DNA of 64,000 nt from Microcystaceae cyanobacterium (GTDB lineage: Bacteria > Cyanobacteriota > Cyanobacteriia > Cyanobacteriales > Microcystaceae), in NCBI GenBank assembly GCA_041746575.1, contig JBGTGT010000115.1, positions 1 to 64,000 of the forward strand, in the 5' to 3' direction. Below are positions 1 through 64,000 of the stretch, piece by piece; the first letter of the stretch is position 1, and each line of letters begins with the position of its first letter. The notes beneath the pieces were generated by a model. The model searched no databases, was not told where the DNA came from, and was given only the letters and a program-made list of their open reading frames with translations. The position numbers and the translations under genes were made by a program.

Positions 1-226
1 TTTCTAGTCCCACTACTTTGGCTATCTCAGGTAAACTCTTTCTTTTTATATCACTTATTAGCCCTACATGAAGATATTTAAAACACTCATAGGCTCTGAC
101 TTCTACAAATAAGTCTTGGTACAATTTACGAAGTCAGAGGAAGCCCTGTCGTTTCACGGCAGGGTCTCTCTGACAGTATGTATCAATGAATTTAACGGTT
201 GGGGCGGGGGGTCTAGGCTTAACCAT
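1..226 (-). pseudogene. IS701-family transposase N-terminus, interrupted by a 45-bp insertion carrying an in-frame stop; runs off the window edge
   Basis: Manual translation from ATG 226: MVKPRPPAPTVKFIDTYC-[insert, TGA at 136-134]-KLYQDLFVEVRAYECFKYLHVGLISDIKRKSLPEIAKVVGLE, which resembles cyanobacterial IS701 transposase N-termini. Confidence 0.85.
128..174. mobile_element. 45-bp palindromic insertion resembling an IS200/IS605 end (PATE-like)
   Basis: Hairpin gtcagag-gaag-ccctgtcgt-ttc-acggcaggg-tct-ctctgac at 133-174; removing 45 bp restores the IS701 frame (YC|KLYQDLF). Confidence 0.65.
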
Positions 227-372
227 TGTCTCTATCTAGGTTTCCATCTCTTTTCTTCATTTTACTCTCCCCAGTCTGATGAAAGAGAGATAAGAGTTGT
301 CCTTAATCAATTAATTTACAGCACTTTGAACTTAGGGATATAATGAAGAATTGATGATTAACGAGTTAAGGA

Positions 373-834
373 ATGACAATGAAAAACGTTAACCTATCTT
401 TTGTCTATAAAGCTTTAAGATTCAGCTTAATCTTAGCTCTCTTTTTAGGGATGCTTTGGGTATTTCCCGTCCAGGCTACAACAGATATGACAACTGTTAA
501 TATAAGTCTAGGCGATCGCACCGGAGAATTAAAATTTGTTCCTGATCATTTAACCTTTAAGGTGGGTCAAAAATACAAATTAGTGTTAGATAATCCCAGC
601 CCCAGTAAACATTATTTTACGGCAAAAGATTTCGCCGATGCCAGTTGGACACAAAAAGTTGAGGCAGGAAAAGTAGAAGTCAAAGGAGCAATTCATGAAT
701 TAGAATTAAAACCAACTGCTACGGCAGAGTGGATTTTAGTTCCGATGAAAGCGGGCAATTATGAGCTATATTGTTCTATCCCCGGCCACGCTGAAGCAGG
801 AATGATCGGAAAAATTTTGGTTGATGATGAATAA
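373..834 (+). CDS. Exported cupredoxin (plastocyanin/azurin/auracyanin-like blue copper protein)
   Basis: Signal peptide ending VQA; type-1 Cu motif C-SIPG-H-AEAG-M plus an upstream His (KHYF). Confidence 0.85.
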   Translation: MTMKNVNLSFVYKALRFSLILALFLGMLWVFPVQATTDMTTVNISLGDRTGELKFVPDHLTFKVGQKYKLVLDNPSPSKHYFTAKDFADASWTQKVEAGKVEVKGAIHELELKPTATAEWILVPMKAGNYELYCSIPGHAEAGMIGKILVDDE

Positions 835-868
835 TTAATACTCAAATTACAATTTGACAAGGTATCTT

Positions 869-3800
869 TTACAAATTGAGTTTGAGTTGAATATACTGGT
901 CTTCATTGTCGTTGTTTTGAGACATTAAATTAAAGTTCTGCCAATATTCCTCTACCCAAAGTTCAGAACTACCGGGGCATTTTTGATCTCGTAAAAACCA
1001 TTGAATAAAGACAGCTTGTCTTTGATCTTCTGGCGGAAGAATTTGATAAATTCTTATTCGCTTTTTCGCTATTTTTTTAGTACCAATACAAGCGATCTTT
1101 AGACCCATTAAGTTCAGAAAACGACGAATAATTGTAATCGGACTACTCTTCAAAGCTAGTCCAATTTTAAGAACGGTTTTAATCTCATGACGATTTTGTA
1201 TTGCAAGGTTTGCCATTGCCTGTAAGTCAGGATCTAAAGGGGATAAAACTCGTTCAGGATAATTTAATAAAACCGAAATGCCCAAGACTTCCATGGTGCC
1301 AATAATAACCCCTAATTGCGATCCGTTAAAGTCAGGAAGGAAGAGACTTCCATGGCCTTGTCGAATCAAATTACGGGCAATAACAGTATCTCTATCTGAT
1401 AGAAAAGATCGTCCCATTGTCAAAAAATAATGTAGCCTTAATTGCTGATACCAACCCTGATCATCTAAAACAACAATTTGAGGAGTAATGGTGATGCCGT
1501 ACCGTTGTTTTAACTCAAACTTTCGGATTGAATGGCGTTGAGATTGGGATTTAATCAGTCGTTTTTTGAGAACTTTAAATTGTTCTTCTGTTAAATCTAG
1601 CGCATAAGCGATCGCCTTACATTCCGCTTGGTAATTCTGTTGTCGAACTTCATTAATTGCATCCGTTAGTTGAGTAATAGAACGACTATTTTGGTCTTCA
1701 CTCTTTGTTTTTTTAGGAGGATGATGTTCAATAATTTCGTGATTTTCTTGTCTTAATAAGCCTAAAATAGTTTCTCGATAATTAATCATTGCCGTATTTA
1801 CCCGAACGGCCATTTTTGCCCAACATAAAAGAGATTCTGCTTGAAAGCCGGTATCCCAATCATCTAAGGTGGTTAAATCCGATTGTTGCAATAGTCGAAT
1901 ATTTAACTGCGTTAAACGATGACCAGAAGTCAACAAATTTGGAATCGAAGTTGAACCATTACCGATAGTATTAAAACCATAATTTGCCACCCAAAGATAG
2001 CGAGGAATATTATCACGAATTCGATGTAAGGCTTGACTGACTGAAGTGGCTGTTTGTACCCCTTGAGCTAATCCCCAAACGGAGGTAAAGTGACACTTAA
2101 GATCAATACTAATACCCGTTTCGATGGCAGGACTCGCTAAGACAATATCATAATTTCTAAGCACTTGATCTAAGTGTTGCATACAATGATAAGCCGGATG
2201 AGCGGGATCACTTAAAGATTCGGAATCAAGACGCAGAATTTTTTGCTGAGGGAATTGTTTGACTAAGTAAGATTCAAGGTTTTGGGTTCCCCATTGACTA
2301 CTTAACTTTTGAGCAGAAAGACAAACAAAGGGTTTTCCCCCATTGCGAATATCTTTTACTAAGTCTTTAATAAATCTTTTCGGGCTATTATCTTGATAGT
2401 GATAAACTGGCCAAGTTTCGTTATGATTCGGTTTCCAGTCATTTTTGATAATAAAAGGAGTCAAGGAAAATCCAGCTAAAGCTATCATATATTCTAGGGA
2501 AATATCGCTCAAATCAGCATCGGCAAGATACACTTTTCCTTTTCCACTTAAAACCGTTTGTAATAACTTTTTAAAAGTTGTTAAAATCGCCACCCGATTT
2601 TTTTTGCAGGTATCTGAGTTTAGCCCATGCCATAAAACTTGTTCAACCTCGTCGATGATAATGATGGCATTGTGCCAATCGGCGACATCAAATTGAACTT
2701 GAGAATGGGGATGAAGAGAATCAATACACAAACCGTAACCGAAACTTGCACCACTATTTTTATCCTTAATTTCGCTGACATAAGGCAGACCAAAGCGTTG
2801 GCATAAAGCTTCAACCAACTTAATTCGATGGCCAATCACTAACACTTTTTTTTGAAGGGCGATCGCTTGTTTAACTAAGGTTGCTAAGTATTCCGTTTTC
2901 CCCGTTCCTTTGGGTGATTTAATCCCCACTAATTTTGCATTTTCAGGCAGATCGACCAGCGGAAGATAGGCAGAATTAACGACCGTTTGAGGAGAAAAAG
3001 TTAATTGATTTAACCCTTGTGCTTTCCACATTTCTAAGGGTAATGCTTGTTGAAAAATGGGGTCAAAAACTGTTGTGCCTTGACTGGCAATAACATCATC
3101 TACCCCCTTCCCCCATTCGGGTGGCCAAGTTATGATATAAATCTGACAACCTGCTTGGGTGAATAAATAACCTAGTTTGCGAATGGCAGTGTTAACCGCC
3201 TTAATGGTATGAGGGCAACTATCTTGATCGAAAATAATGTAGATTTTACGTTGTTTTGTCGCAAATTTTGCCAATTGAGGAATTAAATGAGATTTGCCGG
3301 TACGATTTCCCCACTCATCTTTGGGGGTACGATAACCATTATTGATTCCCGGTAATGCGATCGCTGCATAACCCATCGTCAACAGCGATCCTGCTTTTTT
3401 AGCTCCTTCGGTGATACAGATGGGAATATCGGGATTATTCAGTACCCACTGCCAAAAATCTCCCGATTCTGTATTTGTATTGAGGACGGCATTGGCTTTA
3501 TCATGATTGTGTCGTTGAGCGATTTTTTGCCAAAGTGCCGCAGGGACTTGTAACGCAAAGATACCCGTTGCGGTTTTGGGCGGATGCTCATATTTAATTA
3601 ATTTTTGGCGATCAAAACTTAAACGAGGTTGATTCGGCTTAAAACAGCCCCAGAGATCCTTCTCTCCCGTCATGACGTCAATTCCGGAACACCACCATCC
3701 CCCTGCTTCGGTATGTTCGTAACGCTTTAAAATGTCGTCTCTCACGCGGCCATCATTGCGTCGAGGCAGATGATCAGAATAAAATAGATATTCTGAGGGG

Positions 3801-3883
3801 GCAACCCCCTCTAAAGCAGTCACGTTGAGTTCAATCAGTTGTTGATCGACACAACTCTGTTGCCATTCCTGTAAGTAGTTCAT
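869..3883 (-). CDS. CyRepA1-family replication protein (DUF3854/TOPRIM primase-like domain plus helicase domain)
   Basis: KYEHPPK, ITEGAKKAG, FDQD and KGVDD primase-like motifs; Walker A SPKGTGKT; Walker B IIIDEVEQ; 1004 aa. Confidence 0.85.
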   Translation of the reverse strand: MNYLQEWQQSCVDQQLIELNVTALEGVAPSEYLFYSDHLPRRNDGRVRDDILKRYEHTEAGGWWCSGIDVMTGEKDLWGCFKPNQPRLSFDRQKLIKYEHPPKTATGIFALQVPAALWQKIAQRHNHDKANAVLNTNTESGDFWQWVLNNPDIPICITEGAKKAGSLLTMGYAAIALPGINNGYRTPKDEWGNRTGKSHLIPQLAKFATKQRKIYIIFDQDSCPHTIKAVNTAIRKLGYLFTQAGCQIYIITWPPEWGKGVDDVIASQGTTVFDPIFQQALPLEMWKAQGLNQLTFSPQTVVNSAYLPLVDLPENAKLVGIKSPKGTGKTEYLATLVKQAIALQKKVLVIGHRIKLVEALCQRFGLPYVSEIKDKNSGASFGYGLCIDSLHPHSQVQFDVADWHNAIIIIDEVEQVLWHGLNSDTCKKNRVAILTTFKKLLQTVLSGKGKVYLADADLSDISLEYMIALAGFSLTPFIIKNDWKPNHNETWPVYHYQDNSPKRFIKDLVKDIRNGGKPFVCLSAQKLSSQWGTQNLESYLVKQFPQQKILRLDSESLSDPAHPAYHCMQHLDQVLRNYDIVLASPAIETGISIDLKCHFTSVWGLAQGVQTATSVSQALHRIRDNIPRYLWVANYGFNTIGNGSTSIPNLLTSGHRLTQLNIRLLQQSDLTTLDDWDTGFQAESLLCWAKMAVRVNTAMINYRETILGLLRQENHEIIEHHPPKKTKSEDQNSRSITQLTDAINEVRQQNYQAECKAIAYALDLTEEQFKVLKKRLIKSQSQRHSIRKFELKQRYGITITPQIVVLDDQGWYQQLRLHYFLTMGRSFLSDRDTVIARNLIRQGHGSLFLPDFNGSQLGVIIGTMEVLGISVLLNYPERVLSPLDPDLQAMANLAIQNRHEIKTVLKIGLALKSSPITIIRRFLNLMGLKIACIGTKKIAKKRIRIYQILPPEDQRQAVFIQWFLRDQKCPGSSELWVEEYWQNFNLMSQNNDNEDQYIQLKLNL

Positions 3884-3900
3884 CTATCTTTTCCTTGATC

Positions 3901-3957
3901 ACACTATATGTAGTGTATTGCTATTTAAGTTTAGGTTAAAAACGCCAAATATAGCAA
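3901..3957. promoter_or_regulatory. Pair of NrdR-box-like sites upstream of the CyRepA1 gene
   Basis: ACACTATATGTAGTGT at 3901-3916 is a near-perfect match to acaCwAtATaTwGtgt; a degenerate copy ACGCCAAATATAGCAA lies at 3942-3957, offset 41 bp. Confidence 0.7.
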
Positions 3958-4227
3958 TATTTTCAAGGGCAGGGAGCAGACGATTATGATAGATGAGTCC
4001 ATTATTTCACCCGAGAAAGACCGATTACTGCTAATTGCCAGTCATGGCAGGACAAAAAACAGATGCAAACAGGTGTGTACGTGACTTTTCCTTGATCAAG
4101 AATATATGAGCTAAAAATATTTGCAAAACCCAAAGGACAAAAAGAAGATTACCATCGTGTTATAAGCTATCGTTTAATTGCGAGTCAAAAAGGTCAACCT
4201 TTGCCAGTAACCTGCAAATAAATGAAA

Positions 4228-4258
4228 TTAAAGAAAGGCTACTATAATAGTAACCTTT
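4228..4258 (-). terminator. Intrinsic terminator of the phycobiliprotein-like pair
   Basis: 11-bp stem 4234-4244/4248-4258 (one G-U pair on the minus strand) followed by a T-rich tract, about 50 nt after the alpha-like stop. Confidence 0.65.
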
Positions 4259-4307
4259 TAACGATAGCCATGTTGTCAACTTTGTCAACGAGAGGTCGAC
4301 CCAATTA

Positions 4308-4802
4308 TTACGCAAAGGTCGCAACCAATTGAGCAAAATAACCGTTTAATTCATCCTTCATTTCTTCGGGAACTTCTCCTGATGCTAGTAATAAATCCCT
4401 TGCTTGCGTTACCCCTTCAATACAAGAAGAAAGCGGAACATTAAGTGCTCGGAAAAACTCACCGACACTGCGGCCATTCCAGCGATAAATGGGGTCAGGA
4501 CTTCGGACAATTATACAATAAGAAATAATGCGCAAATAATCCCCAATATCTTGATACCAATGCTGAACTTTTTTGGGGGTATCTCCACAATAGCCAGGTT
4601 GTTTAAATTCGGGATGTCTTTTAACAAGCATATCTCCGGATTGTTGTACGAGAGAATCAATCATCTCCCCTAATTTTGCCACAAATTCAAGACGTTTTGC
4701 TTCTTGAGCAAGGCGTTCACCGATTTCTTGGCAATCGTAGTCGTTTAAAAAACGACCGGTTGTATCCGCATTCATCAACACACTGGTAATGATAGATTTC
4801 AT
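4308..4802 (-). CDS. Divergent phycoerythrin alpha-like phycobiliprotein lacking chromophore cysteines
   Basis: From ATG 4802 (MKSIITSV) it is 164 aa and colinear with CpeA (ADxxGRF, RLE, DIxxYLR, PxxxW, RALxxP); W at position 82 and L at 139, where CpeA has Cys. Confidence 0.85.
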   Translation of the reverse strand: MKSIITSVLMNADTTGRFLNDYDCQEIGERLAQEAKRLEFVAKLGEMIDSLVQQSGDMLVKRHPEFKQPGYCGDTPKKVQHWYQDIGDYLRIISYCIIVRSPDPIYRWNGRSVGEFFRALNVPLSSCIEGVTQARDLLLASGEVPEEMKDELNGYFAQLVATFA

Positions 4803-4844
4803 AGCACTCAACTCGTTTAATAATGAACAACAAAAAGGTTAGAT

Positions 4845-5351
4845 TTAATGGATAGAAGCTACCACAAAATCAAAAGCATCCGAGACTTCTTTAATTAAAT
4901 CAACGTCGTCGGTTATCGCTTCTGTGCGGAGTAATTCTACTGTTTTTCCTTTAACAATAGCTAAAGCAGATAGGGTTGAATCGAGAGAAACACCTAATAC
5001 TTGAAAGGTGTCTTTTAAGCCGAAACATTTATCTTCTAAGATGGAAATATCCCCTGCCGCAATAGCATAGGTGACATAGCGAAGCAAAATTTCCACATCA
5101 CTTGTAGCGTTTCCCATGCGACGATTAGGATAACAATTACCGCCGGGTTCAACTAAACTGGGATATTGGTTAATCATCCCTGAAATGGCTTCGGAGACAA
5201 TACTATTTTTATGGTCGTTGATTAATTTGACCGCATTCAGACGTTTGTGACTTTGATCGATGAATTTTTGCAGATTCGCCATGTCCTGTTTGGTTAAACA
5301 AGCCATACTTTGATTAGCTGTGGCGATCGCTCTTGAAAAAATATCTTCCAT
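4845..5351 (-). CDS. Divergent phycoerythrin beta-like phycobiliprotein lacking chromophore cysteines
   Basis: MxDxFSRA start, CpeB-type GGNCYPNRRM, LRYVTYA..AGD.S.L.D.C; S50, N61 and A82 in place of Cys; no C-terminal Cys. Confidence 0.88.
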   Translation of the reverse strand: MEDIFSRAIATANQSMACLTKQDMANLQKFIDQSHKRLNAVKLINDHKNSIVSEAISGMINQYPSLVEPGGNCYPNRRMGNATSDVEILLRYVTYAIAAGDISILEDKCFGLKDTFQVLGVSLDSTLSALAIVKGKTVELLRTEAITDDVDLIKEVSDAFDFVVASIH

Positions 5352-5708
5352 AGGACTGATCTCTTACCGTTTATTTTCCTACGATAAAAGATTCCTAAGA
5401 CTTTGAGCGCAAATATTGGCATTAATTAACGAAACAACGATCTATTGCCATAAATTCTAAAAAATCATCCGTAAGGCTACTGAAATTTCGGCTAATCTTA
5501 ATCTGAAATTATCCCTGATTTTGCGGAATACCCTTAGTATTTTTGCTTAAATTAGAACCATTGCAACATTTGATGTTTTTTTCTTGATATTACTGCCGTA
5601 AGCACATTTGGAGGAATTAGCCATTCTGTTTCTGTTCCTAATTCCCCTCTCTACTTTTGTTAATACACCGTTACTTAACGCTATTTTTCCTTTATTCTCT
5701 CAATTTTT

Positions 5709-6362
5709 TTACAATAAGCCTTCGAGGACAGCTCCTACAACTCGATGATCTTGATCTTGTTTTAACTGATTCAAGGCCGTTTGAGCAAGGGGATGTTTAA
5801 AGTAGTGTAAGCTGTAGGCAACTTGTACGCGAATTCGATGTGATTCCACAGTAATAAGAGAGAGTAATTGATTTAACGCTTTTTCCTCAGTATTTGTTCC
5901 TATTAACAATACAAGGCTTTCAATAGATACCTCTTGCACACTGGGATCTGGATCATTAATTCCCCATTGACACAATTGCCATAGTTCTAAGGGACAATTT
6001 AACGTTCCCATCGCCGCAAGTATGCTCTGACGAACTAACCAGTGATCATCCCGTTGAAACATTTCCATCAACTGTGGAACAGACGCTTTTCCGTAAGAAG
6101 CAAGAGAATTTGCCGCTTCTGCTCGCACGTTTGCATCCGGATCTTTTAATAATTGTAACAATCCTTCATAGGATTCTGGCGATCGCTTATAGCCTAGTCC
6201 CATAGCGACGAAGGAACGGATAATAAATTCTTGGTCGTTTAAGCAGTTTAGTAGCAAAGGAACAGCATTTTCAGGGGGATATTCCCGCAAAGAGGCGATT
6301 GCTTTTAATCTTTCTTGGGATTGAGGGCTTTGTAAAGCAGTCTTAATTTGTTGAAGTTCCAT
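5709..6362 (-). CDS. HEAT-repeat protein, NblB/CpcE-F (PBS lyase HEAT) family
   Basis: Repeated HEAT_PBS units (DPDANVRAEAANSL, DDHWLVRQSILAAM); 217 aa, the size typical of NblB-like proteins. Confidence 0.8.
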   Translation of the reverse strand: MELQQIKTALQSPQSQERLKAIASLREYPPENAVPLLLNCLNDQEFIIRSFVAMGLGYKRSPESYEGLLQLLKDPDANVRAEAANSLASYGKASVPQLMEMFQRDDHWLVRQSILAAMGTLNCPLELWQLCQWGINDPDPSVQEVSIESLVLLIGTNTEEKALNQLLSLITVESHRIRVQVAYSLHYFKHPLAQTALNQLKQDQDHRVVGAVLEGLL

Positions 6363-6399
6363 TTTTTGAGCAAAGAATATGACTTATTATTCATTTTAG

Positions 6400-6417
6400 T
6401 TTACATAAATTTACAAA
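6400..6417. promoter_or_regulatory. HLR1 (RpaB-binding) direct repeat
   Basis: TTTACATA-aa-TTTACAAA fits (G/T)TTACA(T/A)(T/A)-N2-(G/T)TTACA(T/A)(T/A) exactly, about 38 bp upstream of the HEAT gene start. Confidence 0.7.
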
Positions 6418-6516
6418 AAAAGGAATCCATCTTAATGCTTGTGTTTGGCTTAAAAAGACGTTGTATCTTAATCTATAAGAGAACTGCTTGCTAGATCGAT
6501 TACAGATTACTGGTGG

Positions 6517-7737
6517 TCATATACTGCGTAAAGCGACGATGGGATCAAGTTGAGCAGCACGTTTGGCCGGAAACACACCAAAAAATAAGCCGATTCCTCC
6601 AGAAACGGCTAAAGCTGAACTAATAGCGAGGAGCGAAATACTCGGATTGAGGGGTGAAATCCATCCGACTAAGAGAATACTACCGACGCCGATAATAATT
6701 CCTAAAATCCCCCCTGTAGCGGAAACCATAATCGCTTCAATGAGAAATTGAGTCAGAATATCCCCTTCTTTTGCGCCGACGGCTTTACGCAGTCCGATTT
6801 CTTGCGTTCTCTCCGTCACAGAAACCAGCATAATATTCATCACCCCAATTCCGCCAACAAAGAGAGAAATTCCGGCAGTGGCCGCTAAAAGAACGGTTAA
6901 TCCTTGACTGACAGTGCCAATAATATCTAGCATTTGCTTAGCAGATTCTACGCCAAAATCATCCTCATCGTTGGTAATATTGTGTCTTAATCGCATAATA
7001 TTTTCAATTTGAAAGATAGCCGCCCTGATATTCTCTCTATTGTCAACTTCCACATTAATCCAGCTTAATTCCAGTCCATAGGGGGAGGTTCTGCCGACCA
7101 ATTGATTGGCCATGGTGGTTAAGGGGATAAAAACAAATTCGTCTTGATTTGTGCCTAAAAATGAGCCTTTTCGCTCCATAACTCCAATAATTTCAAAATT
7201 TGCCCCTTTAATGCGGAGAGATTGACCAATAGGGGATTGATTGGGGAACAAACGATCTACAATTTCTTGACCCACGACTGCGACTCGTTTATTGCGTTGT
7301 TGGTCAACTTCATTCAAAAAGCGGCCAGTTTCGGCATAAAAGCTTCTGACGAATTGATAATTGGCACTGGTTCCTACAACCATCCCCATCGTATTCTGAT
7401 TGCGGTAGGACAGAAGCAGGCGACGATTAATTTCAGGGGCAACTGCCTTTACCGTGGGAACTTGGGAAGCGATCGCCTTGGCATCTGCCAGAACAAGCGT
7501 TCTAGGAAGATCAAAGGTGGCATTACGCGCCTTACGTGAACCCGGCACCACGAAGAGTACATTTGGTCCAAGGGATTGAAATTGTTCTTCGGCCATCTTT
7601 TGTGCGCCTTGGCCGAGTCCAATAAGAGTAATCACGGAGGCATTACCGATAATAATTCCTAGCATCGTCAAGGTACTGCGCAGTTTATTAGCTGCCAGCA
7701 TAGAATAAGACATTTTTAGGGTTTCTAAGAAGTTCAT
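6517..7737 (-). CDS. MacB/FtsX-family ABC transporter permease
   Basis: RSTLTMLGIIIG, GGIGVMNIMLVSVTERTQEIGLRKAVGA and PAKRAAQLDPIVALR signature motifs. Confidence 0.92.
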   Translation of the reverse strand: MNFLETLKMSYSMLAANKLRSTLTMLGIIIGNASVITLIGLGQGAQKMAEEQFQSLGPNVLFVVPGSRKARNATFDLPRTLVLADAKAIASQVPTVKAVAPEINRRLLLSYRNQNTMGMVVGTSANYQFVRSFYAETGRFLNEVDQQRNKRVAVVGQEIVDRLFPNQSPIGQSLRIKGANFEIIGVMERKGSFLGTNQDEFVFIPLTTMANQLVGRTSPYGLELSWINVEVDNRENIRAAIFQIENIMRLRHNITNDEDDFGVESAKQMLDIIGTVSQGLTVLLAATAGISLFVGGIGVMNIMLVSVTERTQEIGLRKAVGAKEGDILTQFLIEAIMVSATGGILGIIIGVGSILLVGWISPLNPSISLLAISSALAVSGGIGLFFGVFPAKRAAQLDPIVALRSI

Positions 7738-7745
7738 CGTTCAAG

Positions 7746-7773
7746 AGTAAGCAGTAATCAGCAAGCAGTGACC
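7746..7773. repeat. STRR-like heptamer tandem repeat
   Basis: agtaagc-agtaatc-agcaagc-agtgacc (4 degenerate units). Confidence 0.5.
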
Positions 7774-8076
7774 CATCGTTAGTCATTTATTCATACCTAT
7801 CTTTTAGTCTAATCGTTATTTCCTCGGCCATGTAGCGAATCTGTGAAAATCGCCTAAATCTCTAAGACTTTATGCTGAATTTTTCTTTTGTAACCCTTGC
7901 TCAATCCCGTTTTAGTAAAACAATTGTTGATGGATAATAATGTTGGTAAATTTTAAGCCCTAGAAACCTTATTCCGTCCTTAAAGAAAACGACAAAATTA
8001 AAATGGGAAAGTTTGAAACGTCTCTAAAGAGCGATCGTAAAAAAGTTGGAAAGTTGTTCCCTCTATTTGACAAGCT

Positions 8077-8188
8077 ACTAATCGTCACCGAAAATTAGGG
8101 CTTCGCTTTCATCTTATTGCTGGTTTTCATAATTATGAATTAACGCTCTCCGAATTTAAGTCCAACTGATTTAGGGAAGAGGTCTAAT
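8077..8188 (+). pseudogene. C-terminal remnant and probable right end of an IS5-family (IS702/ISL2-group-like) element
   Basis: Frame 8077-8169 reads TNRHRKLGLRFHLIAGFHNYELTLSEFKSN*, resembling the RNRRRRFGLRFNLIAGIYNYEL terminus of these transposases; followed by the end-like sequence aagaggtctaat. Confidence 0.7.
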
Positions 8189-8468
8189 GATCGTCAGTCA
8201 TTACAACGGTTTGATAGACAAGGAGACTCTATCTTAAAACAGGGCAACTTTGTCAGGAATTTCCCTTTTTCTCAAGATGATTTAGCACAAATTTAACCCA
8301 AAAATTCCGACAGTTAAGGTGTGATTTTGGTCAATTAATAGGTTGTGTTAGAATTAGTCAATCTCTGTAAAAATGAAATGAAAAGAAACGTGAAAAAAAT
8401 TAGATTGAGAATTAGAAATTAGTATTATTGCTTCTTTGAATATTAGTGAAAGAGGAGGTTTTCAATGC

Positions 8469-9158
8469 TCATTTTTGCCGAGGGTATTTTTGTAGTTTCA
8501 GAAGTGTAATGCAAACGATTAACCACAAAAAACCAATGCTATATCCAGCGATAATATCCGTAGGCCAATGCACTCCTAAATAGAGACGACTTAAACCAAT
8601 TAAGGCAATAATTATGACGGTAAAACAATAAATTAATTGAGAAAATTTAGGATAACGATGGCTTAACAAATAGGCAATAAAACCATACAAAACGGCTGAT
8701 CCTAGAGCATGACCACTAGGAAAACTGAAAGAGCTTTCGGAAATACGTTGAGTCCAAAACTGGGGACGGGATTTAGCAAAAAATAACTTCATTCCAGTTG
8801 TTAGGCTTAAAGTCCCTAAACAAGCTAAAAGAAAAATATTTGCTTCTTGACGATGGTGCTTCCATAACAGTACGCTGAGAGTTATAGTAGCCACAATAAT
8901 TATAATGCTAGGATTACCCAATTGAGTTATTCTGAGCATTATTTGATCTAAAGTTGGATTGGCCCACTGATGTAACCAAAACAAAAAAGATTTATCAAAG
9001 GCAAAAGCTTCTTTTTCTAGCACCTCCTCTGAAAGTTGAGCAACGATAAATAAAAGGAATAGACACAAAGCTAATCCCCCAATACCAACAGTAGCGATTA
9101 AGGAAGATAAATGAGGATTAATTTTGCGCTGCCAGAAAATTATAAGGTAACGAATCAT
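8469..9158 (-). CDS. PAP2-family membrane phosphatase
   Basis: KxxFAKSRP, SFPSGH and SRLYLGVHWPTD motifs. Confidence 0.92.
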   Translation of the reverse strand: MIRYLIIFWQRKINPHLSSLIATVGIGGLALCLFLLFIVAQLSEEVLEKEAFAFDKSFLFWLHQWANPTLDQIMLRITQLGNPSIIIIVATITLSVLLWKHHRQEANIFLLACLGTLSLTTGMKLFFAKSRPQFWTQRISESSFSFPSGHALGSAVLYGFIAYLLSHRYPKFSQLIYCFTVIIIALIGLSRLYLGVHWPTDIIAGYSIGFLWLIVCITLLKLQKYPRQK

Positions 9159-9438
9159 AATTTTTGATTATCTCATGTCTAGCTCAATAAAGATTATGTT
9201 AAAGTCACCCGCTTAAAATTTATTCAAAGGACTTAACCAAAAACTGAGCTATTATATTGCCAGAGGGTTTTGCATAAATCCGTTTTTCTTTTGTCGCTTC
9301 TGTCCACTCTCGACTTTTTTTAACCATAATCCCATCCGATGAGCAACCCCCTATGGGACTACCCATTATTGCGCCTTATGCGTTATCTCTTTTCTAACTT
9401 TATTTTTTACTTTCCAACATTATTATCACTCAACATAT

Positions 9439-10197
9439 TTAAACCGCTAAAAATCGCTGAATGACTTCTTGACTCAATTCGCTAGTTGCTCCAGAAGCCA
9501 CAATTCCTCCCTTTTGCATGGCATAATATTTATCAGCTTGACGGACAAAATGCAGATGTTGTTCAACCAATAAAACGGAGATACCGGTTGCTTTAATAAT
9601 CCGACGAACTGCCGCTTCAATTTCCAAAATAATAGAGGGTTGAATTCCTTCGGTGGGTTCATCTAACAGTAATAATTTCGGTTCTCCCATTAATGCCCTC
9701 GCAATCGCTAATTGTTGCTGTTGTCCACCACTTAAATCACCCCCCATGCGAGATAACATGGCCTCTAAAACCGGAAATAATTCAAAAATTTCTGTGGGAA
9801 TATCTTCGTTTCCTTTTCTACCTTGAGGACGAGCTTCTAAGCCTAGTAATAAATTCTCTTTGACCGTTAGACGGGGAATAATTTCTCTGCCTTGAGGAAC
9901 ATAACCAATCCCTTTTTTGACGCGTTGATAGGTCGGAATGCTAGTTAACGGGTTTCCTCGATAGCGAATCATGCCCGAACGGGGTTGGAGTAATCCCATA
10001 ATAGTTTTAAGTAAAGTTGTTTTACCCACGCCATTACGGCCAATCAAACACACCATTTGACCGGGAAAAATATTTAAATCCACATCTCTTAAAATATGAC
10101 TTTCTCCATAATAGACATTGAGATCAGAAACCTGTAACATGGGTTGATCGGCGGGAATTGACAAGGAATCGGAGGGGACTGAACTAACTTTTACCAT
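9439..10197 (-). CDS. urtE: Urea ABC transporter ATP-binding subunit UrtE
   Basis: GRNGVGKTT, YVPQGREI, LSGGQQQQLAIARAL, LLDEPTEGIQPSI. Confidence 0.93.
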   Translation of the reverse strand: MVKVSSVPSDSLSIPADQPMLQVSDLNVYYGESHILRDVDLNIFPGQMVCLIGRNGVGKTTLLKTIMGLLQPRSGMIRYRGNPLTSIPTYQRVKKGIGYVPQGREIIPRLTVKENLLLGLEARPQGRKGNEDIPTEIFELFPVLEAMLSRMGGDLSGGQQQQLAIARALMGEPKLLLLDEPTEGIQPSIILEIEAAVRRIIKATGISVLLVEQHLHFVRQADKYYAMQKGGIVASGATSELSQEVIQRFLAV

Positions 10198-10280
10198 GGT
10201 TTAAGTTGCACTCCTGTAAATTAATAAGAGATTCATTTTTACAATTGACTGACTTTCATTTACTCACTGTGACTGCTTAA

Positions 10281-11066
10281 TTAATGCTCCCCTTGAATAG
10301 TTGTTAGTTGTTCCTGTGTCTCTGTTGGGACTTCTCCAAGGTAAACTTCAATCACTTTAGAATCATTTTGTACCTCATCCATATTGCCTTCACATAAGAC
10401 TGAACCTTGATGTAAAACGGTTACTTTACGAGCAATTTGGCGCACAAATTCCATATCATGTTCAATGACGATAATGGAATGACTTTCTGCTAATGCTAAT
10501 AATAATGCTCCCACGTTTTCCGTTTCTTCATCAGTTAGACCGGCTACGGGTTCATCTACTAATAATAAATCAGGCGATTGTGCCACTAACATCCCAATTT
10601 CTAAGCGTTGTTTTTCCCCGTGAGAAAGGAGAGAAGCGAGTAATTCTGCTTTCGTTTCTAGTCCAATCGTTTCCAATAACCCAGCGACACTCTTTTGTTC
10701 CGACCGTTTAGGGCGACCGAATAAAGTTGAAAAAACCGCTTTCTGACGATTACTCACTAAATCAAGGTTTTCTCTAACCGTTAAATTCAAATAGACTCTG
10801 GGGGTTTGAAACTTACGACCAATCCCCATTTGGGCAATGCGATATTCTGGAATACGGCGCAGGTTTTTACCTTTAAAAATAACCTGTCCTTGGGTGGGTT
10901 GAACCTTTCCGGTAATCACATCTAAAAAGGTGGTTTTTCCGGCACCATTGGGACCAATAATGACTCGCAGTTCCCCCGTGTCCATGGCAAAATCAAGCTT
11001 ATTTAAGGCTTTAAATCCATCAAAACTGACCGTAACGTCATTGATTTCCAAAATTTTCCCCGTCAT
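10281..11066 (-). CDS. urtD: Urea ABC transporter ATP-binding subunit UrtD
   Basis: VSFDGFKAL, GPNGAGKTT, GRKFQTP, LSHGEKQRLEIGM; adjacent to urtE. Confidence 0.93.
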   Translation of the reverse strand: MTGKILEINDVTVSFDGFKALNKLDFAMDTGELRVIIGPNGAGKTTFLDVITGKVQPTQGQVIFKGKNLRRIPEYRIAQMGIGRKFQTPRVYLNLTVRENLDLVSNRQKAVFSTLFGRPKRSEQKSVAGLLETIGLETKAELLASLLSHGEKQRLEIGMLVAQSPDLLLVDEPVAGLTDEETENVGALLLALAESHSIIVIEHDMEFVRQIARKVTVLHQGSVLCEGNMDEVQNDSKVIEVYLGEVPTETQEQLTTIQGEH

Positions 11067-11133
11067 GGGCTATTCCTCGTTCCGCCTCATTCAAACAACA
11101 TCTGATCTGTATCAGAAAAGGGGGGCTCAGAAA

Positions 11134-11147
11134 GTATTCAATCATAC
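11134..11147. promoter_or_regulatory. NtcA-binding site upstream of urtD
   Basis: GTA-TTCAATCA-TAC (GTA-N8-TAC) about 68 bp upstream of the urtD start; an imperfect -10 (TACAGA) lies 22 nt downstream on the minus strand. Confidence 0.6.
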
Positions 11148-11221
11148 CAAAATGAGGCGATCAAAATCTCCCCTCGACATGATACTCTTTTCATCAAGAA
11201 ATGTAACAAGGAATTAAAATA

Positions 11222-11707
11222 ATGGGAGATACACTGAGTCAATATTTAGACCCCTTAGCGTCGTGGTTTCGTTCTTTGGGAATACCCTCTGTCATTGTTC
11301 GGTGGGGACACCCTGTGATGATGGCAACGGTTATTCTGGCGATGGGTAGTGCTGTCGCCTATACGGGATGGACAAGTCGCTTAACCACAGATGGAGAGGT
11401 GTCTGCAAAAAATCGAGCTTCTCACCGCAAAATCGCTCCTTGGATGTTTTTATTTATTACTTTAGGCTATACGGGCGGTATTTTATCCTTGGTAATGCAA
11501 AATCACCCTATTTTAGAAAGTCCTCACTTTTGGACAGGGTCATTAGCGGTTTTCTTCCTCGGACTTAATGGACTAATTGCCTTCGTCGGGTTTGGAGGCG
11601 AACAAAAATCTACTTTACGTACGGTTCACGCCTTTTCAGGGGCAGGTGTGATGATCTTACTGGTTGTTCATGGCATTTTAGGACTGAAATTAGGGCTTTC
11701 TTTATGA
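11222..11707 (+). CDS. DUF4079-family membrane protein (cytochrome b561-like histidine pattern)
   Basis: WGHPVMM, SHRKI, ESPHFWTG, RTVHA and HGILG motifs; four hydrophobic helices. Confidence 0.8.
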   Translation: MGDTLSQYLDPLASWFRSLGIPSVIVRWGHPVMMATVILAMGSAVAYTGWTSRLTTDGEVSAKNRASHRKIAPWMFLFITLGYTGGILSLVMQNHPILESPHFWTGSLAVFFLGLNGLIAFVGFGGEQKSTLRTVHAFSGAGVMILLVVHGILGLKLGLSL

Positions 11708-11734
11708 TTTCCCCTTAAACAGGAAATTGTCGTA

Positions 11735-11753
11735 CGTAAACCTTGCGCCTTAC
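11735..11753 (-). repeat. REP-like element copy
   Basis: Reverse complement gtaaggcgcaaggtttacg shares 15 bp with the copy at 29338-29352; lies between convergent genes. Confidence 0.6.
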
Positions 11754-11772
11754 CCGAATAACAAGTCATTAG

Positions 11773-12744
11773 TCAGTTATTGGGATTTTTCATTTTATCT
11801 GCCACCATCATGGCGACAACATCGGGGGTACTGTATTGGGCTTGCCATCCTAAAATATTGTTGGCTTTAGACGGATTGCCGCAACTATAAGCTAAATCAG
11901 TGGGGCGCAAGAGGCTTTCATCGGTTATTACATGATCTTGCCAATTTAATCCTAAACATTCAAAGGTTTTCGCCACAAACTCCGTTAAAGAATAGCTTTT
12001 ACCCGTTGCAATCACATAATCATCGGGTTGGTCATGTTGTAACATTAAATACATTGCTTCGACATACTCTGGCGCCCATCCCCAATCCCGTTGAATTTGA
12101 GTATTGCCTAGATATAACGTTTCTGGATGACCTTGGGCAATCTGACAGGCGGTTGCGACAATTTTCTGGGTGACAAACCGAGATGGACGCAGGGGAGATT
12201 CATGATTAAATAAAATCCCCGAACAAGCAAATAAATGATAAGCTTCCCGATAATTCGCCACCTCCCAAAAGGCTGTTGCTTTCGCCACGGCATAAGGACT
12301 TCTGGGACGAAAAGGGGTATTTTCATCGGCGGGACGGTCGCCAATATCGCCGAAACATTCACTGGATCCGGCGTTGTAAAATTTAATGGGTGCATCTGTA
12401 AAGCGGATCGCCTCTAAAAGATTCAGCGTTCCTGTCGCAATACTTTCTAGGGTTTCAACGGGTTGATCAAACGAGAGGCCGACCGAACTTTGACCGGCTA
12501 AATTATAAATTTCATCAGGTTCAAATTTTTTGAGGACTTGTAAAACACTGCGAAAATCTGTCAGAGACATAGAGGTGACTTTGACGCTATCCCGAATCCC
12601 TAAGCGATTTAAATTTCTAAAAGAAGAAATCTGAGCATCCCTAGATGTACCACAGACTGAATACCCTTTTTCTAACAGTAACTTGGCAAGATATGCACCA
12701 TCTTGACCAGAAATACCACAAATTAAGGCTTTTTTGGGGATCAT
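11773..12744 (-). CDS. gmd: GDP-mannose 4,6-dehydratase
   Basis: GISGQDGAYL, YNLAGQSSV, PRSPYAVAK, LFNHESPLR, RDWGWA; start placed at MIPKKALI. Confidence 0.93.
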   Translation of the reverse strand: MIPKKALICGISGQDGAYLAKLLLEKGYSVCGTSRDAQISSFRNLNRLGIRDSVKVTSMSLTDFRSVLQVLKKFEPDEIYNLAGQSSVGLSFDQPVETLESIATGTLNLLEAIRFTDAPIKFYNAGSSECFGDIGDRPADENTPFRPRSPYAVAKATAFWEVANYREAYHLFACSGILFNHESPLRPSRFVTQKIVATACQIAQGHPETLYLGNTQIQRDWGWAPEYVEAMYLMLQHDQPDDYVIATGKSYSLTEFVAKTFECLGLNWQDHVITDESLLRPTDLAYSCGNPSKANNILGWQAQYSTPDVVAMMVADKMKNPNN

Positions 12745-12829
12745 AATTCTTTGAATTCCATGAAAAAACGATAAACCCTCATGTCGCATGGGGCAATGAA
12801 CGATAACTGGTCATTTTTCTGGGCAAAAT

Positions 12830-13366
12830 TTATGATCTTTGACTTTGCACACTATGACTGCGAGGATCGTTATTAACCTTAAGTGAGGTAGTAAAATCAG
12901 ACGTTTTTCCCGTCTTTGCTGCATAAGGGAGGGAATTATTGGCTAATAACGCGTCTAAATTGGCTTTAATAATCGGTTTTGGCTGTTCGCCAATAGACTG
13001 AGCGATCGCTTTTCCCTCGCTATTGAGAAAAACAAAATGGGGAATCCCATCTACTCGATAGCGTAGCACTTCGGGTAACCATTGGCTATTATCCACATTT
13101 AACATGACAAAATTCATAGAATCATGGTATTCTGCTTTAATTTCGGCTAAATCAGCGGCCATGGCTTGGCAACTGCTACACCAATCAGCGTAAAATTCAA
13201 CGAGGGAGGGCTTTTGATTATTTAAGGCTAGCGTTAAGGGGGTAGACGCTTTGGCTTGCGATTCTAGAGAAACCGCCGAACCTTGGCTTTGAATTCCTAA
13301 AAAAAGGGCAATTCCTAAGACGATAGCAACAAGAGCAACGACCAGATTACGAATTGAATTTAGCAT
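12830..13366 (-). CDS. txlA: Membrane-anchored thioredoxin-like thiol:disulfide protein (TxlA/HCF164-like)
   Basis: N-terminal TM helix, EFYADWCSSC, MLNVDN..W, YRVDGIPHF. Confidence 0.85.
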   Translation of the reverse strand: MLNSIRNLVVALVAIVLGIALFLGIQSQGSAVSLESQAKASTPLTLALNNQKPSLVEFYADWCSSCQAMAADLAEIKAEYHDSMNFVMLNVDNSQWLPEVLRYRVDGIPHFVFLNSEGKAIAQSIGEQPKPIIKANLDALLANNSLPYAAKTGKTSDFTTSLKVNNDPRSHSVQSQRS

Positions 13367-13536
13367 CAGTTTCTACTTGAGGTAAATGTTTTTGGGATTA
13401 ATATAGCAGATAGTATCAATCATTTATCTGGGACTTTAAAGCTGAAAATATTGATTTTTATGCTTTTTTTTCATATTATGCCTATTCTGATTTTATCATA
13501 AAATACTAATAAATTAAGACACATTCAAACTATTAA

Positions 13537-14568
13537 TTAATTTTCTTGACGCTTAAAAGAAATTATCCGTTCGTTGCTCAAAATTTCTCCAACGGTTAAG
13601 CGACTTCCATTAACAAAATCCCAACCGGATTGAGGACGTTTTCCGGAAGGTTGTACTTGTTTAAGAAGTAATAAGCCTTTCCCCGTTTGAATGACTGCAC
13701 CCCACTTTTTAATAATATGAACAACTTCTCCCACTTGACCTTTTAGGGTATTGATATTTTGCCAATGTTGTTGTAAAATTTGATAATCTGAAGGCAATTG
13801 TGTCCAATATGCTTCACCCAAAGGGACAGTTTCTAATACTTTTAAAGGACTCTCTCGAAAAGGGGTAATACAATTGGGATAAAAGGCACGAACTTGATGA
13901 TGAATTTCAATATTTGACCTCGACCAATCAATAACATAATCTGATTTTTGAATAAGGGGAGCATAAGTTGCGTTTTCAGCGTTTTGCGGAGTTGGGCTGA
14001 CTTTTCCTGATTCAAGTTGGAACAACGTTTCAATTAATAAATCTGCCCCTTGTTGTGCCAAAATTTCAGCTAAATATTCGGCATTATCTAACAAATGAAT
14101 GGGCGTAAAAGCCTTGAGAAGCATTGCTCCCGTGTCCATGCCTTCATCCATTAACATCGTAGTAATGCCCGTTTCTTTATCACCGTGGTAAATGCTCCAT
14201 TGAATAGGAGCAGCACCGCGATATTTTGGGAGAATTGAACCATGAACATTAACACAACCCAATTTTGGCATTCCTAAAATTTGCTGAGAAAGAATTTGTC
14301 CATAGGCAACGACGACAAAAACATCGGCTTGAATTTGCTCAAGGTGGGTTAATGTTTCAGCATCTTTTTTAATCCGTTTCGGTTGCCAAACTGGAATTTG
14401 ATGGCTAATTGCTAATTTTTTGACGGGGGAAGGAATTAGTTGATTTCCTCTTCCTCTCCTTTTATCAGGTTGGGTGACAACCGACGTCACCTCAAAATAA
14501 GGATGATGGATTAATTTTTTTAGACTTGGAATCGCAAATTGAGGAGTCCCCAAGAAGACAATACGCAT
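13537..14568 (-). CDS. fmt: Methionyl-tRNA formyltransferase
   Basis: [37 protein letters not shown]. Confidence 0.96.
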
Positions 14569-14648
14569 AAGCTTTGTTTCAATTCAAAGTTATCAATTCA
14601 AAATAAATAGCTCAAATCTTTGTCCATTATCCATTCGGTAATGATTAT

Positions 14649-16367
14649 TTAATAATGACTACCCGAATTACGATGATGAATCGCCGTTATTCCATCCTGT
14701 AGTAGTTTACCCTCTTCAGCAATGGCATAAACGACCCAATGGTCGCCGCATTCCATACGATTGTCCACCCGACACTCTAGATAGGCTAACGCGTCCTTAA
14801 GAATGGGTGAACCCTTGCTGGCGGTTTCTAGGTTAACCCCGACAAAACGATCTTCACCGGGGGCAAAGGGTTTGAGAAATTTCTTCATCAGTGCTAAATA
14901 TTGACCTTCTTGCAGAATATTTAAGACAAAATAGCTATCTTTATGCAGTAAGGACTCAATGGCACGATCTTTCGCTACCGCAACGGTAAAACCGGGAGGA
15001 TTGAACGTCGCCTGAGACACCCAAGAGGCTAACATTGCCCCTTTGACTTCCCCTTGTTGACAAGTTACGATACATAATGAACCAACAATACGTCCTAATG
15101 CTTGTTCTAGGCGATCTATTTGGGATTCTCCTACAGAAGCTTTTGGTTTTCGGGTTTTTTGCGCTTTTTTTAATGCTTGAGCAAAATCCGTTCCCGCCTC
15201 TTCGCAGGTTTTCAGCGTGGCATCGGTGGGTTTAAACTTCACCCGAATGGGTTCAAATCCAAAACGATAGCCCCCATCTCTGAATTTAGACTCTAAAAGG
15301 TCAATGGCTTCACCGCTCCAACCAAATGAGCCAAATACGCCTGCTAGTTTCGTTTTTTCTGCATTGGCAAGGGTAATGCCTAACGCCGTTTGAATGGGAG
15401 TCGGTGCGTGTCCACCTAATGTGGGAGAACCAAAGATAAAGCCGTTACATTTCACAATAGCAGTCTCGATTTCGTCAGATTCAGCGATTTCCGCATTAAC
15501 AGATTCTACACTCACTCCCGCTTTTGTGATTCCTCTTGCTATCGCTTGAGCAAGGGTAGCTGTATTACCATAGGCACTGGCATAAATAAGGGCAACCTTT
15601 AAGGATTGGGATTGTTGTTTCTCTAGCCATTCTTGATAAGCTGTGGTTAATTCTTTCAAACCATAGCGAACTAAAGGTCCGTGACCCGTTGCATAACATT
15701 GTGGCGATTTTTGGCTTAATTTCCCCAACGCTGCGGCGATTTGTTTGGCATAGGGTGCCATTAAACACTCAAAATAATACCGACGATCTTCAGCATAAAC
15801 CGTCCACCCTTCATCGAACACCTGATCGCCACATACATGAGAACCAAAAAGTTTATCACTGTAGAGAATGGCTGTTTTAGGGTCAAAAGTACACAATTGG
15901 TCGGGAAAACGAGGGTTAGGAGTAGGAATAAAGCTCAAAAGGTGTCCTTTGCCTAAATCTAGGGTATCTTCTCCCTTGATGATAGAGAGATTCAAAGCGT
16001 GATTTTCTAAGAGTTTCCCTAAAGACAAGGCCGCTGGATTAGAACAGACTAGGGTTAAATTGGGGTTAATTTCTAAGAGTTTATCTAGCGTAAAGGCACG
16101 ATTGGGGTTAACATGACCCAAGATGAGGTAATCTATGGATTGAATGTCAAAGCGATCGCTTAACGTTTTCAAAAAGAGATCACAGAAGGATTCTCCCGGT
16201 GGGTCGAAGAGAGCGACTTTTTCTGCTTTAATCAGGTAAGAATTGGCAGTTGTTCCCCGCTGTAAGCCATATTCAATCTCAAACTTCAATCTATCCCAAG
16301 TACGGGAACGAAATACGGTGGTTTCAGCCGCGAGGGGAAAAACTTGAACATCTTTCGGTTGCGTCAT
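14649..16367 (-). CDS. flv1: Class C flavodiiron protein, Flv1-type
   Basis: FEIEYGLQRGTTANSYLI; non-canonical metal motif HVNPNR; flavodoxin SAYGNT; C-terminal flavin reductase domain (GDHW). Confidence 0.85.
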   Translation of the reverse strand: MTQPKDVQVFPLAAETTVFRSRTWDRLKFEIEYGLQRGTTANSYLIKAEKVALFDPPGESFCDLFLKTLSDRFDIQSIDYLILGHVNPNRAFTLDKLLEINPNLTLVCSNPAALSLGKLLENHALNLSIIKGEDTLDLGKGHLLSFIPTPNPRFPDQLCTFDPKTAILYSDKLFGSHVCGDQVFDEGWTVYAEDRRYYFECLMAPYAKQIAAALGKLSQKSPQCYATGHGPLVRYGLKELTTAYQEWLEKQQSQSLKVALIYASAYGNTATLAQAIARGITKAGVSVESVNAEIAESDEIETAIVKCNGFIFGSPTLGGHAPTPIQTALGITLANAEKTKLAGVFGSFGWSGEAIDLLESKFRDGGYRFGFEPIRVKFKPTDATLKTCEEAGTDFAQALKKAQKTRKPKASVGESQIDRLEQALGRIVGSLCIVTCQQGEVKGAMLASWVSQATFNPPGFTVAVAKDRAIESLLHKDSYFVLNILQEGQYLALMKKFLKPFAPGEDRFVGVNLETASKGSPILKDALAYLECRVDNRMECGDHWVVYAIAEEGKLLQDGITAIHHRNSGSHY

Positions 16368-16696
16368 GGTTTAAGTATTGAGGAATCATTAATCTCATTA
16401 TGTAGCAAATTCAGGTCATCTCGGCAATTCTTTTTATTGTTACAATGGAAGAGCTTATCAATCCATTTAGTTTAATTTATGAATGATACTTACTTAATCC
16501 ATTAGTCAGGGCAGACTTAGCAAATTTTGGTCGTTTTTATTGATTCTCTTTTATCTCTCTTCATCCGTCATCTATCGGAATTAAGTTTATTTGTTTCTCA
16601 GCGTCATGAGGTACATCTTCGTTAAATGTATTTGCTTATTTTATAGTCCCTAAAACCCAGAATGCTTTACCTAACTTATGCCCGAATTGCGATTGT

Positions 16697-18679
16697 ATGA
16701 TTTTTACAGAACTAACGTTACAAAATTTTGGTCCTTATGCTGGCCGTCAAGTGATTGATTTACGTCCTGATACGCAAGAAATATATCGTCCTATCATTTT
16801 AATTGGCGGCATGAATGGTGGAGGAAAAACCACTTTAATAGATGCGATTCGTTTAGCTCTATATGGACAACGGGCGCAATGTTCAACCCGCAATCAACTA
16901 AGTTATAATGACTTCTTACTTCAGTGTATTAATCATCAAGTTTTTCCGATTGATTCAACGCGCATTGAGTTAGAATTAGAATATTTAGTGGCAGGACAAT
17001 GGAAAACATTAAGAATTGTACGTCATTGGACAAAACAACTAAAAGATGGGAAGGACACGTTAGGTATTGTCAGTGAAGAATGGCCAGATGAAAATTTAGC
17101 AGAAGCATGGGATGAATATATTGAGAGTTTATTACCGCTAGGCATTTCTAATTTGTTTTTATTTGATGGTGAACAAGTTAAAGAATTAGCCGAACAAGAA
17201 ACTCCCCCCCTAGCAGTAATTGAAGCCATTCAATCTCTATTAGGCTTGGAGTTAGCGGAAAAGTTAGCCATTGATTTAGACATTTTATGCAACCGTAAAC
17301 GTAAATCTTTAGCCAATACTCAAGCGTTAAAAACGATTGAAGAGCTAGAGGCAAAAATTGCTTTGTATGAGGAAGAAGCCGAACATTATGGCCAACAATT
17401 AACGACCTTACAAAATCAATTAGGGAAAGCGCAAGCGAATCATCAAGTCGCCTTAGATAAATTTCGCATTGAGGGCGGCAAAATTGCCGCAGAAAAAAGT
17501 AAAATTGAGAGTAAAATTCAAGATTTAGCAAAGACTGAAGAAAATAATCGTCAATCTTTAGTTGATTTAGCTTATTCTAGTCTTCCTCTTGCCTTAATTT
17601 CTTCCTTGTTGGAAGTAGCGACCCAGCAGGGAAAACAAGAGATACGACAGAAAAAAATCGAATCAGCTAAAGACATTTTACGAGAAAGAGATTGTCAACT
17701 ATTATCCTATTTACCTCAGATTAGTATAGAATCTGAACAGATTGAGAAAATCGCTTACTTTCTTGAACAAGAAAATCGAAAACTTTATCCTGACAATATC
17801 AATTATTCTCGCTGGTTAAACATTGAAGAAGAAACCTTAAAACAACTTGAGACCCTTTTAACTTATCAATTGAAAGAACAAGTTCAGTCAGCCCAAAAAC
17901 AGATCAAAGAACAACAACAACAAGAGAAAGATCTGGAGCGATTACAACAACAATTAACCACTGCCGCTTCTCCGGAAGCCTATGAAAATTTAGAGAAAAA
18001 TCTGAAATTAGCCCATAAAGCTTTAATTCAATATCAAACTGCTTTAGAAAAAGGAGAAAAAAATTATCAAGAAGCTCAGAAAAATATAGAGAAAACGAAA
18101 AAAGCTCTCGAAAAATTCAGTGAAGAATCTATCTCACACCACCAAGATGAATTTATTTTTCAATCAATTAGCAAAGCTCAACAAACCTTAAAATTTTTTA
18201 AAGAAAAATTGACCCTAAAAAAACTCAATAAATTAGAAAATGAAGTAACTGAATGCTTTCGTTATTTATTGCATAAATCAGACCTTGTGCATCGAGTGGC
18301 AATTGATACTTATAACTTCAAACTTTCTCTTTTTTCTCCTGAAGGAAAAACCGTGGCGAAACATCGTCTCTCGGCAGGAGAAAAACAACTCCTTGCCATT
18401 GCGTTTTTGTGGGGATTAGCACGGGTTTCTGGACGGCAATTACCGATAGCGATTGATACGCCTCTCGGCCGCTTAGATTCCTCTCACCGTGACCACTTAG
18501 TTGAACGTTATTTTCCTTCTGCTTCCCATCAAGTAATTCTCTTATCTACTGATACAGAAATTGCTGAAAGTGAAGTCAAAAAATTACGTCAACAAGATAC
18601 AATTGCCTCTGAGTATCTGTTAAAATATGATCCTGAAAGCCATCAAACAACTATTCAACCTAATACTTATTTTTGGTAA
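16697..18679 (+). CDS. dndD: DNA phosphorothioation ATPase DndD
   Basis: LQNFGPY, GGMNGGGKTT, LFLFDGEQV, long coiled coil, LSAGEKQLLA, IDTPLGRLDSSHR, SHQVILLSTDTEI. Confidence 0.93.
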   Translation: MIFTELTLQNFGPYAGRQVIDLRPDTQEIYRPIILIGGMNGGGKTTLIDAIRLALYGQRAQCSTRNQLSYNDFLLQCINHQVFPIDSTRIELELEYLVAGQWKTLRIVRHWTKQLKDGKDTLGIVSEEWPDENLAEAWDEYIESLLPLGISNLFLFDGEQVKELAEQETPPLAVIEAIQSLLGLELAEKLAIDLDILCNRKRKSLANTQALKTIEELEAKIALYEEEAEHYGQQLTTLQNQLGKAQANHQVALDKFRIEGGKIAAEKSKIESKIQDLAKTEENNRQSLVDLAYSSLPLALISSLLEVATQQGKQEIRQKKIESAKDILRERDCQLLSYLPQISIESEQIEKIAYFLEQENRKLYPDNINYSRWLNIEEETLKQLETLLTYQLKEQVQSAQKQIKEQQQQEKDLERLQQQLTTAASPEAYENLEKNLKLAHKALIQYQTALEKGEKNYQEAQKNIEKTKKALEKFSEESISHHQDEFIFQSISKAQQTLKFFKEKLTLKKLNKLENEVTECFRYLLHKSDLVHRVAIDTYNFKLSLFSPEGKTVAKHRLSAGEKQLLAIAFLWGLARVSGRQLPIAIDTPLGRLDSSHRDHLVERYFPSASHQVILLSTDTEIAESEVKKLRQQDTIASEYLLKYDPESHQTTIQPNTYFW

Positions 18680-18693
18680 AATTATTCACGATA

Positions 18694-19113
18694 ATGGAAT
18701 CCCCAATAGAACGATTTCGACTCTCTCAAACTGCTAGAGATCAACTGGTTAAACTAAAACGATATACTAAAATAGATCAATGGAATATTCTCTGTCGCTG
18801 GGCGTTTTGTTATTCTTTAGCTGAACCAAGCATTCCTGCCATGCTTCCCATTCCTGCTGATAGTAATCTGGAAATGAGTTGGCGCATTTTTGGAGGAGAA
18901 ATGGCCGATTTTTTATTAGTTGCTTTAAAACAAAGATGTCATAATGATGGCTTAGAAATTAATCAAGAAATCCTTGCTCAACAGTTTCGCTTACATTTAC
19001 ATCGAGGAATTGGCTATTTAGCGGGTTTAGCGGGGAATAATGAAGACGCTCAAATTCAGAAAATTGAAGATTTAATTCAGTTAGCCCTTCTCGAAAAGGT
19101 CAATACGTTTTAA
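18694..19113 (+). CDS. dndE: DNA phosphorothioation protein DndE
   Basis: RLSQTARDQLVKLKRYTKIDQWNILCRWAFCYSL and QFRLHLHRGIGYL motifs; directly after dndD. Confidence 0.93.
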   Translation: MESPIERFRLSQTARDQLVKLKRYTKIDQWNILCRWAFCYSLAEPSIPAMLPIPADSNLEMSWRIFGGEMADFLLVALKQRCHNDGLEINQEILAQQFRLHLHRGIGYLAGLAGNNEDAQIQKIEDLIQLALLEKVNTF

Positions 19114-19202
19114 CGGGTGATATTTATAAATAGAATAATTTAATTTTTAGGGTGCGATTTTGAGGTTCGTCTTTTTAAGTTAACAAGTGATTATAAAAGC
19201 AA

Positions 19203-19721
19203 TTAATTTTTTTCTCTTTTATGATGCCTTAATAGGCGCAAACTGACCCCATAAGTGAGACAACTGGCAATTAAACCCACTAGAAAAGAGCCCCAAAACA
19301 GTGTAATGCCAAAATCGGTGCCTAAATTAGCTAACTCTGACCAAGAATCCCAGTTTTGGTTAAAATTATTTTGGTCTAAAAATAAGGGAGGTTGACCTAA
19401 AAACCATTGACCGATTTTATAGTTAAAAGCAAAGAGGGGTACATAGGTTAAGGGATTACTAATCCATGTGCCTGCTGCTGCTGCTAATTTACTCCCTTTT
19501 ACCAAAAAGGCCAGGGCAACCCCAATAATGGTTTGTAAGCCAAATAGAGGAAAGCATCCGGCGAAAACGCCCATTGCCAACCCTCTAGCAATGACTTTGG
19601 GGTTTTCTCTTAATCGTACCGCTCGTAGATAAAGATAACGTCCCCATCTTTGCCATATCGGTTGAGAACGGGAACGTTTGATTTTAGTAAAGGAACGCTT
19701 CTTTTTGCACACAGAAATCAT
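19203..19721 (-). CDS. DUF2062-family membrane protein
   Basis: ARGLAMGVFAGCFPLFGLQT and GTWISNPLTYVP motifs. Confidence 0.88.
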   Translation of the reverse strand: MISVCKKKRSFTKIKRSRSQPIWQRWGRYLYLRAVRLRENPKVIARGLAMGVFAGCFPLFGLQTIIGVALAFLVKGSKLAAAAGTWISNPLTYVPLFAFNYKIGQWFLGQPPLFLDQNNFNQNWDSWSELANLGTDFGITLFWGSFLVGLIASCLTYGVSLRLLRHHKREKN

Positions 19722-19889
19722 GGCGGTGATCGGTGAACAGTAAAAAATTACCTAAATTTATTATGTCCTAAAAAAGCAATCTTTACACTTCTTAAAGAGG
19801 AGACAGAGGTATCAACGCCTATGGGATAATATAAAAAATGATCACCTCAGCATTTTAGTCAAATTAACGAGTTAACGAGGATTTACCGA

Positions 19890-20921
19890 ATGAGTCCAAC
19901 GATTGCCAGTTCTCAATCCGACACGGATAATCGCTACACCCTTCCTCCCGAAAATTCTAGAGAACGTGCCAAGAAGATGGTGCTAGACCTACAAGATGAA
20001 ATTTGCGCCGGATTAGAACAATTAGACGGAGAAGCAAAATTTCAGGAAGACAATTGGGAACGAGAAGAAGGGGGAGGAGGGCGCAGTCGAGTCATGTGCA
20101 ATGGCAGGGTTTTTGAACAAGGTGGCGTCAATTTTTCAGAAGTTTGGGGAGATACTTTACCCCTTTCGATTTTAACCCAACGGCCGGAAGCGGCCGGTCA
20201 TCGCTTTTTTGCTACGGGAACCTCGATGGTACTGCATCCCTGTAATCCTTATATTCCGACAGTTCACCTCAATTATCGCTATTTTGAGGCAGGTCCAGTC
20301 TGGTGGTTTGGGGGGGGCATTGATTTGACCCCTTATTATCCCTTTGTGGAGGATGTTAAGCATTTTCACCAAACCCTTAAAGACGCTTGTGATCGCCATC
20401 ATAGTGAATATTATCCCGCTTTTAAGCGGTGGTGTGACGAATATTTCTACCTTAAACACCGTCAAGAAACCCGTGGCGTAGGTGGCATTTTCTTTGATTA
20501 TCAAGATGGCAATGGCCGTTTGTATCGAGGAACAAATCCTGATGGCGAAGCGGCAAAATATAGTGAGAAAGTTGGCAACGTTCGCCAAACATGGGAAGAA
20601 TTATTTGCTTTTGCGCAAAGTTGCGGTAAGGCTTTTTTACCCAGTTATGTTCCCCTTGCAGAGAAGCGTCAAGAGACCGAATACGGTGAACAAGAGCGAA
20701 ATTTCCAACTCTATCGACGGGGACGCTATGTAGAGTTTAATTTAGTTTATGACCGTGGGACGATTTTTGGACTTCAAACCAATGGAAGAACGGAATCCAT
20801 TCTCATGTCTTTACCCCCTCTCGTTCGTTGGCAATATAACTATCATCCCAAAGCGGGGACACGGGAAGCACAACTTTATGATACGTTCCTCAAACCCCAA
20901 GATTGGCTGAATTTCAGTTAA
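19890..20921 (+). CDS. hemF: Oxygen-dependent coproporphyrinogen III oxidase
   Basis: [56 protein letters not shown]. Confidence 0.97.
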
Positions 20922-21021
20922 GATCGTAAAAGTTTTACTATGGGCGGGGTACCATGATTCGTTTCGGTCATTCTACCCTTTAGCCACCCTACCTGAATCT
21001 TACCCTCTACTTTCTACCTTT

Positions 21022-21747
21022 ATGAGTAACGACTTAGCAACACAATTACGGACAGGAACAGCAAAATCTCACACAATGGCCGAAAATACGGCTTTTATGA
21101 AGTGTTTTCTCAAGGGAATCGTCGAACCCGACCCTTTTCGTCAGCTTTTGGCTAATTTTTACTTTGTTTATTCTACCCTAGAAGCCGAATTAGCACGCCA
21201 TCAAGACCATCCCGTTGCTGGTCAGATTTATTTCCCTCAATTGAACCGAAAAGACCAATTAGCGCAAGATTTAGCCCATTATTATGGGGATAATTGGCAA
21301 GATATCATTCAACCCTCTGAAACGGGTAAAACCTATGTCGAACGCCTTAAAACCCTATCAGATACCCAACCCGAATTACTGGTTTCTCATGCTTATGTTC
21401 GTTACTTAGGGGATTTATCGGGAGGACAGGGGTTAAAGCGGATTATCCGTTCTGCGATGGACTTACCTGAAGGAGTCGGCACAAAATTTTATGAATTCAC
21501 AGAATTTCCTGATTTTGATGCTCAAAAAACTTTCAAAATGCAATATCGAGATACCTTAAATGGACTTCCCGTGGATGAAGCGATGGCGCAAAAAATCGTT
21601 GATGAAGCCAATTATGCTTTTGAATTGAACCAAAATATGATGCACGAATTAGAAGGTGCAGTTCAATCAGCGATTGGCGATGCGAAATTTCAAGCAATTA
21701 CGGGGAATAATCAGGCAGGAAGTACCGAAAAGGTCGGACAAGCTTAA
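21022..21747 (+). CDS. ho2: Heme oxygenase, Ho2-type
   Basis: SHTMAENTAFMKCFLKGIVE.DPFRQLLAN, HAYVRYLGDLSGGQ and GSTE tail, closer to cyanobacterial Ho2 than Ho1. Confidence 0.8.
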   Translation: MSNDLATQLRTGTAKSHTMAENTAFMKCFLKGIVEPDPFRQLLANFYFVYSTLEAELARHQDHPVAGQIYFPQLNRKDQLAQDLAHYYGDNWQDIIQPSETGKTYVERLKTLSDTQPELLVSHAYVRYLGDLSGGQGLKRIIRSAMDLPEGVGTKFYEFTEFPDFDAQKTFKMQYRDTLNGLPVDEAMAQKIVDEANYAFELNQNMMHELEGAVQSAIGDAKFQAITGNNQAGSTEKVGQA

Positions 21748-21845
21748 CAAAAGTAGGAGCTGAAAGGCAGAGGAAGATTGAACCAAGAATGATTATTTTC
21801 TAGAGAATTCATCTTTCTCCCATTGGCAATTATTGAGATATAACA

Positions 21846-22310
21846 ATGACTGTACCTAACCCTTTAGTTAAATCAAAATCATTTTATGAACAAGATTTTT
21901 ATGCTTGGTTAGAAACCACTGCTAATTTACTCAAAAAAAAGCAGTTTGAGTCCATAGATTTAGAGAATTTAATTGAAGAAATTGAAGCGATGGGTAGAAG
22001 TGAAAAAAGAGAAATTAAAACCCGTCTGATTACGATTATTAAACATCTTCTCAGGTTAAAATACTGGCAATCTACCTTAGATTATAATGCCAGAGGGTGG
22101 CGCAACACGGTGATAGAACAGCGAGAAAAACTGATCTTCGTTTTAGAAGATAGCCCCAGTTTGAGACAAGAATTAGAGTCCTTTTTCTTAGAGGGATATC
22201 AAAAAACAGTTCAAAAAATTATTCAGAAATATGATCTCCCTTCCTCAATGTTTCCTGCTGAATCTCCTTTTTCCTTAACTAATATTATCGATTCCGATTA
22301 TCAGTTTTAG
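21846..22310 (+). CDS. DUF29-family protein
   Basis: YEQDFYAW, DLENLIEEIEAMGRSEKRE, LEDSPSL motifs. Confidence 0.92.
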   Translation: MTVPNPLVKSKSFYEQDFYAWLETTANLLKKKQFESIDLENLIEEIEAMGRSEKREIKTRLITIIKHLLRLKYWQSTLDYNARGWRNTVIEQREKLIFVLEDSPSLRQELESFFLEGYQKTVQKIIQKYDLPSSMFPAESPFSLTNIIDSDYQF

Positions 22311-22362
22311 ATTTCAGAAAGTACAAAAAGATCTGAGAGGCGGATTAATTATAACGATAACT

Positions 22363-25300
22363 TTACGGTTGACTTACGCCTAATTTCCCACAAAAAGGCA
22401 ATATTTCTTGTTTTTCAGGATGGGTAACCAAATAATCTTGTAACCAGTTACATCCCTGCTGTAAAAGTTCTGTAAGATGTTCATATTCTCCTTCCACTGG
22501 CCATCGTTTAATAGTGCCATTACTGTTAATCGTCATCATTTGTTGACCGTGAGGACGAAACGCAATGTCGATAATTTCCTTATCCTTATCCTTGTACTCG
22601 CCTCGTAAATTCCCTTTAATGTCCCATAATCGAGTCGTTCCATCACTTGACCCCGTGGCAATCTGTTGACCATCAGGACTAAACTGAATGGAAGATACCG
22701 GAAACAAATCCCCTTGTAAGGTTTTGACTAATTTTCCTTCTAAATCCCATAATTTAGCGGTACCATCCCGTGAGGCGGTCAATACCAACTGACCATCGGG
22801 ACTAAACTGAACTTGCGTAACAATATCATCGTGGCCGCTTAATTCGGTCTGTAAATTCCCTTGTAAATCCCAGATTTTACCCGTTTTATCTTGGGAAACT
22901 GTGGCAATTCTCGCTCCTTTGGGGTCAAAAGCTACGCCGTACACACGGTCATCATGAGCATTAATCACTTGTAATGTTTGTTGAGATTGAATATTCTCGA
23001 TCCATACCTTGCCATCTTTGGCCGCGATCGCTAATAATTGTCCATCAGGACTCATATCGACTCCGTAAACCCTCGACCCATTGCCGGCAAATTTAGCAAT
23101 TTCTCGACCTTTTAGATCCCATAACTGAGTGATGCCATCTCCAGCGGCTGACGCTAGTATTTTCCCCTCTTGACTAAAGCGGAGATCATAAATCCAACTA
23201 TGGTCTGTTTCCCATTGTCGCAAAAATTGACCTTTTTCGTCCCAGAGGGAAAGATTTCCACCTTCCGTCGCCATGGCTATCATCCCTTGAGCTGCATTCA
23301 TTGTCCCGTCAGTAACACGACGATTAACCGTTGAGACTTCATTTTGCGAGGGTGTCCCTAAATCCCACTGCTTCACTAATCCATCTTGAGAAACAGTAAA
23401 CACTTGTTGTTCTCGTATCACGACATCACTAACCGGTTCTTGACTAACCGATAAAATGGCAACAGCATGACCCTTATTATCCCAAATTCTAGCTGTTCCG
23501 TCACTGGATGCTGAAACCAGATAATTTCCATCAGCACTAAAGCGAACTCGAAAGACAGACTTTTGGTGGCCTTGTAAAGTTTGTAATTGCTTTGTTCGGA
23601 TCGTCCATACTTTCACCGTTCCATCTTTAGCGGCGGCCGCAATTTTTTCACCGTTGGGATGCAAGGCAACACTGTATAAAGGGGTGTTATTTGCGCTAAA
23701 AGTCGCCAGTAATTTGCCGTTTAAATCCCATAATCTTGCAGTTCCATCCCTCGAAGCGGTGGCGATCTGTTTTCCATCCGCACTAAAAACCGCATCATCC
23801 ACTGATTTTGTATGACCTTGTAATAGGGCAATCGTTTCCCCTGCTAAATTCCAGATTCTCGCAGTTTGGTCTTGGGACGCTGTCGCCAATAATTGAGCAT
23901 CTGGACTAAAAGATAGGCGATAAACCGCTTTTTGATGCCCTTTAAAGGTTCTTAATAACTTCCCTGACAAATCATATAACTTTGCTGTGCCATCATCCGA
24001 GGCAATCGCCAAGGTTTGACCCGTGGGACTAAAGGTGACATCATAAAGCAAGTTAGGGGTTTGCGTCAAAATACCCTGAAGACGACCTTGCTGATGCCAT
24101 AACTTCACACTGCCATCCCAAGCCGTTGTCGCAAAAATTTGACCGTCGGGACGGAGACTGATGGCGGTGATAGTATCTTGATGAGCTTCTATATTATTTC
24201 TTAGTTTAATATTATTTAAAATTTGCTGTAGTGCCAAAATAGGCGTTGTCGTCGGATAATCTTCTAAGGTAAGGTCGGGACTCACTAAGGATTTTAGGTC
24301 GTTTCCAGCTTGCAAAGCAGAAATTAGGCTATTGATTTGATTGAATTGAAAATTTTCTAGAGAATTATTTGCTTCTGTCTGAATTTCTGTTCCTCTTTGG
24401 GAAATTCTTGCTTTTCGTTCTGCCCCAAAAAAACTTACCAAAGAAAGAAGAAGAAAACTAATCCCTAAAATATAACTAATTCTAATAAATCGTTTCGCTT
24501 TACGATTGGCTTCTGCTAAAATTTCATTACTTTGATCAATATCTCTTCTTTCTAAGGTTTGACTATCATTTAAAAAGCGATAATCAACAGAACTTAAATT
24601 TTTGTCCTTTGACCAAAATAAGGCATCTTGTAAGGCATTTCCCCGCAATAAACGGGATCTATCCTGACAGTTTGAGGCAATCCAAGCATCAATGGCTTCA
24701 GAATAAGGACGAATTTTTTCTAATTGTTGATTAACCCAATTTAGGTTAAAAACACTCTGATAAATTTGATTATAAGGAACGAGGTTATCTTGTTGTTTAA
24801 CCACTAACCCCGATAGTCTTAATTCGGTTTGTTCGGGGCTATCGTCTGCTTTAATAAATCCTTCCTGTAAAATATGTTGATAAATTCCTAATAATCTCCC
24901 TGCTTTTTGCTCCAGTCGAAATAAGCGATCTCGAATGGTTCTTAGGTGAACAGGCTCATCTTGAGATTCCCAATGATTAATAATATTTTTTTGAATCATT
25001 TTTTCAATAAATTTTTTTTCATCATTTGGCAAAATATTTTGTTTATGACTTAACAATAAATCACAGACCTTTTGCGTCAAAAAAGGTTGGCCTCCCGTCC
25101 AATACAAAATTTCTTGCAAAACCCTTTTAGGGTGATCTAAAAGAGAAAACAATCCCTGTTCTAGAGGTTCAGTTTCTGATAAGGTAAATCCCGTTAATTC
25201 AATGGCTGTTCCAATATTAAAAGGCGTTTGAGTTTTATCCCGAATCAAATCAGAAGGCGTAGCAACCCCAAATAAGGCAAAGGTTAAACGATAATAACGT

Positions 25301-25863
25301 TCATCTTCTGCTCGTTGATTATAACAATAACGAATTAAGGTAAAAAAATCGTCTGAAGAAAACGGTAAGCTTAAAACTTTATCAATTTCATCGATAAAAA
25401 TAAAAATCTTTTCTTGAAAACAATATTCTAAGATAACCTCTTCTAAAAAGTCTCTTAATTTTTGAATAGGAGAGACTTCTTCTCGTTCTTTGAGCCAAGC
25501 TTTGAGATTTATTTTACCCACTAAATTCAAGCCTAAAAACAACTGAGAAATTAAACCTCCATACCACTGAGATTGACTAATATCACTGCCTAAACTGCTA
25601 ATATCAACTGAAGTACAGGCCATTCTTTTTTCTTGTAATTGGTGCATGGCTTGCACTCTTAAACTCGATTTTCCCATCTGACGACAGTTGAAAACATAAC
25701 AGAATTTACCTTGTTCTAATGCGTTTAAAAGGTTTTTATCTGCACTTCTTTTCACATAAGTCGGGTGATTAAACGATAAGCTTCCGCCGACTTTATAATT
25801 GTATTGAGATTGATTTATCGTCATAGCGTCAAATGCGTGATGGGGATTATTAAGGTTTGGCAA
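22363..25863 (-). CDS. AAA_35 (AAA-like) NTPase with TM helix and WD40 repeats
   Basis: YKVGGSL, RQMGKSSL, IFIDEID, TPFNIG, WTGGQPFLTQ; TM near aa 465-480; many GH...WD repeats. Confidence 0.9.
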   Translation of the reverse strand: MPNLNNPHHAFDAMTINQSQYNYKVGGSLSFNHPTYVKRSADKNLLNALEQGKFCYVFNCRQMGKSSLRVQAMHQLQEKRMACTSVDISSLGSDISQSQWYGGLISQLFLGLNLVGKINLKAWLKEREEVSPIQKLRDFLEEVILEYCFQEKIFIFIDEIDKVLSLPFSSDDFFTLIRYCYNQRAEDERYYRLTFALFGVATPSDLIRDKTQTPFNIGTAIELTGFTLSETEPLEQGLFSLLDHPKRVLQEILYWTGGQPFLTQKVCDLLLSHKQNILPNDEKKFIEKMIQKNIINHWESQDEPVHLRTIRDRLFRLEQKAGRLLGIYQHILQEGFIKADDSPEQTELRLSGLVVKQQDNLVPYNQIYQSVFNLNWVNQQLEKIRPYSEAIDAWIASNCQDRSRLLRGNALQDALFWSKDKNLSSVDYRFLNDSQTLERRDIDQSNEILAEANRKAKRFIRISYILGISFLLLSLVSFFGAERKARISQRGTEIQTEANNSLENFQFNQINSLISALQAGNDLKSLVSPDLTLEDYPTTTPILALQQILNNIKLRNNIEAHQDTITAISLRPDGQIFATTAWDGSVKLWHQQGRLQGILTQTPNLLYDVTFSPTGQTLAIASDDGTAKLYDLSGKLLRTFKGHQKAVYRLSFSPDAQLLATASQDQTARIWNLAGETIALLQGHTKSVDDAVFSADGKQIATASRDGTARLWDLNGKLLATFSANNTPLYSVALHPNGEKIAAAAKDGTVKVWTIRTKQLQTLQGHQKSVFRVRFSADGNYLVSASSDGTARIWDNKGHAVAILSVSQEPVSDVVIREQQVFTVSQDGLVKQWDLGTPSQNEVSTVNRRVTDGTMNAAQGMIAMATEGGNLSLWDEKGQFLRQWETDHSWIYDLRFSQEGKILASAAGDGITQLWDLKGREIAKFAGNGSRVYGVDMSPDGQLLAIAAKDGKVWIENIQSQQTLQVINAHDDRVYGVAFDPKGARIATVSQDKTGKIWDLQGNLQTELSGHDDIVTQVQFSPDGQLVLTASRDGTAKLWDLEGKLVKTLQGDLFPVSSIQFSPDGQQIATGSSDGTTRLWDIKGNLRGEYKDKDKEIIDIAFRPHGQQMMTINSNGTIKRWPVEGEYEHLTELLQQGCNWLQDYLVTHPEKQEILPFCGKLGVSQP

Positions 25864-26065
25864 AATGATTCTCGCAACTAGCCTCCTGTAAAGATTATAA
25901 GCTTTACCCTATAAAACTGAAGAACCACCCCTTCACTGGGTCTGAATAAGATATTCTTAATCCTGAATATTTACCTGATGATACCCATTAATGCGGCTAT
26001 TTGTGATGCTATGGAGTGTAGAATCAGTAATTGATTAGAAATTGTGCAGACCTGTAAATAAGCTC

Positions 26066-27037
26066 TTAACGACTCACTATTAAAATCCATTCTCCTTGAA
26101 CTTCAACTACTATATTACCGCTCAAAGAAGACGTCTTACTTCGATTCGGAGCAAAAATTAAATTCACTACCGCTTCAATTTGCTCAAAATTGGGTTTCTT
26201 GGCTAAATACTGTCCTAAAAATTGGCGTATTATTCGCCGTTGTATCGCTAAAGGGACGTTTTTTAATAACGTTCGATTCAATCTTTTTTCATCCTTTGAG
26301 AGTACCTTAACTAACCCTTGAGAAGCGATTAATTCTAAATATTCAACTTCTGCCTGCAAAATTTCCGCCGTTTGATTCAAAACTGTTTCCACTTGAGGAT
26401 TTAGGTGAGTTTTCACATAGGGAATTACTTCTTTTCTAAGACGATTTCGAGCATATTTTAAATCATGATTTACCCTATCTTCCCAAATTGGTAACTGAAA
26501 CTGCTGACAAAATTCCCAAGTTTGCTGACGAGAAACCGCTAATAAAGGGCGAACTAAGCTAATATCAGGAGTTAACGGTCGATGCCACGTTAAAGCTTGC
26601 ATTCCGTCCATCCCCGATCCCCTAATTAAATTATAAAGGAGCGTTTCACTGCGATCGCTTTGGGTATGAGCCACTGCCACTGCTTGAAATGCTCCCTCCA
26701 TTGCCATCTCAATTAACGCCTGATAACGCCATTTTCGAGCTTCTGCCTCTTTTTCTTTGAGACCAATAGCATTTTTGACGTAAAACGGTATTCGGAAGCT
26801 GTCAGACACTTTTTTAACGTGATCCGCCATTCCAGCATCCCATTGCCAACCGTGATCACAATGGGCAACCCCTAGCTTCCATCCCCATTTTGACTGTAAA
26901 TCAGCCAATAACTTAAGTAAGCAGAGAGAATCTTGCCCTCCAGATACAGCAACTAAGACAGAAGTCTGCTTGGGTAACAAGACTCGTTGACGCAGGGTAG
27001 TATGAATCAAAGCATGCAGTAACGTCCAGTCAGTCAA
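26066..27037 (-). CDS. tilS: tRNA(Ile)-lysidine synthetase
   Basis: AVSGGQDS PP-loop, AHTQSDRSET, RPLL, YARNRLR. Confidence 0.95.
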   Translation of the reverse strand: MTDWTLLHALIHTTLRQRVLLPKQTSVLVAVSGGQDSLCLLKLLADLQSKWGWKLGVAHCDHGWQWDAGMADHVKKVSDSFRIPFYVKNAIGLKEKEAEARKWRYQALIEMAMEGAFQAVAVAHTQSDRSETLLYNLIRGSGMDGMQALTWHRPLTPDISLVRPLLAVSRQQTWEFCQQFQLPIWEDRVNHDLKYARNRLRKEVIPYVKTHLNPQVETVLNQTAEILQAEVEYLELIASQGLVKVLSKDEKRLNRTLLKNVPLAIQRRIIRQFLGQYLAKKPNFEQIEAVVNLIFAPNRSKTSSLSGNIVVEVQGEWILIVSR

Positions 27038-27176
27038 TTCGATTTTGGGTTATTTTTGATAGTTTCCATGTGCCCGTTAAAGAAAGCAGGATATAAAAGG
27101 TAATCAGCAGAAAAAACGAAGAATCTAGCCTAATTCTGACGGTAACTCAAACGCTTCTCTTCTGCCTCCTACTTGT

Positions 27177-28199
27177 TTAAAAAAACCAACCATAGGAATG
27201 TAAACCCTTTCCAAGCAAATTTACACCTAAATAGCAAACCCAGACGACGACAAAGCCACTAGCCGCTAAAATCGCCGGTTTACGCCCTTGCCATCCTTTG
27301 GTAATACGAGCGTGAAGATAGGCGGCAAACACTAACCATGTGATTAATGCCCACGTTTCTTTGGGATCCCAACTCCAATAAGACCCCCATGCTTCATTCG
27401 CCCATACCCCTCCGGCAATGATACCAATGGTTAACAGAGGAAATCCAAGACCAATGATACGGTAGCTAATATTATCAAGCGTTTCCGCTAATGTTAACTT
27501 TTGAGGTGATAATTCCACCACTTGCGCTAATTTTTCTGTTTTCTTGCCGTTTAAAACTGCAACATTGCCCCCACCGTTGTTATCATTCACCGTAGAAAAA
27601 GCCTCGTCAGGAGACGAGAAGGAAGATTCGGGAGTGCTAGAATACCTCTGAAGGCGATAACTGCCGGTTCCGACTGAACTGCCCCGTAATTCCACCGTTT
27701 GACCTCTGGTGACGATCAAAAAAGCGATCGCTAAAAGAGAACCCACCATTAAGGCGGCATAACTCAGCATCATTACGCTAACGTGCATCATTAACCAGTT
27801 TGATTTTAAGGCAGGAACAAGAGGAGCAGAGCTTTGCATATCAGAAGGCAAGGTTAACGCCGCAAAAGCCGTAATTCCCATCGCAACTGGCGTTGTTACC
27901 GTCCCTACTAAGCGACTACCACTCATTTTCTCGGCAATAAGATGAACTGCCGTAATCCCCCATGCAAGGAAGAAAAGAGATTCATAAAGGTTACTAATGG
28001 GAAAATATCCAGCTTCTATCCATCGGGCAACTAATAACCCAGCAATAGAAAGATTAGCAATGCCTACGCCTGTTGTACCGAGCTTGGGTAAGTAAGCCAG
28101 ATTTGGAAAGGCAGCACCTGCCCAATAAATAAGCATTGTCACAAATAAGACTAAAAATGAAGTATTATCTAAAAAATTTTCGAGGGTAACTAAGTTCAT
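27177..28199 (-). CDS. ccsA: System II cytochrome c biogenesis protein (CcsA/ResC; CcsB in some nomenclatures)
   Basis: [18 protein letters not shown] domain [23 protein letters not shown]. Confidence 0.95.
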
Positions 28200-28301
28200 A
28201 TCTTCTCAATGTACTGAACGGGTCATCTTCTGTCGATCATATCCCACTTCTGAATCCCTCCTCATTTCGAATTTTGTCGTTGACATGGATCACATTCTGC
28301 C

Positions 28302-28327
28302 AAAAAAAGGAGGCTCAGCATTCCTCC
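28302..28327 (-). terminator. Intrinsic terminator after the PEP-CTERM gene
   Basis: GGAGG/CCTCC stem followed by T7 on the minus strand. Confidence 0.55.
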
Positions 28328-28357
28328 CATTTTGCTTCAAGATGATTAATATCTAAA

Positions 28358-29161
28358 TTATGAATCGGTTTTTCGACGTTTTAGCCCGAAGCTTAACGCA
28401 CACATACTAATAATGCCAACGAGGGAGGAAGATTCGGGAACATCCTGCGGATTAGGATTGGGGGGAGTAACAATTCGTTGAACCTTAGCGGCGATCGCTC
28501 CTTGGTACTCATCGAAACCGGCTAACTGAACGATAAAACCGCGCTCAAGGGGATTGGGCAAATTGTTAGGATTATTGGTTGAAAAAGCAGGTTGAGGATA
28601 AACAACGGCATTGAGATAGCTTTGGTTAAAATTACCAATCGCTTCAGCACTAATACTATCCCAACCAGCCGTAACTGCCGTGTTTCTGACAGCAACTGGA
28701 TCGCCGCTAGAAAAACCATCCGTTGTAATATTGATCAAACTGCTATCCCCGAAACCCACACCGGAAACTAAGGACGTCAGCAAGGCAACACCCGAACCGA
28801 TGTTAGTGTTGCCTCCGCTGTAAGGATCATTGATAATGGCGGCTTTTACGCCTGCTAGTGTACTGGCATCCAGAATCGTCGGGCTAACAATCGTGCTAGC
28901 AGAAGAATCAAACGATACAACCGAAACTCGATATTGATTAATCCCTGTCAGTGGGATCAAGTCGAGGGCATTTGCTAAACCCTGTTTAACAAGATTGTAG
29001 TTATTGGAACCCACACTGCCCGATTCATCGAGGGCAAAACCGAGATCAATAATCGCTGACTGAGCGGCACCTGCACTTAAAACGAGACAAATGGCGGCTA
29101 AAGGAAGAGAAGATGTCCACTTTGGGTAGCTGATCCTAAGAAAAGATAAGGAATGAATCAT
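28358..29161 (-). CDS. Exported VWA-domain protein with PEP-CTERM-type sorting signal
   Basis: Signal peptide (AAQS); MIDAS DESGS, T and ITTDG; C-terminal VPESS-hydrophobic-KRRK. Confidence 0.85.
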   Translation of the reverse strand: MIHSLSFLRISYPKWTSSLPLAAICLVLSAGAAQSAIIDLGFALDESGSVGSNNYNLVKQGLANALDLIPLTGINQYRVSVVSFDSSASTIVSPTILDASTLAGVKAAIINDPYSGGNTNIGSGVALLTSLVSGVGFGDSSLINITTDGFSSGDPVAVRNTAVTAGWDSISAEAIGNFNQSYLNAVVYPQPAFSTNNPNNLPNPLERGFIVQLAGFDEYQGAIAAKVQRIVTPPNPNPQDVPESSSLVGIISMCALSFGLKRRKTDS

Positions 29162-29333
29162 TTTTTGACCTTGTATTTCAGAGTAGTAATTGTGTAAGTA
29201 AAATCTATCAAATGTATGTTACGAGAGGATTTCTTATTTGTCAAGATTATTGCGTAGGTAAAAGTTCGGGTCTATGCCTTAAGCGTTGGATATTATTACA
29301 TACGAGTTAAGTTAAGAATTGTAACAATATTGA

Positions 29334-29475
29334 TAGGGGCGCAAGGTTTACGCCCAATGCACCCAAAAAGATCCATGATTGAGCGGGTTGCGCCCAATGC
29401 ACCCAAAAAGATCCATGATTGAGCGGTTTGCGCCCAAAAAGATACATGGTTGATCGGGTTGCACCCAGAGATGTA
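29334..29475. repeat. REP-like palindrome followed by a 40/40/31-bp tandem repeat
   Basis: taggggcgcaaggtttacgccc, then cgcccaatgcacccaaaaagatccatgattgagcggKttg at 29351-29390 and 29391-29430 (1 mismatch), a 31-bp unit at 29431-29461, and a decayed fourth start. Confidence 0.9.
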
Positions 29476-29532
29476 CGATATAAAAATTAGTCTATGCTGA
29501 AATCGAAAATATACAGAATTTTAAGATAAACC

Positions 29533-29982
29533 ATGCCAAATTCAGCAATTTTACCCGCCATCAGTCACCTTTTTTTTCTGATTTTTGCTCAATTCTCTCT
29601 CAATTTAACGCCTAATCAAATCCAGCAATTGGAACAATTTGACAGACATCGTCCTGTAACCAATACAGGTTCCTTGCTCGGTTATCTAATCATGGCTTAT
29701 TTTGCATGGACAATCTTTAAAAAGTTAAATGTTGAAAGGGCTTGGTTTGCATGGATTCCCATTTTAGGATTTTATATTACCCTTGTGGCAGGAGATGAAG
29801 AAAATCCAATTCTTTGGACGATTTTACTCTTTATTCCCTGTATTAATATTATCGCTATCTTTATGTTTATCAAAGCTTGGAGCAAAATTTGTCAAAAATT
29901 GGGTAAATCGCCTTGGTTACTGTTGCTCTGTGTGATTCCTTGTATCAATTTTCTCGTTTTAGCTTATCTTGCTTTTGGTTAA
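29533..29982 (+). CDS. DUF5684-like membrane protein
   Basis: WTIFKKLN..AWFAWIPI, duplicated IPCIN motif, LGKS, YLAFG. Confidence 0.7.
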   Translation: MPNSAILPAISHLFFLIFAQFSLNLTPNQIQQLEQFDRHRPVTNTGSLLGYLIMAYFAWTIFKKLNVERAWFAWIPILGFYITLVAGDEENPILWTILLFIPCINIIAIFMFIKAWSKICQKLGKSPWLLLLCVIPCINFLVLAYLAFG

Positions 29983-30174
29983 ATGTTTTCGATTAATCTC
30001 AACAAACCCATTTTTTTGATCTTGATTGCTATTTTAGCAGGGGGATCAATGGCAGTTTATTCGATATCCTCAGCTAATTTTGGGCTTAAGACAGCAGAAT
30101 TAATTGCCTTTCAACAATTAGGAGCAATCATCATATATCTAAGCTGTTTTGGTCGAGATTTATTTCGCCGTTAG
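29983..30174 (+). CDS. Small two-helix membrane protein
   Basis: 63 aa, hydrophobic, abuts the upstream stop (TAAATG) inside an apparent operon. Confidence 0.6.
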   Translation: MFSINLNKPIFLILIAILAGGSMAVYSISSANFGLKTAELIAFQQLGAIIIYLSCFGRDLFRR

Positions 30175-30185
30175 GAGTTCATCAC

Positions 30186-30647
30186 GTGTTAACCACTCAA
30201 GAAAGAAAACAACGATATTGGGGGGTACTAATTACTTTAGGAGCAATTATTATCACTTTTATGCTTAATTTAGGCATAAGCATCCCTTTTTTAGATTGTC
30301 CGCTTTTAAGATATACAGGAATCCCTTGTCCTGCGTGGGGATTAACCCGATCATTGATGGCAACTGGAATGGGAGACTTAGAAACAGCGATCGCTTACCA
30401 TGTATTCGGCCCTTTTTTAGGGGTTGCATTTTTGGGTATTGGTTTACATTTGAGCTTAGAATTATTGACAAATCAAAAAATACCTTGTTTTTATCAAAAA
30501 CGAATTCAAAATATAAAAGTCCAATTGTTTTTTTTCTTATTACTATTTAGTTATCATGGTGTTCGTTTAATCGAATTTGGACGGTCAGGGGAACTCTATC
30601 CGTCGTTTTTGGCGTCTCCTTTAGGTAATTGGTTGTGGGGGGGGTAG
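30186..30647 (+). CDS. DUF2752-family membrane protein
   Basis: CPLLRYTGIPCPAWGLTRS...AIAYH.FGP motif. Confidence 0.88.
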   Translation: MLTTQERKQRYWGVLITLGAIIITFMLNLGISIPFLDCPLLRYTGIPCPAWGLTRSLMATGMGDLETAIAYHVFGPFLGVAFLGIGLHLSLELLTNQKIPCFYQKRIQNIKVQLFFFLLLFSYHGVRLIEFGRSGELYPSFLASPLGNWLWGG

Positions 30648-30711
30648 TAGTAGCCTTTGCCTTAACTCATCCCCTGTAGAGACATTTCTCTACCGATTAC
30701 CCTCATGTTTC

Positions 30712-31953
30712 TTAAGTGGTGTATTCCGCGTTAATCTTGACATAATCATAACTGAGATCACAGCCCCAAGCGACACCATGACCTGAACCATTGCCGACAC
30801 AGACAGAAATTAATACAGTATCTTTCTTTAAATAAGCTCCTTCTGCCGCTTTTTTCATATATTCACTGGCTTTTGCCCGATCAAAGCCTAAGGGTTGACC
30901 ATTATCCATCATCAGAAAATCCCCCAACTTCACTTGTAACGCTTCCTGATGGAAAGATACCCCTGCTCTGCCGGCGGCGGCGGCAATCCGTCCCCAGTTG
31001 GGATCTCGCCCAAAAATCGCCGATTTTACTAAAGAAGATCCTGCAATCGTGCGGGCAATGCGTCGAGCGGCTTCATCATCCACCGTACCTGTAACTTGAA
31101 TTTCCACTAAACAGGTTGCTCCTTCCCCATCTCTGGCGATCGCTTTCGCTAAATGTTGACAAACCGCCGTTAACATTCCTTCTAAGGTTTCTGCCGCCTT
31201 ACCCCTCTCCGTAATCGCTGTCGTACGCGATTGTCCATTAGCTAAGGCAATAATGGTGTCATTGGTACTGGTGTCCCCATCTACTGTAATTTGATTAAAA
31301 CTTTTATCCACTGCCCGCTTTAACATCTGTTGCCATAATGTAGTAGAAACTAAGGCATCACAGGTAATAAAACCGAGCATGGTTGCCATATTAGGGTGAA
31401 TCATCCCCGATCCCTTGCAAATTCCCCCAATTCGTACAGGACGATCTTCAATCATCGTTTCAAGGGCGATGGTTTTGGGAACTAAATCCGTTGTCATGAT
31501 GGCACGGGAAGCCTGATCTCCGGCACTTGAAGAAAGGGCAGTTACAGCTTGAGCAATACCCGTCCGCATGGACTCCATCTTTATTCGTTGACCAATAACC
31601 CCTGTTGACGCTAAAAGTACATCTTCAGGAGAAATATTAAGAGATTGAGCCGTTAATTGAGCGCATTCGAGAGCATCTTGCCAACCGAGTTCTCCGGTGG
31701 CGGCATTCGCCTGTCCAGAATTGATTAGAATAGCGCGACTACTGGCTTTTTGTTGCAGACGTTGGCGACAATAATCTACACAAGCCGCCCGCACTTCAGT
31801 GGTGGTGAAGACACCTGCCGCAATTGCATCGATATCTGAAATAATCAGGGCCAAATCGGGTAAACCAGAGGGTTTAAGACCTGCCGTAATCCCTGCCGCT
31901 CGATATCCCTTGGGAGCGGTAATATTGCCACTAATTTCCTGCCAATCTGACAT
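30712..31953 (-). CDS. argJ: Bifunctional ornithine acetyltransferase/N-acetylglutamate synthase
   Basis: KGSGMIHPNMATML, VDGDTSTND, ARDGEGAT, DPNWGRI, INAEYTT. Confidence 0.97.
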   Translation of the reverse strand: MSDWQEISGNITAPKGYRAAGITAGLKPSGLPDLALIISDIDAIAAGVFTTTEVRAACVDYCRQRLQQKASSRAILINSGQANAATGELGWQDALECAQLTAQSLNISPEDVLLASTGVIGQRIKMESMRTGIAQAVTALSSSAGDQASRAIMTTDLVPKTIALETMIEDRPVRIGGICKGSGMIHPNMATMLGFITCDALVSTTLWQQMLKRAVDKSFNQITVDGDTSTNDTIIALANGQSRTTAITERGKAAETLEGMLTAVCQHLAKAIARDGEGATCLVEIQVTGTVDDEAARRIARTIAGSSLVKSAIFGRDPNWGRIAAAAGRAGVSFHQEALQVKLGDFLMMDNGQPLGFDRAKASEYMKKAAEGAYLKKDTVLISVCVGNGSGHGVAWGCDLSYDYVKINAEYTT

Positions 31954-32249
31954 ACACTGATCCTTATGAGTCGTTGAGGGTTCAAAGCACTATTATTAAG
32001 CAAGGGGGCATCAATGAATCATAAACAAATCTTAAATATTAGCTAGATTTAACAAAGTGATTAGGGATTATTTAGCTCGACTAAAAGCGATCGCTGCTAG
32101 GATAATAAGCAACAGTAAAAAAGCAGGGACGCTTAAGTTAATCCATTCGATCATTAGACTTATTGTGAACTTTAGCGATTCGAGTGAAGACAGGAAACAG
32201 ATAACAGCACTCAGAAAATTTTAAATAATGTATTTGAGCATTAAAAATC

Positions 32250-34751
32250 ATGTCTGATTTAACCACATGGCTTAAAGAGCGAACGGCACTTAATTTATTA
32301 AGTGATGAAACCCTTCAAGGAATAGAACCGTTTTTAGAAGAACAGTGTTATCCGCCTAATTATACGGTAACGGAAGCCGACACGCCACCGACGGGACTTT
32401 ATATTTTGCGAAAGGGATATTTAATCAATCCTCAATCCACCCAATTCACGGTGGGAACAGTTATTAATCTACAGGCATTAATTCTGAATCAACCCGTCCG
32501 TCAAACATTGATTACGACTGAAGACTGTGAAGTTTGGTTTATCCCTGCCACGCAATTTCAAATCGTACTAGAACAATATCCAGAAATCACGCAAGCCTTC
32601 TCTGGCGTCCTCAGCGAAAGATTAGAAAAAGTGAGTGCCGAATTAATCTTTGAACAACAAAGACAAACCATTTTGCGCCCCTATCTTGTCCCGAAAGTGA
32701 AGCGGGGAGTCATTGGGAAAAGTCGCTATGCAATGCGACTGCGATCGCAAATTAAAGAAGCGTCAGAAAATCGCAAACCTGTCTTAATTTTTGGAGAACC
32801 GGGCTTAGAAAAAGATAATATTGCCTCCTTAGTTCATTTTAATTCTTCTTACCGTCGTCAACCAATTGTCAAAATTAATTGTGCCACTTTACAAGTGAGC
32901 GGAGCCGATTTATGGGGCAGAGTTGGGGGTAAAATGGGTTTATTAGAAGCCGTAGGACAAGGCACGTTAATCCTTAATAATATTCAAGAACTTCCCTCCG
33001 AACTTTATCAACCCCTTGCTGAATTATTAATTCATAACACCTACACGCCTGTCAGTCGTTCGGACACCAATTTATCCCCTCCCAAAATAAATCAAGCCCG
33101 AATTATTCTCATTTCAGAAAAGATTATTAAAGCCATCGATCAAGGAATAGAACAATCGATCAAAGTGCCTCCTTTAAGGGTTCGTAAAGCAGATATCGCA
33201 GATTATGTCAACTATTATGCTAATTTGATTTGTCGTCAACAAAAACGGCGCAAATCCCCTTTAACCGCTGAAGCCTTACGTCGCTTACAAGCCTACGATT
33301 TTCCTAACAACTTAAGAGAATTAGAAAGCTTAGTTGAAAGGGCAATTACCCAATTAGAAGGATGTGCTGAGATTACAGAAGAAGTTCTCTGGCCTTCTCA
33401 GGGCAGAAAACAACAATTTCGAGTCAATTTATTAAATCAATATACCGCTTTGCGAAAATTTTTACGAAGTCCATGGTATCCCGATCGGATTAATTATGGT
33501 TTTACTGCCTTCGTTTTTGCTCTAATTGTTGGTATTTTATTCCTTGCCCCTCAAGATCGTTCAGAGAATTTTGCCCTTAATCTTTTTTGGGCTTGGTGGT
33601 GGCCAATTTGCTTAATTTTATTCCCTTTTTTAGGTCGTATTTGGTGCGCTTTTTGTCCTTTTATGATCTATGGTGAAATCACTCAAAAATTATCACTATG
33701 GTTATGGCCCCGTCAACTCAAAAAATGGCCAAGACAGTCAGCAGAAAAATGGGGAGGATGGTTTTTGTTTGGTTTATTTGTTTTAATTTTACTGTGGGAA
33801 GAACTTTGGAATTTACCCAATACAGCTTATCTTTCAGCTTGTTTATTATTATTAATCACGGCAGGCGCAATGATTTTTTCGGCTATCTTTGAAAGACGGT
33901 TTTGGTGTCGTTATTTATGTCCGATTGGGGGCATGAACGGAATGTTTGCTAAACTATCAATGACTGAATTAAGAGCGCAACAGGGGACTTGTTCAGCAGA
34001 ATGTAACACCTATCAATGTTATAAAGGAGGCCCTAAAAAAGGAGAAGGTTTAGAAACAGGAGGTTGTCCTTTATATTCCCATCCTGCTCAATTAGAAGAC
34101 AATCGAGATTGTGTTTTATGTATGACCTGTTTAAAAGCTTGTCCCCATCGTTCTGTTCAATTTAATTTACGTCCTCCGGCCATTGAACTTTGGACAACCC
34201 ATCAACCGAGAGCGTATGAAGTTGCTCTTTTATTTTTACTTTTAAATCTGGTCTTTTTACACTCTCTTCCTCAACTAAGTCACTTACTAAAATTAAATTT
34301 TAACTTAGAAAATTTTAGCCTGCATTCCCTTGTATCCATTTTACTTTTAAGTGTCCCCGCACTATTACCTTTCCTTGCTTTCAAAATTAGTCAATTTGCC
34401 TTTAATACTTTTTCCTCTCTTAAATCCCGTTCTTTTGTTGAGTTAGCCTATGGTTATCTCCCTCTTGTTTTAGCCGGAAACTTAGCTTATTACCTCCAAT
34501 TGGGGTTAGGAGAAGCCGGAAAAATTATCCCTGTTACCCTCGCAACGTTTGGCGTTTCTGGGGAAGGAATGCCTATCATTATTGCCCATCCTGCTGTCAT
34601 TGCTTTCTTACAAGGAACGACTTTAATTGTTGGCGTCATTTCTAGCATAATAATTACGCAAAAAATTGCCAAACAACCCTTTAAGTTCCTTTTACCTCAA
34701 CATCTTTGTATCATTATTTTAAGTGGGCTGTTTTATCAACTAATTGTTTAA
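32250..34751 (+). CDS. cNMP-binding domain + degenerate sigma54-activator AAA domain + membrane 4Fe-4S (NapH-like) fusion protein
   Basis: GEPGLEKD, VPPLRVRKADI, YDFPNNLREL; WCAFCP, CRYLCPIGG, CVLCMTCLKACP; many TM helices. Confidence 0.85.
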   Translation: MSDLTTWLKERTALNLLSDETLQGIEPFLEEQCYPPNYTVTEADTPPTGLYILRKGYLINPQSTQFTVGTVINLQALILNQPVRQTLITTEDCEVWFIPATQFQIVLEQYPEITQAFSGVLSERLEKVSAELIFEQQRQTILRPYLVPKVKRGVIGKSRYAMRLRSQIKEASENRKPVLIFGEPGLEKDNIASLVHFNSSYRRQPIVKINCATLQVSGADLWGRVGGKMGLLEAVGQGTLILNNIQELPSELYQPLAELLIHNTYTPVSRSDTNLSPPKINQARIILISEKIIKAIDQGIEQSIKVPPLRVRKADIADYVNYYANLICRQQKRRKSPLTAEALRRLQAYDFPNNLRELESLVERAITQLEGCAEITEEVLWPSQGRKQQFRVNLLNQYTALRKFLRSPWYPDRINYGFTAFVFALIVGILFLAPQDRSENFALNLFWAWWWPICLILFPFLGRIWCAFCPFMIYGEITQKLSLWLWPRQLKKWPRQSAEKWGGWFLFGLFVLILLWEELWNLPNTAYLSACLLLLITAGAMIFSAIFERRFWCRYLCPIGGMNGMFAKLSMTELRAQQGTCSAECNTYQCYKGGPKKGEGLETGGCPLYSHPAQLEDNRDCVLCMTCLKACPHRSVQFNLRPPAIELWTTHQPRAYEVALLFLLLNLVFLHSLPQLSHLLKLNFNLENFSLHSLVSILLLSVPALLPFLAFKISQFAFNTFSSLKSRSFVELAYGYLPLVLAGNLAYYLQLGLGEAGKIIPVTLATFGVSGEGMPIIIAHPAVIAFLQGTTLIVGVISSIIITQKIAKQPFKFLLPQHLCIIILSGLFYQLIV

Positions 34752-34763
34752 TCAAAAATCGCA

Positions 34764-34790
34764 CAAAATCCAAAATTCAAAATCCAAAGA
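34764..34790. repeat. STRR-like heptamer repeat
   Basis: caaaatc-caaaatt-caaaatc-caaaga. Confidence 0.5.
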
Positions 34791-34866
34791 CGATATTTAC
34801 GATAGACTAGAGAGAACGTCACCCATTGATTAAATTCTGGTTACCACAAGGGAAAGTTTTAATTCC

Positions 34867-35664
34867 ATGTCCCAACTTGATCTTCGTCAAACCCCTGTTA
34901 CCGAAACCCAACGCATCAAACGACATCAAAACCCTAGTGATAGTGCGCTAGGTTTAGTCTCTACGAGAAGTTACCCTGCTATCGTCGGAACGGCTGATAT
35001 GATGCTTAAATCTGCCGATGTTACCCTTGTCGGATATGAAAAAATTGGCAGTGGTTACTGTACTGCTGTCGTTCGCGGTAATGTGGCGAATGTACGATTA
35101 GCAGTCGAAGAAGGGGCAAGAACAGCAGAACAATTTGGACAATTAATCTCTAAGTTAATTATTCCCCGTCCGATGCCGAATTTAGAAGCTATTTTCCCAA
35201 TTGGCAGTCATTTGGTTGAAATTGCTCGACAACAAAGAGGCTATAGTCGTTTGAGCAATAATTCCATCGGCTTACTAGAAACACGAGGGTTTCCGGCAAT
35301 GGTCGGAGCGGCAGATGCGATGCTAAAATCAGCAGATGTGCAGTTATCTTCCTATGAAACCATTGGTGATGGATTGTGTACAGCGATCATTCGAGGATCA
35401 GTAGCGAATGTAGCAGTGGCAATTGAAGCAGGGATGCAAGAAGCCGATAAAATTGGCGAACTTCACGCCGTTATGGTGATTCCTCGCTTACTAGAAGATT
35501 TAGAACATACCTTACCCATAGCAAGTTGTTGGTTAGATCAACCCGAAGTCTTACCTATTTTAATGCCTAAAACTGAAAAAGAAAAAGAAGTGGTGGTTTT
35601 ACCTGATTCTGAGGTGCAAGCTTTCCCTTTAAAACGGATTCAGGAAAGAGAAGAAATTTTATAA
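34867..35664 (+). CDS. ccmO: Beta-carboxysome tandem-BMC shell protein CcmO
   Basis: Two BMC domains (ALGLVSTRSYPAIVGTADMMLKSA; IGLLETRGFPAMVGAADAMLKSA). Confidence 0.9.
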   Translation: MSQLDLRQTPVTETQRIKRHQNPSDSALGLVSTRSYPAIVGTADMMLKSADVTLVGYEKIGSGYCTAVVRGNVANVRLAVEEGARTAEQFGQLISKLIIPRPMPNLEAIFPIGSHLVEIARQQRGYSRLSNNSIGLLETRGFPAMVGAADAMLKSADVQLSSYETIGDGLCTAIIRGSVANVAVAIEAGMQEADKIGELHAVMVIPRLLEDLEHTLPIASCWLDQPEVLPILMPKTEKEKEVVVLPDSEVQAFPLKRIQEREEIL

Positions 35665-35845
35665 TTGTCTCCAGAAATAATGGGATTAAAGCCATCAAAT
35701 TGACGGATGAAAGTAAAGTATTAACAACCGCACTAATTTCAGCAGAAATACCTCATTTTCAAGATCGTACCAGCGATCACTCCTTAAACCATCTTTTAAT
35801 TCGGAAAAATCGCATAATCGTTAAGGTTGTGATCATTCCCATCCC

Positions 35846-36109
35846 TAAATTTTTAATTGACTTAATACACGTGAGTTCGACGAGGGCAATTATCTCAATT
35901 TTTTGTCCATTCTCATTGGGATTAGGAAAAGGAAAACAAATTCTTGATTGGGGGACTAGCCCCCCAAACCCCCTGCACAAAAAAATTAAATAAAGAAGAC
36001 TCGTAGATTTTCTGATTGTCGAACTCACGTTAATACTGCATACTGCAAAAGGATATAATCCAGTCGTTGCTAAGAAGGTTTCGGTGGGAACTTCCCATAG
36101 ACGAATCAT
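35846..36109 (-). pseudogene. Fragment of an Rpn-family (recombination-promoting nuclease/putative transposase) gene, disrupted
   Basis: MIRLWEVPTETFLATTGLYPFAV continues as LSQ once the MITE, one target-duplication copy and a 7-bp duplication (TGCAGTA x2) are removed, resembling the IRLWE.P...FL...GL.PFAVLSQ motif. Confidence 0.65.
35869..36030. mobile_element. 162-bp MITE with IS982-like ends
   Basis: Perfect 13-bp inverted repeats ACGTGAGTTCGAC (35869-35881) and GTCGAACTCACGT (36018-36030); 6-bp direct repeat TAATAC at 35863-35868 and 36031-36036. Confidence 0.88.
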
Positions 36110-36126
36110 ATTAAAGCATCTGTCAA

Positions 36127-36570
36127 TTAATGATGGTGATATGCACCTGTTTCGGGTTGAAAAGGAGCTATTTCTTCGGTTATATTAACCTTAAATTGTT
36201 TTAACATTTTTTTTAAAACCGGATCAGGGGATAACCGCAAATAAAACGGATGAATGTCTAAAGCAACATGACGATTGCCCAAATGATAAGCTACCCGTAG
36301 CAAATCGAGGGAATTTTGGGCAGTGATCGTGAAAACAGGTTCAGGTTTTGCTAAAATTTGGATAATTTCCTGCGTTTCTGCCTGTAACAAGTCTCCATCT
36401 CTTAAAATCGTTCCCCTCGGCAATTGCAGAAAAATCACATCTTGATTTGGCATCTCCCAACGATAACGACTGCGATTGCGTTCTTCTGCTGTCAAGGACA
36501 AAGTAAAAAGAGGATAAATACTTAGATTATGCTCTAAAAAAGCCAATTTTTGCGTAAGAATATATTCCAT
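36127..36570 (-). CDS. ureE: Urease accessory protein UreE
   Basis: [33 protein letters not shown]. Confidence 0.95.
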
Positions 36571-36737
36571 TAGTTGAATAGACCTTCTATATCATTGGAT
36601 TAAATCCGAATAATTGACCTATTTTAATGATTTTACTTTTAAACGACTTTCCTCTCTAAATTTAACCCAAAAAGAGCGATCGCCTTTTGAGGATAACCCC
36701 TAACGATCGCTGTTGAAATAAGCTAAAAAAGCGTATT

Positions 36738-37034
36738 TTATTCCTTCACATGGAAAAAACTGAGATGATAGAGTTCTTTCTTCCAAGGATGAATTTGAGC
36801 TTCTCTAATCACCGCCTTACCCTGCCAAGACAAGTCAGGGATATTGACATCAATTACGGTATCGTTAATAGACACTTTACGTAATAGAAGCAAAGCATCC
36901 TTTTCTGCAACGGTTAAAGAGACCGATTCTGCTCCTTGATGACCGTATAAATTAGCTGGAATTAACCCTTCACGACGTAAGGCATTGGGTTTAATGCCGT
37001 CAGGACGGGTTTTACATTCAATTGTCGTAGTCAT
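36738..37034 (-). CDS. rplY: 50S ribosomal protein L25
   Basis: ALRREGLIPANLYG, QIHPWK..LYHLSF. Confidence 0.93.
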   Translation of the reverse strand: MTTTIECKTRPDGIKPNALRREGLIPANLYGHQGAESVSLTVAEKDALLLLRKVSINDTVIDVNIPDLSWQGKAVIREAQIHPWKKELYHLSFFHVKE

Positions 37035-37104
37035 AATCGTTAATCCTTCGTTTTTGAGTTAAAGTTAAACCAATTACAGCTTTACAAGCGAGCTTACCTC
37101 ACCC

Positions 37105-38451
<1,347 letters not shown>

Positions 38452-38557
38452 CTAAAGTTCACACAAACTCCCATTATCTATTACCTTATAAATTTTTGTC
38501 AAGCGGCAAGGATAACTTTATGGTTCGATTTTGGATTAAGTTAGATTTGCAAGAGAA

Positions 38558-39157
38558 TCATAGACCATTACCGATTAGAATGAAGGATACCCAATGATAG
38601 GGATGGGAATAGTCATCTATTAAGTTATTTCCGCAATTTCCAGATTTTTGCTTTCTTAATAGACTTAATTGCACATTTCTCAAGGCTTCTGTCTTGGTAA
38701 TCTGATCGCCTCCTTTGGACAATTCACAATAAAATCGTTGCATCAATTCGCTGGTACTGCATAGGGTAAAGGACTTCATAAATTTTATCTTGAGAAAGGA
38801 GTAAATCTGCATAAGATTTCTGAAGATCTGGGGATAAACCTTTGATATTTTTCCTGATTGATGAATCAATAAATGTCCCCAATTATTATAGGCTTTTAAG
38901 CGAGGAAGTAACGTATCGCTTCTCTCCTTTTGAACAGCAGATTGATATTCTTTAATCGCTAATTTTGGCTCTTGTAAATCTTTGTAGAGAAGTCCTAAAC
39001 GGTAGTAGGTTTTAGCGTCTAGATCAAGGGCGATCGCTCTTTGATAGTTTCTTTTCGCTTGATCGAATTTTTGATGTCGATAATATTCTAAACCTTTCCG
39101 AGAAAATTCTCTACTTAAATTATCTCGAACAACTTGAAAAAAGATTCCTAAACCCAT
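38558..39157 (-). pseudogene. Chimeric remnant: TPR segment joined to the C-terminal end of a CHAT domain
   Basis: TPR-like AKRNYQRAIALD..YYRLGLLY..AYNNWG, then STSELMQRFY...KTEALRNVQLSLL...YSHPYHWVSFILIGN; the CHAT catalytic core is absent. Confidence 0.65.
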
Positions 39158-39167
39158 TAAAAAGAGA

Positions 39168-39956
39168 CTAATAATCGGAGTAAAAAAAACTCGCAGAATT
39201 TTGATCAAGGAATAATTCCGCTTGGGGATGTTTTCGTAAAAAAGAAGCAGGACAGGTTTCACTGATAGACTGGGATAATAGTCGTTGAACAATCGCCGCC
39301 TTACGATGATGAGGGGCTAAACCAATCAGCTTTTGAGCGGAAAAAATAGCAGGGAGGGTTAACGTAAAGCTATAGAGAGGAACGTCTTTAACGGTAGCGA
39401 AATTCTCCCCTTGACTTTGATCTAGACGGGTGATTTCATTGAGCTTCACTAATTTTACCCAGTCGGGATCTTCAAATCGGGCAACGTCGGGTTCATTAAA
39501 CGCTAAATGACCATTCTGTCCAACTCCCAAAAAACAGATATCTAGGGCATAATCTCGTAGCAATTGGCTATAATGACGACATTCTGTTAAGGGTTCTAAG
39601 GTATCGCCTTGGATGTAGTAAAATTGACTGTCAGGTAACTTTTTTTCGACGTTCTGCCGAAGATAATAGCGAAAACTAGCTGGGTGATCGGCTGAAATAC
39701 CTAAATATTCATCTAAATGAAAAAATATGATTTTTTTCCAGTCAATTTCCTTAGAAGCGGTGAAATACTCTAAAAAATACTGTTGAGATTGCCCTGTAGC
39801 GAGGATAACGGTAGCATAAGGTTTTTCTTGTAAGCAGGTTTTCAAATGAGCGATCGCTGATTTTGCCGCCAATTGGGCTAAATCCTGTTCATTAGCACAA
39901 ATATGCACGGTTAATTGATCAATTTGCCGAGTTTTCTGATCATTAATCATAACCAT
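39168..39956 (-). CDS. nagB: Glucosamine-6-phosphate deaminase family protein
   Basis: ILATGQSQ, FHLDEYLGI...HPASFR, LGVGQNGHLAFNEP, CPASFLR.H. Confidence 0.88.
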   Translation of the reverse strand: MVMINDQKTRQIDQLTVHICANEQDLAQLAAKSAIAHLKTCLQEKPYATVILATGQSQQYFLEYFTASKEIDWKKIIFFHLDEYLGISADHPASFRYYLRQNVEKKLPDSQFYYIQGDTLEPLTECRHYSQLLRDYALDICFLGVGQNGHLAFNEPDVARFEDPDWVKLVKLNEITRLDQSQGENFATVKDVPLYSFTLTLPAIFSAQKLIGLAPHHRKAAIVQRLLSQSISETCPASFLRKHPQAELFLDQNSASFFYSDY

Positions 39957-40014
39957 TTTCTCAGGAAAGACTTAACTTGATGGAGGAAGAAGTTAGGCTA
40001 AATCGCTGGCAAGT

Positions 40015-40050
40015 AAAAAAAAAGTGGAGACAGGAGTGTCTGTCTTTTTT
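40015..40050. terminator. Hairpin with U-tracts on both strands inside a divergent intergenic region
   Basis: A9-gtgg-AGACAG-gagtgt-CTGTCT-T5. Confidence 0.5.
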
Positions 40051-40227
40051 CAACCTGTTGTCTGAGAGCGTATCAACTTAATCATAATATGTCTTAGGGG
40101 GTTTAACATGAGTTTCCTTTCACCCTTAAAATTTTCTCAACTCTGTTACTAAATTTCGTGATCCGTCTTTTCTAAGATTCTTGAACCCAATTAAACTCGA
40201 CCGTTTATCTCCTAGTTAGAGTTTGCC

Positions 40228-40503
40228 ATGTTAACATTTTTCTTTTTTCTCTTACAAACCATTCAAGTCTGTCTAGTGCCTTTATGTTTTGTCTTGGCGT
40301 GGGGATTTATTTTTATCTTAATTTGGACAATTTGGAGTAGTGTGCGGGATGTTACTCAACGCGCTCAGAAAATGCACCAAATTCCCTGTGCCAATTGCCA
40401 ATTTTTTACCCATAATTATCTGCTCAAGTGTACAGTTAATCCCAAAGTTGCGAATACAGAGGAAGCGATTGATTGTTCGGACTATAAAGCGCAAAAATTT
40501 TAG
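40228..40503 (+). CDS. Small membrane protein with a Cys-rich C-terminus
   Basis: TM helix followed by HQIPCANCQFF...LKCTVNP...AIDCSDY. Confidence 0.8.
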   Translation: MLTFFFFLLQTIQVCLVPLCFVLAWGFIFILIWTIWSSVRDVTQRAQKMHQIPCANCQFFTHNYLLKCTVNPKVANTEEAIDCSDYKAQKF

Positions 40504-40584
40504 GTAAACACAGCAAGCAATTGATGAAGGAAGTTTAATTTTAAACTTTCAATATAAGTGTTTTTTTACTTTATTGATACCACG

Positions 40585-40905
40585 ATGAACAATATTTTTA
40601 GACTTCCCGATTCTTTGCCCCACCGAGAAATTTTTGAGACCTTATTTGAAAATTCAAACTTACGAATTGAACGAATTATTTCAACAGGACAAATTACGCC
40701 GCCCGATTACTGGTACGATCAGGCATGGGATGAATGGGTTATTTTGTTACAAGGGGAAGCGCAATTAAGTTATGAAGATGGAATTCAAATCAGCCTTAAA
40801 GCAGGAGATTATTTATTTCTAAAAGCCCACCAAAAACATCGAGTTGACTTTACCCGCTCTGAGCCTCCTTGTCTGTGGTTAGCGATTCATTTTTCAGTTC
40901 AATAA
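40585..40905 (+). CDS. Cupin-domain protein
   Basis: RIERIISTGQ.TP...WYDQ..DEWVILLQG, HQKHRV, WLAIHF; start placed at MNNIF. Confidence 0.88.
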   Translation: MNNIFRLPDSLPHREIFETLFENSNLRIERIISTGQITPPDYWYDQAWDEWVILLQGEAQLSYEDGIQISLKAGDYLFLKAHQKHRVDFTRSEPPCLWLAIHFSVQ

Positions 40906-41143
40906 ATGGGGAAATAATTTATTTTTTGTTATTTTTAATTCTTAAAATGTTACAAAAAAATAGATAGGAAACTGATGGATTGACATTATTTAAAATAAAT
41001 GGCTTAATCCTTTTGAGTTTTAATGCTAGGCTGAGTCACTCAGATAGAATAGAACCCAAAAAGACTATGCTATTCTAGGAGTCTGGGAATTTTCTTGTTC
41101 CTTTCGTTTTCTCCTATTTTTCTCATTTCTGAGCAACTAACCG

Positions 41144-41752
41144 ATGAATCGCCTACTTTTGGCCTTTAGTTTGGCTTTATTCAATGTATTTCCTCTTTCT
41201 GCCCAAGAAATGCCTTCAACGGCAACTAACCTCGTTTCTCCGACGACCAAATTAGATTATACACCTCTAAAACGGTTATTAGATAATCAAAAATGGCGAG
41301 AAGCTAATGAAAAAACGGGTGAACTCATGTTAAAAGCCGGAAATCGTCAATTACAGGGTTGGATGACCACTGATGATATTTTAAATTTAGCCTGTTGGGA
41401 TCTCCAAACCATTGATTCTCTTTGGCAAGAGGCGTCGAATAATCATTTTGGTTTTAGTGTGCAGTTTCCCATTTTTATTCAAACCGGAAATCGTCCCGGA
41501 CGATTAATTTCCATTGAAGCATACGAAAAATTTGGCGATGTTGTCGGATGGCGACGTACAGAAGGAAACACCGCTAACGCTCAACCTCAATGGATTCAGT
41601 TTAAAGAAAACATCAATTTCAGCTTAGATGCGCCTGTAGGTCATTTGCCCCAAGTGCGTCAACAGTACAATTTAACGGGCAATCGTCTACAATACACGAT
41701 GTTAACGCAACGCTTAGTCGAGTGTAAAATCGTTTCTGTGCCTTCTCCTTAA
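41144..41752 (+). CDS. Exported GUN4-domain protein
   Basis: Signal peptide; DY..L..LL..QKWREAN..T, DLQTIDSLW..ASN.HFGFSVQ, APVGHLP. Confidence 0.88.
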   Translation: MNRLLLAFSLALFNVFPLSAQEMPSTATNLVSPTTKLDYTPLKRLLDNQKWREANEKTGELMLKAGNRQLQGWMTTDDILNLACWDLQTIDSLWQEASNNHFGFSVQFPIFIQTGNRPGRLISIEAYEKFGDVVGWRRTEGNTANAQPQWIQFKENINFSLDAPVGHLPQVRQQYNLTGNRLQYTMLTQRLVECKIVSVPSP

Positions 41753-41956
41753 ATGATTGATTGCTTGATTCAGAAATAAAGCCTAAAAGTTGTTACAGGA
41801 GGTAGAAAGCGTTAATCGTTGACTGAGCCTTAAATAGATATAATTCTAAGGGACGACTCCTGTCATTTTTTTGTTTTAGCGCATCATAATTTTCGTCTCT
41901 ATCATAGGAATTGAGCTAAATTTAAGTCCATTTATGATCTTGTATTTTTAAGAGAA

Positions 41957-43417
41957 ATGTTTTATTACAAACGCTTCCCAACCCAGATTTGTAGTGTGGC
42001 GATCGCTTTATCTCTATTCACAACTGCCTGTGGTAAGGAAAAAGCCGAAGCTCCTCAAAGACAAGCCATTCCTGTTAAGCTACAAGCTCTAAAAACAGCT
42101 ACTTTAATTGATAGTAGTCAATATGTAGGAAACTTAGTGGCTCGCAAACGGGTACAAGTTGCTCCCAAAATCAGTGGTCGAATTATAGAAATCAAAGTGC
42201 AACCAGGGGATACCGTCACCCAAGGACAAACCCTTGTCATTCTTGATCCCTTGCAACAGCAAGAAGACGTTAACGCATTTATCGGTAATCTAAACCAACA
42301 AAAAGCCCGATTAAGCGAACAATGGGCGAATTTAAGAACCCTAGAAGCCCAGAGAGATGCGTCCATTTCAGAAGTGGCTAACCGAGAAGCACAAATTGCT
42401 AATAGTAAAGCGAATACGGCGAATTCAGTCGAAAACCTCAAAGGTAGTGAAGCACAACTCCGTCAGGCACAAGCGGGCTTAAATTTAGCTAAAATTAATC
42501 TCGAACGTTCCAAAAGCTTAGTCAATGATGGGGTTCGTCCGCAACAAGACCTAGATGATAATACCGCCGCCTTTAACGATGCCGAGGCCAATGTACAAGC
42601 CTTACAAAACGCAGTAGAAGCGTCTAGAGCCAGTGTGCAAGCCTCTCAAGCCGGTGTGCAAGCCTCTCAAGCGGCCTTGAGCCAAGCCCAGAAAAACGTT
42701 AATGCCGCCCAATCACGAGTCACCGCCGCCATGTCCAGTATTAACGCCCAAAGAGCGGCTGTTGACCAAGCGGAAGGGCAATTAGGCTCAACAAAGCAAA
42801 ATTTGGTTTTTAACTTCGTTCCTGCGCCAATCAATGGGATTGTGGGGGATTTTGATCAGTTCAAGTTAGGAGATTTTGTCAATACAGGACAAACTATTAC
42901 TACCCTCACGAATAATCAGTTATTTGACTTAAATATTAATATTCCGGTTGAATATCAGCAACGTTTGCGAAAAGGCTTACCCGTCGAAATTATTAATTCC
43001 GATGGCACGACGGGGGTACGGGGGGAAATGACCTATATTGCTCCGTTGACAACGCAAAATACCCAATCCCTTCTCACAAAGGTAACCTTTAGAAACGACG
43101 GTAGCCTAAGGGATGAACAGTTTGTGCGAGTACGGGTGATTTGGAACACTAAACCGGGAATTTTAATTCCTACCACCGCCGTGACAAGCTTAGGTAGTCA
43201 AAAATTCGTGTACGTAGCGCAAGAAGGAGCAGAAGACAGTAATAATCCATTAGTCGCGCGACAAGTTCCTGTTCAAGTGGGTGATATCCAAGGACAATCG
43301 TATCAAGTGGTCGGTGGTGTGAAGCCGGGGGATAGAATTGCCGTGTCACGGATTCTCGATTTGCGTGATCAAACACCCATTACCGAGGAAGCAACTATTC
43401 AAAGCAGTACACAGTGA
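41957..43417 (+). CDS. RND efflux periplasmic adaptor (lipoprotein)
   Basis: Lipobox TTAC, PKISGRI..I.V..GD.V, long coiled coil, APINGIVG. Confidence 0.92.
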   Translation: MFYYKRFPTQICSVAIALSLFTTACGKEKAEAPQRQAIPVKLQALKTATLIDSSQYVGNLVARKRVQVAPKISGRIIEIKVQPGDTVTQGQTLVILDPLQQQEDVNAFIGNLNQQKARLSEQWANLRTLEAQRDASISEVANREAQIANSKANTANSVENLKGSEAQLRQAQAGLNLAKINLERSKSLVNDGVRPQQDLDDNTAAFNDAEANVQALQNAVEASRASVQASQAGVQASQAALSQAQKNVNAAQSRVTAAMSSINAQRAAVDQAEGQLGSTKQNLVFNFVPAPINGIVGDFDQFKLGDFVNTGQTITTLTNNQLFDLNINIPVEYQQRLRKGLPVEIINSDGTTGVRGEMTYIAPLTTQNTQSLLTKVTFRNDGSLRDEQFVRVRVIWNTKPGILIPTTAVTSLGSQKFVYVAQEGAEDSNNPLVARQVPVQVGDIQGQSYQVVGGVKPGDRIAVSRILDLRDQTPITEEATIQSSTQ

Positions 43418-43447
43418 CCCCCTTAAACCTGATTTCTAAATTCTAAG

Positions 43448-46400
43448 ATGATTCTTTCTTTATCCAATGCTTTTATTAAACGTCCTGTCTTAACCACCGT
43501 TTGTAGTATTGTCATTGTGCTAGTGGGATTAATTTGTGTGGCCTTTCTTCCTTTGGATAAATTGCCCGAAATTGCCCCTAGACAGATAACGGTAACCGCT
43601 AATTACATTGGTGCAGATGCGAAAACCACTGAAGATAACGTAACGACGGTTTTAGAGCGACGAATCAACGGAACAGAACGAGTGAGATGGATTACGTCTA
43701 ATACCGATAATACAGGGACGGTGTCGATTAATGTGTCTTTTCCAACAGAAATGGATCGCAATACGGCACAAGTGCTTGTGCAGAACCGCGTTTCTCAAGC
43801 GCAGTCTGACTTACCGGCAGTGGTTAATCAATCGGGGGTGACAACAGAAGCACAATCTCCCACTGTTACGCTGGTTTACGCATTTTATTCTGACAAAGAC
43901 GAACAGGGAAATTATTTTTATGATCCTACCTTTCTCTTTAACTATGTTGATCGTTATATTTTTAACGAAGTGGCCGGATTGCCGGGGGTGGGTTCGGTTA
44001 ACATCGTGGGAGCGGCTGAATATGCGATGCGGATTTGGCTCGATCCTGAGAAATTGGCCGCTAGGAATTTAACCGCCAGCGATATTCTTAATGTTTTGCA
44101 AACCCAAAACGCCGATGTGGGGGCAGGTAGAATAGGTCAACTGCCTAATTTAGGAGACCATCAATTTGAAATTCCCTTACGGGTTGCTGGCCGCTTTACC
44201 ACGCCAAAGGAAGCGGAAGATTTAGTGGTACAAGTGGGCAATAATGGGACTTTAATTCGCATTGGAGATGTAGGACGCGCCGAATTAGGTCTGGCTAATT
44301 ACAATACCCTTGTGGAAGTGGATGGTTATCCGGGAGTGGCATTACTGATCTATCAGCAACCCGGCACCAACGCCGTCGAAACGGCCGAAGCCGCCAAAGC
44401 CAAAATAGCCGAATTACAAGAAGGCTTTCCCCCCGGCTTAAATACCGTTATTGGTTTGGATAGCACCCTCTTTATCGATGCCTCCCTTCAAGATTTAGTC
44501 GTTACCCTCATCCAAGCGATCGCTCTTGTGGTACTGGTGATCTTTATTTTTCTCCAAGATTGGCGCACGACAATTATTCCGGGAATTGCTATTCCTGTCG
44601 CCTTAATTGGCACAATGATTGGTTTAAAAGCTTTCGGATTTACCTTAAACCAGTTGAGTTTGTTTGCTTGCGTACTAGCGGCGGGTTTAGTGGTAGATGA
44701 TGGGATTGTTATTGTCGAAGCGATTTCCGAAAAATTAGACCAAGGTATGCGGCCTTTACAGGCGGCGATGGATGCGATGGAGGAACTGTTTGGGGCAACC
44801 CTAGCCACCAGTATTGTTTTGATGGCGGTATTTGTGCCGGTTACCTTCTTTCCGGGGACAACGGGAATTGTTTATCGTCAATTTGCGATTACTATCATTG
44901 GAGCAGTGATCGTTTCGACCTTTAACGCCGTTTCTTTCTCTCCGACCATGTCGGCGATCTTGCTCAGTGCAGGAGAAAAAAAACATGGCCCTTTGGCAAT
45001 CTTTTTTAATTGGTTTAACGGGGTGTTTGATTGGATTTTGGGAGGTTATCGCCGTTTTATTACCTTTCTCACCCGCATTAAAATAGTAGTCATGGTCTTA
45101 TTTGTCCTAGGGCTGTTTGCCACCTATCAGATCTACACTACTATGCCCTCTGGGTTCATTCCGGCTGAAGATCAGGGGTACTTTATCGGCATTCTGGAAG
45201 CTCCACCGGGGGTATCGATGAATTACACCTACAACATCGTCCAACAAGCCGCCCAAATTGTCAAAGATAACCCTAATTCGGAGCAAATTCTAGAACACGT
45301 CGTCTCCGTTACAGGGTTTTCTTTTGATGGGTTCAACGCCAATAAAGGGGTCATTTTCATTAAGCTTAAGCCGTGGGAGGAGCGTCCGAGGGCAACGAAC
45401 TCTGTTTTTGGCATGATTCAATCGCTTAATCGCTCCTTTGGTCAAGAAATCAACGGGGCAAGGGTCATTGCCGCTAATGCACCAGCCGTTGATGGACTGA
45501 GTAACTTCGATGGCTCAGAAATCTTTATCCAAGACCGCCAATTAAAGGGTATGGATGTGTTAATTGACAATACCCAACAAGTAATGGCAAAAGCAAACCA
45601 ACGTCCCGAAATTGCCTTTGTTTTTACTCCTTTTACTTTTGATAGCCCTTTAATGGAAATCTCAATCAACCGAGAAAAAGCAAATGCACAGAATGTTAAT
45701 ATTAGCGAGATTCTCACTACCCTACAAGTTTATATTGGTTCGCGGTTTGTCAATCAATTTGTCTTTGATGGACGTCTCTATCGGGTATTTGCTCAAGCGG
45801 AAGCAGAAGCTCGCTCGAATCCTCAAGATATTCAGCGTTTGTATGTTCGTTCCCGTAGCGGGGATGTCATTCCTCTGAGTAATTTTGTGACATTAACCCC
45901 CACTACCTATCCGCCGATTCTTAACCGTTATAAGACCTATCCTGCCATTAAATTAATTGCTGTGCCAGCCGATGGATATAGTTCGGGACAAGTCATCCAA
46001 GCGATGGAAGAAGTCGCGAATGCCACCTTACAACCCGGTTTTGGCTATGAGTGGACTAATACTGCCTTTGAAGAGAGAAGTTCAGCCGGAGCAGCCCCAA
46101 TCGTCTTTGGCTTGGCATTTGTGATTGTTTTTCTCGTCTTAGCTGCACAGTACGAAAGCTATATCGACCCCACGATTATTTTGTTAACCGTTCCCTTGGC
46201 AATTTTAGGGGCATTAGGCGCAATTTGGCTACGGGCAAATCTGGTGCAACCGTTATCCATTAATCCGGGGGCAGGTATTTGGCCAACCCTCAATAATAAT
46301 ATGTATGCTCAAGTGGCTTTAGTCATGTTAATCGGACTAGCGGCGAAAAATGCCATTTTAATTGTGGAATTTGCTAATCAATCTCGTGATTTGGGCATGA

Positions 46401-46771
46401 ACATCACCCAAGCAGCCATTTATGCGGCTGAGAAACGCTTTCGTCCTATTCTGATGACGGCAATTTCTTCTCTGGTCGGATTTGCGCCGCTACTTGCGGC
46501 ATCGGGTGCGGGTGCAATCAGTCGTTGGTCGTTGGGAACGGCGATTTTTGGCGGATTAGCCTTTGCAACGGTGTTAAGTTTGGTCTTAGTCCCAATTTTG
46601 TATATCGTGGTCAAGAATTTTGAAGACAATGTGCTTAAAGGACAATCTTCTTCTCCTAAACCGCCCCCCCCTCCTTCTCCTCCCCCAGAAAAAGCTGAAT
46701 CAGCTAAAACTCAGAGTACTAAAAACGAAAATCAAACAGAGGCGGGAATTCAAGCGATCGATCCAACGTAA
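43448..46771 (+). CDS. RND efflux permease (AcrB/HAE1 family)
   Basis: FIKRPV, AMRIWLDP, GLVVDDGIVIVE, GLAAKNAILIVEFA, RFRPILMT. Confidence 0.95.
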   Translation: MILSLSNAFIKRPVLTTVCSIVIVLVGLICVAFLPLDKLPEIAPRQITVTANYIGADAKTTEDNVTTVLERRINGTERVRWITSNTDNTGTVSINVSFPTEMDRNTAQVLVQNRVSQAQSDLPAVVNQSGVTTEAQSPTVTLVYAFYSDKDEQGNYFYDPTFLFNYVDRYIFNEVAGLPGVGSVNIVGAAEYAMRIWLDPEKLAARNLTASDILNVLQTQNADVGAGRIGQLPNLGDHQFEIPLRVAGRFTTPKEAEDLVVQVGNNGTLIRIGDVGRAELGLANYNTLVEVDGYPGVALLIYQQPGTNAVETAEAAKAKIAELQEGFPPGLNTVIGLDSTLFIDASLQDLVVTLIQAIALVVLVIFIFLQDWRTTIIPGIAIPVALIGTMIGLKAFGFTLNQLSLFACVLAAGLVVDDGIVIVEAISEKLDQGMRPLQAAMDAMEELFGATLATSIVLMAVFVPVTFFPGTTGIVYRQFAITIIGAVIVSTFNAVSFSPTMSAILLSAGEKKHGPLAIFFNWFNGVFDWILGGYRRFITFLTRIKIVVMVLFVLGLFATYQIYTTMPSGFIPAEDQGYFIGILEAPPGVSMNYTYNIVQQAAQIVKDNPNSEQILEHVVSVTGFSFDGFNANKGVIFIKLKPWEERPRATNSVFGMIQSLNRSFGQEINGARVIAANAPAVDGLSNFDGSEIFIQDRQLKGMDVLIDNTQQVMAKANQRPEIAFVFTPFTFDSPLMEISINREKANAQNVNISEILTTLQVYIGSRFVNQFVFDGRLYRVFAQAEAEARSNPQDIQRLYVRSRSGDVIPLSNFVTLTPTTYPPILNRYKTYPAIKLIAVPADGYSSGQVIQAMEEVANATLQPGFGYEWTNTAFEERSSAGAAPIVFGLAFVIVFLVLAAQYESYIDPTIILLTVPLAILGALGAIWLRANLVQPLSINPGAGIWPTLNNNMYAQVALVMLIGLAAKNAILIVEFANQSRDLGMNITQAAIYAAEKRFRPILMTAISSLVGFAPLLAASGAGAISRWSLGTAIFGGLAFATVLSLVLVPILYIVVKNFEDNVLKGQSSSPKPPPPPSPPPEKAESAKTQSTKNENQTEAGIQAIDPT

Positions 46772-46880
46772 GAGGATTAAATAACCGTAAAAACACTGAT
46801 GAAGCGGCGTAATTCAGCCAAATAGTTTAAATAATTGTATCTTCATTTATTGCCGAGAGTAAAACGGAATATAATAGTTT

Positions 46881-46918
46881 TATCTCCTGAATTCGTCGTA
46901 AACAGGAGGTATTTTTTT
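46881..46918 (+). terminator. Intrinsic terminator after the RND operon
   Basis: tatctcctg...caggaggta stem followed by T7. Confidence 0.55.
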
Positions 46919-46966
46919 ATGATGCCAATGGCCTCATTCATCTCAAACTTCCCATCCTAAATTGAC

Positions 46967-47698
46967 ATGACCTATCGCCTCAGAATTGCTGATCTACCAA
47001 CCAATGAACGTCCGAGGGAACGTCTTTTAGAACGAGGCGCATCCTATCTTTCAACAGCAGAATTATTAGCCATTTTATTAGGGACAGGTCAGGGCAAAGG
47101 TAAGCTTTCTGCGGTAGGATTAGGGCAGTATATTCTCAAAGAATTAGAAAAATATCATCGAGATCCCTTAGACGTTTTACGCGCCATTAGTCCTCAAGAA
47201 TTGATGAAAATTCCGGGTATTGGACCGGCTAAAGCAACCACCATCTTAGCGGCGATTGAATTAGGGAAACGAACTTTTCAATTACGACCCCCTGAGCGCA
47301 TTATTTTAGATAGTCCTGATAAGGCTGCGGCGGCTTTAAGTCATGATTTAATGTGGCAAGGTGAAGAGCGTTTTGCGGTCGTTTTATTAGATATTAAAAA
47401 CCGTCTAATTGGTACCAAAGTGATTACTATTGGGACAGCAACCGAAACCTTAGTCGACCCAGCCGGTATTTTTAGAGAAGTGATTAAACAAGGGGCAACT
47501 CGGATGATTATCGCTCACAATCACCCTTCTGGTAACCTAGAACCGAGTCCCGAAGATATTCATTTAACTGAAGAATTATTACAAGGTGCCAAATATTTAC
47601 ATATTCCTTTACTGGATCATTTAATATTAGGAAATGGGGATTATCAAAGTTTACGTCAAAGGACAGATTTATGGCAATGCTTTCCTCAAGGTGATTGA
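46967..47698 (+). CDS. radC: RadC/JAB-domain protein
   Basis: ERPRERL, GIGPAKA, AHNHPSG..EPS.ED, LLDHLI. Confidence 0.95.
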
Positions 47699-47890
47699 TT
47701 TTTTATAAGTTATAACTTACAATCTTTTGCGACTTGATAAGGGATAGGGGTAATGGTAGGATTACAAGATTTGCAGCCGAAGGGGTATGGTATTCACTTA
47801 CAATTTGCTGTAAAAATATATCTTAAACTTGAGACGTTGTTCTTTAAAAAATATCCGTATGCTTTATTTTTTTACAATTTATTATATTTA

Positions 47891-48097
47891 TCAAATCAGC
47901 ATTCTTGCTTTTAAAAGAAAATCAATTGCCTCCTCAAGCTGTTGAAGCGTTTTCGGATCTTTGGATTCAGTTTTTAGCGTTGTCAGTATCTCCAATGTTT
48001 CTGCTAAATAATGTTTTACCTCTTGATTACTTTCTAAGATGTTTTGAATATCTTCGTCAGATTCCGAGAGAACTTGATGAGACCTGATAATATTCAT
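47891..48097 (-). CDS. Hypothetical small helical protein
   Basis: 68-aa ATG ORF with amphipathic, protein-like composition; no recognised motif. Confidence 0.5.
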   Translation of the reverse strand: MNIIRSHQVLSESDEDIQNILESNQEVKHYLAETLEILTTLKTESKDPKTLQQLEEAIDFLLKARMLI

Positions 48098-48337
48098 CTA
48101 TTTCGGCCTTAATATCTAAGTGGGATGACGATATTTTAAGCAATCATAATTGAGTAATTCATCCTATTAAATCATGAACCAAAAGCATGAAAAAAGTCTC
48201 ATTCTAAAGTGCTAAGTAGAGTTAAGGAGTATAGATTTCTGATCACAGATTCGTGCTATGATTTCACTGGAAAGTTATTATTTCCTGATTCAGTCGTGCT
48301 TGTAACCTCTTTCTTAAGTTAAAAGAATTACTTATCC

Positions 48338-50758
48338 ATGCGAATTTCAGTTAACTGGCTGCGAGAATTAGTCAATTTTACCCTAACCCCTGAAGAATTA
48401 GCAGAAATCCTCACCATTGCAGGGTTAGAAGTTGAAGAAATCGAAGATCGTCGCACCTGGGCAGAAGGCGTTGTTTTAGGTAAAATTTTACAAAAAGATC
48501 CCCATCCCAACGCTGATAAATTAAGCGTCTGTACTGTCGATATTGGGCAAAAAGAACCCTTAAACATTGTTTGTGGTGCGCCGAATGCTTGTCAAGATAT
48601 CTACGTCCCTGTTGCAACCATTGGCACTTATTTACCGAAAATTGATCTGAAAATCAAACCCGCTAAACTGCGCGGTGTTCCTTCTGAGGGAATGATTTGC
48701 TCTTTGGCAGAGTTGGGTTTGGCAAAAGAATCAGCCGGAATTCACATTTTTGAGAGAGAACCTTTAGAATTAGGGCAAGATGTTAGACCTTTCTTAGGGT
48801 TGGATGATGTTATTCTTGATATTTATCCCACTGCTAACCGTGCTGATGCCATGAGTATGGTAGGGGTTGCCAGAGAGGTTGCCGCTTTAACGGGGGGAAA
48901 TTTGACCCTTCCTGAAGCAAAAAGCTTCAATTTAAAGAATAAAAAAGGGGAATTAAGCTTAGAGATCACCGAAACTCAAGCTTGTCCCATTTATATTGGT
49001 ACAGTGATTGAAAACGTCACGATTGAACCTTCTCCACTGTGGTTACAGGCTAAATTAGAGGCCGCAGGAATGCGTCCGATTAACAACGTGGTGGATATTA
49101 CTAACTTAATTTTGCTTGAATGGGGGCAACCACTCCATGCTTTTGACCGAGAACGATTAAAAACGCTTGGAAATTCCCAGAAATTAAACTTAGGCGTACG
49201 CTTTGCTAAAGATACGGAAAAACTAAAAACCCTCGATGGACAACAAAGGGACTTAAAACCGAATAATTTAGTGATTACGACGAATAATGTTCCCGTTGCG
49301 CTGGCAGGGGTGATGGGAGGAGAAGAAACAGAAGTTGACGAAGACACACAAAACTTGGTACTAGAGGCGGCTATCTTTGACCCGATTATGATTCGGCGAT
49401 CGTCTCGTTGTCAAGGGTTACGCAGTGAATCTTCTACGCGCTACGAAAGAGGTGTGAATCTTTTAGCGATAGAAACAGCCGTAAATCGAGCCATTGAACT
49501 GCTAGAAGAGATTGCCAAAGGAAAAGCAACAATTCAGATAAAAGCAGATGCTAGACCCGATTTATCAACGCAAACAATAGAATTGCGCCTAGAACAAATT
49601 TATCAAGTCCTCGGTAAGGTTCGAGGGGGAGAGATTACGATCGCAGATATAGAACGGATTTTAGGAGATTTAAATTGTCAATTGCAATCAAAGAGCAAAA
49701 ATCCACAAATTTGGTCGGTGACTGTTCCTAGCTATCGTTATCGAGATTTAGAGCGAGAAATTGATTTAATTGAAGAAGTGGCGCGATTATATGGTTATGA
49801 TCGCTTTTGTGATACTCTTCCTGCTAAAACGGAAGCTGGAATATTACCGATTGAAACACAAACAGAGCGCAAAGTGAGGGAAGCTTTTCGTGGCGTTGGT
49901 TTGACAGAAGTGGTCCAGTATTCTTTGGTTAAGCCAGTCAAAGGAGAAATTACCCTTGCTAACCCACTTTTTGCGGAATATTCTGCCTTAAGGACGAATT
50001 TACTGGATGGTTTGATTGAAGCATTTGTCAGTAATCAACTACAAGGGAATGTTTTAAATGCCTTTGAATTAGGACGTGTTTTTGAGAAAAATGGAGAAAA
50101 GCCCCAAGAAAGAGACGTTATTGCTGGAATTTTCGGCGGAGAAATATTTGCTGAAGGTCGTTGGTTAAGAGGCGGCAAAGCGCAATCAATGGGATGGTAT
50201 GAAGCAAAAGGTATCTTAGAAACGGTATTTCAACGTTTAAGTCTTCAGGTGACTTATAAACCTGATAGTGATGATTCCCGCTTACATCCGGGACGAACGG
50301 CCTCATTGTGGCTTAAAAAGCAACGTTTAGGGGTTTTTGGTCAACTCCATCCCCAATTACGACAGCAACGAGACTTAGAAGATGAAGTCTATGGCTTTGA
50401 ATTGGATTTTAGTCGATTGTCCGAGTTATTACAGCGTGAGAGCTTATTAACTCCTCATTTTAAATCCTATTCAACTTATCCTGCGGTTGAACGAGATTTA
50501 GCTTTCTTTGCTGAGGTTAAATTATCGGTTGCTGAGTTAAGTCAAACGATGACACAAGCAGGGGGAAATTTGCTGGAAAATATCGAATTATTTGACCAAT
50601 ATCAAGGAGAAAATGTCCCAGATGGTCAGCGAAGTCTGGCTTTCCGTTTAGTGTATCGTAGTAGCGATCGCACTTTGACGGATAATGAAGTTGATCCGGT
50701 TCATAATCAAGTTCGGGATGCTTTGGTTAAACACTTTCAGGTTACTTTACGCAGTTAA
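48338..50758 (+). CDS. pheT: Phenylalanyl-tRNA synthetase beta subunit
   Basis: [43 protein letters not shown]-terminal FDX-ACB domain. Confidence 0.97.
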
Positions 50759-51111
50759 AAATAGCTTTTTTTGAGATAAAAAATGAATAAATTAGAGTAA
50801 TAAACGGGAGCTTACCCCAAAAGCTTTTAATGGGTTGCTGATTATTCCTCTATTTTTGTTTTTCTAGCAATAAGATACAAAAAAGATGCCATTTAATTTG
50901 TCCTTATCTCATTTTCTGTTTTAAAAATGCAACAATTGATACTATCTTGAAGGATCGGGCAGAATTTGTTACAATGAAGAGGTAAAAAAGAAAACTCAAG
51001 TGTTAGTCAGTATTAATACAGACGGTTTTTGATCAAATCAGTAAAGGGACCCCAAGAATTCAGCATTCGTTTCAGGATTCTTCGCGACATCCCCATAGGA
51101 GAGCAGTAAAC

Positions 51112-51225
51112 ATGACATTAGAATTCACGCAAGCGTTAGAAATCATTAGTTTATTATCCGTTGCCTGTATCGCTTTATCACCTATTTTGGTATGGGTTTT
51201 CACCCATCGTTCAGAAACGGCCTAG
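51112..51225 (+). CDS. Putative 37-aa single-helix membrane peptide (not in the ORF track)
   Basis: MTLEFTQALEIISLLSVACIALSPILVWVFTHRSETA*; AGGAG at 51097-51101; terminator follows. Confidence 0.7.
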   Translation: MTLEFTQALEIISLLSVACIALSPILVWVFTHRSETA

Positions 51226-51253
51226 TTTCTATCTTTCTACATAGAATCTTAGA

Positions 51254-51289
51254 AAAAGGGGGAGTCAACGCACTTCCCTTTATTTTTTT
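51254..51289 (+). terminator. Intrinsic terminator after the 37-aa ORF
   Basis: aaagggggagt-caacgc-acttcccttt followed by a T7 tract. Confidence 0.7.
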
Positions 51290-51391
51290 CTAAATTGGGA
51301 ATACTATTGTTCAAAATCTCTTTGTAACAAAACCAAATTGATCTGTCACTGTGTCTGGCTCTATCAGACCGATCAAGAGCGATCTCGCTTT

Positions 51392-52360
51392 ATGAAATCA
51401 TGTCCTGTCCTCAGTATTTGTATTCCTGCCTACAACCGTCCTGAATGGTTAAAAAGAGCCTTAACTTCAATAACGACAATTAACCCTGCATTTTGCCAAG
51501 AAGTTGAGATTATTGTCTCCGATGATTCTTCAGATTCTGTCTGTGGGAAAATTGCTCAAGCAATCCTCAATGATTGGCAAGGCAAGGGAACATACAAAGC
51601 CAATCATCCCCGACTGGGTATGGCAGAGAATTGGAATCATGCCATTGAATTGGCTTCCGGAGAATATATCGTTGTTCTGCACGATGATGATTTCTTCGTG
51701 ACAAATGGAGTGGAAAACCTACTTGAAACGCTTAAATCGGTGAGAGAACAATATGCTGTCCTCTTATTCGGGGTTCAGGTGGTTAATGAGCAGGAACACT
51801 TATTAAGGAGACAAACCTTCCCAAAAGCGCAATATCTACCACCTAAAGACGCTTTAATGAATCTTCTATCCCATTCGTCCTTTGTCCGATTTCCGGCACT
51901 GGCTATTCAACGGCAGACGTTCGAGAAAGTAGGTTACTTTGCTCCCCAATGGGGTGAGCCAACGGATATTGAGATGTGGATTCGATTATTCAGTTGCTAT
52001 GGGGTATATTGTGTTCCTCAAATAACCTGTGCTTATACCGTCCATGCTCAGGCGTTGACAATGGGCGTGTTTAATGAAAAGACGATAAAAACGTTACTGG
52101 AATTTTTTGAGCGGGTTTCTTCTTTGAATCTCTTGAGTTCATCCGAGTTAAAACACTGTCAGACAATATTCTTTCACCAATTTATCTTAGCCGGGGCGTT
52201 TCGCATGTTACGTCGAGGGAAACTGAGCGCATTTTATCAAGTGATGCAGTTGTTTCAATTACCGACCATTAAGAATTTGAAGCCTCCAAAAAATTGGGGA
52301 ATCCTGCGCTTGTTTTTTGCAAGAATTACTCAAATTTATCGACTTTTTTACCTAAAATAA
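51392..52360 (+). CDS. GT2-family glycosyltransferase
   Basis: SICIPAYNR, VSDDSS, GMAENWN, LHDDD; start placed at MKSCP. Confidence 0.92.
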   Translation: MKSCPVLSICIPAYNRPEWLKRALTSITTINPAFCQEVEIIVSDDSSDSVCGKIAQAILNDWQGKGTYKANHPRLGMAENWNHAIELASGEYIVVLHDDDFFVTNGVENLLETLKSVREQYAVLLFGVQVVNEQEHLLRRQTFPKAQYLPPKDALMNLLSHSSFVRFPALAIQRQTFEKVGYFAPQWGEPTDIEMWIRLFSCYGVYCVPQITCAYTVHAQALTMGVFNEKTIKTLLEFFERVSSLNLLSSSELKHCQTIFFHQFILAGAFRMLRRGKLSAFYQVMQLFQLPTIKNLKPPKNWGILRLFFARITQIYRLFYLK

Positions 52361-52666
52361 CTTATTTTCAAGTATAGTAAGGTTAGGTTCTAAGTTTCTC
52401 AGAATTTAACTTTACGCCTTAAATCTTTGTATCTCCAAAAGTCGTTAACTGCTGTATCTTCCCAAAGATTGACCGAAAAATGAATCAAAATCCCACCTTT
52501 GCTAGAAGAACTCTGCTGGGCTTAATCGTTAATCTAAGTAGGTGTAACAAAACCTTATCGACGTCTTTCTAATTGAACGAAAGTATTTTTTACAATCATC
52601 GATTCCGAAGAATGCCAAGGTTGTTACCTTTAAAAATAACCGCAAAAAGTCCATTGGAGAATTTTA

Positions 52667-53035
52667 ATGAAGAACTTCATTTCTGCCATCATTTCTAATT
52701 TAACTTCGACCTTAAGATCATTCGAGTTACATCGTCTTTTGGCGGCTGTTTTGGTCTTATTTATTCTACTTACCAACTACTCTTACACTCAATCAAGTGA
52801 GCGTCCCATCGGAGAAAGAATCGGTCAACAACAACACGAAACCAGTGTAAACTCAGAAAGACCCAAAACGACAGGAGAGTTTTTGGATGAAGTAGAAGGT
52901 GATATTCCGCTAGATGAACGGATGAATAATATCACCAGAGACTCATCGGAAGCTTTTCAACAATTTGGAGAAGGAATTACCAATAGTATCAAAGAAGGTG
53001 CCCGTGAATTAAAAAACAATATAACGGGTCAATAA
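52667..53035 (+). CDS. Hypothetical membrane-anchored protein
   Basis: GGAG ribosome-binding site; TM helix followed by an acidic helical region (ERPKTTGEF). Confidence 0.75.
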   Translation: MKNFISAIISNLTSTLRSFELHRLLAAVLVLFILLTNYSYTQSSERPIGERIGQQQHETSVNSERPKTTGEFLDEVEGDIPLDERMNNITRDSSEAFQQFGEGITNSIKEGARELKNNITGQ

Positions 53036-53215
53036 CGTAATTATTGTCGAGATAAATCAAAAATTGCTGTCGCCTCCGTTATTTTATTTAAGTGTTTGGA
53101 CCGATACTTTCCTTTTATTATGGAGTTATTAAGTCAACGGGCAGATCACATAGACAATGAAAGGCGGATGTGTACTACGATTCTACATCTTAAAACAAAT
53201 TTCTCAAAGTTTTAG

Positions 53216-53242
53216 AGGGCTCTTGCACAGCCCTATTTTTTT
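53216..53242 (+). terminator. Intrinsic terminator
   Basis: AGGGCT-cttgcac-AGCCCT-a-T7. Confidence 0.6.
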
Positions 53243-53402
53243 GTTTTTTTAGTGAGTTGCTGATGATAACAAAGCGCGAGTTTAGGCTTTATGGGAAACA
53301 AAAGAGTAATTCTTAGGGAAAGCGGCATTTAACGCCACATTACTGTCAAGATATCCTCTTTTTACGATAAACTAGATTAACTCAATCGAAGATGCAAAAG
53401 AT

Positions 53403-55388
53403 ATGTTACGTAAAAGAAGAATCCAGTCATTTCTAGGCATTATTATGACAGCATTTGCCATGACGCTATTATGGGTTTATGTTTTAAATGCCCAAACCAC
53501 GCCTCAACCCGTCCATCCCCTCAATCCACTGACCGAGTCAGAAATCACCACTGCCGTTAATATTTTAAAAACTGAACAATTTTTAAGCGATACCGTTACT
53601 TTCCCCTTAATTTCTTTAAAAGAACCCGATAAAGAAACCGTTTTGACCTTTAGAGATGGGAATCCTGTTGAGAGAAACGTGTTTGCTGTGATTTTTGAAC
53701 CCGCTAAAAATCAAACCTACGAAGCAATTATCAATCTTAATCAAGAAAAAATTACGCGTTGGCAAGTGATTTCTCAAGGACAGCCCCCCTTTTTAGACGC
53801 AGAATATGAATTACTAGAAACCTTAGTTAAAGCAGATTCTCGTTGGCAAGCCGCCTTGAAAAAACGGGGCATTAGCGATGTCGAAAATACGGTGATTGAC
53901 GGGTGGGCAATGGGTTTAATGAATGAAGCCGAAAAAGCCCAAGGAAAACGCTTAATGCGGGGCATAACCTACTATAAAGACCCAAAGCGGATGAATTACT
54001 ATGGCTCACCCCTCGAAGGGTTAATGGTCACCGTTGACTTAAATACGCCAAAAGTGGTGGATGTGATTGATTATGGGGTTGTTCCTTTCGCCAAAGCAAA
54101 TTTTGATTACGATGAAGCCTCGGTTAAACCGTTACAACCTGCCCCTAAACCGATTCAGATTACCCAACCCCAAGGGGAAACCTTCCAAATACAGGGAAAT
54201 CAAATTACTTGGCAAAATTGGACATTTCGTTATCTCATGCACCCTAGAGAAGGGCTAACTTTCTATCAAATTTCTTATTTAGATCAAGGGAAAGCCCGTC
54301 CTGTTCTCTATCAAGCCGGATTATCAGAAATGGTCGTCCCTTATGGAGATCCTTCCCCGCCTTGGGTGGTAAGAAGTGCCTTTGATATCGGGGAATATCG
54401 CTTTGGTTGGTCAGCCACGACGTTGGCGAAAGGGAAAGATGTCCCCCAAAATGCAGTGTTATTAGATGTCTTATTTGCCGACGATGAGGGAAATCCAACG
54501 GTTAGTGAGGATATTATTGGAATTTATGAACAAGATGCTGGGATTCTCTGGCGGCATTACGATTCTAATACGGAAACCTACGAAGGGCGGCGGAGTCGAG
54601 AATTAGTGGTCACCAGTGTGGCGGCCATTGGTAATTATGATTATGGCATTAACTGGGTTTTTCATGAGGATGGTACATTAGAAGTACAAACAGATCTCAC
54701 GGGAATTATGTTAGTTAAAGGAACAGACGCTCAGACAGAAACCCATGATTCTTTCGGTCATCTAGTTGCCCCAAACGTTTTAGCGGTTAATCATCAACAT
54801 TTTATCAATTTTCGCCTTGATTTTGACGTAGATGGACTAAAAAACCGTATTTCTGAGATGAATGTGTCTGCTTTACCCCTCAGCGACAGCAATCCTCAAG
54901 GAAATGCCTTCAAGATGGAGAAGACGCCCTTAGTGCGAGAATCCGAAGCCGTGAGGGATCTTAACTTAGCGCAAAGCCGAACGTGGCTCATCGAAAATGA
55001 CAGCCAAAACAATGAATTGGGGGCAAAAACGGGCTATATGTTAATGCCTGGCAGCAATACGGTTTTTTATCCCTTGCCAGAGTCAAATGTTTATCAACGG
55101 GGGGAATTTGCCACCCATCATCTTTGGGTAACCCAATTTAAACCCCATGAGTATTACGCAGGGGGAGACTATCCCAATCAAGGTTTACCCCATCAAGGAT
55201 TACCTCAATGGATTGCAGATAATGAGTCGTTAGAAGGGGAAGATTTAGTTGTTTGGTACACATTAGGTGTCACTCATATTCCACGTCCTGAAGAATGGCC
55301 AATTATGACGATTCATCGAGCGAGTTTTAAACTCACCCCTAGAGGTTTTTTTGCCAAAAATCCGGTGTTAAATGTACCGAATCTTTGA
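53403..55388 (+). CDS. tynA: Exported copper/TPQ primary-amine oxidase
   Basis: HPLNPLT, EMVVPYGDP, catalytic FDIGE, TPQ motif GNYDY, Cu ligands HQH and THIPRPEEWPIM; N-terminal signal. Confidence 0.92.
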   Translation: MLRKRRIQSFLGIIMTAFAMTLLWVYVLNAQTTPQPVHPLNPLTESEITTAVNILKTEQFLSDTVTFPLISLKEPDKETVLTFRDGNPVERNVFAVIFEPAKNQTYEAIINLNQEKITRWQVISQGQPPFLDAEYELLETLVKADSRWQAALKKRGISDVENTVIDGWAMGLMNEAEKAQGKRLMRGITYYKDPKRMNYYGSPLEGLMVTVDLNTPKVVDVIDYGVVPFAKANFDYDEASVKPLQPAPKPIQITQPQGETFQIQGNQITWQNWTFRYLMHPREGLTFYQISYLDQGKARPVLYQAGLSEMVVPYGDPSPPWVVRSAFDIGEYRFGWSATTLAKGKDVPQNAVLLDVLFADDEGNPTVSEDIIGIYEQDAGILWRHYDSNTETYEGRRSRELVVTSVAAIGNYDYGINWVFHEDGTLEVQTDLTGIMLVKGTDAQTETHDSFGHLVAPNVLAVNHQHFINFRLDFDVDGLKNRISEMNVSALPLSDSNPQGNAFKMEKTPLVRESEAVRDLNLAQSRTWLIENDSQNNELGAKTGYMLMPGSNTVFYPLPESNVYQRGEFATHHLWVTQFKPHEYYAGGDYPNQGLPHQGLPQWIADNESLEGEDLVVWYTLGVTHIPRPEEWPIMTIHRASFKLTPRGFFAKNPVLNVPNL

Positions 55389-55420
55389 GGGGGGAATTTC
55401 ACTTTTTATTCTTTACCTTA

Positions 55421-56923
55421 CTAACCACCAATACCCAATTTTCCGGCTAAACTAGGACTTAAAGGAATTAGCGTTGCTAACATCAAAAAGAGTAATAATA
55501 ATCCCCAAGCGGCGCGGGCATCATCCGGCTCAGTTAATTCATTTAAACTCGGACGTTCTAATGTTCTCTGCAAGAATAGAATTAAAATAGCCCAATATAA
55601 AGGGATTGGATTCGCAGGATTGATTAAACTAACAATCCCCAAAATAATGAGGGTAATAATCGTAGTGCGTCGGGCAATTTTACGGCCATAAATCGCTTGA
55701 ACAATCCTCCCTCCATCTAATTGGCCAGCCGGTAATAAATTCAAGGCCGTAATCACTAAGCCTAACCATCCTAATACCATTAAAGGATGAACATCAACGA
55801 TCGCTTGTTGTACCGTTTCGCCTAAAATTACTCTTGCTAAACTGCCAATTAAGATAGATCCTTGAAAAAATTGACTAGGAAGTTGAAATAAACTGCCCGG
55901 TTTTGATAAAATTAAGCCTAAAATCACAAATAAAAGCGAAATTCCTCCTCCCAATGCCGGGCCAGCTAAGGAAATATCGAAAAGAATGTTACGGTTAGGA
56001 ATTAGCGACTCAAACCGAGTAATCGCCCCAAATGCCCCAATTTGCCACGCTGGTAAAAAGAAAGGTAAACTTAATCGAACTTGATGCTTTTGGGCAATCA
56101 AACGATGTCCTAGTTCGTGCGCGATTAAAATACTCCAGATTCCCAAACTCAAAGGGACAGTTTCTCCGATTCGTCCCCAATTATCGAACAAATCGAATCC
56201 CAATAAAAGTCCACTGGCTTCTAAACTGGTAAAAATTGTCGCCAATAATAAGACAAGGGCTAGGTTTTTTTGCCCCAACGTCATCGGTTGAGGATCATCA
56301 CTTTTTGGCAGAATAATAATAACGGGTTTCCCTTCACTGCCTTCCACTAAAAAAAGGCGATATTTATCGTCAAAAGCGGCGGTTAATTTCTCGGTTAATT
56401 TTTGATGTGCTTCGGCAGGATCACTGCGTAGATTGCCTTTAAAAATTGCGCCTTCCTGATAAGAAATTGTTTCGGTCGCAAAAAAAGTATCGATATTAAA
56501 AATGCTTTTGAGCTTTGTCAAATCCTCTTCTGGAATCGGCAAAAATTCAGGGACAATTGCAACCTCCGATGCCGATAAATTACCCGATTCAACCTCAGAA
56601 GTCTCATGCCCTGTCTGTTCTTCTTGAATGCGTTGGGCGGCTTTCTCTCGTAATAAAACGTCCTGTCCTTGAGATCGCAATACTTTACCTAAATAAATAT
56701 AAGCAATAACGGAAACCATTAAAAGCAATAAAACCCCAACAATATTTAAATAAATACCGAGGGCAAATAAGCCAAAAAATAATAGCCAAGGAGTCATCAA
56801 AATGACGGACTGTAACCAAGCGAGAACCCCTAGTTTACCGTAGGATTGGGCGCGTTTGTATCCCCAACCCAGAATAGCGATCGCCGTAAGAAGAATTACG
56901 ATAATTGTGATCGTTTCTGACAT
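55421..56923 (-). CDS. Site-2 (M50) membrane metalloprotease, EGY-like
   Basis: GNLR motif, HELGH, NLLPAGQLDGG. Confidence 0.92.
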   Translation of the reverse strand: MSETITIIVILLTAIAILGWGYKRAQSYGKLGVLAWLQSVILMTPWLLFFGLFALGIYLNIVGVLLLLMVSVIAYIYLGKVLRSQGQDVLLREKAAQRIQEEQTGHETSEVESGNLSASEVAIVPEFLPIPEEDLTKLKSIFNIDTFFATETISYQEGAIFKGNLRSDPAEAHQKLTEKLTAAFDDKYRLFLVEGSEGKPVIIILPKSDDPQPMTLGQKNLALVLLLATIFTSLEASGLLLGFDLFDNWGRIGETVPLSLGIWSILIAHELGHRLIAQKHQVRLSLPFFLPAWQIGAFGAITRFESLIPNRNILFDISLAGPALGGGISLLFVILGLILSKPGSLFQLPSQFFQGSILIGSLARVILGETVQQAIVDVHPLMVLGWLGLVITALNLLPAGQLDGGRIVQAIYGRKIARRTTIITLIILGIVSLINPANPIPLYWAILILFLQRTLERPSLNELTEPDDARAAWGLLLLFLMLATLIPLSPSLAGKLGIGG

Positions 56924-57004
56924 CTTAAACCTTTTTGATCTTAATTTTCATGAATAGGAATGAAGACTAATCTGAGTTTTGATCAGATCCTCATCCCTAT
57001 TGTT

Positions 57005-58072
57005 TTAGCGGAAAGGGGGGGAGTAAAGCAATCCACCCTTTGTCCAAAGGTTGTTCGGGCCGCGGTCAAGTTGGAAGGGTTTACCGATATTTCGCTCGTA
57101 CACTTCGCCATAATTGCCAATATGCTTAACAATTCTGGCCGTAAAATCGTTAGGTAAGCCCATGTCTTCCCCTAACTTCTCATCAATCCCTAGGAAGCGT
57201 CGTACATTGGGATCTTCGCTTTTTTGGTAGGTCGCTAAATTTTGGGACGTAATCCCTAATTCTTCTGCTTCAATGAGGGCATAGGTGATCCATTTAACGG
57301 CATCTGACCAGACAGCATCCCCATTCGCCACCACTGGGCCGAGGGGTTCTTTGGATAAAACATCTGGTAAAACCACATGATCCGCCGGTTTGGGCAAAAT
57401 TGACCGTCTGGCGACTAATTGCGAGCGGTCAGAGGTTACCCCTTCACAACGGCCTTCTTGATAAGCAACGTAGAGGGCATCCACATCATCCGATACAACA
57501 GGATTATAGTTCTTAATGCCTCTTTTGCGCATTTGATCCGCCAAATTCTGCTCGGTGGTCGTTCCGGATAACACACAAATAGATTTACCTCCCAATTCTT
57601 CTATGCTTTTGATGCCACTGGCTTTACTAACCATTACCCCTTGTCCATCATAAAAAAGGGTGGGGGCGAATTCCATACCGACCTTCGTATCGCGACTAAT
57701 CGTCCAAGTGGTATTACGATTGAGAACATCCACTTCGCCCGTCTGCACCGCCGTAAAGCGTTCCTGTGCGCTGAGTTTGCGGAATTCGACTTTAGTAGGA
57801 TCGTCAAAGAGAGCCGCCGCGATCGCCCGACAAATATCTACATCTAAACCAGAATATTCCCCTTTTTCATTGACGAAACTAAACCCAGGAACTTCGCCAT
57901 TGATACCACAAATGACACTTCCCCGTTGTTTCACCGTATTTAAGCGGCTATTAGCGGTGTTTGCGGTTCCCTCCGTTGAAGATGGGACAGAATTGCTACT
58001 GGGTGGGGTGTTACAGGCCGTTAGAGCGGCAGTCAGTAGAAAAGATATTAAAAAAGATGTTGTCTTTTTCAC
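57005..58072 (-). CDS. natF: Amino-acid ABC transporter substrate-binding lipoprotein (NatF/AapJ type)
   Basis: Lipobox LTAC, RNTTWTISRD, SKEPLGP, GNYGEVYERN, GGLLYSPPFR. Confidence 0.85.
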   Translation of the reverse strand: MKKTTSFLISFLLTAALTACNTPPSSNSVPSSTEGTANTANSRLNTVKQRGSVICGINGEVPGFSFVNEKGEYSGLDVDICRAIAAALFDDPTKVEFRKLSAQERFTAVQTGEVDVLNRNTTWTISRDTKVGMEFAPTLFYDGQGVMVSKASGIKSIEELGGKSICVLSGTTTEQNLADQMRKRGIKNYNPVVSDDVDALYVAYQEGRCEGVTSDRSQLVARRSILPKPADHVVLPDVLSKEPLGPVVANGDAVWSDAVKWITYALIEAEELGITSQNLATYQKSEDPNVRRFLGIDEKLGEDMGLPNDFTARIVKHIGNYGEVYERNIGKPFQLDRGPNNLWTKGGLLYSPPFR

Positions 58073-58241
58073 GGATGTTTAAAGGATTAAAGGATAAATT
58101 TAATGATACTTCGTCATCTTCGGTAAGTCTATCACGACAGACAAACTCAAAACCCGCAAAATGACGATTAACCCTGCTTTACTTCGATTTTTTGAGGAAT
58201 ACCCTTTCTGGCAAGAAACAGTTATCCACAATGGCGACTGC

Positions 58242-59147
58242 TCAGAACTGAATATGATCTTTCGTTTTACCCGGTATCGCACTCTTTTCTAGATAATCAA
58301 TAATCTTGCCCGCCACATCAATCCCTGTCGCCGTTTCAATCCCTTCCAAGCCGGGGGAAGAATTCACCTCCATTACTACCGGCCCATGATTGGAGCGTAA
58401 TAAATCCACCCCTGCAATCCTTAACCCCATTGCCTTAGCCGAACGAACGGCGGTACTTCTCTCTTCGGGTGTCAGCCTAATTTTCTCGGCCTTACCTCCT
58501 CGATGTAAATTTGAGCGAAATTCTCCGTCAGCCCCCTGTCGCTTCATGGCGGCAATTACCTTATCTCCAATGACAAAACAACGAATATCCGCTCCTTTTG
58601 CCTCCTTAATATATTCTTGTACTAAAATGTTGGCTTCTAAGCCCCGAAACGCTTCAATCACCGATTTAGCCGCCTGATGGGTTTCTGCTAACACCACCCC
58701 GATGCCCTGCGTTCCTTCTAGAAGTTTAATGACCAAGGGCGCACCCCCAACGGTTTCAATCAGCCCGTCAATATCCTGTGTGGCATGGGCAAATCCTGTG
58801 ACGGGTAACCCAATGCCTCGGCGGGCTAAAATTTGCAGACAGCGCAATTTATCACGAGAGCGGGAAATCGCTTGAGATTCGTTGGCACTGAAGACGCCCA
58901 TCACTTCAAATTGACGGACGACCGCCGTTCCGTAAAAGGTACGAGATGCTCCAATGCGAGGAATAATCGCATCGAAATTTTCTAAAGGGATACCATTGTA
59001 GATGACTTGAGGATTGTGGGAAGTAATATTCATGTAACAACGCAAATAGTTAATAATGCGCATTTCATGTCCTCGGTTTTCTCCGGATTCTTTGAGGCGT
59101 TTTGTAGAGTAAAGCGAGGGATCTTGAGATAAAATAGCAATTTTCAT
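58242..59147 (-). CDS. rimK: RimK-family ATP-grasp glutamate ligase
   Basis: [53 protein letters not shown]. Confidence 0.95.
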
Positions 59148-59176
59148 TATTTTTCCCTAGACGACGACAGACAATG

Positions 59177-59626
59177 CTATATGGCGTGACTTTGTACATA
59201 AGAATGGGCAGGGTCGACCCAAAAACGATGACGAATAGCCTGACGACCCAATAACATCCGAAATCCCATTACATCTCGATTCGTTAGGGTTAATTCAATC
59301 GGCCAATGCTCCTGACCTAAGTTTATCATCGTTTGGATCACGGGGCGAAGTTGAGCGTGTCCCCCTGAATTGCGAACATGGCGATGTTCAATCAATTTTG
59401 CTTGGGCAATAACCGTTGAGTGGCTGTCTCGTTGATAGGGATGCACTTTAAATCTCACCCATTCTTCTCCTTGTTGTTGAAAAGGATGAACCTCAAAGGC
59501 GTGTAAGGCAGATGAGCGCGCCCCTGTGTCAATTTTTGCTTTAATTTGTTTAATACCCAATTCGGGCAAGTCTAACCACTCGCGCCAGCCAATAATGGGG
59601 AGTTGCTGGTGCTGTTCTTGGCTCAT
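59177..59626 (-). CDS. RimK-associated retropepsin-like protease (RimB-like)
   Basis: IGWREW, AKIDTGARSSALH, MLLGR; directly upstream of rimK. Confidence 0.9.
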   Translation of the reverse strand: MSQEQHQQLPIIGWREWLDLPELGIKQIKAKIDTGARSSALHAFEVHPFQQQGEEWVRFKVHPYQRDSHSTVIAQAKLIEHRHVRNSGGHAQLRPVIQTMINLGQEHWPIELTLTNRDVMGFRMLLGRQAIRHRFWVDPAHSYVQSHAI

Positions 59627-59681
59627 TCTGTGTTCCTTTCCGAAAAATACGTCAAAATGAAAATAATCATTTGATAATTGT

Positions 59682-60134
59682 TTATTTTTTGGGACTGAGG
59701 CGAGTTACTTTTAAGGTAAATTTGCCGCTCCCCGTCTCGCCAAAAGAACGAACGCGAATAATATACTTTCCAGTTTCGGTAATACGAGAAAATAGCAGAG
59801 AATTTGTTGTTCCATCAGGCCCATCGTCATTTTCAGCGACCGCCGTACCATCTGCCCCTAAAAGAATCACAATCGCATCAAAATTATCAGAAATGACATC
59901 AATGGCTACCTGTTCCCCTTCTTTCAAATCAATCCAATAATCCCGTGCAAATCCGCCTTCTCCTGTGGGAATATCTTGATCAGAGAGACGATCAGAGACT
60001 TCTTGTTGAGGCGTAATCGGGATAGGATTGTAGAGGATTTGAGCTTGAATCGGTAAGCTTCTGTACAAGGAATAGAGGAGCGTCAGTGATAGTATTCCAT
60101 AGCGAAACAGACGATGGGCAAATGAAGTGATCAT
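59682..60134 (-). CDS. Exported PPC (pre-peptidase C-terminal) domain protein
   Basis: Signal peptide; S..FDA...L....G..VAENDD, G.Y.IRV, G.FTL. Confidence 0.85.
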   Translation of the reverse strand: MITSFAHRLFRYGILSLTLLYSLYRSLPIQAQILYNPIPITPQQEVSDRLSDQDIPTGEGGFARDYWIDLKEGEQVAIDVISDNFDAIVILLGADGTAVAENDDGPDGTTNSLLFSRITETGKYIIRVRSFGETGSGKFTLKVTRLSPKK

Positions 60135-60234
60135 CTCGGCATTATTCCTTCAAGGGCGATCCATTAAGGGCGACTTTCTTATATTATTGACTTTTTGTTG
60201 AAGGAGGTCAATTGAATTTTGGATCTCAGACCCA

Positions 60235-61161
60235 TTACGTTCGAGTGACAATCTCTTCGAGAGCCGGTTTGAGACTGGGATATTGATATTGAAAACCCAA
60301 GGATTGAGTGGCTTTAGGACGTACTTCTTGACCTTCAAGAACCACTTTTGCGCCTTCCCCTAGCAATAATTCTAAAGCGACACCGGGGACAGGTAACCAA
60401 GAGGGTCTCTGCAAAACATTGCCCAAAATCTCACAAAATTGACTCATTCGCACAGGATTTGGCGAAGTTGCATTGTAAATCCCTCGCATATCGGGACGTT
60501 TTAACCCTTCCATGATTAAGTTCACTAAGTCTTCCCGATGAATCCAAGAAAACCACTGTCGACCGTTGCCAATCGGCCCCCCAGCGAAGAGTTTAAAAGG
60601 AGGAATCATCTTGGCTAAAGCCCCCCCATCACCTAAGACAATGCCTAAACGAAAAATAACCAAACGAACCCCTAAATCTGTCACTTTTTGAGCTTCTGCT
60701 TCCCATTTTTGGCAAACTTGTGCCAGAAAATCTGAACCATTGGGACTGGTTTCATCAAAGGTTGCCGTTTCGCTTGTTCCATAATAGCCAACCGCAGAAG
60801 CATTGATGAGAACGGAAGGTCTAGGATTCGCTTTAGCGATCGCTTCAACGATTTTCTTTGTTCCTTGCTGACGACTGTCGAGAATCGCCTTTTTGGATTC
60901 AGGTGTCCAGCGTTCGGCGATGGGTTCACCCGCTAAATTAACCACCCCATCACAACCGGATAGCGAAGCTTCCCAGTCTAAGTTATCAGCCATTACGTCG
61001 TATTTGACTACTTGTAAATGGGGATAGCGGGAAGCAGGAAAGCGTTTTTGGGCTTTAGCAGGATTACGAGTCAGAATAACGATTGATTCCCCTGCTTGAT
61101 GCAATTTTTCTACTAAGCGACTGCCTACAAATCCGGTTGCACCCGTAATCGCAATTTTCAT
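60235..61161 (-). CDS. TIGR01777-family NAD-dependent epimerase (ThyD/SulA-like)
   Basis: [42 protein letters not shown]. Confidence 0.92.
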
Positions 61162-61214
61162 TTTTATTAATCACCCAGAAATGAGAACGGTTGATGACTT
61201 TTTCAGTGTACCGT

Positions 61215-61580
61215 TTATGATGAGGCTTGATAACCCATTCCGTTAGACTCGGCGTAACGATTCATAAAACGTATAAAACGTTCCCAGTGGTCATCTGGTT
61301 CAATTTCAAAGCCACATTCGACTCTCAGGAGATCATCTCCTTCATCGCCCCCAAAAATAAACTTGGTCGAGGAAGGTTGAATACTGATAATACCTTCTTC
61401 ATCGGTTAAGCGTAAATCCCCGTAGGTTTGTTGGGTAAAACTCTTAAATCTTTCTAAGGAATTGAGTCGCTTAAAAATGAAGAGAACATTACGTGTTCCG
61501 CTAGTTTTACTTCGCCTTAATTTAACATTATCCAATTCTTCGGGAACATCTACAAAAAATTCGATAGTGGGTACAGTCAT
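61215..61580 (-). CDS. psb28-2: Photosystem II assembly factor Psb28, type 2
   Basis: IEFF..VPEEL.NV.LRR, L.DEEG.I, FIFGGDEGD, WERFIRFMNRYAESNG. Confidence 0.88.
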   Translation of the reverse strand: MTVPTIEFFVDVPEELDNVKLRRSKTSGTRNVLFIFKRLNSLERFKSFTQQTYGDLRLTDEEGIISIQPSSTKFIFGGDEGDDLLRVECGFEIEPDDHWERFIRFMNRYAESNGMGYQASS

Positions 61581-61721
61581 GACGTTTTATCTACCAATTT
61601 CGCTTGGTTAAAGGGTAATTTTTAAAGTGAAAGTGAAATACGTTTTTTTGAGAAATATAAATTAGGTAGGCAAAACGCCCACCTTTTAAAAGATTTAAAA
61701 AAAGAAATTTAGGCTGAATTC

Positions 61722-61832
61722 CTATTCCTCTCCTCCTTGTAATTTGATGAGCAGAAATCCCCAAGCCACGCCTACTAATGTCAGAACAATCATAATAATT
61801 GTGCCATTAAATAACATACTTTCTGCACTCAT
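61722..61832 (-). CDS. petM: Cytochrome b6f subunit PetM (not in the ORF track)
   Basis: [36 protein letters not shown], 36 aa, GGAG ribosome-binding site upstream. Confidence 0.93.
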
Positions 61833-61929
61833 TTGAAGAATCTCCCCTTTGATAAAATAGCAATTGCCTTAAGATTCAGGCATGATAGTTATTGTAAACC
61901 AAAGACGACCCTTCCTTGTCCCATTTTCT

Positions 61930-62979
61930 ATGGTCTTAAACGATTTATCCTTATTCCGTCCTCGTTTAGCGTTAACTTTAGGTGATCCAGCAGGAATTGG
62001 CGCGGAAATCAGCTTAAAAGCCCTTTCCGACCCTGAAATCCGGCAAAAATACGATATTACTATTATCGGCGATCGCTCCCACCTCCACAAAACCTACCAC
62101 CAGATTCCATCCGATAAAGGAGATTTAATTAATCCTGACACGATTTCTCTGCTAGATTTGGAGCTAAATACAGATATTACTCTCGGAAAAGGAGATGCAC
62201 TTAGTGGTGAGGCGGCCTTTCTTGCCCTAGATACGGCGATCACTCAAACACTTCAGGGAAACTTTGATGCGATTGTGACTGCTCCGATTGCGAAATTCGC
62301 TTGGCAGGCGGCAGGTTATCATTACGCCGGACAGACAGAGATGTTAGCCGAACGGTCGAAAGTCAGTCGGTATGGTATGTTATTTGTGGGGCAATCGCCG
62401 TTTACGGGCTGGACGTTACGCACCCTTTTGGCGACAACCCATATTCCTTTATCTCAAATTTCGACGCAATTAACTCCGTCTTTAATGTCATTAAAATTGG
62501 AATTATTAATTGAGTGTTTGCAACAGGATTTCGGCATTGATCAGCCTCATATTACGATAGCAGGATTAAACCCCCATAGCGGTGAAAAAGGACAGTTAGG
62601 GACAGAAGAAAGTGACTGGTTAAATGATTGGTTAATAGAACAAAAACAGCAATTTCCGGCTGTAAAATTGAGCGGCTTAATTCCGCCTGATACAATGTGG
62701 ATAAATCCGGGAAAGGCGTGGTTTTTTGAGCAGAAAAATATCAATGTTGCCGATGCTTATTTAGCATTATATCATGATCAAGGATTGATTCCCGTTAAAT
62801 TAATGGCCTTTGACCAAGCAATTAACACCACCATTGGCTTGCCGTTTATTCGCACGTCTCCTGATCATGGCACGGCTTTTGATATTGCTGGGCAAGGAAC
62901 TGCACGGTGTGATAGCTTAAAATCGGCTATTCATCTGGCCGCAGAATTAGCAACCCAAAGAATCAATCGCTTAAAATGA
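61930..62979 (+). CDS. pdxA: 4-hydroxythreonine-4-phosphate dehydrogenase
   Basis: [47 protein letters not shown]. Confidence 0.96.
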
Positions 62980-62990
62980 ATCCAAATAGT

Positions 62991-63404
62991 TTAAAGATAT
63001 TCAATCGCAATCAGTCGCGCGGCTTCATAATCTTCCCAAGTATAAGAAACCACCAGAATTCCAATGAGATGAGGTGCGCCATAAAATCCTAATTCTCCCC
63101 CCTGTTGAAAATATTGTTGCCCTGCTTGTAAATCCATTTCATTGGCATAACAAAGGGCAATTTGTTTCCATGCCGTTCCTAAATTTCCGATTTCGTTACG
63201 GTGATAGTAAGTTTGATTAGAATTAGCCGTATCACAGATCACTTGATTGACAGATTGTATCTGAGTCACAGCTTGGGCGATAGTCGAGTTACTCTCCATC
63301 GCATCTTTTAAGGAATGATCGGCTTGGGCAGGTTTTATACCCATTAAAAAAGCGATGATCAGTCCAGTACTAAAGTAAAATAATCGATTAATTTGTTTTA
63401 TCAT
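62991..63404 (-). CDS. Hypothetical exported protein
   Basis: 137-aa ORF with a signal peptide ending PAQA; no recognised domain. Confidence 0.7.
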   Translation of the reverse strand: MIKQINRLFYFSTGLIIAFLMGIKPAQADHSLKDAMESNSTIAQAVTQIQSVNQVICDTANSNQTYYHRNEIGNLGTAWKQIALCYANEMDLQAGQQYFQQGGELGFYGAPHLIGILVVSYTWEDYEAARLIAIEYL

Positions 63405-63569
63405 GGCTAAAATTTAATAATAGCGAAGGAAATAGATAAACTGTCATGATGTGTCGAATGGATAATTAATAAAAGGCAGGAGAAAATCTAAAATCGGTCG
63501 CTTGATTGTATGATTGTACGACAGCTTAAGGATTCTACAGCAAATTGCGAGTTAATATCATACACCTTT

Positions 63570-63591
63570 GGGCGCAAACCTTGCCCTTCTA
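63570..63591 (-). repeat. REP-like element copy
   Basis: Reverse complement tagaagggcaaggtttgcgccc resembles the copy at 29334-29355. Confidence 0.5.
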
Positions 63592-63660
63592 GTAATTTTT
63601 TTTTTCTTCTCTGGCTTTAATGAGATATCTCCGAACTTTTTGCATCAGTCCATTGCCCAA

Positions 63661-64000
63661 TTAAATCACAACTTTAGGAATTAATAAAATTTGATTATTT
63701 TTGTCAATAATCTGTCCTATTCCCAAGAAGTCGGATTGATATAATACTTTAACGGTAAAAGGTAACGTTTTATTTGAGATATCATACTCAAGTAACTCCA
63801 AGGGAATTTGTTGACCATTTGCCCAACGTTTGCCTGTATTTTTGCCAACGGTGATCGTTTCTATTTGGGCTAAAATTATCTCTGGAGGGAGAAAGATAAA
63901 GGTCTGATTTCGTATTTGTTCTTCAATATCAACTAAGCTTAAACTATTACTTAAATTCATTCCTCCGCTTTCTGTCCGTTCTAAAAAAGCCAAGGTTCCC
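63661..64000 (-). CDS. truB: tRNA pseudouridine(55) synthase, C-terminal part (truncated by the window edge)
   Basis: GTLAFLERTESGG...SL.L, W.NGQ.I, FLGIG...PKVV, typical of the cyanobacterial TruB C-terminus. Confidence 0.8.
   Translation of the reverse strand, partial: GTLAFLERTESGGMNLSNSLSLVDIEEQIRNQTFIFLPPEIILAQIETITVGKNTGKRWANGQQIPLELLEYDISNKTLPFTVKVLYQSDFLGIGQIIDKNNQILLIPKVVI

Follow-up and report, generated by a model that had tools for sequence, protein, structure and literature searches.

A pair of adjacent genes in the genome of a Microcystaceae cyanobacterium encodes phycoerythrin-like beta and alpha subunits from which every bilin-attachment cysteine is missing, and the pair is kept by purifying selection even though no canonical site can be chromophorylated. 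Our best reading, to which we give a probability of roughly 0.42, is that the two proteins form a low-abundance alpha-beta heterodimer that would hold a bilin non-covalently at the beta82 site. The genes belong to a 64,000-nucleotide stretch of DNA, analysed as a whole and called the window below, whose features around the pair are as follows.

5351..4845, minus strand: CpeB-like gene, 168 aa (ORF; PF00502; CpeB is the best NCBIfam model)
4803..4844, minus strand: spacer between the beta-like and the alpha-like gene, 42 nt
4802..4308, minus strand: CpeA-like gene, 164 aa from the ATG at 4802 (ORF; PF00502; CpeA is the best NCBIfam model)
4258..4234, minus strand: terminator-like hairpin with a T-rich tail, ~50 nt past the alpha-like stop codon
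5352..5517, minus strand: conserved upstream region of ~166 nt, delimited by pairwise identity among three genomes
5709..6362, minus strand: HEAT-repeat gene of the phycobilisome-lyase / NblB-like type, 217 aa (HEAT_2, HEAT, HEAT_PBS)

Origin and distribution of the pair

The beta-like protein matches PF00502 with 129.5 bits over residues 8-165 and the alpha-like protein with 93.6 bits over residues 8-160 (Pfam cut-off 22.2), and the best solved-structure (PDB) relatives of both are all phycoerythrin chains. Identity to real phycoerythrin is 40-49% for the beta-like and 25-31% for the alpha-like protein. The first-pass annotation, made from the sequence, had described a beta/alpha pair 42 bp apart; its coordinates and spacing are borne out, with both genes on the minus strand, and its residue assignments hold when the proteins are aligned to solved phycoerythrin chains. 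Residues 1-156 of the alpha-like protein align with residues 1-156 of 2vjh_A (and also with 3v57_A) without a gap and read H81-W82-Y83-Q84-D85 and L139; the beta-like protein, aligned to 1lia_B, reads S50, N61 and N81-A82-T83-S84-D85, and keeps GGNCYPNRRM with N72. All six bilin-attachment cysteines and both Arg84 are absent in these alignments, while Asp85 is kept in both subunits. The C-terminal loop with the last attachment cysteine is deleted from the beta-like protein, a shortening of 15+2 alignment columns relative to CpeB proteins of 184-186 aa. Other cysteines are retained, as had also been claimed: C24, C72, C96 and C127 in the alpha-like protein, and C18, C73 and C109 in the beta-like protein.

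The long stems indicate that the pair, which originated within the CpeB and CpeA clades, went through rapid change before it settled. The beta tree, which is small (17 rows, the fragment P0006 being left out) and has a long stem, groups the Cys-less sequences with a support of 100/100 on a stem of 1.41 substitutions per site, nested in a 13-row CpeB clade (support 97/98) with CpcB and Apc outside. The alpha-like sequences fall in an 8-row clade, starred in the tree, inside CpeA, CpcA and Apc-like rows being outside, in a 59-row tree built with a quick method and in which long branches are flagged. The tree-building that the first-pass annotation had proposed therefore places both proteins within phycoerythrin.

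Orthologous pairs with the same substitutions, which that annotation had suggested looking for, are present in two congeners. The pair thus occurs in all three genomes of the genus (this genome, G000, and its congeners G035 and G036) and is absent from the rest of the 89 family genomes. A search of genome contigs returned the two congener loci and no further locus. The same substitutions also recur in several metagenome proteins and, together with their recurrence in the two other genomes, this excludes a chance pair of ORFs. In a 401-genome sample of the phylum, this genome alone scored above 200 bits; the other 10 matches lie at 170-181 bits, and of the six that were translated, five read as ordinary CpeA with KCYRD, the sixth (L048) being in the wrong strand orientation. 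Metagenome contigs gave one weak and irrelevant locus (L028, 33% identity over 39 residues), viral contigs gave no match to the pair, plasmids gave seven records, all of them ordinary phycobiliprotein genes with an identity below 31%, and the ESM Atlas gave ordinary phycobiliprotein clusters only. The family is tiny, comprising one genus and a few single-member metagenome clusters, so that the conservation statistics given below rest on 4-6 sequences. Single-member metagenome clusters also include P0068 and the distant Cys82-less alphas P0016, P0017 and P0018.

Nor does the pair belong to an already characterised subfamily. It scores below the NCBIfam cut-offs (150.3 bits against 275 for CpeB, NF058508, covering profile positions 1-147 of 181; 90.7 bits against 225 for CpeA, NF058506), its orthologues are named 'hypothetical protein' at NCBI, and no Cys-free phycoerythrin pair is described in the literature that our search covered. 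The term 'phycoerythrin-like' in PMC13649963 refers there to pigment fractions.

Selection and genomic context

Could the pair be a functionless duplicate of cpeBA heading for loss? This genome, which is 99.8% complete, has lost true phycoerythrin and phycoerythrobilin (PEB) synthesis, and its beta-like protein alone is altered at three otherwise conserved positions (N35H, P122S and R128S), as a decaying gene might be. However, the reading frames are intact in all three genomes, the substitutions are shared and fixed, and the upstream region is conserved. The dN/dS ratio is 0.067-0.160 for the alpha-like gene and 0.085 for the beta-like gene (G035 versus G036; comparisons of the beta-like gene with this genome are saturated, with pS 0.81-0.84 and pN 0.23). 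For G035 versus G036 it matches that of canonical phycobiliproteins (0.046-0.108 for ApcA, CpcA and ApcD-like genes). Relative-rate counts are symmetric (for example 13 versus 16 and 11 versus 12, all non-significant), which rules out faster decay in the phycoerythrin-less lineage. Decay is thus disfavoured, and we attach next to no probability to it; the earlier proposal of a repurposed heterodimer under selection is supported instead, by the shared orthologues, by dN/dS values of 0.07-0.16 and by the conserved upstream region, and none of the outcomes that the first-pass annotation had listed as refutations was observed.

The pigment repertoire of the host bears on what such a heterodimer could do. 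This genome contains no real phycoerythrin and no phycoerythrin linkers, and a single bilin reductase (FDBR); its phycobiliprotein genes are cpcBA, apcAB, two single apc genes and apcE, with no AplA-like protein and no extra apc paralogues. Its congener G036 has true CpeB and CpeA and pebA/pebB-like genes alongside the pair, which therefore persists with or without phycoerythrin. Among long ORFs, the codon bias of the beta-like gene is at the 92nd percentile and that of the alpha-like gene at the 46th, versus above the 99th for cpcBA and apcAB; this ordinary usage speaks for an accessory protein of low abundance rather than a bulk antenna, although codon usage reflects abundance only weakly. 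A search for sequencing runs gave five DNA runs in two studies, three of them possibly from the source of this DNA, and no RNA run.

The proximal upstream block shows 58-77% pairwise identity among the three genomes, versus 22-48% further upstream; synonymous sites of the two genes are near saturation. The region 5352..5517 is probably the promoter and 5' leader of the pair, judging from this conservation. No sigma-70-like match was found on its minus strand and no Rfam match within the 64-kb window. We also searched the conserved block by eye for NtcA, RpaB/HLR1 and RcaC L-box motifs and saw no convincing match. The spacer between the two genes is 36 nt in both other genomes (L026: 8138 to 8175; L027: 9702 to 9739). 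A terminator had also been assigned to the pair. The hairpin at 4258..4234, with 11 pairs of which 3 are G-C, is indeed present and is a plausible terminator, but it is the one such site in the region where shuffles yield 1.3 +/- 1.3, a number no higher than chance.

The immediate neighbours of the pair in this genome are the HEAT gene, which scores 88 bits against the NblB model (cut-off 300), and a DUF3854 gene. The HEAT gene adjoins the pair in this genome alone. Its homologues (50-56% identity) sit elsewhere in G035 and G036, and a HEAT homologue adjoins an AplA-like phycobiliprotein gene in G028, G010 and G036. The flanks of the pair differ in all three genomes, and a functional linkage with the HEAT gene is unsupported by synteny. 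A heme oxygenase gene and hemF are also found within the window, 15-16 kb from the pair. The rest of the window consists of ordinary chromosomal genes and the GC3 of the pair (0.32-0.34) is near the genome mean (0.35), so that a recent foreign origin is unsupported.

Heterodimer and bilin pockets

The X-Y helices at the N-termini would still join the two proteins into the canonical alpha-beta 'monomer'. The modelled complex has an ipSAE of 0.86, versus 0.00 for the best of three controls (116 of 157 solved complexes attain the mark applied to this score, as do 2 of 215 mismatched pairs), and three runs agree on at least 98% of contacts with a partner pLDDT of at least 86; because phycobiliprotein alpha-beta complexes have already been solved, this result may reflect likeness only. 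Invariant positions are more frequent at the predicted interface than elsewhere, both in the beta-like (74% versus 50%) and in the alpha-like protein (62% versus 53%). The better-conserved interface and, with this reservation, the model lend further support to a repurposed heterodimer under selection rather than decay.

We mapped the residues of both proteins onto the published contacts of C-phycoerythrin (PMC5783998). From this residue comparison, the bilin sites appear to follow three patterns: the peripheral sites (beta50/61, beta158 and alpha139) are dismantled, alpha82 is refitted and beta82 is mostly kept. The beta attachment cysteines (50/61, 82 and C-terminal loop) are absent in all six clade members. 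Positions beta50, beta54 and beta61 are variable (S/K, E/A/D and N/K/A/E), and alpha137, alpha139 and alpha142 are L, L/M and G, as if the peripheral antenna sites were simply gone.

In the beta82 pocket, four of the six contacts are kept and N72, R77, R78 and D85 are invariant (6/6). The attachment cysteine is replaced by alanine (C82A), with no filling substitution. The pocket would thereby keep its ring-A, propionate and pyrrole-nitrogen contacts, and the conserved residues suggest that a bilin is most likely still bound there without a covalent link. The ligand in this genome would then have to be phycocyanobilin or biliverdin, as the organism can make no other bilin. Against a bilin at beta82 stands the loss of R84, the holder of the ring-C propionate, in both subunits, and of the alpha82-site residues K81 and Y127. 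The conservation of the beta 70-79 segment may also be due to fold or oligomer contacts instead of a ligand.

The alpha82 site has changed differently. Relative to CpeA, the alpha-like protein has the substitutions C82W, R84Q and C139L and new cysteines at 72, in place of the A (or P/D) of phycoerythrin alpha, and at 127, in place of its Y; all four orthologues carry C72, W82, Q84 and C127. Further changes are shared by the whole clade without exception: D106Y and V116F, like C82W, introduce bulkier side chains, and G100R, G101S, G103D, G109N and A111R replace small residues. The pocket would thus have been rebuilt around C72, W82, Q84 and C127 and the segment 100-117. An aromatic residue at position 82 is found in three Cys82-less alpha lineages (W here, F and Y in distant relatives), and D85 is invariant in every such lineage despite long branches. 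The aromatic residue would fit a pocket plug as well as stacking on a bilin.

These changes could also be read as those of a bilin-free, 'colourless' heterodimer, whose central pockets are plugged or collapsed and whose fold is reused purely as a protein-protein module; such a heterodimer might, for example, cap or space the rods, regulate assembly or degradation, or serve as a decoy for lyases or NblA/NblB-type factors. We regard this as nearly as likely as a bilin at beta82. The six attachment cysteines and both R84 are all gone, the alpha pocket is bulked by changes that are invariant in the clade, with an aromatic at 82 in each of three lineages, and conservation is higher at the interface than elsewhere. 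The NblB-like HEAT gene beside the pair would also fit a regulator or decoy, but this neighbour is not conserved, being adjacent in one of three genomes. A collapse of both pockets is also difficult to reconcile with beta82, which is unfilled and keeps N72, R77, R78 and D85 in 6/6 sequences, and with the D85 that all Cys82-less alpha lineages retain.

Has the attachment site simply moved? In C-phycoerythrin, according to the contacts given in PMC5783998, residue 72 is in contact with the alpha82 bilin at ring A and D85 is held in place by Y127, and bilin-binding globins with non-CXRD cysteine motifs have been described, for example the RGMC of BBAG-2 (PMC10151467). The first-pass annotation had mentioned Cys72 of the alpha-like protein as an alternative attachment site and a shift of the cysteines as a possibility; because residue 72 is a ring-A contact position and C72 is invariant in 4/4 orthologues, as is C127, the suggestion gains some weight. 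Covalent binding through C72 or C127 would have an unconventional geometry. Against it, W82 fills the place beside ring A, the other bilin holders K81, R84 and Y127 are all changed, and the distant Cys82-less alpha P0016 has A72 and T127. On balance we find shifted attachment improbable.

More improbable still, in our estimation, is a ligand of another kind (heme, another tetrapyrrole, or a metal or redox centre on the new cysteines) that would make the pair a carrier or sensor unrelated to bilins. The globin-like fold and the new invariant residues (C24, C72 and C127 in alpha, H47 in beta) would suit it, as might the heme oxygenase and hemF genes of the window; however, a separation of ~15-16 kb is not linkage, Pfam and NCBIfam recognise no known heme or Fe-S site motif, and alpha H81 is variable (H/H/Q/H).

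Under the favoured reading of a bilin held at beta82, the pair would act as a bilin-responsive or bilin-buffering element, or as a specialised element associated with the phycobilisome, and not as a bulk antenna. A more specific version, somewhat unlikely as it stands, would have phycocyanobilin or biliverdin bind reversibly and non-covalently at beta82, with this binding read or gated through the rebuilt alpha pocket with C72, W82 and C127.

Comparison with known systems and implications

The pair shares with C-phycoerythrin CpeB/CpeA the PF00502 fold, the beta-then-alpha order and the short spacer, and the alpha-like protein, at 164 aa, matches CpeA in length, without indels. It is nested in the CpeB and CpeA clades and keeps GGNCYPNRRM, D85 and the predicted interface. 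Unlike C-phycoerythrin, it has neither the six attachment cysteines nor R84, its beta C-terminal loop is deleted, it scores far under the equivalog cut-offs (150 versus 275 and 91 versus 225), and it is present in a genome devoid of PEB synthesis and phycoerythrin linkers.

The way in which the pair might work has perhaps a single described precedent, in two Cys-less proteins of the FaRLiP system: ApcE2, which lacks the canonical attachment cysteine and binds phycocyanobilin non-covalently with a red shift, and an ApcD (both as described in PMC9415938 and PMC12279586). In those accounts, the FaRLiP proteins are of the allophycocyanin lineage, belong to the FaRLiP cluster and are Cys-less in a single subunit or domain, whereas the pair is of the phycoerythrin lineage, is Cys-less in both subunits and has also lost R84. 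Its best matches are phycoerythrin rather than Apc, and its genome has no extra apc paralogues.

The 190-aa proteins found beside HEAT homologues are AplA-type allophycocyanin-like proteins. Like the pair, these are non-canonical phycobiliprotein paralogues without an obvious antenna role, with a HEAT-homologue neighbour in related genomes; unlike it, they have an N-terminal extension, match Apc models best and keep C-W-R-D.

BBAGs and photoglobins are phycobiliprotein paralogues reported to bind bilins without lyases; photoglobins carry CXQD, which the W-Y-Q-D of the alpha-like protein resembles as xXQD, and BBAG-2 binds biliverdin although it has no CXRD (PMC10151467). BBAGs, as that source presents them, fall outside the light-harvesting phycobiliprotein clade and are clustered with V4R and Fe-S proteins, whereas the pair is nested in phycoerythrin clades with HEAT and DUF3854 genes as neighbours. 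This genome has a BBAG cluster of the V4R/Fe-S type elsewhere, on contig C12.

Covalent bilin attachment is treated as a defining property of light-harvesting phycobiliproteins. According to a review, it is mandatory for phycobilisome assembly (PMC2327270). Every pigment-attachment cysteine having been lost, the pair must serve some purpose apart from ordinary light harvesting. Its constraint equals that of ApcA despite the loss of six attachment sites across both subunits, and it shows how a multi-chromophore antenna can be dismantled site by site, with drift at the periphery, one central pocket apparently preserved and the other rebuilt. If the reversible device were confirmed, it would sense or buffer bilins, or serve the phycobilisome as a red-shifted or quenching accessory, and would constitute a new functional class of phycobiliprotein, possibly with a new attachment chemistry. 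The pair may also offer a natural scaffold for non-covalent bilin binding, relevant to far-red tuning and to fluorescent-protein engineering. Its survival in a genome without phycoerythrin or phycoerythrobilin indicates that, beyond covalent light harvesting, this fold can perform a function on which selection acts.

Identity and descent of the pair

The two genes stand in cpeB-cpeA order, 42 nt apart, and are followed by a possible terminator:

5351..4845, minus strand: beta-like gene, an ORF of 168 aa, first of the pair
4802 (ATG) to 4308, minus strand: alpha-like gene, an ORF of 164 aa, second of the pair
4258..4234, minus strand: terminator-like hairpin, about 50 nt past the alpha stop codon

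Both products match PF00502 (Pfam) over their full length (beta 129.5 bits, alpha 93.6 bits). Among NCBIfam models, CpeB scores highest for beta (150.3 bits) and CpeA for alpha (90.7 bits), with phycocyanin and allophycocyanin models ranking lower; the respective equivalog cut-offs, 275 and 225, lie far above both scores. The nearest solved structures are phycoerythrin chains without exception; the alpha-like protein aligns with the phycoerythrin alpha chain 2vjh_A over residues 1-156 with no gaps. The first-pass annotation had read the pair as devoid of canonical attachment cysteines, and alignment confirmed every one of its residue calls: C82W, R84Q and C139L in alpha; C50S, C61N, C82A and R84S in beta, together with deletion of the C-terminal Cys-bearing loop; and retention of D85 in both proteins and of GGNCYPNRRM, including N72, in beta. 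Its terminator corresponds to a terminator-like hairpin, a single site that does not exceed shuffled-sequence expectation. By both score cut-offs and attachment cysteines, the pair falls outside CpeB/CpeA.

In a carefully built tree with 17 beta-type sequences, from which the fragment P0006 was excluded, the five full-length Cys-less betas group with 100/100 support on a stem 1.41 substitutions per site long. Their clade is nested in a CpeB clade with 97/98 support, and CpcB and Apc fall outside the latter. The pair is a descendant of CpeBA. For alpha, a profile made from the alpha alignment and searched exhaustively against 1.84 billion representatives gave 52 matches at E <= 0.001, two of them at E <= 1e-30, and a profile search in a word-indexed collection gave 56 at E <= 1e-10. 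Among them are four distant alphas: P0016 (S82, F139), P0017 (F82, C139 kept), P0018 (Y82, C139 kept) and P0068 (C-Y-R-D kept). These are metagenome singletons, from a broader, fast-evolving phycoerythrin-alpha offshoot. A tree made by a quick method from 59 alpha-type rows, whose long branches were flagged by the tree tool, places them with the four W82 proteins in a starred eight-row clade within CpeA. This fast-evolving branch of the phycoerythrins has therefore either lost Cys82 more than once or regained it once.

Conservation, genomic context and relation to phycoerythrin

Word-indexed searches of 5.8 billion proteins returned 11 beta matches, five of them ordinary CpeB (40-49% identity) and six Cys-less at 65-74% identity (P0002-P0005, the fragment P0006 and the protein of the window itself), and four alpha matches (69-70% identity). 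The substitutions are identical in all Cys-less beta and alpha matches. In a family survey of 89 genomes the pair occurs in all three genomes of the window's genus (its own, G000, plus G035 and G036) and nowhere else, the other 11 matches being ordinary CpeA (29-34% identity); a pattern scan of one genome per species, across 185,579 species, again found only G035 and G036. The two genes adjoin in all three genomes, with spacers of 42, 36 and 36 nt, and the flanking genes are wholly different.

Is the pair simply a decaying duplicate? Nei-Gojobori dN/dS is 0.067, 0.123 and 0.160 for alpha and 0.085 for beta between G035 and G036, synonymous sites being saturated in beta comparisons involving G000 (pS 0.81-0.84 versus pN 0.23). 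Canonical controls from the same genomes (ApcA, CpcA and an ApcD-like gene) gave 0.046-0.108. Between G035 and G036, dN of the pair (0.045-0.054) is on par with that of ApcA (0.048), and relative-rate counts showed no acceleration in the G000 lineage. Across the three genomes, identity is 58-77% in the final ~166 nt ahead of the beta start and drops to 22-48% beyond this block, a pattern that fits a dedicated promoter and leader. Shared substitutions, low dN/dS and upstream conservation make decay very unlikely.

The surroundings of the pair include:

869-3883, minus strand: 1004-aa protein with DUF3854 (180 bits) and weak helicase/AAA matches, directly downstream of the pair
5709-6362, minus strand: HEAT-repeat gene adjoining the pair, NblB-like (88 bits versus a cut-off of 300)
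16697-19110, plus strand: AAA_23/SMC-like ATPase (660 aa), then a DndE-family gene
19890-21744, plus strand: tandem genes for coproporphyrinogen III oxidase and heme oxygenase, some 15-16 kb away from the pair
41144-41749, plus strand: GUN4-like gene, further along the window
72955-73509 of contig C115, minus strand: second CpeT/CpcT-family lyase gene, more divergent than the copy on contig C55 (160 versus 232 bits)

The tetrapyrrole genes (oxidase, heme oxygenase and GUN4-like) are unlinked to the pair, and the second lyase gene lies beyond the window's end on the same contig, ~68 kb away. The ATPase and DndE-family genes are possibly a fragment of a DNA phosphorothioation (dnd) system. In G036, our reading of the sequences places an ATPase-like ORF directly upstream of the pair and a group II intron reverse-transcriptase-like ORF ~3.5 kb upstream; the pair may occupy variable, mobile-element-prone spots. 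HEAT gene homologues (50-56% identity) in G036 and two further genomes, G028 and G010 (loci L085, L086 and L088), stand divergent from an allophycocyanin-like gene of 177-192 aa whose product is extended at the N terminus and carries a C-W-R-D motif, and which we take to be AplA-like. In G036, pebA/pebB-like genes come next after this group; no AplA-like gene occurs in G000. Elsewhere in G000 (C12:1036-4368, L011), a 157-aa weak PF00502 match has two ferredoxin-like genes on one side and a 230-aa gene on the other. This protein has no NCBIfam match, and its surroundings, with a putative V4R member, resemble the cyanobacterial BBAG / V4R / Fe-S cluster of PMC10151467.

True cpeBA is missing from G000 (99.78% complete), whose phycobiliprotein genes are cpcBA, apcAB, two single apc genes, apcE and a weak BBAG-like match. 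With one ferredoxin-dependent bilin reductase, and linkers limited to CpcC, CpcG and ApcE, its predicted gene set supports neither phycoerythrobilin synthesis nor the building of phycoerythrin rods. G036 (77% complete) encodes genuine CpeB and CpeA with every cysteine present, and three reductases, two of them in tandem and pebA/pebB-like. No CpeA was found in G035 (92% complete, 8% contamination), which has one reductase and two cpcBA sets. The pair is thus retained with phycoerythrin in G036 and without it in G000, and its function is independent of phycoerythrin and of phycoerythrobilin. The plasmids NC_011723.1 and NC_011738.1 of related Microcystaceae (Rippkaea orientalis PCC 8801 and Gloeothece citriformis PCC 7424) carry true cpeA, which fits the patchy occurrence of phycoerythrin in the window's genus.

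Former bilin sites and a possible role

Hydrogen-bond and covalent contacts of the five C-phycoerythrin bilins, as listed in the contact table of PMC5783998 (beta numbering two lower than here), were mapped onto the alignments. Judged by these contacts, the peripheral sites have been taken apart, and part of them drift (beta36 K/S/A, beta39 N/Q, beta50 S/K, beta54 E/A/D, beta61 N/K/A/E; former alpha Q28 G/A/E, alpha137 L, alpha139 L/M, alpha142 G). The G000 beta-like copy (4845-5351, minus strand) alone carries H35, S122 and S128, where real CpeB and all other Cys-less betas covering these positions have N, P and R; two of the three, at N35 and R128, are former contacts of lost peripheral bilins. 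At the alpha82 site D85 alone is retained among the tabulated contacts, a new set is fixed in all four orthologues (A72C, K81H/Q, C82W, R84Q, Y127C), and segment 100-124 is rebuilt and nearly invariant. The beta82 site keeps four of six tabulated contacts in all six sequences: N72, which in C-phycoerythrin contacts the ring A nitrogen, R77 and R78, which hold the ring B propionate, and D85, which contacts the ring B and C nitrogens (PMC5783998, contact table). Losses there are limited to the thioether Cys (to A) and R84 (to S). Peripheral drift, set against strict beta82 conservation and the newly fixed alpha82 state, speaks for continuing selection on both central pockets.

A structure model of the alpha-beta dimer supports a canonical X-Y-helix interface (ipSAE 0.86 versus 0.00 for the best of three controls; of 157 solved complexes 116 attain the ipSAE mark, and of 215 mismatched pairs 2 do so), a pass that denotes likeness rather than proof of binding by this copy, because many phycobiliprotein alpha-beta structures have been solved. 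Three runs agreed on at least 98% of contacts, with partner pLDDT of at least 86. Modelled interface positions are more often invariant in the clade than the rest (beta 74% versus 50%, alpha 62% versus 53%), and in alpha they are closer to phycoerythrin (54% versus 29%). Among 1,552 long ORFs whose codon usage was scored on the cpc and apc genes of G000, beta falls at the 92nd percentile and alpha at the 46th, with cpcBA and apcAB above the 99th; this hints weakly at an accessory protein, not a bulk antenna component.

We favour, with a probability of about 0.4, a heterodimer that would have shed covalent chromophorylation and its peripheral antenna bilins, its beta82 pocket staying ligand-competent and holding phycocyanobilin (PCB) or biliverdin non-covalently, and its alpha pocket being re-engineered. 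Published Cys-less precedents are FaRLiP ApcE2 and an ApcD (PMC9415938 and PMC12279586), and bilin-binding globins without CXRD are known (PMC10151467). The loss of R84 from both subunits and the bulky aromatic at alpha82 speak for a wholly bilin-free scaffold or regulator, a reading that is nearly as likely. Covalent attachment shifted to alpha C72 or C127 is unlikely, even though residue 72 touches ring A in phycoerythrin, and binding of another ligand is less probable still.

The pair is not an Apc-type far-red paralogue, an AplA-like protein or a BBAG. NCBI labels its orthologues 'hypothetical protein', and full-text literature, in a coverage that omits most subscription journals, yielded no description of a Cys-free phycoerythrin pair. 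Its known range is one genus and a few metagenome singletons. Such a pair would surprise phycobiliprotein specialists, and it is directly testable.
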